Below the pieces are notes generated by a model, which worked only from the letters and a program-made list of their open reading frames with translations, ran no database searches and was not told where the DNA came from. The position numbers and the translations under genes are program-made. A stretch of 27,098 nucleotides of DNA from a virus (lineage: Duplodnaviria > Caudoviricetes), in the IMG/VR virus record IMGVR_UViG_3300008113_007930, positions 1 to 27,098 of that record. One strand, 5' to 3'. Shown here piece after piece: positions 1 through 27,098 of this stretch; positions within the stretch are counted from its first letter, which is position 1, and every line of letters starts with the position of its first letter.

Positions 1-1
1 C

Positions 2-802
2 GGCGAAAATGCTTGGCACTGTTGGATATCTGATAAAAAAGGTCGATCTATTTCTAGTTTGTTTAAGCAAATGAACTTGCCTAAACAATATCATGAACAA
101 TTAGAACGCATTGTGCAATCATCTCGTTATCGAACTCAAGAAGAAACAAAACGAGAAAATGCTAGTATACAATTGCCGCAAGATTATATTCCATTATGGA
201 AACCAAAGAAAACTCCTGATTATAGAAATGCAATTTCATATTTAAAAAATCGAGGAGTAACAATGTTTGATATTTTAAAGTATCGAATTGGTTATTGTGA
301 AAACGGAGAATATTCTGGTAAAATAATCATACCAAGTTATGACGATGCGGGACAATTAAATTATTTTGTTAGCCGAGCTTTTTATAAGGCGGATAAACAA
401 AAACATAAGAATCCTAAAATTTCAAAAGATATTATTGGTTTTGATTTAACTATCAATTGGAATGAACCGATTATTCTTTGTGAAGGTGCTTTTGATGCAA
501 TTGCAATAAAACGCAATGCTATTCCATTATTTGGAAAAATCATTCAACCAGCTTTACAAAAAAAGATTATAGAAAAACGAGTACGAGACATTTACATTTG
601 TTTAGATGCCGATGCATTAAAGAATGCAATTCAAATTGCAGAACGATTCATGGCAGAAGGATTAAATGTACATTTCGTAGAATTACAGGATGCAGATGCA
701 TCTGAATTAGGATTCGAACGTATTCGCGAAATATTAAATGATACAGATATTTTAACTTTTGAGGGCATAATGCAACTCAAAATGGGCATGTTATGGACAT
801 AA
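2..802 (+). CDS. DnaG-type DNA primase (T4 gp61-like), 5'-truncated by window edge
   Basis: The frame is open from base 2 (GENAWHCWISDKKGRS..., the end of a CHC2-type zinc finger). It contains YLKNRGV, IIIPSYD and TOPRIM motifs LCEGAFDA and CLDADA. The TTG at 59 in the ORF track is not the real start. Confidence 0.9.
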   Translation, partial: GENAWHCWISDKKGRSISSLFKQMNLPKQYHEQLERIVQSSRYRTQEETKRENASIQLPQDYIPLWKPKKTPDYRNAISYLKNRGVTMFDILKYRIGYCENGEYSGKIIIPSYDDAGQLNYFVSRAFYKADKQKHKNPKISKDIIGFDLTINWNEPIILCEGAFDAIAIKRNAIPLFGKIIQPALQKKIIEKRVRDIYICLDADALKNAIQIAERFMAEGLNVHFVELQDADASELGFERIREILNDTDILTFEGIMQLKMGMLWT

Positions 803-3800
803 GACACATAGACACTAGTATTGAAAAAATTGACAAAATATTCCACATTTCAGATGTGCATATTCGTACATTGAAACGACATAAAGAATATCGTCAAGTA
901 TTTGAAAATTTATTCAATTACATTGAAACTCACGCAACTGAAAATAGTGTTGCAGTAGTTACCGGAGATATCGTTCATAGCAAATTAGATATGTCACCGG
1001 AGCTAGTTCAAATGCTTGTAGATTTTTTCAATGGATTTACAATTCCTACTGTTGTTATTTTAGGTAATCATGATATGAACCTAAATAATATGCACCGTGT
1101 AGATGCAGTCTCGCCTGTCTTAGATGTTATCAAGAATCCTAATATACATTTTATTAAAGAAAATGGTTTATTTGAATTAGGCGGTGCTACATGGAATCAT
1201 ATGGCGGTTGATAAGACACCTGCAGATTATATTCGTGCAAAAGATTTTGATGCTACATATAAAATTGCAATGCACCATGGTGCAGTAAATACTGCTAAAA
1301 CAGATATTGGTTATCAAATATCAAATGAACATGTTGGCGTCGATTTGTTCGAAGGACACGACATTACATTATTAGGAGATATTCATAAACCAGCACAATT
1401 TTTAGATGCCGAAAAACGAATTGCATATCCTGGTTCATTGATTCAACAAAATCATGGCGAAGCATTGATACATGGGATATTAGTTTGGGATCTAGAACGA
1501 TGCACTGCAGATTTTGCTGAAATTGAAAATGAATATGGGTATGTGACAATTGAAACGCAAGGTGCTTCAATTGTCAATGCTCCAGCACGTATGCCACAAC
1601 GTCCTAGGATTCGTATTAAATTTAATGATACTTCTGCGGCAGATATGAAAAAACTTATTGCATCGTTACGCAAAAAGTATTCTGTAGAAGACATTACAAT
1701 TCAAAGAACAATTGGTAGTGCAGCAACTGCAGCTTCTTCATCATTAGCAATAGGCAATGTACGAGATGTTGAATATCAAAATACATTGTTAACAGAATTC
1801 ATTGATAATCATTTTCCACAAGCAACGCCAGCTGAAATCGATGCAATTCGTCATATTAATAGAACTATCAATTCAAAACTACCTGCAGTAGAATCAGTTC
1901 GACACACAACATGGCATCCTATATCTTTTGAATTTGATAACATGTTTTCATATGGCGAAGGTAATATTTTAAATTTTGAAAATCTGCAAGATGTATGTGG
2001 TTTATTTGCCGCAAATACATCTGGTAAGTCTTCATTGCTTGATGCAATTACTTATACTATTTTCGATAAATGTAGTAAAACAGGTAAAGCAAATGAAGTA
2101 TTAAACAATAAAAAAACATGGTTCCGAGGCACATTTAAATTTGAAATGAATGGCACGGTATATACTATTGAAAGACGTGGCACTCAAAATAAGAAAAAAG
2201 AAACACACGTTAAAGTAGATGTTGATTTTTATACTGAATCAGAAAATTTAAATGGAGAAGAGCGTAGTGAGACAAATAAAAATATTCGTCGTTACTTAGG
2301 TACATATGATGATTTTATTTTAACTGCATTTTCGTTGCAAGCTGACAACAATAATTTTATTGAAAAGTCTCAACGAGAAAGAAAAGACTTGCTATCGCAA
2401 TTTTTAGATATTACAGTATTTGAACAACTTTACCAACTTGCTGCAGATGAAATTAAAGAAACTGCAGGTAAATTGAAAGAATACAAGAAAACGGACTTTG
2501 CACAAATTATAATAGAAGCTGATGCTATTATAAATGAAAACCATGATACTATTCAATCATTAGAAACTGAAGAAGATAAATTGCAAGAATATAGAAATGA
2601 CTTACAAAATCGAATCGTTGAACTTATTGAATCTAAACTTCCAACTACATATGATGGTCCAGATATTAAAATATTAGAACAACAAGAAACTGTATTAGTT
2701 GATAAAATTGAAACGTTACAATCTGATATTGAAACGGCAGAACAAACAATTTTTGAATTGAAGCAACAAAATGCTTCACAAAAGTCTCTTATTCAATCTC
2801 AATACAATTTAACAGAAATACAAACAAATATTGAAACGCATAAAAAACTAATTGAACAGCATAATGATATTAATGCGCGCATAAAAGAACAACAAGGAAT
2901 AATTGATGCAAAAGAACGAAAAATTAAGCATCTTGAATCTCATGAATATGATCCGAACTGCAAATACTGTACATCTAACGTTTTTGTGCAAGATGCAATC
3001 GAAGCCCAGGATACGATTGATCAAGATAGAGCAATATTAACAGAATTAGAACGACAGTTTGATGAATTAGAAACAGAAATAGAATTAGTTTCAATATATC
3101 AAGTTCAATATGATGAATTAACACAATATTCTCAGACTATTAAATCAACAGCAACTAATATTGAACGAAAAGAACTTCAACTACAACTTGCAGAATCTGA
3201 ATTACAAACTCGAGAATCTGAATTAGAAACGGTATTAGAACGACAAGATTTATTTAGAAAAAATGAAACAGCAATCAGCCATAACAAATTAATTGATACT
3301 AAAATTACTTTATGTAAAGATGATATTGAAATGTATACGGAAGACATAAAAGAAATTCAATCACAAATTAAATCACTCTTCGGCGCAATTGAAGTTGCAA
3401 AAACTAAACGCAGCACAGCAATGACGCAATTAGATTCATATCGTCAACTTGAAACTGAATATAAAGCATATGAATATTATTTAGATGCAGTGAAGCGCGA
3501 TGGCGTACCTTATGAAATAGTTGCAAAAGCTCTTCCTAAAATTGAATCTGAAATAAATAATGTACTCAATCAAATAGTTGATTTCAATATGGTATTGAAT
3601 ACGGATGGTAAAAATATTAATGGATATATTATTTACGATGAAGATAACTATTGGCCATTAGAATTAACAAGTGGCATGGAACGATTTATTTCATCTTTAG
3701 CAATTCGCATAGCACTTATCAATGTATCTGCATTACCTCGTCCAAATTTTATTGCAATTGATGAAGGTTGGGGAAGTTTAGATTCAGAACACATCTCATC

Positions 3801-3942
3801 AGTAGTAAATTTATTTGATTATTTCAGAACTAAATTTGATTTCTCAATTATTATTTCACACGTTGATTCTATGCGTGATATGGTTGATAATTTAATCGAA
3901 GTAAACAAGACAAACGGTTTTAGCCAGATTCATCACTCGTAA
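793..3942 (+). CDS. Fused Mre11/SbcD-type nuclease + Rad50/SbcC-type ABC ATPase (T4 gp47+gp46 equivalent)
   Basis: N-terminal metallophosphoesterase motifs: SDVH, GDIVH, GNHD, HHG, GDIHK, YPGS. These are followed by Walker A AANTSGKSS, a long coiled coil with central CKYC zinc hook, signature-like TSGMERF, Walker B/D-loop IAIDEGWGSLD and H-loop IISH. Confidence 0.93.
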   Translation: MDIRHIDTSIEKIDKIFHISDVHIRTLKRHKEYRQVFENLFNYIETHATENSVAVVTGDIVHSKLDMSPELVQMLVDFFNGFTIPTVVILGNHDMNLNNMHRVDAVSPVLDVIKNPNIHFIKENGLFELGGATWNHMAVDKTPADYIRAKDFDATYKIAMHHGAVNTAKTDIGYQISNEHVGVDLFEGHDITLLGDIHKPAQFLDAEKRIAYPGSLIQQNHGEALIHGILVWDLERCTADFAEIENEYGYVTIETQGASIVNAPARMPQRPRIRIKFNDTSAADMKKLIASLRKKYSVEDITIQRTIGSAATAASSSLAIGNVRDVEYQNTLLTEFIDNHFPQATPAEIDAIRHINRTINSKLPAVESVRHTTWHPISFEFDNMFSYGEGNILNFENLQDVCGLFAANTSGKSSLLDAITYTIFDKCSKTGKANEVLNNKKTWFRGTFKFEMNGTVYTIERRGTQNKKKETHVKVDVDFYTESENLNGEERSETNKNIRRYLGTYDDFILTAFSLQADNNNFIEKSQRERKDLLSQFLDITVFEQLYQLAADEIKETAGKLKEYKKTDFAQIIIEADAIINENHDTIQSLETEEDKLQEYRNDLQNRIVELIESKLPTTYDGPDIKILEQQETVLVDKIETLQSDIETAEQTIFELKQQNASQKSLIQSQYNLTEIQTNIETHKKLIEQHNDINARIKEQQGIIDAKERKIKHLESHEYDPNCKYCTSNVFVQDAIEAQDTIDQDRAILTELERQFDELETEIELVSIYQVQYDELTQYSQTIKSTATNIERKELQLQLAESELQTRESELETVLERQDLFRKNETAISHNKLIDTKITLCKDDIEMYTEDIKEIQSQIKSLFGAIEVAKTKRSTAMTQLDSYRQLETEYKAYEYYLDAVKRDGVPYEIVAKALPKIESEINNVLNQIVDFNMVLNTDGKNINGYIIYDEDNYWPLELTSGMERFISSLAIRIALINVSALPRPNFIAIDEGWGSLDSEHISSVVNLFDYFRTKFDFSIIISHVDSMRDMVDNLIEVNKTNGFSQIHHS

Positions 3943-3955
3943 TATTTATATAAAA
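3942..3955 (+). promoter_or_regulatory. ATATTTATW intergenic motif (putative late promoter)
   Basis: ATATTTATATAAAA; the core TATTTAT starts 26 nt before ATG 3969. It recurs before 10 genes. Confidence 0.65.
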
Positions 3956-3968
3956 GAATATATCGTGC

Positions 3969-6416
3969 ATGAAACGCAAAGAAGCTGTTTATAGAGGTTT
4001 AGAGTTTATTGATGTTTATTTTAATGATACATCAGCAACGTCGACGGAATATTTTCAAATATCTGAATTTCCATTACGATTAACTTCAGGAAAAAATCTA
4101 TTTAAACTTCGAGGACATCCCACGAATTTAAAAGTAGGCGGCGTTTTAAATTTTGAAGTTTTAGATTATAATGGTGTTCCTATATATTCGCAAGTTATTG
4201 ATTATATTGATGAAGATAAAAGTCGCGTAATTGCAATTTATGTGTATGAAGATACATCTCCTGGTGATTGTACTATTACATTATTAGCAGAAGCATCTAC
4301 TATTAATGGTTTACCAGTGCCACAAGAATGGCAAGGCCGGGCGAATGTTAAATGGACTAAAACAATACCAGTTAATCCAAATGTTTCAAATACGTCGGAA
4401 ATTATTTTTGAACAAGAACCTATAGTTACTGTACAAGAATTAATTGGAGTACAATTAGATAGAACATTTCCTGGAGGAGTTCAGTTTCCTACATACTCAA
4501 CAGGTACTGTAAGATTCTTTTCATATAACAATCAGCCGGCAGTAGAAATACAAGGAGGAACATTTACAAGTGATATGTCTACAGGGACTATTACCGTTAC
4601 AACTCCGATTAATCCTACGCCTACGCCTAATTACAACATATCTACAACGCCATATGTATCTACGATTAAAAAGATATTAAACCCAACAACGGCTTTATTA
4701 GATCGAGAATATACGGTTTTAAGTAGCCAAAGTATATTTCCTCATACATATAATGAATTTGCTAATTCGTCGTTTTCATTAACATATGAAGTAACCCCAA
4801 CATATGTTGAAACAGAAAATTCTCAATCATTTGCATTTATCGAAGTACAAGGTTTAGAGCCAGCAACTGGCGATGTTTCTAGAGTTAAAGTATTTACTAA
4901 TAATAACGGTACAGTTGGAACATGGGAATTAGTTAATGATATTGAATTAGAAGAAACAGAAATATTTGTTCCTAGTACATCATCATTATATCCAGATAAA
5001 TCAATAGGAGTATTTACATCTCAAAGTATTATCGATACATATTGGCAAGGTAAATCATATAATGGAACCCAAATATTAGCTCCTGCAACATTAACATGGA
5101 CGACTGCTTCTATAGAAAATGGAATGTTAATTACATCTAGTTCACTAAATTTAGATGCAACAAATCAAGTTTTAATAGCACAAATTAAATCTAATTATGC
5201 TGGAGTATTTTTAGCAAGTTCTTCTTATAAAGTATCATTAGATGCAATTGGAACATCGATTAGTAATGAACCTGCAAAATTATCTATATATTTATCTGGT
5301 AGTAGTTTTGTACAAAATACCACTGATATATTTAATCAAGAATTTTCTACTAAGTTAGGAAAACGGGTAGGAGAAATAACAATTGCAGGAACTCAACAAC
5401 GTTTTGATGATAAAACATTTAGTTTTGAAGCAGACAATTCCGGCAATGCTACGTTATTATTAGTAGTAGAAGCTGGCCAATGGATAGTATCAGATATACA
5501 TGTTACATCAGATAATGATGCTGGATATACTCCTAATTACACAAGAATTAAATCTTATATAAATACAACACATAAAATTAACAATCAGATTAATTTTAAA
5601 GTTGAATATTACAATGTTAATGGCGAAAAGAGCAAACAAATATCATATGTAAATAACAAAGATTGGCAAGGCGGTAATCGTTATATCGATGGCGATTATT
5701 CAATGCTTACTGGTTCATTGTATGTTGCAGATTCATTGAATAGCGGAGTAGCAATTAGTGGATATCCTAATTCTGGATTTGTAAGATCATTAGGATATGA
5801 AGGCTTCGATGCAGGATTTCCAGGATTCTTATTATGGTCCGGATCAGCTATGCCAGGCCAAACATCTAAAGGACAACCTTATTCAGGCGTTGGTTTAGAA
5901 CTTTATGCTAATACTGCAAGTTATTTTAGATATGCAACTTCAGGTTCAGAAATTGATGTTCGAACAGACAAATTCTTTTTTGGAAATCCATTAACAACAT
6001 TTATAAGTGGTAGTAATGGTTTATTACAAATATCTTCAAGTAACTTTCATTTAAAAGCAAATGGCGATGTAACAGCTAGTAATGCAGATATAGCCGGCGT
6101 TGCTCAAGCAAATGTCATTCGACAAAAATCAGTAACAATTACTTCAGCAAATTCAGCATCATATTTACAACCGTTAGGTACCGGTCTTGTTGGAGATCCT
6201 TTTCTTTATAATTTACGTTTAGATGGAGCATTAGGCGGACAACAAATACAGCGAGTGATATTTGATGTAGATATACCATTTAGTAGACCTTTAGCAGGAT
6301 TTTATTTGCCGAATATTACTACAGGGCAATCTGGATTTGTATACATTGAAATAGCAGTAAGTCGATCAGTTCATATTGATGATACAATCGGTGATATGGG
6401 AGCTGCAGCAAAATAA
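3969..6416 (+). CDS. Large Ser/Thr/Gly-rich beta-type protein, probable virion structural (baseplate/tail-associated) protein
   Basis: 815-aa ORF with beta-strand-like, S/T/G/N-rich composition and SGS/TGSL motifs shared with the fibre genes at the window end. It is preceded by the late-type motif. No specific family recognised. Confidence 0.55.
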   Translation: MKRKEAVYRGLEFIDVYFNDTSATSTEYFQISEFPLRLTSGKNLFKLRGHPTNLKVGGVLNFEVLDYNGVPIYSQVIDYIDEDKSRVIAIYVYEDTSPGDCTITLLAEASTINGLPVPQEWQGRANVKWTKTIPVNPNVSNTSEIIFEQEPIVTVQELIGVQLDRTFPGGVQFPTYSTGTVRFFSYNNQPAVEIQGGTFTSDMSTGTITVTTPINPTPTPNYNISTTPYVSTIKKILNPTTALLDREYTVLSSQSIFPHTYNEFANSSFSLTYEVTPTYVETENSQSFAFIEVQGLEPATGDVSRVKVFTNNNGTVGTWELVNDIELEETEIFVPSTSSLYPDKSIGVFTSQSIIDTYWQGKSYNGTQILAPATLTWTTASIENGMLITSSSLNLDATNQVLIAQIKSNYAGVFLASSSYKVSLDAIGTSISNEPAKLSIYLSGSSFVQNTTDIFNQEFSTKLGKRVGEITIAGTQQRFDDKTFSFEADNSGNATLLLVVEAGQWIVSDIHVTSDNDAGYTPNYTRIKSYINTTHKINNQINFKVEYYNVNGEKSKQISYVNNKDWQGGNRYIDGDYSMLTGSLYVADSLNSGVAISGYPNSGFVRSLGYEGFDAGFPGFLLWSGSAMPGQTSKGQPYSGVGLELYANTASYFRYATSGSEIDVRTDKFFFGNPLTTFISGSNGLLQISSSNFHLKANGDVTASNADIAGVAQANVIRQKSVTITSANSASYLQPLGTGLVGDPFLYNLRLDGALGGQQIQRVIFDVDIPFSRPLAGFYLPNITTGQSGFVYIEIAVSRSVHIDDTIGDMGAAAK

Positions 6417-6424
6417 AGTATTAT

Positions 6425-6886
6425 ATGGGAAGAGTAAAATTACAACAAGGCGGCGTTTATACGATAACTACTCAAGGCAATACTAGCACTACGCCTAGGT
6501 CCATGACTGGAACAGAAGAAATTTTTGAAAAAACGTTTTTAGAAGGCATAAATAATACTGGCTCAATGAAAATTGGCAAATATATAGAAACATCAAACCC
6601 GACATATACACCAACTACAACTGATACATTTATTGCCGTGAATACAACATCAAATGCAGTAACTGTAGTATTACCGGCTGCAAACATTGCTGGAGTTGGT
6701 AGAATTTTTTATATAAAAAAAATCGGCGGCGCAAACACATTAACACTTAATCCATCTGGTACAACACCGATTGATGGAGCTTTAACAAGAGCTACAACAG
6801 ATGCATCGTCATCGATACAATTATATTCAACTGGCGATACTACAAAAGGATATTATATAATATCTGCATATGGTTCTTGGACATAA
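6425..6886 (+). CDS. Thr/Gly-rich putative virion protein with fibre-type C-terminal module
   Basis: 153 aa. The pattern DTFIAVNTTSNAVTVVLPAA...GRIFYIKK...TLNPSGTTPIDG resembles small beta modules common at the ends of phage fibre proteins. Confidence 0.5.
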   Translation: MGRVKLQQGGVYTITTQGNTSTTPRSMTGTEEIFEKTFLEGINNTGSMKIGKYIETSNPTYTPTTTDTFIAVNTTSNAVTVVLPAANIAGVGRIFYIKKIGGANTLTLNPSGTTPIDGALTRATTDASSSIQLYSTGDTTKGYYIISAYGSWT

Positions 6887-6887
6887 T

Positions 6888-6901
6888 ATATTTATATAAA
6901 A
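6888..6901 (+). promoter_or_regulatory. ATATTTATW intergenic motif (putative late promoter)
   Basis: ATATTTATATAAAA, identical to the copy at 3942; core 23 nt before ATG 6912. Confidence 0.65.
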
Positions 6902-6911
6902 CGGAAACACG

Positions 6912-7193
6912 ATGAATAAAATAACAGTTTTATTTCCTGGCGGATTTAAACCTTTAACGGGAGCACATTTAGCATTAGCACAACGCTATGCTCAACATCC
7001 CGAAGTGGAACGAGTAATTCTTTTAATTGGTCCAAAAGAACGAGAAGGTATTACTAGAGATAAAACTATTGAATTATTCAATATTTTAAATTCAAATCCT
7101 AATGTAGAAATACAACCTACTTTGATAAATATATTACAATTGGCGACAAAAAAGGTCGACAAATGCCAGCTGGGATTGATGCAACGGAATTAA
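6912..7193 (+). CDS. N-terminal half of a cytidylyltransferase-like (HIGH-superfamily) domain; frame broken near 7120-7154
   Basis: VLFPGGFKPLTGAH is a (T/H)xGH-type motif variant. The matching C-terminal ISATxxR motif lies in the next (-1) frame. Confidence 0.75.
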   Translation: MNKITVLFPGGFKPLTGAHLALAQRYAQHPEVERVILLIGPKEREGITRDKTIELFNILNSNPNVEIQPTLINILQLATKKVDKCQLGLMQRN

Positions 7194-8785
7194 GTGTAGA
7201 CGTCGATCCATTGTCATATAAAAATGGAGAACCTATTTCCGCAACTGTAGTAAGAAATGCATTAGCATCAGACAATTACGAAGCATTTCGAGCATCATAT
7301 CCAAATAATAATGATGCTGAAGTTAAAAATGCTTGGCAAATACTTAAAGGTGTTCAAGAAGCTGCTACATTTTCTAAAGATTGGTGGACGAATGAATTGC
7401 AAGAAGAAATTGAAGAAGTATTTGCAGCTACAATGAATAAAGCTGAAACTCAACGACATAAAAAGAAAATTAATAAACTAAATAAATTTTTAGATCGTCA
7501 AGGTGATGAATCATTTGTTTATGATTTTGATGAATTCCCGAAAACAGTGATGGGCGCTGTTTTAACTGAAGGAGGCGCTGCAGGACATATGGCACATCCA
7601 TATGACGACCATGGATTAACTTTCAATGATATTAAAGAAATTATTTCTCGCGGATTAGAAGGACGTTTAGATATCGAAGCAGCGGTTACTGAAAAGACTG
7701 ATGGTCAAAACATTCAAGTTACGTGGAAAGACGGACAAATCGGATTTGCTAGAAATAAAGGTACTGTAATTAATCCAATGTCAGTGCAAGAAATTCAAGC
7801 AAAATTTGATAATAGAGGCCCTATATCAGATGCATTCGGAGGGGCAGCGGAAGATTTATCTGAAGCATTTAATAAAGTTAATCCAGCTACTCTAAATCAA
7901 ATATTTAAAAATGGCCGCGTATTTGCTAACATGGAAATTATTTATCCTGCAACTAAAAATGTTATTTCATATGAAGTTGCAGTATTACAATTTCATAATT
8001 TAGTTGAATATGATGAACAAGCAAATATTGTTCAAACTGATTTAACTGGGGGTGCTACAGTACAACGCATTATACAAGATGCAAATGCACATCTTCAAAA
8101 AACATTTTCATTTATTCCGCCACAACAAATTAAAATGGGTAGAATATCTAATTTTGAAGATCAACAAGCTGCATTTTTTAATGAAGTAGATCAATTACGT
8201 AATCGATATAATTTAAAAGATACTGATCGAGTTACTGAATATCATAAAGCATGGTGGAGAGATGTTATTCAATCAAAAGCTAAACAAGTAGGATATGAAA
8301 TTCCGGAAGATATTTTAACGGCATTAATTTATCGCTGGGGCTTCTTTGATAAATCTGCAAATTTAACTGGACTTAAAAAACAAATAACGAATCCAGAATT
8401 TTTAAATTGGGTGTTAGATTTTGATAAAAAAGAATTCAAACAATATTATAAACAAAACATGGAACCGTTTGAAACTATCTTTTTAAGATTAGGCGCGGTG
8501 GTTTTAAAAAATGCTACAAATTTCTTAGCAGCAAATCCATCAAAGTCAGTACAAGAAATCAAACAAGAAATGGCACAACTGATTCGAGATTTACAAAACA
8601 ATCCAAACCCTGATACAATTTCTAAATTAGAACAAGAATTAAAACGCATAGAGCGATTAGGTGGGTTTGATGCAATTGTACCATCAGAAGGTGTAGTATT
8701 TACATATGGCGGCAATACATATAAATTAACAGGTGCATTTGCTCCAGTTAATCAGATACTAGGAGTATTGAAATACGCACGTTGA
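7163..8785 (+). CDS. C-terminal part of the cytidylyltransferase-like domain fused to an ATP-dependent ligase-like nucleotidyltransferase domain; probably one gene with 6912..7193
   Basis: PISATVVRNAL (SxTxxR motif), then EGGAAGHMAHPYD, motif I EKTDGQN (KxDG), motif IV SEGVVF and motif V-like YKLTG. The frame is open upstream to 7103. Confidence 0.7.
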   Translation: MPAGIDATELSVDVDPLSYKNGEPISATVVRNALASDNYEAFRASYPNNNDAEVKNAWQILKGVQEAATFSKDWWTNELQEEIEEVFAATMNKAETQRHKKKINKLNKFLDRQGDESFVYDFDEFPKTVMGAVLTEGGAAGHMAHPYDDHGLTFNDIKEIISRGLEGRLDIEAAVTEKTDGQNIQVTWKDGQIGFARNKGTVINPMSVQEIQAKFDNRGPISDAFGGAAEDLSEAFNKVNPATLNQIFKNGRVFANMEIIYPATKNVISYEVAVLQFHNLVEYDEQANIVQTDLTGGATVQRIIQDANAHLQKTFSFIPPQQIKMGRISNFEDQQAAFFNEVDQLRNRYNLKDTDRVTEYHKAWWRDVIQSKAKQVGYEIPEDILTALIYRWGFFDKSANLTGLKKQITNPEFLNWVLDFDKKEFKQYYKQNMEPFETIFLRLGAVVLKNATNFLAANPSKSVQEIKQEMAQLIRDLQNNPNPDTISKLEQELKRIERLGGFDAIVPSEGVVFTYGGNTYKLTGAFAPVNQILGVLKYAR

Positions 8786-8786
8786 T

Positions 8787-8801
8787 ATATTTATATTAAA
8801 A
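8787..8801 (+). promoter_or_regulatory. ATATTTATW intergenic motif (putative late promoter)
   Basis: ATATTTATATTAAAA; core 26 nt before ATG 8814. Confidence 0.65.
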
Positions 8802-8813
8802 TTGGATAATAAA

Positions 8814-9554
8814 ATGGCTGAAAAACATAAAAGCAAATATAAAGCACCAAAAGATTTAGAAAAATCACAAAAACCAAAATCTAGAAAAGATCTTAAAGAT
8901 TACACACTGGATGATAAGGATGGTAAATTAAACCCAAAATCTACTGGTGAAAAGGCATTAGGATTACGTAAAACAGATAAGCCGATGCAAGATGATGGCA
9001 AGATGTATCCAAAATATAATGCAGATGATCGTCTTTATAAAGATATTGAAGAAGGCGAATATGATCCTAAGGATGCTGCAAAAAAAATGAAAAAACGTGT
9101 TGAAACTGAAAAGAAAGATGTAGAAGCTGTGTTAAAAGATAAAATTGAAAATTTAACATCTGAACAAAAAGAACGTTTAGTTCGAGAATATATACGTAGA
9201 AAAATTGCAAAAGTTTTACAAGAAAGTACATTAAACGAACAACCTGCAGACGATGCAGCAGCACCAGAAGACGAAACTGCCGAAACACCGGACGCAGTAG
9301 CAACACCAGACGCAGCAGCACCTGCAGCACCTGCTACAACAGCAGCTGCACCTGCAGAAACGCCAACTATTAATATTACTGCTAAAGATTTAGAGCAATT
9401 AACACAAGGCGGTACTGTTACAAAAGTAAAAAAATTAAATGGAATTTTAGATAAATTAATGCAAGATAGTGATACTGCAGATGTAAGATCATTTTATCAA
9501 TTATTAGCTAGGTTATCTATTAAAAAAATGCGATCTGTACAAGCAGAAAAATAA
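8814..9554 (+). CDS. Highly charged hypothetical protein with Ala/Pro/Asp/Thr-rich linker; possible internal head protein
   Basis: ATG 8814 (MAEKHK) fits the motif spacing better than TTG 8802. Lys/Asp-rich N-terminus, VREYIRRKIAKVLQES helix and a low-complexity linker. Confidence 0.7.
   Translation: MAEKHKSKYKAPKDLEKSQKPKSRKDLKDYTLDDKDGKLNPKSTGEKALGLRKTDKPMQDDGKMYPKYNADDRLYKDIEEGEYDPKDAAKKMKKRVETEKKDVEAVLKDKIENLTSEQKERLVREYIRRKIAKVLQESTLNEQPADDAAAPEDETAETPDAVATPDAAAPAAPATTAAAPAETPTINITAKDLEQLTQGGTVTKVKKLNGILDKLMQDSDTADVRSFYQLLARLSIKKMRSVQAEK
9243..9365 (+). repeat. Low-complexity coding repeat (GCA/CCT/CCA-rich; PADDAAAP...PAAPATTAAAPA)
   Basis: Repeated cctgcag/gcagcacc units encode an Ala/Pro linker. 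Confidence 0.6.
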
Positions 9555-9567
9555 AAAGTTATAATAT

Positions 9568-10218
9568 ATGTCTAAAAAGTTACAAAACGTTAAAGCTATT
9601 CAACAAATGTTGGACGGCACCCATAAGTTTCAAACTAAAAAAACAATTGGATTTTCTGATGCTAAAGAAACGGCAAAAAAATCTGAACATCGTGAAATAG
9701 GAGATGTTTGGGAAGAAACTGATTCTTCTGGTACTGTATATATAGTAGAACAACGCGATGGGTTTCGAATTCGAAAAACAAAAAATTCAGATGTATTTCA
9801 ATCGATTCGCGAAGAACTACGCGCATTTCCTAATTGTAAAAAAGATGTATGTACATGTAATGGCACACATCCGCTAGATCAAAAAATGCGAGGAATTCAT
9901 GGAATGTGTTTTGACTGCGTAATTGAGATGGAACATGAAATGAAAAAAGATGGTACATTTGATGAATATGCTCGAAATAAAGTAAAAGAAAATGCATTAG
10001 CATGGTTACGTGATGCTGAACGAGATGTTGCACTTTTAAAACAAACATATACTCAAGCATCACAATTTATTACGAATACAGACGGCGAAACGGAATCGTG
10101 GGCAGCAAAAATGACCACTGAAGAATTTGAAGAAACTATACAAAAAGAATTCGATAAATTCAAAGAAAATTTTTTAAATAAATTAAATGGAGTTGAAGAA
10201 ATAAATGAAAACAATTAA
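9568..10218 (+). CDS. Hypothetical protein with probable zinc-binding motif
   Basis: 216 aa with CKKDVCTC...HGMCFDC. It sits upstream of the membrane-protein pair and the terminase. Confidence 0.7.
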   Translation: MSKKLQNVKAIQQMLDGTHKFQTKKTIGFSDAKETAKKSEHREIGDVWEETDSSGTVYIVEQRDGFRIRKTKNSDVFQSIREELRAFPNCKKDVCTCNGTHPLDQKMRGIHGMCFDCVIEMEHEMKKDGTFDEYARNKVKENALAWLRDAERDVALLKQTYTQASQFITNTDGETESWAAKMTTEEFEETIQKEFDKFKENFLNKLNGVEEINENN

Positions 10219-10540
10219 AAACATTGTATTAGCAATTGCCGGAATCATTGGAGCTGTAGTTGCATTTTTCTTATTTACAGGAAAAAGAAAATCAAAACAA
10301 ATTGAAAAGATTGACGTCGCTGTTGCAGAAAAAAAGCAACATGTAGAACGCATTGAAACTGAAGTAAAGCAAGTTGCAAAGAAACGAAAAGCAGTTAAAA
10401 AAGAAATTGCTGAGATAAAAGAACAAATTGTTGACTTAGAATTGCAGAAAGAAAATCTAGTAGTAGAAGAAAAACCTGCAGAAGAAGTAAAAGACAATAT
10501 CTTAAAACAAACACGCAGAGGTCGTCCTAAAAAGGCATAA
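10205..10540 (+). CDS. N-terminally membrane-anchored coiled-coil protein with C-terminal RGRP (AT-hook-like) tail; spanin-like candidate
   Basis: Hydrophobic IVLAIAGIIGAVVAFFLF, a heptad-like charged region, and terminal TRRGRPKKA. Confidence 0.6.
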   Translation: MKTIKNIVLAIAGIIGAVVAFFLFTGKRKSKQIEKIDVAVAEKKQHVERIETEVKQVAKKRKAVKKEIAEIKEQIVDLELQKENLVVEEKPAEEVKDNILKQTRRGRPKKA

Positions 10541-10541
10541 T

Positions 10542-10940
10542 ATGAAAAACGTATTATTTATTTTCTTGTTTGTTTCTGTTTTAGGTTTTGCTCAAAAAAC
10601 TAAAAAACAAGCACCTGATACAGTTTGTTTTACTAAAGAGCAAGCAGCAGATATTTCTTTTGTTTTAGATTCATTATGGGCAGCAGATGATATTAATAAT
10701 GAATTAATTGCATCTTACAAACGATTAGCAAAAAAGCAAGATTCTTTAATTGCATTAGATTCAATTCAACTTGACAAGCAAGATAGCATTATTGTGTATC
10801 AAAAAAACATTGTAACAGATTTAGAAAAGAAAATCGAATTACTACAACCAAAATGGAATGATAAAAAATCAGTTTGGTTCGGATTCGGTTTTATCACTGC
10901 ATTAGGTTCTGGTATATTAGTTAATCAACTTATAAAATAA
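10542..10940 (+). CDS. Secreted/membrane protein (signal peptide, coiled coil, C-terminal TM helix); lysis-accessory candidate
   Basis: Signal-like MKNVLFIFLFVSVLGFA and C-terminal hydrophobic VWFGFGFITALGSGILV. Confidence 0.6.
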   Translation: MKNVLFIFLFVSVLGFAQKTKKQAPDTVCFTKEQAADISFVLDSLWAADDINNELIASYKRLAKKQDSLIALDSIQLDKQDSIIVYQKNIVTDLEKKIELLQPKWNDKKSVWFGFGFITALGSGILVNQLIK

Positions 10941-10941
10941 T

Positions 10942-12522
10942 ATGAGTCAAAATATAAAACAGATCATACAACAGCAGTACACAATGTGTGCTAAAGATCC
11001 TGTTTTTTTCATGAGACAATATTGTTATATTCAACACCCGAAAAAAGGTAAAATTAAATTTAACCTATATCCGTTTCAGGAAGATTCATTAACGGAATTA
11101 CGTGATAATCGATACAATGTAATTCTTAAGTCTCGTCAGTTAGGTATATCAACTCTTTCAGCAGGGTTTGCTCTTTGGAGTATGTTATTCAAAGAAGATT
11201 TTAACGTACTAGTTATTGCAACAACTCAAGAAGTAGCAAAAAACCTAGTAACAAAAGTACGTGTCATGCATGACAATTTACCTAGTTGGTTAAAGGGTAA
11301 TATTGAAGCAGATAACAAACTTTCTCTTAAATTTAAAAACGGCTCACAAATTAAAGCAGTATCATCAGCAACTACCGGTGCACGTTCAGAAGCACTTTCA
11401 TTGCTAATTATAGATGAGGCTGCCTTCATTCGTAACATTGAAGAAATTTGGGTAGCATCGCAAGCAACATTATCTACAGGTGGTGGTGCTATTGTATTAT
11501 CAACACCTAACGGGGTTGGTAACTGGTTTCACTCAGTATGGTCTGAAGCAGAACAAGAAATTAATGGATTTCATACAATCAAGCTGCATTGGACGGTACA
11601 CCCGGATCGAGATCAATATTGGCGCGATGAACAAACCAAACTTCTTGGTGAACGAGGCGCTGCACAAGAATGTGACTGTGACTTTATTAGTTCTGGACAT
11701 ACTGTAATAGATGGTGCTATATTGATGGATTATGAAATAAAATGTACTGATCCTATCGAAAAGCGAGGCTTTGACAATGCATATTGGGTTTGGGAATATC
11801 CGAACTATGAAAAAGATTATATAGTAGTAGCTGACGTTGCACGAGGCGATGGAGGCGACTGGTCTACATTTCACGTTATTGACGTACAAGATGTTGTACA
11901 AGTTGCAGAATATAAAGGTAAACTTCCTCCTAAAGATTTTGGTAACATGTTAGTATCAGTTGCAACAGAATGGAATAATGCATTATTAGCAATTGAAAAT
12001 GCCAATATTGGATGGGCTGCAATTCAACCTGTATTAGACCGTAACTATGAAAATTTATTCTATACATATAAAGATGATGGTTATGTAGATGTCGATGTTC
12101 AACTTAAAAAAGGTTATGATATGAAAGATAAGAGCCAAATGGTTCCGGGAGTATCAACAACATCTCGAACTCGTCCATTAATGATATCAGCTCTAGAAAT
12201 GTATATGCGAGAAAAAACACCTGTTATACGAAGCAAAAGATTAATTCAAGAATTATTTGTATTTGTTTGGTTAAACGGAAAAGCTCAGTCGCAAACTGGA
12301 TATAATGATGACTTAGTAATGGCATTTGCTATCGGTTTATGGCTTCGAGATACATCTTTAAAATTACGTCAACAAGGAATTGAACTTCATAAGAAAACAT
12401 TATCGCAATTCCAAAAATCACAAAATACAACAATTTATACTGGTAAGCCTTCTAGTAATATAGACGGTTGGAGTTGGAATAATGGTTATGATAACGAAGA
12501 CCTAACATGGTTGATACGTTAA
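10942..12522 (+). CDS. terL: Terminase large subunit (T4 gp17-like)
   Basis: CAKDPVFF and LYPFQ motifs, Walker A LKSRQLGIST, Walker B LLIIDEAAF, coupling motif LSTPNG, and nuclease motifs ADVARG and DDLVMA. Confidence 0.95.
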   Translation: MSQNIKQIIQQQYTMCAKDPVFFMRQYCYIQHPKKGKIKFNLYPFQEDSLTELRDNRYNVILKSRQLGISTLSAGFALWSMLFKEDFNVLVIATTQEVAKNLVTKVRVMHDNLPSWLKGNIEADNKLSLKFKNGSQIKAVSSATTGARSEALSLLIIDEAAFIRNIEEIWVASQATLSTGGGAIVLSTPNGVGNWFHSVWSEAEQEINGFHTIKLHWTVHPDRDQYWRDEQTKLLGERGAAQECDCDFISSGHTVIDGAILMDYEIKCTDPIEKRGFDNAYWVWEYPNYEKDYIVVADVARGDGGDWSTFHVIDVQDVVQVAEYKGKLPPKDFGNMLVSVATEWNNALLAIENANIGWAAIQPVLDRNYENLFYTYKDDGYVDVDVQLKKGYDMKDKSQMVPGVSTTSRTRPLMISALEMYMREKTPVIRSKRLIQELFVFVWLNGKAQSQTGYNDDLVMAFAIGLWLRDTSLKLRQQGIELHKKTLSQFQKSQNTTIYTGKPSSNIDGWSWNNGYDNEDLTWLIR

Positions 12523-12545
12523 TAGCCATGGTTCTGTAACAAGTT

Positions 12546-12560
12546 ATATTTATTATAAAA
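12546..12560 (+). promoter_or_regulatory. ATATTTATW intergenic motif (putative late promoter)
   Basis: ATATTTATTATAAAA; core 24 nt before portal ATG 12571. Confidence 0.6.
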
Positions 12561-12570
12561 TATTATTATT

Positions 12571-14409
12571 ATGGCGTCATTAAGAAAACGTTTACAAAAT
12601 CTATTTTCTACGAATGTTATTGTTCGTGCATATGGAAAAGATAAATTAAAAGTAGTTGATACTAATCGATTACAAAGTGTCGGTAACTTAGCTCAAACTA
12701 AAGTTGCAGACAGATACACTAGAATGCACGGTGCTAATAAGCACATGGTTGGCGGAATGGGTGGATATGATTCCAACTATTACCAACAACAACATCGTAT
12801 GCAGCTTTATGCTGATTATGAGATGATGGATAAAGACCCTATTATTAGTTCCGCTTTAGATATTTATTCGGATGAGTCTACATTATCTGATCAATTTGGA
12901 GATTTATTAACAATTAAATGTAATAATACACAAATTCAAAAAATACTTTATAATTTATTTTATGATGTTTTAAATATTGAATTTAATCTTTGGACATGGA
13001 TTCGAAACATGACAAAGTATGGAGATTTCTTTTTAAAATTAGATATTGCTGAAGAAATTGGTATATTAAATGCACGGCCGTTATCTAGCTATGAGTTAGA
13101 ACGATGGGAACAATATGACGAAGTTACTGGCGAATATACTATTAAATTTAAACATGTTTCTGATATTAGAAATGAATTTGATACATTTGAAATAGCACAT
13201 TTTCGTATGTTATCTGATTCTAATTTTTTACCATATGGTAGATCAATGTTAGAAGGTGCTCGTAAGGAATTTCAAAAATTAATGATGATGGAAGATGCAA
13301 TGTTAATACATCGTATCATGCGAGCTCCAGAAAAACGTATTTTTAAAATTGATATTGGTAATATTCCACCGAATGAAGTAGATTCATTTATGGAACAAAT
13401 TATCAATAAAATGAAAAAAGTTCCACATATAGATCCACAAACCGGTAATTACAATCTTCGATTCAATCTAAATAATATGTTAGAAGATTATTACTTACCA
13501 GTACGAGGAGGTAACTCAACTACTTCGATTGACACATTACCAGGAATGACATTTACTGGTTTAGATGATATTGAATATGTAAAAAATAAAATGATGGCTG
13601 CCTTAAAAATTCCTAAGCCATTTTTAGGATATTCTGAAGCAGTAGAAGGTAAAACTACATTAGCATCGATGGATATTCGTTTTGCTAGAACCATCGAACG
13701 CGTTCAAAAAATCGTTGTTTCAGAATTAACTAAGATTGCAATAGTACATTTATATGCACAAGGTTTTGAAGGAGAAGATTTAATTGGATTTGATTTAGAA
13801 TTAACAGCACCTTCGATTGTTTATGATCAACAAAAAGTTGCTTTAATGACTGAAAAAATGACATTAGCAACAGCAATGAAAGATAGTAAATTAGTTTCTG
13901 ATAAATACATATATGAATTTATATTTAATATGTCTGAAGATCAATGGTTGCAAGAAAGAACTAATGTTATTGAAGATTTAAAACTTCGATTCCGTCAAAA
14001 TCAAATTGAGCAAGAAGGAAATGATCCTACAATAACGGGAGTTTCATTTGGTACACCGCATGATATGGCCTCGCTTCATATGTCATCTAATAATGTAGAA
14101 GAAAAAGATAAAGGAGGTCGTCCACCAGAAGGAATCAAATTTGGACAACATAAAAATGCATTAGGATGGGATCCTACGGGCGGCAAAGAAATTAAACAAG
14201 CATTTAATCCAGAAAATCAAAAATCTACATTTTTACCTAATACTAGAACTGATCGAAAAGTAAAAGTTTTTTCTTCTGAAAATTTAGATTTTTTAAAAAA
14301 TATGAAGAATAAAAACAAAACAATTATTACCGAATCATTAAAAACATCATATGAACGAAGAGAAGACACAGATTCGGGTACATTGTTAGATGAAAACAAT
14401 ATTTTATAA
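12571..14409 (+). CDS. Portal protein (T4 gp20-like)
   Basis: MEDAMLIHRIMRAPEKRIFKIDIGN, EDYYLPVRGG, IDTLPG and ALKIPK are characteristic gp20 motifs. It follows the terminase. Confidence 0.95.
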   Translation: MASLRKRLQNLFSTNVIVRAYGKDKLKVVDTNRLQSVGNLAQTKVADRYTRMHGANKHMVGGMGGYDSNYYQQQHRMQLYADYEMMDKDPIISSALDIYSDESTLSDQFGDLLTIKCNNTQIQKILYNLFYDVLNIEFNLWTWIRNMTKYGDFFLKLDIAEEIGILNARPLSSYELERWEQYDEVTGEYTIKFKHVSDIRNEFDTFEIAHFRMLSDSNFLPYGRSMLEGARKEFQKLMMMEDAMLIHRIMRAPEKRIFKIDIGNIPPNEVDSFMEQIINKMKKVPHIDPQTGNYNLRFNLNNMLEDYYLPVRGGNSTTSIDTLPGMTFTGLDDIEYVKNKMMAALKIPKPFLGYSEAVEGKTTLASMDIRFARTIERVQKIVVSELTKIAIVHLYAQGFEGEDLIGFDLELTAPSIVYDQQKVALMTEKMTLATAMKDSKLVSDKYIYEFIFNMSEDQWLQERTNVIEDLKLRFRQNQIEQEGNDPTITGVSFGTPHDMASLHMSSNNVEEKDKGGRPPEGIKFGQHKNALGWDPTGGKEIKQAFNPENQKSTFLPNTRTDRKVKVFSSENLDFLKNMKNKNKTIITESLKTSYERREDTDSGTLLDENNIL

Positions 14410-14417
14410 TAGTAAAC

Positions 14418-14429
14418 ATATTTATTTAA
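14418..14429 (+). promoter_or_regulatory. ATATTTATW intergenic motif (putative late promoter)
   Basis: ATATTTATTTAA; core 34 nt before ATG 14453. Confidence 0.55.
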
Positions 14430-14452
14430 TATAAAAAGAACTGTGTAACAAA

Positions 14453-15301
14453 ATGACTAAATTGAAACATTCGAAATATAAGAACACTGGCATTCTTTTT
14501 GAACTGTTAGTTAGAAAATTAACATCAGAAACATTATCTTCAGATAAATCAGTTACTATTGATATAATTAAAAAATACTTCGGTAAAAATACAGAACTAG
14601 CTAAAGAATTACAATTATATAATTCTTTATTAAAAGAACAATTCCGCAGCGAAGCTCAAGCATTAGATTATATTCGTACTATTAAATCAACTCATAACAA
14701 ATTGAATCATTCTTTACTAAGACGTCAGCGATATAATTTAGTTAAAGAAATTTCAGAAAAATTTATTTTTGCAAATATGGCTAAAGCTCATATTAACAAT
14801 TATAAAAGTTTAGCTTCAATTTATATGATTTTTGAATATGACGAATCTTCTAATCCTAAACAATTATTAGAATGTAAAAATGTAATCATTAAAAATAATA
14901 TGATGGTTGAAAAACGAGTTGAAATAAAAGATCCACTCATTGAAGCATTTGAATCACAGCCAAAAGATATTAGATTATTAACATATAAATTAATGATTGA
15001 TAAATTCAATGATAAGTATTCCGTTTTAGACGAATCACAAAAACGTTTATTGAATAAATATATTATTAATGTTAATGATACTGAAGCATTAAAAGAATAT
15101 ATTGAAAAGATTATTCCTCAAATTAAAAATGAATTATCGATTCAAGCAAAAGTAATCTCTGATAAAGCAACACAAATTAAAGTTCAAAAACTTTCAGAAA
15201 TGCTTTGTACTGTTGAAAATATGAAAACAATTAAAGAATCTCACGTACTTTCATTATTACGTTATTTTGATTTAATTAAAGAATTGAAAGGTTTGCATTA
15301 A
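14453..15301 (+). CDS. Hypothetical helical protein in head module (possible prohead core component)
   Basis: 282-aa ORF between portal and protease. Its stop overlaps the next start (TAATG). Confidence 0.7.
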   Translation: MTKLKHSKYKNTGILFELLVRKLTSETLSSDKSVTIDIIKKYFGKNTELAKELQLYNSLLKEQFRSEAQALDYIRTIKSTHNKLNHSLLRRQRYNLVKEISEKFIFANMAKAHINNYKSLASIYMIFEYDESSNPKQLLECKNVIIKNNMMVEKRVEIKDPLIEAFESQPKDIRLLTYKLMIDKFNDKYSVLDESQKRLLNKYIINVNDTEALKEYIEKIIPQIKNELSIQAKVISDKATQIKVQKLSEMLCTVENMKTIKESHVLSLLRYFDLIKELKGLH

Positions 15302-15768
15302 TGAGATCGCTTTTGAAAGAAATGGAAGAAAAATTCATAGAAATTGAAGAAGAATTAGCATCTGAAGAACAAGATTCTGATTTAGAAGAACAAAATGTAA
15401 CTAGTGCAATAGCTGGTTATAATACTCCAAAAGCCTTTGCAAAGAAACCTAATAAAAAAACTGCAGAACAATTGGGTTATAAAATAGTTCAAGAAGCAAT
15501 GGATGAAAAATATGAAAAGCTAATAGAAAGCTATAGCGATTTTAAAAAAATTGGAGATAAAAAACCTTCGATGCATATTAAAGATTCTATCAGAGAGATT
15601 GCTAAAAAATTACAAGAAATTGAAACAATTGTAAATCATACATCAAAATATAAGAATGAATCTGGTATTGCATCTTCACAATACGGTCCAGCTGCAGGAA
15701 AAGCAATGACAAAAATTGCCGAACGATTAACTAGAATATCAGAACGTGTAAGAGCATTAGGGGAGTAA
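15301..15768 (+). CDS. Acidic hypothetical head-module protein (possible prohead core/internal protein)
   Basis: 155 aa with a Glu-rich N-terminus and GYNTPKAF motif; translationally coupled to its neighbours. Confidence 0.7.
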   Translation: MRSLLKEMEEKFIEIEEELASEEQDSDLEEQNVTSAIAGYNTPKAFAKKPNKKTAEQLGYKIVQEAMDEKYEKLIESYSDFKKIGDKKPSMHIKDSIREIAKKLQEIETIVNHTSKYKNESGIASSQYGPAAGKAMTKIAERLTRISERVRALGE

Positions 15769-15769
15769 T

Positions 15770-16402
15770 ATGTCAAAGAATTTAATTGTAGAATACATAC
15801 CATTTAAGCCAGTTGGTTCATTAACTGAGCAAAGTGGTGCTGCATATGGAATTCCAGGCGGCTTTGTTGTTCAAGGAGTTTTACAGAGAGCTGGCGCAAA
15901 AAATCAAAACGGACGAGTATATCCTAAACATATTCTAGAAAGAGAGTGCCAACGTTATCAAAAAGAATATATTGATCAACATCGTGCATTAGGCGAATTA
16001 GATCACCCAGAATCATCAATTGTTAACTTAAATAATGTTTCGCATAATGTTTTAAAAATTTGGTGGAATGGTGATGATTTATTAGGAGCTGTTCAAATTT
16101 TAGAAACACCATCTGGCAAGATTTTAAAAGAATTATTTAAAGCGGGTATTACATTAGGTATTTCGTCTCGAGGTTTAGGATCAGTCAAAGAATTACGTAG
16201 TGAAGGCGTAGTCGAAGTTCAAGAAGATTTTGAATTAATATGTTGGGACTTCGTTTCTAATCCTTCTACACATGGGGCTTTTATGCGGCCTACGAGCATG
16301 AATGAATCTGCGAATAAAAGTATTCAATTAAATAAATATAATAAAGTAAACGACATCATTACATCAATTTTATGCGAAGATGGTAAATGTAGGATAATAT
16401 AA
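15770..16402 (+). CDS. Prohead protease (T4 gp21-like)
   Basis: KNQNGRVYP, ALGELDHP (catalytic His), GISSRGLGS (catalytic Ser) and DFVSNPS. Confidence 0.95.
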   Translation: MSKNLIVEYIPFKPVGSLTEQSGAAYGIPGGFVVQGVLQRAGAKNQNGRVYPKHILERECQRYQKEYIDQHRALGELDHPESSIVNLNNVSHNVLKIWWNGDDLLGAVQILETPSGKILKELFKAGITLGISSRGLGSVKELRSEGVVEVQEDFELICWDFVSNPSTHGAFMRPTSMNESANKSIQLNKYNKVNDIITSILCEDGKCRII

Positions 16403-16779
16403 TGAGAACACCAAATTTAAAATTTATTCTAGAAACAATATTAGAAGACCAGCCTCAGCCGATGTCTAAAGAAGAAAAACAAGATTTTGTTGAAACGGTA
16501 AAAAACTTTTCAGCATTAGGTAATTCTGTATATGGCAAGGGTGATATAGAAGAAATCGTTGAACGTGTTAAAACAATTGTTGAACGAGCAGAACGCATCA
16601 TGACAGAAAGTGATGATTGGATGACAAATGTTGCACATAAAAAAGGCAATAAAAGAATGCATGAAGATTATCGCGATTTTGAACAGGCAGCTCGTGAATT
16701 GAAAGAAGCTCAAGAACGAATGGCACTTGCATATGAAAATATTGGACAACATTTAAATCGTTATTTTGAAGTTGGATAA
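16402..16779 (+). CDS. Hypothetical helical protein in head module
   Basis: 125 aa, coupled to the protease by a TAATG overlap; charged and helical. Confidence 0.7.
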   Translation: MRTPNLKFILETILEDQPQPMSKEEKQDFVETVKNFSALGNSVYGKGDIEEIVERVKTIVERAERIMTESDDWMTNVAHKKGNKRMHEDYRDFEQAARELKEAQERMALAYENIGQHLNRYFEVG

Positions 16780-16810
16780 TTTGGATAATTAATATATTAT
16801 TATTATAATA
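16780..16810 (+). promoter_or_regulatory. Sigma70-like promoter TTTGGAT-N17-TATAATA
   Basis: TTGGAT 16781-16786, 17-nt spacer, TATAAT 16804-16809. The same architecture occurs at 26303-26333. Confidence 0.55.
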
Positions 16811-16818
16811 TAGGTAGA

Positions 16819-17295
16819 ATGATGAATACCATAAAAAAATTATATAAAGAATTTTTTGGTTTAAATGAAGAAACAATGCCGATTCCTAAAATTGGCGACG
16901 CAGACATTGAGCAGCTAGAAAAATACAATGATGTTTTAAAACAAATAAAACAAACAATGGCTGAAGAAGAAAATATCGACGAAGCTCAGTTAATTAATCA
17001 TATTTACGATTATCGAGGCGGCGTTGAGTATGTGTTACGAGATCCATCTCAAGCTAAAGATGTTGCTGCACAAATTCAAGAATGGACAACTAAAAAAGGA
17101 TTTACAGTAGTTAAACATACTTTATCAAAATCAGGTAAAATAGGTTATTTCTACTTTAGATTAGGAGAAGACCCAGAACGAGAAGCACAACGCATTCAAG
17201 GTTATTTTTCTTCGAAGATAGAAATTAAATTTTTCCGTTTTAAAGTTAAAGAAGAACAAACGCCACAAAGAACAATCGCACAATCAAAAATTTAA
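16819..17295 (+). CDS. Hypothetical protein upstream of bS21
   Basis: 158 aa with an acidic N-terminus (LNEE, IDEA) and a compact alpha/beta C-terminal domain. Confidence 0.7.
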   Translation: MMNTIKKLYKEFFGLNEETMPIPKIGDADIEQLEKYNDVLKQIKQTMAEEENIDEAQLINHIYDYRGGVEYVLRDPSQAKDVAAQIQEWTTKKGFTVVKHTLSKSGKIGYFYFRLGEDPEREAQRIQGYFSSKIEIKFFRFKVKEEQTPQRTIAQSKI

Positions 17296-17304
17296 ATTAG
17301 TTAT

Positions 17305-17550
17305 ATGAATAAAAAACAAAAACAACACCAAACTACGGTAGCAGGAAATCCATTAGCAGTTAATGTAATTGGTTCTGCAAGAGAAGATTTAGCATTTGCA
17401 TTGAAAGCTTGGAAACGTAAAGTAAAAGCATCAGGTATTTTAGAACGAGTTAAAGATCTCAAAGAATTTGAAAAACCTAGTGTAACAAAACGAAAACAAC
17501 TTCAAGCAGCACAATTTATTCAAAAAATTAGAAGTGCAAATCAAGATTAA
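17305..17550 (+). CDS. rpsU: Phage-encoded ribosomal protein bS21
   Basis: V-x-V...EDLAFALKAWKRKVKASGILERVKDLKEFEKPSVTKRK matches the bS21 pattern (ALxxFKR...GI...EKPSxxR). Small and basic. Location inside a head module is known for bS21-encoding phages. Confidence 0.85.
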   Translation: MNKKQKQHQTTVAGNPLAVNVIGSAREDLAFALKAWKRKVKASGILERVKDLKEFEKPSVTKRKQLQAAQFIQKIRSANQD

Positions 17551-17572
17551 TTAAAATTTTTATATAAAGTAT

Positions 17573-17603
17573 AAGCCTTAACAAAAAAAGTTAGGGCTTT
17601 TTT
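17573..17603 (+). terminator. Intrinsic terminator after bS21
   Basis: 10-bp stem AAGCCTTAAC / GTTAGGGCTT (one G-U) with an A7 loop, running into a T6 tract. Confidence 0.8.
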
Positions 17604-17624
17604 ACTGTTTTTTAAAACATGCTC

Positions 17625-17639
17625 ATATTTATTTGTAAA
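17625..17639 (+). promoter_or_regulatory. ATATTTATW motif (putative late promoter for scaffold-capsid operon)
   Basis: ATATTTATTTGTAAA immediately after the terminator. A second TATTTATA core lies at 17666-17673. Confidence 0.6.
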
Positions 17640-17720
17640 TACGCTATCTCTTATATAGTGTCTAGTATTTATAAACTTTCTATTAAGATTCATAATAATC
17701 TTATTTCCAAAACAAAAATT

Positions 17721-17727
17721 TAAGGAG
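17721..17727 (+). promoter_or_regulatory. Strong Shine-Dalgarno sequence TAAGGAG for scaffold gene
   Basis: Located 7 nt upstream of ATG 17735. Confidence 0.7.
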
Positions 17728-17734
17728 AAAAACG

Positions 17735-18766
17735 ATGGCAAAATCAGACTTGCTAAAAGAAGCAATCGCTGACGCAAAAGCTGTTAAAGAAACTGCTTTA
17801 GCTAACGCTAAAATTGCTTTACAAGAAGCTTTTTATCCTAGAATTCAAAGCCAAATCGCTGCAAAGCTAGCTGAAGAATTAGAGGATGAAGAAGAAGTTG
17901 ATGTTACTGCCGATGCAGGTATGGAACCAGAAATGGGAGATATGCCAGCTGAAGAACCAGTAGCTGACGACAACACAGCAGGCCTTGATGTTGGTGATTT
18001 ATCAATCGATGTTGATCAAGACGGAGAATTTGATGAATTTGATATCATGGCACGCGACGGAGAAATGGGTGCAGCTGCACCAGGTGAAGAAGAGGTGATG
18101 AGTGATGAAGAAATGAATGATGAATTCAATGAAGAACTTAACCTTGAAGCAATTATTCGCGAATTAGAAGAAGACTTAAATGCTGAAACCGACGCAGAGG
18201 AAAAAGTAATTGAAGGTATGTATTCAGAAACAGACGAAGATCCATCAGATGAGCATTCGAAAGATATGATGGCAACTGAATCGATTGATGAAATTATCGA
18301 AGCTATTCTTCGCGAAGAAGAAGAAGGTATGATGGGTCATAAACATGATGATGCGGGAGATGCACCAGTTGAAGAAGGAGAATATCCAGAAAAAGAAAAA
18401 ATGGAAATGGAACTTCAAGAAGCATATGCAACGGTTAAGCAACTTCAAGGAATTCTGTCAGAAGTAAATCTTCTTAACGCAAAACTTCTTTACACAAACA
18501 AATTGTTCCGCAATTTTGAATTATCTGAAAATCAAAAAATGAAAGTAATTGAAAACTTTGATCGTGCAGGTAATACAAGAGAAGTAAAATTAGTATTTAC
18601 AACATTAGCTGAGTCTTTCAGTCGTCCGACTAAAAAACGTGTAGTTAAAGAATCATATGCTAGCAAACCAGCTGCATCAACAGCTCCTAGCAAAGAAACA
18701 ACACAAGTATTGTCAGAAGGATTTGAATTGGCAAATCGCTGGAAAAAATTAGCAGGATTGCTATAA
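17735..18766 (+). CDS. Prohead scaffold/core protein (T4 gp22-like position)
   Basis: Very acidic 343-aa coiled-coil protein directly upstream of the capsid gene, with many [ILV]-x-E sites. Confidence 0.8.
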   Translation: MAKSDLLKEAIADAKAVKETALANAKIALQEAFYPRIQSQIAAKLAEELEDEEEVDVTADAGMEPEMGDMPAEEPVADDNTAGLDVGDLSIDVDQDGEFDEFDIMARDGEMGAAAPGEEEVMSDEEMNDEFNEELNLEAIIRELEEDLNAETDAEEKVIEGMYSETDEDPSDEHSKDMMATESIDEIIEAILREEEEGMMGHKHDDAGDAPVEEGEYPEKEKMEMELQEAYATVKQLQGILSEVNLLNAKLLYTNKLFRNFELSENQKMKVIENFDRAGNTREVKLVFTTLAESFSRPTKKRVVKESYASKPAASTAPSKETTQVLSEGFELANRWKKLAGLL

Positions 18767-18787
18767 CATTAAAAAAAAAGGAAAATC

Positions 18788-20434
18788 GTGAGTATTTCAA
18801 ATTTATTACAAACAAACGATTTCGTACAACGCAACCAAGCTAAAGCGTTGGCATCGAAATGGGAAAAGACCGGTCTATTAGAAGGTCTTCGTGGCGAAAC
18901 CGAAAAAGCAGGTATGGCCCAATTGCTTGAGAACCAAGCACGTCAATTAGTAAAAGAAGCTTCTTCAACTGGTACATCAGCTGGTTCAGAAGAGTGGGCA
19001 GGTGTAGCTCTTCCATTGGTACGTCGTATCTTTGCTGAGTTTGCTGCTAAAGAATTCGTTTCAGTTCAACCAATGAACTTGCCATCAGGTCTTATTTTTT
19101 ACTTAGACTTTAAATATGGTACAGCTCAACCAGGATTTGACGCTGACAATCTTAACCGTACAGGTGATCCATTTGGTTCTCCAAATGCTGATGATTCAAT
19201 GTTTGGTGTAACAACAACTTCAGGTGATCCATCGGGTGGTCTTTATGGTGCAGGTCGTTTTGGTTATTCAATCAACGAAACAGCTAGCATTGTTTCTGCA
19301 GCAACTGGTTCTCAACCAACAGCCGCACAAGTAAATGGTGATTCTACATATTCTGGTTCATCTGATTATAAAATGATAACAGTAAATGTACCTACGGAAG
19401 CAGATTTATATGCAGTTCGTTCATTTATTCTTCGTTCTGGTTCAGCTCAAACTAATATCGTACCAGTTCAAGCATTTTCATCAATTGACAGCAATTACAC
19501 TGCATCATTTGTTGTAACAACTACTCAAGCAGCTGCAATTTCATCTTCAATTGGTGCTGGTAATTTGCGTTTAGTATATAGCAAACAACCAACTGATATT
19601 ACACGTGGTGATTTTGAAGACAACAAAGGTGCATTCTCTAACGGATACAATACTGATATTGATATTCCAGAAATTAACCTTGAAATGCAATCTGAGCCAA
19701 TCGTTGCTAAGACTCGTAAGTTGAAAGCAGTTTGGACTCCTGAATTTGCTCAAGACTTAAATGCATACCATTCAATTGATGCTGAAGCTGAATTGACTTC
19801 AATGTTGTCTGAGTATGTATCTATGGAGATCGACTTAGAGATCTTAGATATGTTGATTGCAGCAGCTCCTACAACTGAGTATTGGTCAGCTCGTAACAAT
19901 ACAATTTGGAATGGTACTTCATTTACAACTTTAGCAGCTGGTACAGCTACTCCAGGATTAGGTGATGGATTCTACAACACTCAAGGTGGTTGGTTCCAAA
20001 CTTTAGGTACTAAACTTCAAAAAGTATCTAATAAAATTCACCAAAAAACATTGCGTGGTGGTGCTAACTTCTTAGTAACATCTCCTGCAGTTGCAACTAT
20101 CCTTGAGTCTATCCCAGGATTTGCTGCTGACACAGATGGTACTAAAATGGAATTTGCGGCAGGTGTACAAAAAATTGGTTCAATCAATAACCGTTACACT
20201 GTATACAAAAACCCATACATGTTAGAAAACGTAATCTTAATGGGATTCCGTGGTGCACAGTTCCTTGAAACAGGTGCTGTATTTAGCCCTTATATTCCTT
20301 TGATTATGACACCGCTTGTATATGATCCGATTAACTTCACTCCACGTAAAGGTGTTATGACACGTTACGCGAAGAAAGTAGTTCGTCCAGAATTCTACGG
20401 AAAAGTATACGTACACGGTCTTAACACTCTTTAA
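18788..20434 (+). CDS. Major capsid protein (T4 gp23-like)
   Basis: LPLVRR, VSVQPMNLPSGLIFYL, AKTRKLKAVWTPEFAQDLNAYH, EIDLEI, FSPYIPL and FTPRKGVMTRY. GTG start preceded by AAGGA. Confidence 0.96.
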   Translation: MSISNLLQTNDFVQRNQAKALASKWEKTGLLEGLRGETEKAGMAQLLENQARQLVKEASSTGTSAGSEEWAGVALPLVRRIFAEFAAKEFVSVQPMNLPSGLIFYLDFKYGTAQPGFDADNLNRTGDPFGSPNADDSMFGVTTTSGDPSGGLYGAGRFGYSINETASIVSAATGSQPTAAQVNGDSTYSGSSDYKMITVNVPTEADLYAVRSFILRSGSAQTNIVPVQAFSSIDSNYTASFVVTTTQAAAISSSIGAGNLRLVYSKQPTDITRGDFEDNKGAFSNGYNTDIDIPEINLEMQSEPIVAKTRKLKAVWTPEFAQDLNAYHSIDAEAELTSMLSEYVSMEIDLEILDMLIAAAPTTEYWSARNNTIWNGTSFTTLAAGTATPGLGDGFYNTQGGWFQTLGTKLQKVSNKIHQKTLRGGANFLVTSPAVATILESIPGFAADTDGTKMEFAAGVQKIGSINNRYTVYKNPYMLENVILMGFRGAQFLETGAVFSPYIPLIMTPLVYDPINFTPRKGVMTRYAKKVVRPEFYGKVYVHGLNTL

Positions 20435-20482
20435 TCGTTAATTTGATTTAATCATTTAACCAATTAATTAGTTAAGGTAAAA

Positions 20483-20518
20483 TAAGAGAGGGTGGCTTCG
20501 GTCACCCTTTCTTACTAT
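20483..20518 (+). terminator. Intrinsic terminator after capsid gene with cUUCGg tetraloop
   Basis: TAAGAGAGGGTGGC-TTCG-GTCACCCTTTCTTA: a 14-bp stem (two G-U) with a pyrimidine-rich 3' side. Confidence 0.85.
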
Positions 20519-20522
20519 TCGA

Positions 20523-20537
20523 ATATTTATATTAAAA
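20523..20537 (+). promoter_or_regulatory. ATATTTATW intergenic motif (putative late promoter)
   Basis: ATATTTATATTAAAA right after the terminator; core 22 nt before ATG 20546. Confidence 0.65.
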
Positions 20538-20545
20538 TAAAGATC

Positions 20546-20821
20546 ATGGCAGTAGAAAGACACAAATATTCAATGCAAGCGATAATCAGATATGATGGTC
20601 GTTTAGTAGATGTTCTAGATCGTATACGAGCTATACGTTTAGTATTAATGGTACATATCGAACAAGACTTAGGCCCAGATAAAGAATTAGTTACTATTAA
20701 AGTGATGACTGCATATCCTCCTAGAGAAACATATCATGCAATTAGAAAAATAGGTTTAGGAAAAATAGAAACCCTTAAAGATATGACGCTTCAAGAATCT
20801 ACACTTACAAAATTGTTTTAA
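20546..20821 (+). CDS. Small hypothetical protein
   Basis: 91 aa from ATG 20546 (MAVERHKY). The track start at 20492 lies within the terminator hairpin. Confidence 0.7.
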   Translation: MAVERHKYSMQAIIRYDGRLVDVLDRIRAIRLVLMVHIEQDLGPDKELVTIKVMTAYPPRETYHAIRKIGLGKIETLKDMTLQESTLTKLF

Positions 20822-20837
20822 ATTAATTAAGGTTGTT

Positions 20838-21503
20838 ATGGCTACACAAAATCGGGAAAAAACTCCACCGAAAACTGATATTAAGTTTTCAATTACACTA
20901 TCAGAAGAACAAAAACAAGCAAAAGCAAAAATTATAGAAACCCCATTTAATTTTATTCTAGGAAAAGCGGGTTCGGGTAAAACATTATTAGCAGTTCAAA
21001 TTGCGTTAGATATGTTTTTTAAAAGACAAATCAATAAGATTATTATAACAAGACCCACTGTATCAAATGAAGATAACGGATTTCTTCCTGGTTCATTGGC
21101 AGAAAAAATGGATCCGTGGTTAGTTCCTTTACGTAGTAATATGCGTAAAGTATATAATAAACCAGAGATTCTAGATAAAATGGAAAAAGAAGAAAATATT
21201 GAATTAGTTTCATTGGCACATTTTCGTGGAAGAACATTTGATCATGCAATTTGTATTGTTGACGAATTTCAAAACTTAACAAAACAACAACTTCAAATGG
21301 TATTATCGCGATTAGGTAAAGATAGTATCATGATTTTAACAGGCGATCGTTATCAAGTAGATTTAAAATTTAATAATGATTCAGCAGTTCATGAAGTTCC
21401 TAAGTTAACTAAGTCAAACTTCGTAAATGAAATCATATTAACAGATAATCATCGTCATGCAGCATTAGATGAAATCTTAAGATTGCTAAATGAAAGATAT
21501 TGA
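20838..21503 (+). CDS. phoH: PhoH-family ATPase
   Basis: GKAGSGKT, IIITRPTV, GFLPGSLAEKMDPW, FRGRTF, IVDEFQN, SRLG, GDRYQVDL and HRH. Confidence 0.93.
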   Translation: MATQNREKTPPKTDIKFSITLSEEQKQAKAKIIETPFNFILGKAGSGKTLLAVQIALDMFFKRQINKIIITRPTVSNEDNGFLPGSLAEKMDPWLVPLRSNMRKVYNKPEILDKMEKEENIELVSLAHFRGRTFDHAICIVDEFQNLTKQQLQMVLSRLGKDSIMILTGDRYQVDLKFNNDSAVHEVPKLTKSNFVNEIILTDNHRHAALDEILRLLNERY

Positions 21504-21518
21504 TATTTATATTTAAAA
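21503..21518 (+). promoter_or_regulatory. ATATTTATW intergenic motif (putative late promoter)
   Basis: ATATTTATATTTAAAA; core 25 nt before ATG 21529. Confidence 0.65.
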
Positions 21519-21528
21519 GGGAAACAAC

Positions 21529-22761
21529 ATGGATTATTCAGAAAACAAACCAATTTGGCCAGGCTCATCTTCATTTACCGTTGGATCTACACCATTTGGT
21601 TTTTTTGATAACGATTCCGTTTTCCGATCTCATGCAGATAAATTTGCAAAAGCAGCAGCACAACATTTAGGATATCCCATAATGGATGTAGAAATGCAAG
21701 CTATAAATTTTTATACTGCGTTTGAAGCGGCTGCAATTGAATATTCAAATCAAGTTAATCAAGTTAACATTGTTAATAATCTAATGAATACATTAGGTAT
21801 TCAAACCGGTGCTGCATTTTTATCTAATAACGATGACAGTTTAACGGGAGCATTAGTTGGAAATTCTTTTGGATATATTACTAAATTATCAAAAGCATAT
21901 GGCACAGAAGCAGATTCTGGCGGTGATGTAGAATGGAGACAAGTTGCTATACAAATGGTACCTGGCCAACAAACATATAATATAAAAGATGCAATTTCAT
22001 CTTCATTAGGTATAACAGTAACTACTTCATCAGTTGAAATTAAACGAATACTTCATAATGCACCACCAGCAATTGTACGATATTTTGATCCATTTGTTGG
22101 CACCGGGTTAGGTTCACAACAATTGTTAGATTCATTTGATTTTGGTGGTTTTTCACCATCTGTATCATTCATGATGATGCCAATTCATGCAGACTTAATG
22201 CGTTTACAATCTATTGAATTTAACGATCAAATACGTAAATCTAGTTATTCATTTGAAGTGCATGGCGATAATATAAAGATATGGCCAGTGCCAACTTCTG
22301 GTACAGGTTCATCATCTGCAACGCCATTCTTTAAACAAGTATATGTAGAATTTATTTTTGATGATGATAAAAATAATCAATCCGTTTTATTTGGTAATAA
22401 CGCACTTTTAAACAATGTTATAACTGACGCATCAAATATACCATATACATATCAAACCTACGGGAAAATTAATGATATGGGTCGTGCGTGGATAATTAAA
22501 TATGGTATTGCACTTGCAAAAGAAATGTTAGGTTATATTCGTAATAAATATTCATCAGTACCTATTCCAAATGGCGAAGTAACATTAAATGGTTCTGATT
22601 TGGTATCACAAGGCCAATCTGAAAAAGAAACATTGATAACTCAACTTAGGGAATTTTTAGATAAAATGACAAAAGAACAAATGATGACACGTCAAAACTC
22701 TGAGGCAACTCAAATGCATGAAATGTTATCAAAAGTTCCATTAAAAATTTACGTTGGTTAA
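21529..22761 (+). CDS. Neck/head-tail adaptor protein (T4 gp13-like)
   Basis: LGYPIMDVEM near the N-terminus and WIIKYGIALAKEMLGYIRNKYSSVPIPNGEVTLNG near the C-terminus resemble gp13. Synteny with gp14/gp15-like genes supports this. Confidence 0.8.
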   Translation: MDYSENKPIWPGSSSFTVGSTPFGFFDNDSVFRSHADKFAKAAAQHLGYPIMDVEMQAINFYTAFEAAAIEYSNQVNQVNIVNNLMNTLGIQTGAAFLSNNDDSLTGALVGNSFGYITKLSKAYGTEADSGGDVEWRQVAIQMVPGQQTYNIKDAISSSLGITVTTSSVEIKRILHNAPPAIVRYFDPFVGTGLGSQQLLDSFDFGGFSPSVSFMMMPIHADLMRLQSIEFNDQIRKSSYSFEVHGDNIKIWPVPTSGTGSSSATPFFKQVYVEFIFDDDKNNQSVLFGNNALLNNVITDASNIPYTYQTYGKINDMGRAWIIKYGIALAKEMLGYIRNKYSSVPIPNGEVTLNGSDLVSQGQSEKETLITQLREFLDKMTKEQMMTRQNSEATQMHEMLSKVPLKIYVG

Positions 22762-22773
22762 GAAAGGATAAGT

Positions 22774-23292
22774 ATGGCTATTTTTGGCGGAATGCGAGAT
22801 GCAAAATTTTTAGCATCAATCAATTCTGAATTAATTAACGCAATTATAGATACTGAAATTGAGTTTTATAAATTAATAGTAGAACGTTCAGCTAGTAATT
22901 TATATGGCGAATCTGAATCTAAATCTTATTATGATTCTATTTTAATTCCATGTGTTATTACTAAAGAGGGTAAAACTGCAACAATGGATGATTATGGTCA
23001 TTCTTATACAAGAACGGCACAATTTGCAATATCTCGAGATATTTTAGAACGAGCGAGTTTTTATCCAGAGGTTGGAGATATTGTATTTTGGGATAATGAA
23101 TATTATGAATTAGATAATGTAGATGCAAACCAGTATTTTGCCGGAAAAAATCCAGATACTTGGCCAAACGGAAGTCAGTTTGGTTATAGCGTATCTATTA
23201 TTTGTGATGCACATGCAACTAGACAAACCCCAACAGGTATTACAAATTTAAGAAAAGGCGGTAATAATTTAAACCCGGCGTATAAAGGATAA
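22774..23292 (+). CDS. Head closure/neck protein (T4 gp14-like)
   Basis: NLYGES, YPEVGDIVFW and YYELDNV patterns; position between gp13- and gp15-like genes. Confidence 0.7.
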   Translation: MAIFGGMRDAKFLASINSELINAIIDTEIEFYKLIVERSASNLYGESESKSYYDSILIPCVITKEGKTATMDDYGHSYTRTAQFAISRDILERASFYPEVGDIVFWDNEYYELDNVDANQYFAGKNPDTWPNGSQFGYSVSIICDAHATRQTPTGITNLRKGGNNLNPAYKG

Positions 23293-23295
23293 TGA

Positions 23296-24495
23296 ATGTC
23301 TAGATTAAATAGAAGAGATATTGATCGAAAAACAAATAAACCCAATCCTATACGTACAGAAGGTTTAACGCCTGATCGAATATTAGATCGCTCGCAACAA
23401 ATTCGAAGAGATAATGATATTATTCGAACTCCTAAACGAACTGTATATGATGTAGATTTTGCGGTAAAGTCATATATTGAAAATGTAATACAGCCGCAGA
23501 TAACACAACAAGAACAATTGATATCAGTACCAGTTATTTTTGCAAATGGTGAAAAATGGGATAATGTTCGTAGATTGGGATTTTTGCGTGATGAAAAAGG
23601 AATGCTTCAATCTCCATTAATGATGATAAAAAGAAATTCAGTTTCAGAACGAGATAACGTAAAAGGATTAGATGTTAATCGAAATCCTGCAGGAAATGTT
23701 CGTGCATACAAACAACGTTATAATGAACGTAATCGATACGAAGATGAATTATTTCCAATACCGCAAAATAATCCAACATTATCAGATAAAATATATATTG
23801 TTGATATACCTAGATATGTTAATATCGAATATGATTTAATGCTTTGGTGCGATTTTACTACGCAACTAAATGATTTAATTGATCAAATTATGCCTTATAG
23901 TAGATTTGCGTGGGGCAATGGATCAAATGTATTTCCTGTACAATTGGGTTCATTTTCATTTGAAATTATAAATACTATAGGAGAAGATCGTTTAGTCAGA
24001 GCTACAGTACCATTAACAGTGCAAGCAGCATTACTTTCTTCACAAGAAGCACGAGTAAATACATTACGTAAACAATTTTCTGTTAAAAAAGTTACATTTG
24101 AAAATGTAGTTTCATATGATGATATATTTAATTCCACATCTGTACCAAATTCTATAGTTCAAAGTGGCGGGTCAATACAATTTGATGATAATATTTATTT
24201 AAAAATAACGCCAGAAATTATGAATTATTTAACAAATATTACAGAACAACAAGCTACATATGCATCAGCTACTACAGTAACTATTGCAGCCGCGGCAGCA
24301 ACTAATCCAATAACATCTGGCACTGCAACTAAAAATGAATTCGATGTATATATAAACGGCCAATATGCTGACAAAATTACATATACATGGACGCCTACTA
24401 CATCTGCTACGCAAACAATTGTATTTAATACTGCAGAATTAGGTTTTAATATTTTATCAACAGATGTAATAATTGTGAAAGGTAGGTGGGCATAA
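23296..24495 (+). CDS. Tail terminator/sheath stabiliser (T4 gp15-like) with C-terminal extension
   Basis: VPVIFANGEKW, PRYVNIEYDLMLW and QLNDLIDQIMPY resemble gp15. An extra Thr/Ala-rich beta domain follows. Confidence 0.7.
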   Translation: MSRLNRRDIDRKTNKPNPIRTEGLTPDRILDRSQQIRRDNDIIRTPKRTVYDVDFAVKSYIENVIQPQITQQEQLISVPVIFANGEKWDNVRRLGFLRDEKGMLQSPLMMIKRNSVSERDNVKGLDVNRNPAGNVRAYKQRYNERNRYEDELFPIPQNNPTLSDKIYIVDIPRYVNIEYDLMLWCDFTTQLNDLIDQIMPYSRFAWGNGSNVFPVQLGSFSFEIINTIGEDRLVRATVPLTVQAALLSSQEARVNTLRKQFSVKKVTFENVVSYDDIFNSTSVPNSIVQSGGSIQFDDNIYLKITPEIMNYLTNITEQQATYASATTVTIAAAAATNPITSGTATKNEFDVYINGQYADKITYTWTPTTSATQTIVFNTAELGFNILSTDVIIVKGRWA

Positions 24496-24824
24496 TGTCT
24501 AGACAATTTAGACCAGGACAATTACAAACCGGTTCATTATTTAATATATCTTCTAGCTATGCTGTAACTGCATCATATGCACTTAATAGCGTTGGCGGCA
24601 CCGGATTCCCATTCTCAGGAAGTGCTGTAATTACCGGTTCATTAGAAATCAAAAGTGATATTAATAGTATCTTTATAATTAAAAATTTTAATAATCAGCC
24701 TATATTAACAGTATCACAAAGTGGTGTTGTTGTTTTAGCAACACAAAGTATAGAATTAACAAATCCAGCGCCAGTAGGTGCAATCTATTTTACTTCATCT
24801 TCATTTTTTGTTGGATTAGAATAA
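24495..24824 (+). CDS. Small fibre-module-like structural protein
   Basis: The start is most likely ATG 24495, overlapping the upstream TAA. Motifs SSSYAVTASYA and FPFSGSAVITGSL. Confidence 0.6.
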   Translation: MSRQFRPGQLQTGSLFNISSSYAVTASYALNSVGGTGFPFSGSAVITGSLEIKSDINSIFIIKNFNNQPILTVSQSGVVVLATQSIELTNPAPVGAIYFTSSSFFVGLE

Positions 24825-24839
24825 AAAAAAAATTAACAT

Positions 24840-24856
24840 ATATTTATATTAAAAAA
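24840..24856 (+). promoter_or_regulatory. ATATTTATW intergenic motif (putative late promoter)
   Basis: ATATTTATATTAAAAAA; core 30 nt before ATG 24871. Confidence 0.65.
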
Positions 24857-24870
24857 TAAGGAATTTTATA

Positions 24871-26319
24871 ATGGCAACTTGGAAAAAAGTAGTAGTATCC
24901 GGTAGTAACGTATCGCAATTAGTCAATGACGCTGGTTATTTAACATCAGTAACCGCACAGGCAGCATTTGCAACTGCATCATATGATGGTACGTTATTAT
25001 TAGCAAATGGCGCTAATGGTAATTTAACATTTGCATCATCATCGGGTCAAGGTTTAAATATATCAGCAAACTCAGGTACAGACACATTAACATTTGGTTT
25101 AAGTGCTATTCCAAATACAAGTTTAGCTAACTCTGCAGTAACAGTAACTGCAGGCAACGGTTTAACTGATGGCGGATCTGTATCATTAGGTGGTTCGACA
25201 ACATTAAATGTTGGAGCTGGCACGCATATTACCGTTAATGCTAATGACATTGCAGTTAACACTACAACATTAATACCAGCAATATCAGGTTCAATTTTAA
25301 CTACAGTATCAGGTGATATCGCAATCACTGCACAAGGTGTTGCAACAATACAAGCTAACTCAGTAGCATTAGGTACTGACACGACAGGTAACTATGCAGC
25401 TGCAGTGAGTGCAGGAAGCGGCATCTTTGTTGGCGGTACGGCTGGCGAAGGTACGACCTTTACGGTATCTGCAGATTCTGCATCATTGGCGACATATTTT
25501 CGTCAAGATGCATATGCAAACGTAAGTGGTGATATTACAATTAACTCATCAGGCGTTGCAGCAATTGGAACGGGAGTAATTGTTAATGCTGATGTTAATG
25601 CATCTGCCGCAATTGCAGCCTCTAAAATAAATTTCACAGGAACATCATTTGTATCTGCATCGGTTTTATCTAGTCCAGGTCAGGGTCAAGCATTATTAAC
25701 AACAAATGGCGTTGCTGGTTCAACTATTGATTTAGGTTTAGAGACAGGAGACTCACCTCAATTTGTTGCATTAACATTAACAGGCGATGCAGCAGTTAAT
25801 GGTGGCGATATTACAACATCAGCTACTACATTTAACTTAGTTAATTCAAATGCAACTACAGTTAACTTTGCGGGCGCTGCAACAACATTAAATATTGGTA
25901 ATGCATCTGGCACAGCAACAATTGCAGGTAATGCAATAGTTCAAGGTGACTTTACCGTTAATGGTACTACAACATATCTTAACGTACAAGATCTTTTTGT
26001 AGAAGATAAATTTATTATATTGGCATCTGGTTCAGCAACAGCTGGCGATGGTGGTATTATTATTGACCGCGGTTCTGATGCTGCTGGTAATATTGCATAC
26101 GGATATGATTCAGTAACAGATCGTTGGGGATTTCAATCAGGTGTTACAGATACAACTAACACAATAGATCCAACATCTGCATCTGGCGTTAGCGGATCGT
26201 TTGTAGCATATGTATTTACAGAAAATGATCATGGTGCAACAAAACCAATTACCGGTGAGTTTGCAGTTCAAGGCGCACTATATACATCAAATGCTGGCGA
26301 TATTTGGATTTATGCATAA
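24871..26319 (+). CDS. Tail-fibre-like structural protein
   Basis: 482 aa, G/A/S/T-rich with few charged residues. Repeated SGDIxIxxxGVA units, TVTAGNGLTDGG and GDFTVNGTTTYLN. N-terminal WKKVVVSGS. Confidence 0.7.
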   Translation: MATWKKVVVSGSNVSQLVNDAGYLTSVTAQAAFATASYDGTLLLANGANGNLTFASSSGQGLNISANSGTDTLTFGLSAIPNTSLANSAVTVTAGNGLTDGGSVSLGGSTTLNVGAGTHITVNANDIAVNTTTLIPAISGSILTTVSGDIAITAQGVATIQANSVALGTDTTGNYAAAVSAGSGIFVGGTAGEGTTFTVSADSASLATYFRQDAYANVSGDITINSSGVAAIGTGVIVNADVNASAAIAASKINFTGTSFVSASVLSSPGQGQALLTTNGVAGSTIDLGLETGDSPQFVALTLTGDAAVNGGDITTSATTFNLVNSNATTVNFAGAATTLNIGNASGTATIAGNAIVQGDFTVNGTTTYLNVQDLFVEDKFIILASGSATAGDGGIIIDRGSDAAGNIAYGYDSVTDRWGFQSGVTDTTNTIDPTSASGVSGSFVAYVFTENDHGATKPITGEFAVQGALYTSNAGDIWIYA

Positions 26320-26333
26320 AATTATATATAATA
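26303..26333 (+). promoter_or_regulatory. Sigma70-like promoter TTTGGAT-N17-TATAATA
   Basis: TTGGAT 26304-26309, 17-nt spacer, TATAAT 26327-26332, ATG at 26338. Confidence 0.5.
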
Positions 26334-26337
26334 AGTT

Positions 26338-26529
26338 ATGGGCCTCATTAAAAATATTATTTCAAAAAATAACGAAACTCAAGTTTCTAGTGTTAATCAA
26401 TTAGATACACAGGAACTTGAGTTTCTACTAAATACACTCAAACAAACAATGATTATGGGAGAACATGTAGAAATGTTTTATAATCTAGTAATCAAGTTAC
26501 AAAATCAATATGTTGATCAAACAAAATAA
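26338..26529 (+). CDS. Small helical protein (possible fibre assembly chaperone)
   Basis: 63 aa; ungapped similarity to the next ORF. Confidence 0.65.
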   Translation: MGLIKNIISKNNETQVSSVNQLDTQELEFLLNTLKQTMIMGEHVEMFYNLVIKLQNQYVDQTK

Positions 26530-26535
26530 CAAGTT

Positions 26536-26721
26536 ATGGATTTATTTTCTATAGATTTAACGCCGCAAGAAATTAGTATTTGTAGGCAAGCATTAGACAT
26601 TATTACTATTACAGGTAAAGATGCAAAAACTATTGCAGGTCTACAAATGAAATTGGAATCAGAAATTGCAAACATTGCTGCGCAAATAGATTCAAATCAA
26701 TCTACTAAAAAATCTAGATAA
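26536..26721 (+). CDS. Small helical protein, apparent paralogue of the preceding ORF
   Basis: 61 aa; same AAGTT-ATG start context as 26338 and a shared LxxQE...L...IxG...LxxKL pattern. Confidence 0.65.
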   Translation: MDLFSIDLTPQEISICRQALDIITITGKDAKTIAGLQMKLESEIANIAAQIDSNQSTKKSR

Positions 26722-26722
26722 C

Positions 26723-26736
26723 ATATTTATAATAAA
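26723..26736 (+). promoter_or_regulatory. ATATTTATW motif (putative late promoter) ahead of structured leader
   Basis: ATATTTATAATAAA immediately upstream of the GC-richer structured element. Confidence 0.6.
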
Positions 26737-26807
26737 TTGAGATTACTGGCCGCAAGGAAGTAGGCGCACACACGGCATAAGTGTATGTATCTAACCGTAA
26801 TCCACAA
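26737..26807 (+). ncRNA. Candidate structured cis-regulatory RNA (three-way junction) in 5' leader of collagen fibre gene
   Basis: P1: GATTAC.GG (26741-49) with CC.GTAATC (26795-802). P2: CC-GCAA-GG (GNRA loop). P3: TAGGcGCAcACAC-GGCATAA-GTGTaTGTaTCTA. Locally GC-rich in an AT-rich genome. Confidence 0.55.
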
Positions 26808-26818
26808 GGAAATATAAT

Positions 26819-27098
26819 ATGCCAAACTGGAAAAAAGTCATAGTATCAGGCTCGAGTGCTGCCTTAACCTCAGTAACTGCAACCGCAGGATTTACAGGAT
26901 CTTTATTAGGTAACGCATCAACAGCTACCTCAGCATCATTTGCTACTTCTTCATCATTTGCTCAATTTGCAGCAACCCCAACCGTTCAGGGTGTTCAAGG
27001 TATAACCGGTACGCAAGGCACTGTCGGCGCCCAGGGAACGGTCGGCACACAAGGTACGACAGGTGCTCAGGGAACAACTGGTACGCAAGGAGTTACTG
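26819..27098 (+). CDS. Collagen-repeat tail-fibre-like protein, 3'-truncated by window edge (absent from ORF track)
   Basis: ATG 26819 after AAGGA. Translates as MPNWKKVIVSGSSAALTSVTATAGFTGSLLGNASTATSASFA...QGVQGITGTQGTVGAQG..., open to the window end. Confidence 0.85.
   Translation, partial: MPNWKKVIVSGSSAALTSVTATAGFTGSLLGNASTATSASFATSSSFAQFAATPTVQGVQGITGTQGTVGAQGTVGTQGTTGAQGTTGTQGVT
26990..27098 (+). repeat. Collagen-like (Gly-X-Y)n coding repeat
   Basis: GVQ GIT GTQ GTV GAQ GTV GTQ GTT GAQ GTT GTQ GVT: 12 triplets with an 18-nt higher-order period. Confidence 0.9.

Follow-up and report, generated by a model that had tools for sequence, protein, structure and literature searches.

A covarying three-way-junction RNA ahead of a fibre-like gene in T4-like phages, with a core that resembles the c-di-GMP-II riboswitch pocket

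Described leader RNAs and the phage locus

Phage and ribosomal-protein mRNAs are known to carry feedback operators, the T4 gene 32 leader among them; here a structured leader stands before the initiation region of one gene, with pseudoknot-type pairing in some lineages. The c-di-GMP-II riboswitch carries a kink-turn in its P2/P3 arm. In its pocket (RF01786, clan CL00127; PDB 3Q3Z), A69, A70 and G73 lie at the ligand, A14-U60 is named as well, and the equivalent of A69 accepts G or A (PMC13715770). For an aquatic T4-like phage, PMC9004378 describes a predicted glutamine riboswitch in phage Melnitz, a known class located beside a tmRNA and absent from the host. The RNA reported here shares with the operators both the leader position before one gene and the lineage-specific pseudoknot-type pairing, whereas it differs from the Melnitz riboswitch in being uncatalogued and in preceding a structural gene. 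It was found in the same source collection, and by the same kind of evidence, as the candidate RNAs from IMG/VR of Fremin et al. 2023 (PMC10690425), and may be one of their 8,495 unnamed candidates, with no match in the tables searched.

Rfam covariance models gave no match at gathering score in the window (the whole stretch of 27,098 nucleotides analysed here) and none at E<=10 on 26600-26900, and ARAGORN called 0 tRNA or tmRNA genes in the window. In the earlier note the element could not be matched to a hammerhead or a tRNA; both searches agree with this, ribozyme families included, and its novelty with respect to Rfam stands. No title or abstract found in a literature search described the motif, nor did the portions consulted of PMC5737381, PMC5888326 and PMC3764141.

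The window is a piece of a T4-like phage, with the Gp23 capsid protein encoded at 18788-20434; by this protein, the nearest cultured relative is Flavobacterium phage vB_FspM_immuto_2-6A (57.5% identity). A gene for the phage ribosomal protein bS21 (17305-17550, + strand; PF01165, E 3.9e-9) sits between a prohead protease-like gene and the capsid genes and puts the window among the bS21 phages. Freshwater phages with bS21 have predicted hosts in the Bacteroidetes (PMC9723584). Because of bS21 and because the closest cultured relative is a Flavobacterium phage, we infer that the host belongs to the Bacteroidota and is likely of the Flavobacteriaceae type. The annotation of immuto also contains a 7-deazaguanine DNA-modification set (QueC, QueD, QueE, FolE, QueF and DpdA at 18607-37015 of the record, locus L362), unconnected with the motif.

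In the local gene order, gene A (24871-26319, +) is followed by two small ORFs of 63 and 61 aa (26338-26529 and 26536-26721, both +), the promoter-like word ATATTTATA at 26723, the RNA at 26741-26802 and gene B, which starts at 26819 and is cut by the window end at 27098 (+). Gene B (MPNWKK...) is fibre-like, with collagen repeats in this copy (Pfam Collagen, E 3.6e-6, narrowly missing the family cut-off) and matches to PHROG tail and tail-fibre families. Its product is modular: about 16 near-invariant N-terminal residues precede bodies of 67 to more than 800 residues. At least six Gly-X-Y repeats occurred in 8 of 101 downstream genes, counting those read far enough, so that the collagen link drawn in the earlier note is not a property of the family, whose constant part is the first ~16 residues. 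Gene A (MATWKK...) is an upstream paralogue with the same N-terminal peptide and no RNA in front of it. The two genes share W-K-K-V-x-V-S-G-S and then diverge completely; judged by sequence, this is possibly a common attachment motif for modular fibres. A tblastn search of the phage collection with the 29-residue N-terminus of gene B found no match, although immuto carries the gene.

The two small ORFs look paralogous (helix-Gly-helix), match neither Pfam nor PHROG, and are carried singly, together or not at all in different phages. AlphaFold models predict helical hairpins (pLDDT 67.5 and 76.4), and at E<=0.001 Foldseek returned no match in BFVD for the 61-aa ORF or in PDB for the 63-aa ORF, and no named Atlas cluster. 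The RNA core is kept in four loci where no small upstream ORF was called, considering ATG-started frames of >40 aa only (L064, L066, L231 and L268).

Fold, covariation and distribution of the RNA

Based on the homologue alignment and RNAalifold, the complete leader RNA comprises 62 bases (26741-26802, +). The P1 5′ strand, GATTAC(T)GG at 26741-26749 with T26747 bulged and the closing GG at 26748-26749, pairs with CCGTAATC at 26795-26802. It leads directly into the P2 hairpin CC-GCAA-GG (26750-26757), of which the two closing pairs are conserved while length and loop vary. The J2/3 linker AAG (26758-26760) is kept in 54/54 unique protein-selected copies. P3 (26761-26793) has the conserved base URGRY / RYAHCYA with a 2-nt bulge at 26789-26790 and ends in the L3 loop GGCAUAA (26774-26780); a single unpaired base, A26794, separates P3 from the P1 3′ strand. 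P1, P2 with its GCAA loop, the AAG linker, P3 and the single junction A are all present in the sequence as the earlier note had described them. Its P3 stem was right in the 7-nt loop GGCATAA, backed by closing-pair changes in L270 and L032, and differs from the family in the proximal register: the family-wide register, with G26764-U26788, C26765-G26787 and the bulge A26789/U26790, pairs in 136/138 unique copies, the one first drawn in 45/138. The energy model favours the latter for the window copy, which may slip between the two P3 registers. The proposed extension of outer P1 (TTG/CAA) into the AAGGA word at 26806-26810 found no support, as 26806-26807 were 85-88% unpaired in the ensemble; a 7th outer P1 pair is formed in 52/138 unique copies (31% expected).

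Taken alone, the window copy does not fold with an energy above chance (z = -1.0 against shuffles); support for the structure comes from its homologues. Our own covariance model, R1, scored the RNA at 49.6 bits as the sole copy in the window, this copy having been part of the training set. A search with the first 55 residues of gene B confirmed 275 loci; the best 80 of them formed a protein-selected set, and the three-way junction lay ahead of the MPNWKK gene in 79 of these 80. A strict descriptor matched 77/80, two more were variants, and the remaining one (L056) was an internal protein match; many of these loci are near-duplicates, leaving 54 unique copies. A further 120 of about 780 estimated viral (IMG/VR) loci and 120 of about 2,400 estimated metagenome stretches came from pattern scans. 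The scan patterns fix core letters, and the invariance of the core was therefore judged on the protein-selected set only.

From 138 unique copies, 84 were aligned with MAFFT, and RNAalifold returned an 18-pair structure identical to the one drawn by hand. Pairing was possible in 96.2% of 1496 cells, compared with 81.7% for shuffled and 29-48% for slid partners, and changes on both sides were seen in 12/18 pairs. To control for kinship, a FastTree phylogeny was built from 90 rows of gene A, the upstream paralogue, with a median identity of 34%. Along this tree, the P3 pair 26762/26792 changed nine times, always jointly (7/7 independent pairs, p 0.016), and one P1 pair changed jointly in 9.6/10 independent pairs (p 0.002). 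Outer P1 with its bulge paired in 669/690 cells, against 274 and 182 of 690 in slid registers, and in the immuto copy an A-U pair takes the place of an inner P1 core G-C pair. Pairs of the G-U type are frequent on the + strand, which points to selection on RNA, not on DNA. The RNA core is near-invariant beside proteins only 34% identical (median). The fold is a real conserved RNA structure; the covariation that the earlier note had asked for among MPNWKK-type leaders is there, in the paired cells, the double changes and the tree-based pairs.

The motif occurs in the cultured phage immuto_2-6A before gp052 (MPSWKK...; NC_055915.1:137891-137946), as the single copy in this 160-kb record; a second, complete genome of 174 kb likewise has one copy. 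R1 found no copy in Mel-JY01, LR756508 and RM378, and no second copy in the 442,866 bases of the 80 loci, so that gene A is without the RNA. As 34 of the 80 loci and the immuto copy were in the R1 training set, only the absence of further copies is informative in these searches. A first, narrow pattern had returned 14 loci, namely five family members (three identical to the window in this region) and nine unrelated ones. In a GTDB pattern scan covering 120 of about 260 estimated loci, P1 and P3 both paired in 4/120, and the gene context was found only at L140, a phage-like contig in a metagenome-assembled genome (MAG); the other matches were due to chance. This copy (L140:2994-3060, - strand) has the full motif with genes A and B; the MAG is labelled as Pelagibacter, and the contig is likely of phage origin and mis-binned. 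Over 141 Flavobacteriaceae genomes R1 gave five partial matches, several inside genes, which we judged to be chance. At one site, which lies in a host context of a Maribacter MAG (L098:2994-3073, - strand; R1 22 bits), P2 is well paired and P1 weak, without a matching gene; it is probably a chance match too.

The RNA and the initiation region of gene B

The position of the motif is fixed about 12-27 nt before one start codon. A gene of the W-K-K type followed in 116/120 viral and 114/120 metagenome pattern matches, always with Pro2 (AUG-CC), while residue 2 of the paralogue without the RNA, gene A, is Ala in 81/90. The claim of an undescribed cis-regulatory RNA is upheld to this extent: the RNA is without Rfam match, covaries and has a fixed place before one gene. 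Four loci have long spacers (118 nt in L228 and L303, 128 nt in L321 and L504), and coupling is not evident in them. Extra long predicted hairpins lie between the motif and gene B in these four, and in L228 and L303 the 3′ side of the hairpin resembles a degenerate second copy of the 3′ end of the motif.

The first start belongs to an inserted ORF in five loci; behind an SD-like word, the stop of this ORF and the start of the fibre gene overlap by 8 nt, an arrangement by which translational coupling would be kept. The inserts include an HNH domain in L500, NUMOD/GIY-YIG in L281 (both by Pfam), an HNH-like remnant in L220 and short peptides in L470 and L531. Insertions at the start of gene B, either ORFs resembling homing endonucleases or short remnants, were seen in L220, L281, L500, L474, L470 and L531, and L220 and L500 retain the start MPNY....

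By their loop words, 146 copies fall into three classes: 44 of the class to which the window belongs (L3 GGCAU), 25 with UGGC or UGGU in the loop of P2 (L2), and the 77 that make up the commonest class; since the classes are defined by these words and cluster on the tree, the pairing counts are not independent. The earlier note had proposed that folding gates translation through an overlap with the SD. The AAGGA word lies outside conserved P1 and is not conserved; an SD-like word is present in just 11/44 copies of the window's class and 9/77 of the commonest, and the proposal holds only in the separate L2 class (25/25), where P1 covers half of the SD. Bacteroidetes ribosomes fail to recognise SD sequences (PMC7797042). 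A second idea, mimicry of 16S helix 27 by the P2 loop, was rejected: the loop is GCAA in just 15/44 copies of the window's class, others having a long hairpin.

A different link to the start codon emerged from L3. In the window, GGCAUA (26774-26779) is complementary to U-AUG-CC (26818-26823), a predicted, lineage-specific pseudoknot with a predicted duplex energy of -8.9 kcal/mol, and the start window is the best downstream partner of the loop in 37/44 copies of this class. In the L2 class it is the P2 loop, with UGGC or UGGU, that bears the complement. In the 77 copies of the commonest class, loop-start pairing is absent (permutation p 0.15), with the exceptions L216 and L231, in which the loop became ACUCACU with a matching AGUGAGU just before the AUG; about half of all copies are without such pairing. 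Pairing between a loop and the initiation region was found in 45/48 copies with a spacer of at least 20 nt and in 29/98 with a shorter one, and in a separate metagenome set in 16/22 and 28/84, respectively. Correspondingly, the distance from the end of P1 to the AUG has a median of 9 nt in copies without and 14 nt in copies with loop pairing. The link between class and a U at -1 vanished in independent pairs (p 1), and covariation matching the start region was seen neither for X nor for P3 position 42. The idea that the core or the P1 5′ strand pairs with AUG-CC in every copy was discarded, as no covariation supported it.

Upstream of the RNA, ATATTTATA (26723-26731, +) is a putative late promoter element. 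It occurs seven times in the window, all on the + strand (2.15 expected), at 3942, 6888, 8787, 20523, 21503, 24840 and 26723, ahead of seven genes. In reverse complement it resembles a T4 late-promoter word, although its placement indicates that the + strand is the one used. Of 146 motif copies, 107 have a [T/A]ATTTAT word upstream, mostly 18-25 nt before the junction GG, and 39 have no promoter-like word nearby. A scan for sigma-70 promoters and terminators gave nothing above chance, and no terminator-like site was found in 26200-27098. RNA evidence comes from 4 of 18 runs, as low-depth contigs (mostly 2-20), and none of the pieces listed spans the RNA core; one exact contig piece starts at 26797, which bears neither on the start site nor on the level.

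Resemblance to the c-di-GMP-II pocket and possible modes of action

Searching for described RNAs with a similar core, we compared the phage motif with 16 RF01786 matches from 101 genomes (12 over cut-off). A descriptor of the phage core, relaxed at two positions after the resemblance had been noticed, fits 10/16 of them at the ligand pocket, for which our labels include 37-41 and 11-12. Its background is 8-17 per Mb of random DNA, one site in 92,688 nt of flanks and 2/8000 shuffles, at which rate several of the 4227 Rfam families could match by chance, compared with about 0.1 among riboswitch classes. In both RNAs, GG/CC closes P1, and one unpaired base joins P1 to a helix URGRY / RY-AA-CY(R) that contains a 2-nt bulge; three helices meet at this site, and both occupy a leader position. 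The fourth pair of the helix is G-C or A-U in the c-di-GMP-II matches and G-U or A-U in the phage copies. At the position of A69, A is found in 137/138 unique copies, and the one deviating row has its 3′ strand shifted. At the A70 position, 88 of the 138 have A, 43 U, two C, two G and three a gap; the window has U.

The pocket helix is a nested hairpin in the phage RNA, where it is the pseudoknot P4 in c-di-GMP-II; phage P2 is a simple hairpin, and the phage RNA has neither the kink-turn arm nor A13, as no base lies between P1 and P2 (the labels A13 and A61 follow from the numbering offset in PMC13715770). G73 is replaced by A in 136/138 phage copies, and among 90 viral matches no G73 form with the context of the family was found. 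R1 had no match at c-di-GMP-II loci. Membership in c-di-GMP-II was therefore rejected, on the missing Rfam score, the nested hairpin, the lack of A13, the change of G73 to A and the lack of a kink-turn; judged on sequence and predicted pairing, the core resembles the pocket without family membership. The earlier statement that no riboswitch matches thus holds for the Rfam score and falls short in that the core resembles the c-di-GMP-II pocket, in 10/16 matches by the relaxed descriptor. A possible tandem riboswitch was noticed in one clostridial genome of the comparison (L349), where a weak c-di-GMP-II match is followed after about 270 nt by a sub-threshold c-di-GMP-I-GGC match (1850-1924, +; 57.5 bits).

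The likely host family offers a setting unlike that of c-di-GMP-II, with RF01786 in 0/141 Flavobacteriaceae genomes and GGDEF over cut-off in 2/151. DAC, in contrast, was found in 147/151 genomes of this family, to which the Maribacter genome G004 also belongs, which would make c-di-AMP the obvious candidate if the pocket survives. For c-di-AMP, replacement of G by A where the lower ligand base is read would be the expected direction. No cyclic-dinucleotide enzyme is named in the annotation of immuto at bases 1-100,000 and 118,000-160,410.

Translational gating of gene B, of whatever kind, appears probable to us. In F. johnsoniae, little structure around the start and adenines at -3, -6, -12 and -13 promote initiation (PMC7797042), and with this preference a folded leader would repress. 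Against gating stand the commonest class, in which loop-start pairing is absent, and the four loci with spacers of 118-128 nt, which do not fit. Our tentative first choice is a translational OFF switch, its fold locked by a nucleotide messenger of the host, for which c-di-AMP would be the best lead. Transcription would start just upstream of P1, from the ATATTTATA element and between the ATATTTAT word and P1; the weak, AU/GU-rich outer P1 would form fully only when the core is occupied; and the ligand would bind at the junction and the 2-nt bulge, locking the fold. The folded state would then block initiation, in short-spacer copies as P1 reaches to about 9 nt from the AUG, in long-spacer copies including the window by pairing of the loop with the AUG-CC region, and in the third class by P1 covering half of the SD. 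The ligand could be a cyclic dinucleotide, with the change of G73 to A favouring adenine. A core that outlasts its protein neighbours, the small ORFs having diverged or gone uncalled, favours an unchanging ligand. Unlike most riboswitches, though, the RNA has one gene context only, and 141 genomes held no convincing host copy; A for G73, a variable A70, and the lack of the A13 floor, of the pseudoknot and of the kink-turn weigh against a nucleotide ligand as well. In its most specific form, which we regard as rather unlikely, the family would form a class of riboswitches, carried by phages, that respond to c-di-AMP (or to a cyclic dinucleotide of the CBASS type), with the c-di-GMP-II pocket un-knotted into a hairpin junction of 55-65 nt and a G73-to-A specificity swap, tuning the amount of fibre to the second-messenger state in lytic Flavobacterium phages.

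A protein partner is nearly as likely as a ligand, because the N-terminus of gene B is about as conserved as the RNA: its ~16 residues are about as invariant as the core. A phage protein or a conserved host RNA-binding protein would bind the junction and shut off gene B, and the structure does lie within or adjacent to the initiation region of this gene, in single copy before one structural gene and with the same occlusion geometry as in the ligand model. Candidate binders are the W-K-K N-terminus of unassembled fibre, paralogue A or a late regulator, and such an operator could balance two virion proteins that share an attachment peptide. The small upstream ORFs were rejected as cognate binders, as they diverge strongly or are uncalled in four loci and are plain helical hairpins without a significant fold match, which counts against this reading too; moreover, gene A has the same peptide yet no RNA, and the c-di-GMP-II-like core is left unexplained. 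We rate it as unlikely that the element needs no partner at all, its AAG linker docking into the bulge and filling the pocket itself, so that the fold would set a fixed translation rate, protect the 5′ end of the late mRNA or recruit host or phage-bS21 ribosomes. The junction G-C pair has a probability >0.5 in 126/146 copies, a fold predicted without ligand; P1 begins near the putative start site in most of the 107/146 copies with a promoter-like word, and the window encodes bS21. Yet 39/146 copies are without this word, so that the RNA does not form a 5′ end in every case; moreover, a loop paired over the AUG would lower translation instead of raising it, and constant attenuation would not require a core this invariant. 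All readings outside nucleotide ligand, protein and ligand-free fold jointly take a minor share. Small size, an invariant junction and bulge, and variable peripheral hairpins would suit a new self-cleaving ribozyme, or a signal for cutting of the polycistronic late mRNA upstream of gene B, which we hold to be very improbable, considering that no Rfam family matched at E<=10, ribozymes included, that no cut was seen in the reads (low-depth contigs only), and that the fixed distance to one AUG fits translation better. Just as improbable is a trans-acting or virion-packaged small RNA that shares the transcript of gene B, for instance a sponge for a cyclic-dinucleotide immune signal: the pocket resemblance, the promoter-like word directly upstream and the precedent of phage protein sponges for such signals (PMC11722364) speak for it, but no terminator-like site follows the RNA within the scanned region, and the tight AUG-CC link and the coupling retained after insertions point to action in cis.

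Altogether, the motif represents a real, uncatalogued, cis-positioned RNA of many aquatic phages of the Flavobacterium type and, as far as sequence comparison can suggest, would most likely switch off translation of a modular virion protein, with a ligand locking the fold. The motif is abundant, covaries well and has no Rfam entry, and its occurrence in a cultured phage-host pair makes it directly testable. Were its ligand a cyclic dinucleotide, the RNA would represent a second fold for c-di-AMP or a related signal and, as a minimal form of the c-di-GMP-II pocket found in nature, could serve in biosensors; a lytic phage would then be reading host signalling to set the composition of its virion. 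If it binds a protein, it would provide a new handle on the control of late phage translation in Bacteroidota, whose ribosomes largely ignore the SD.
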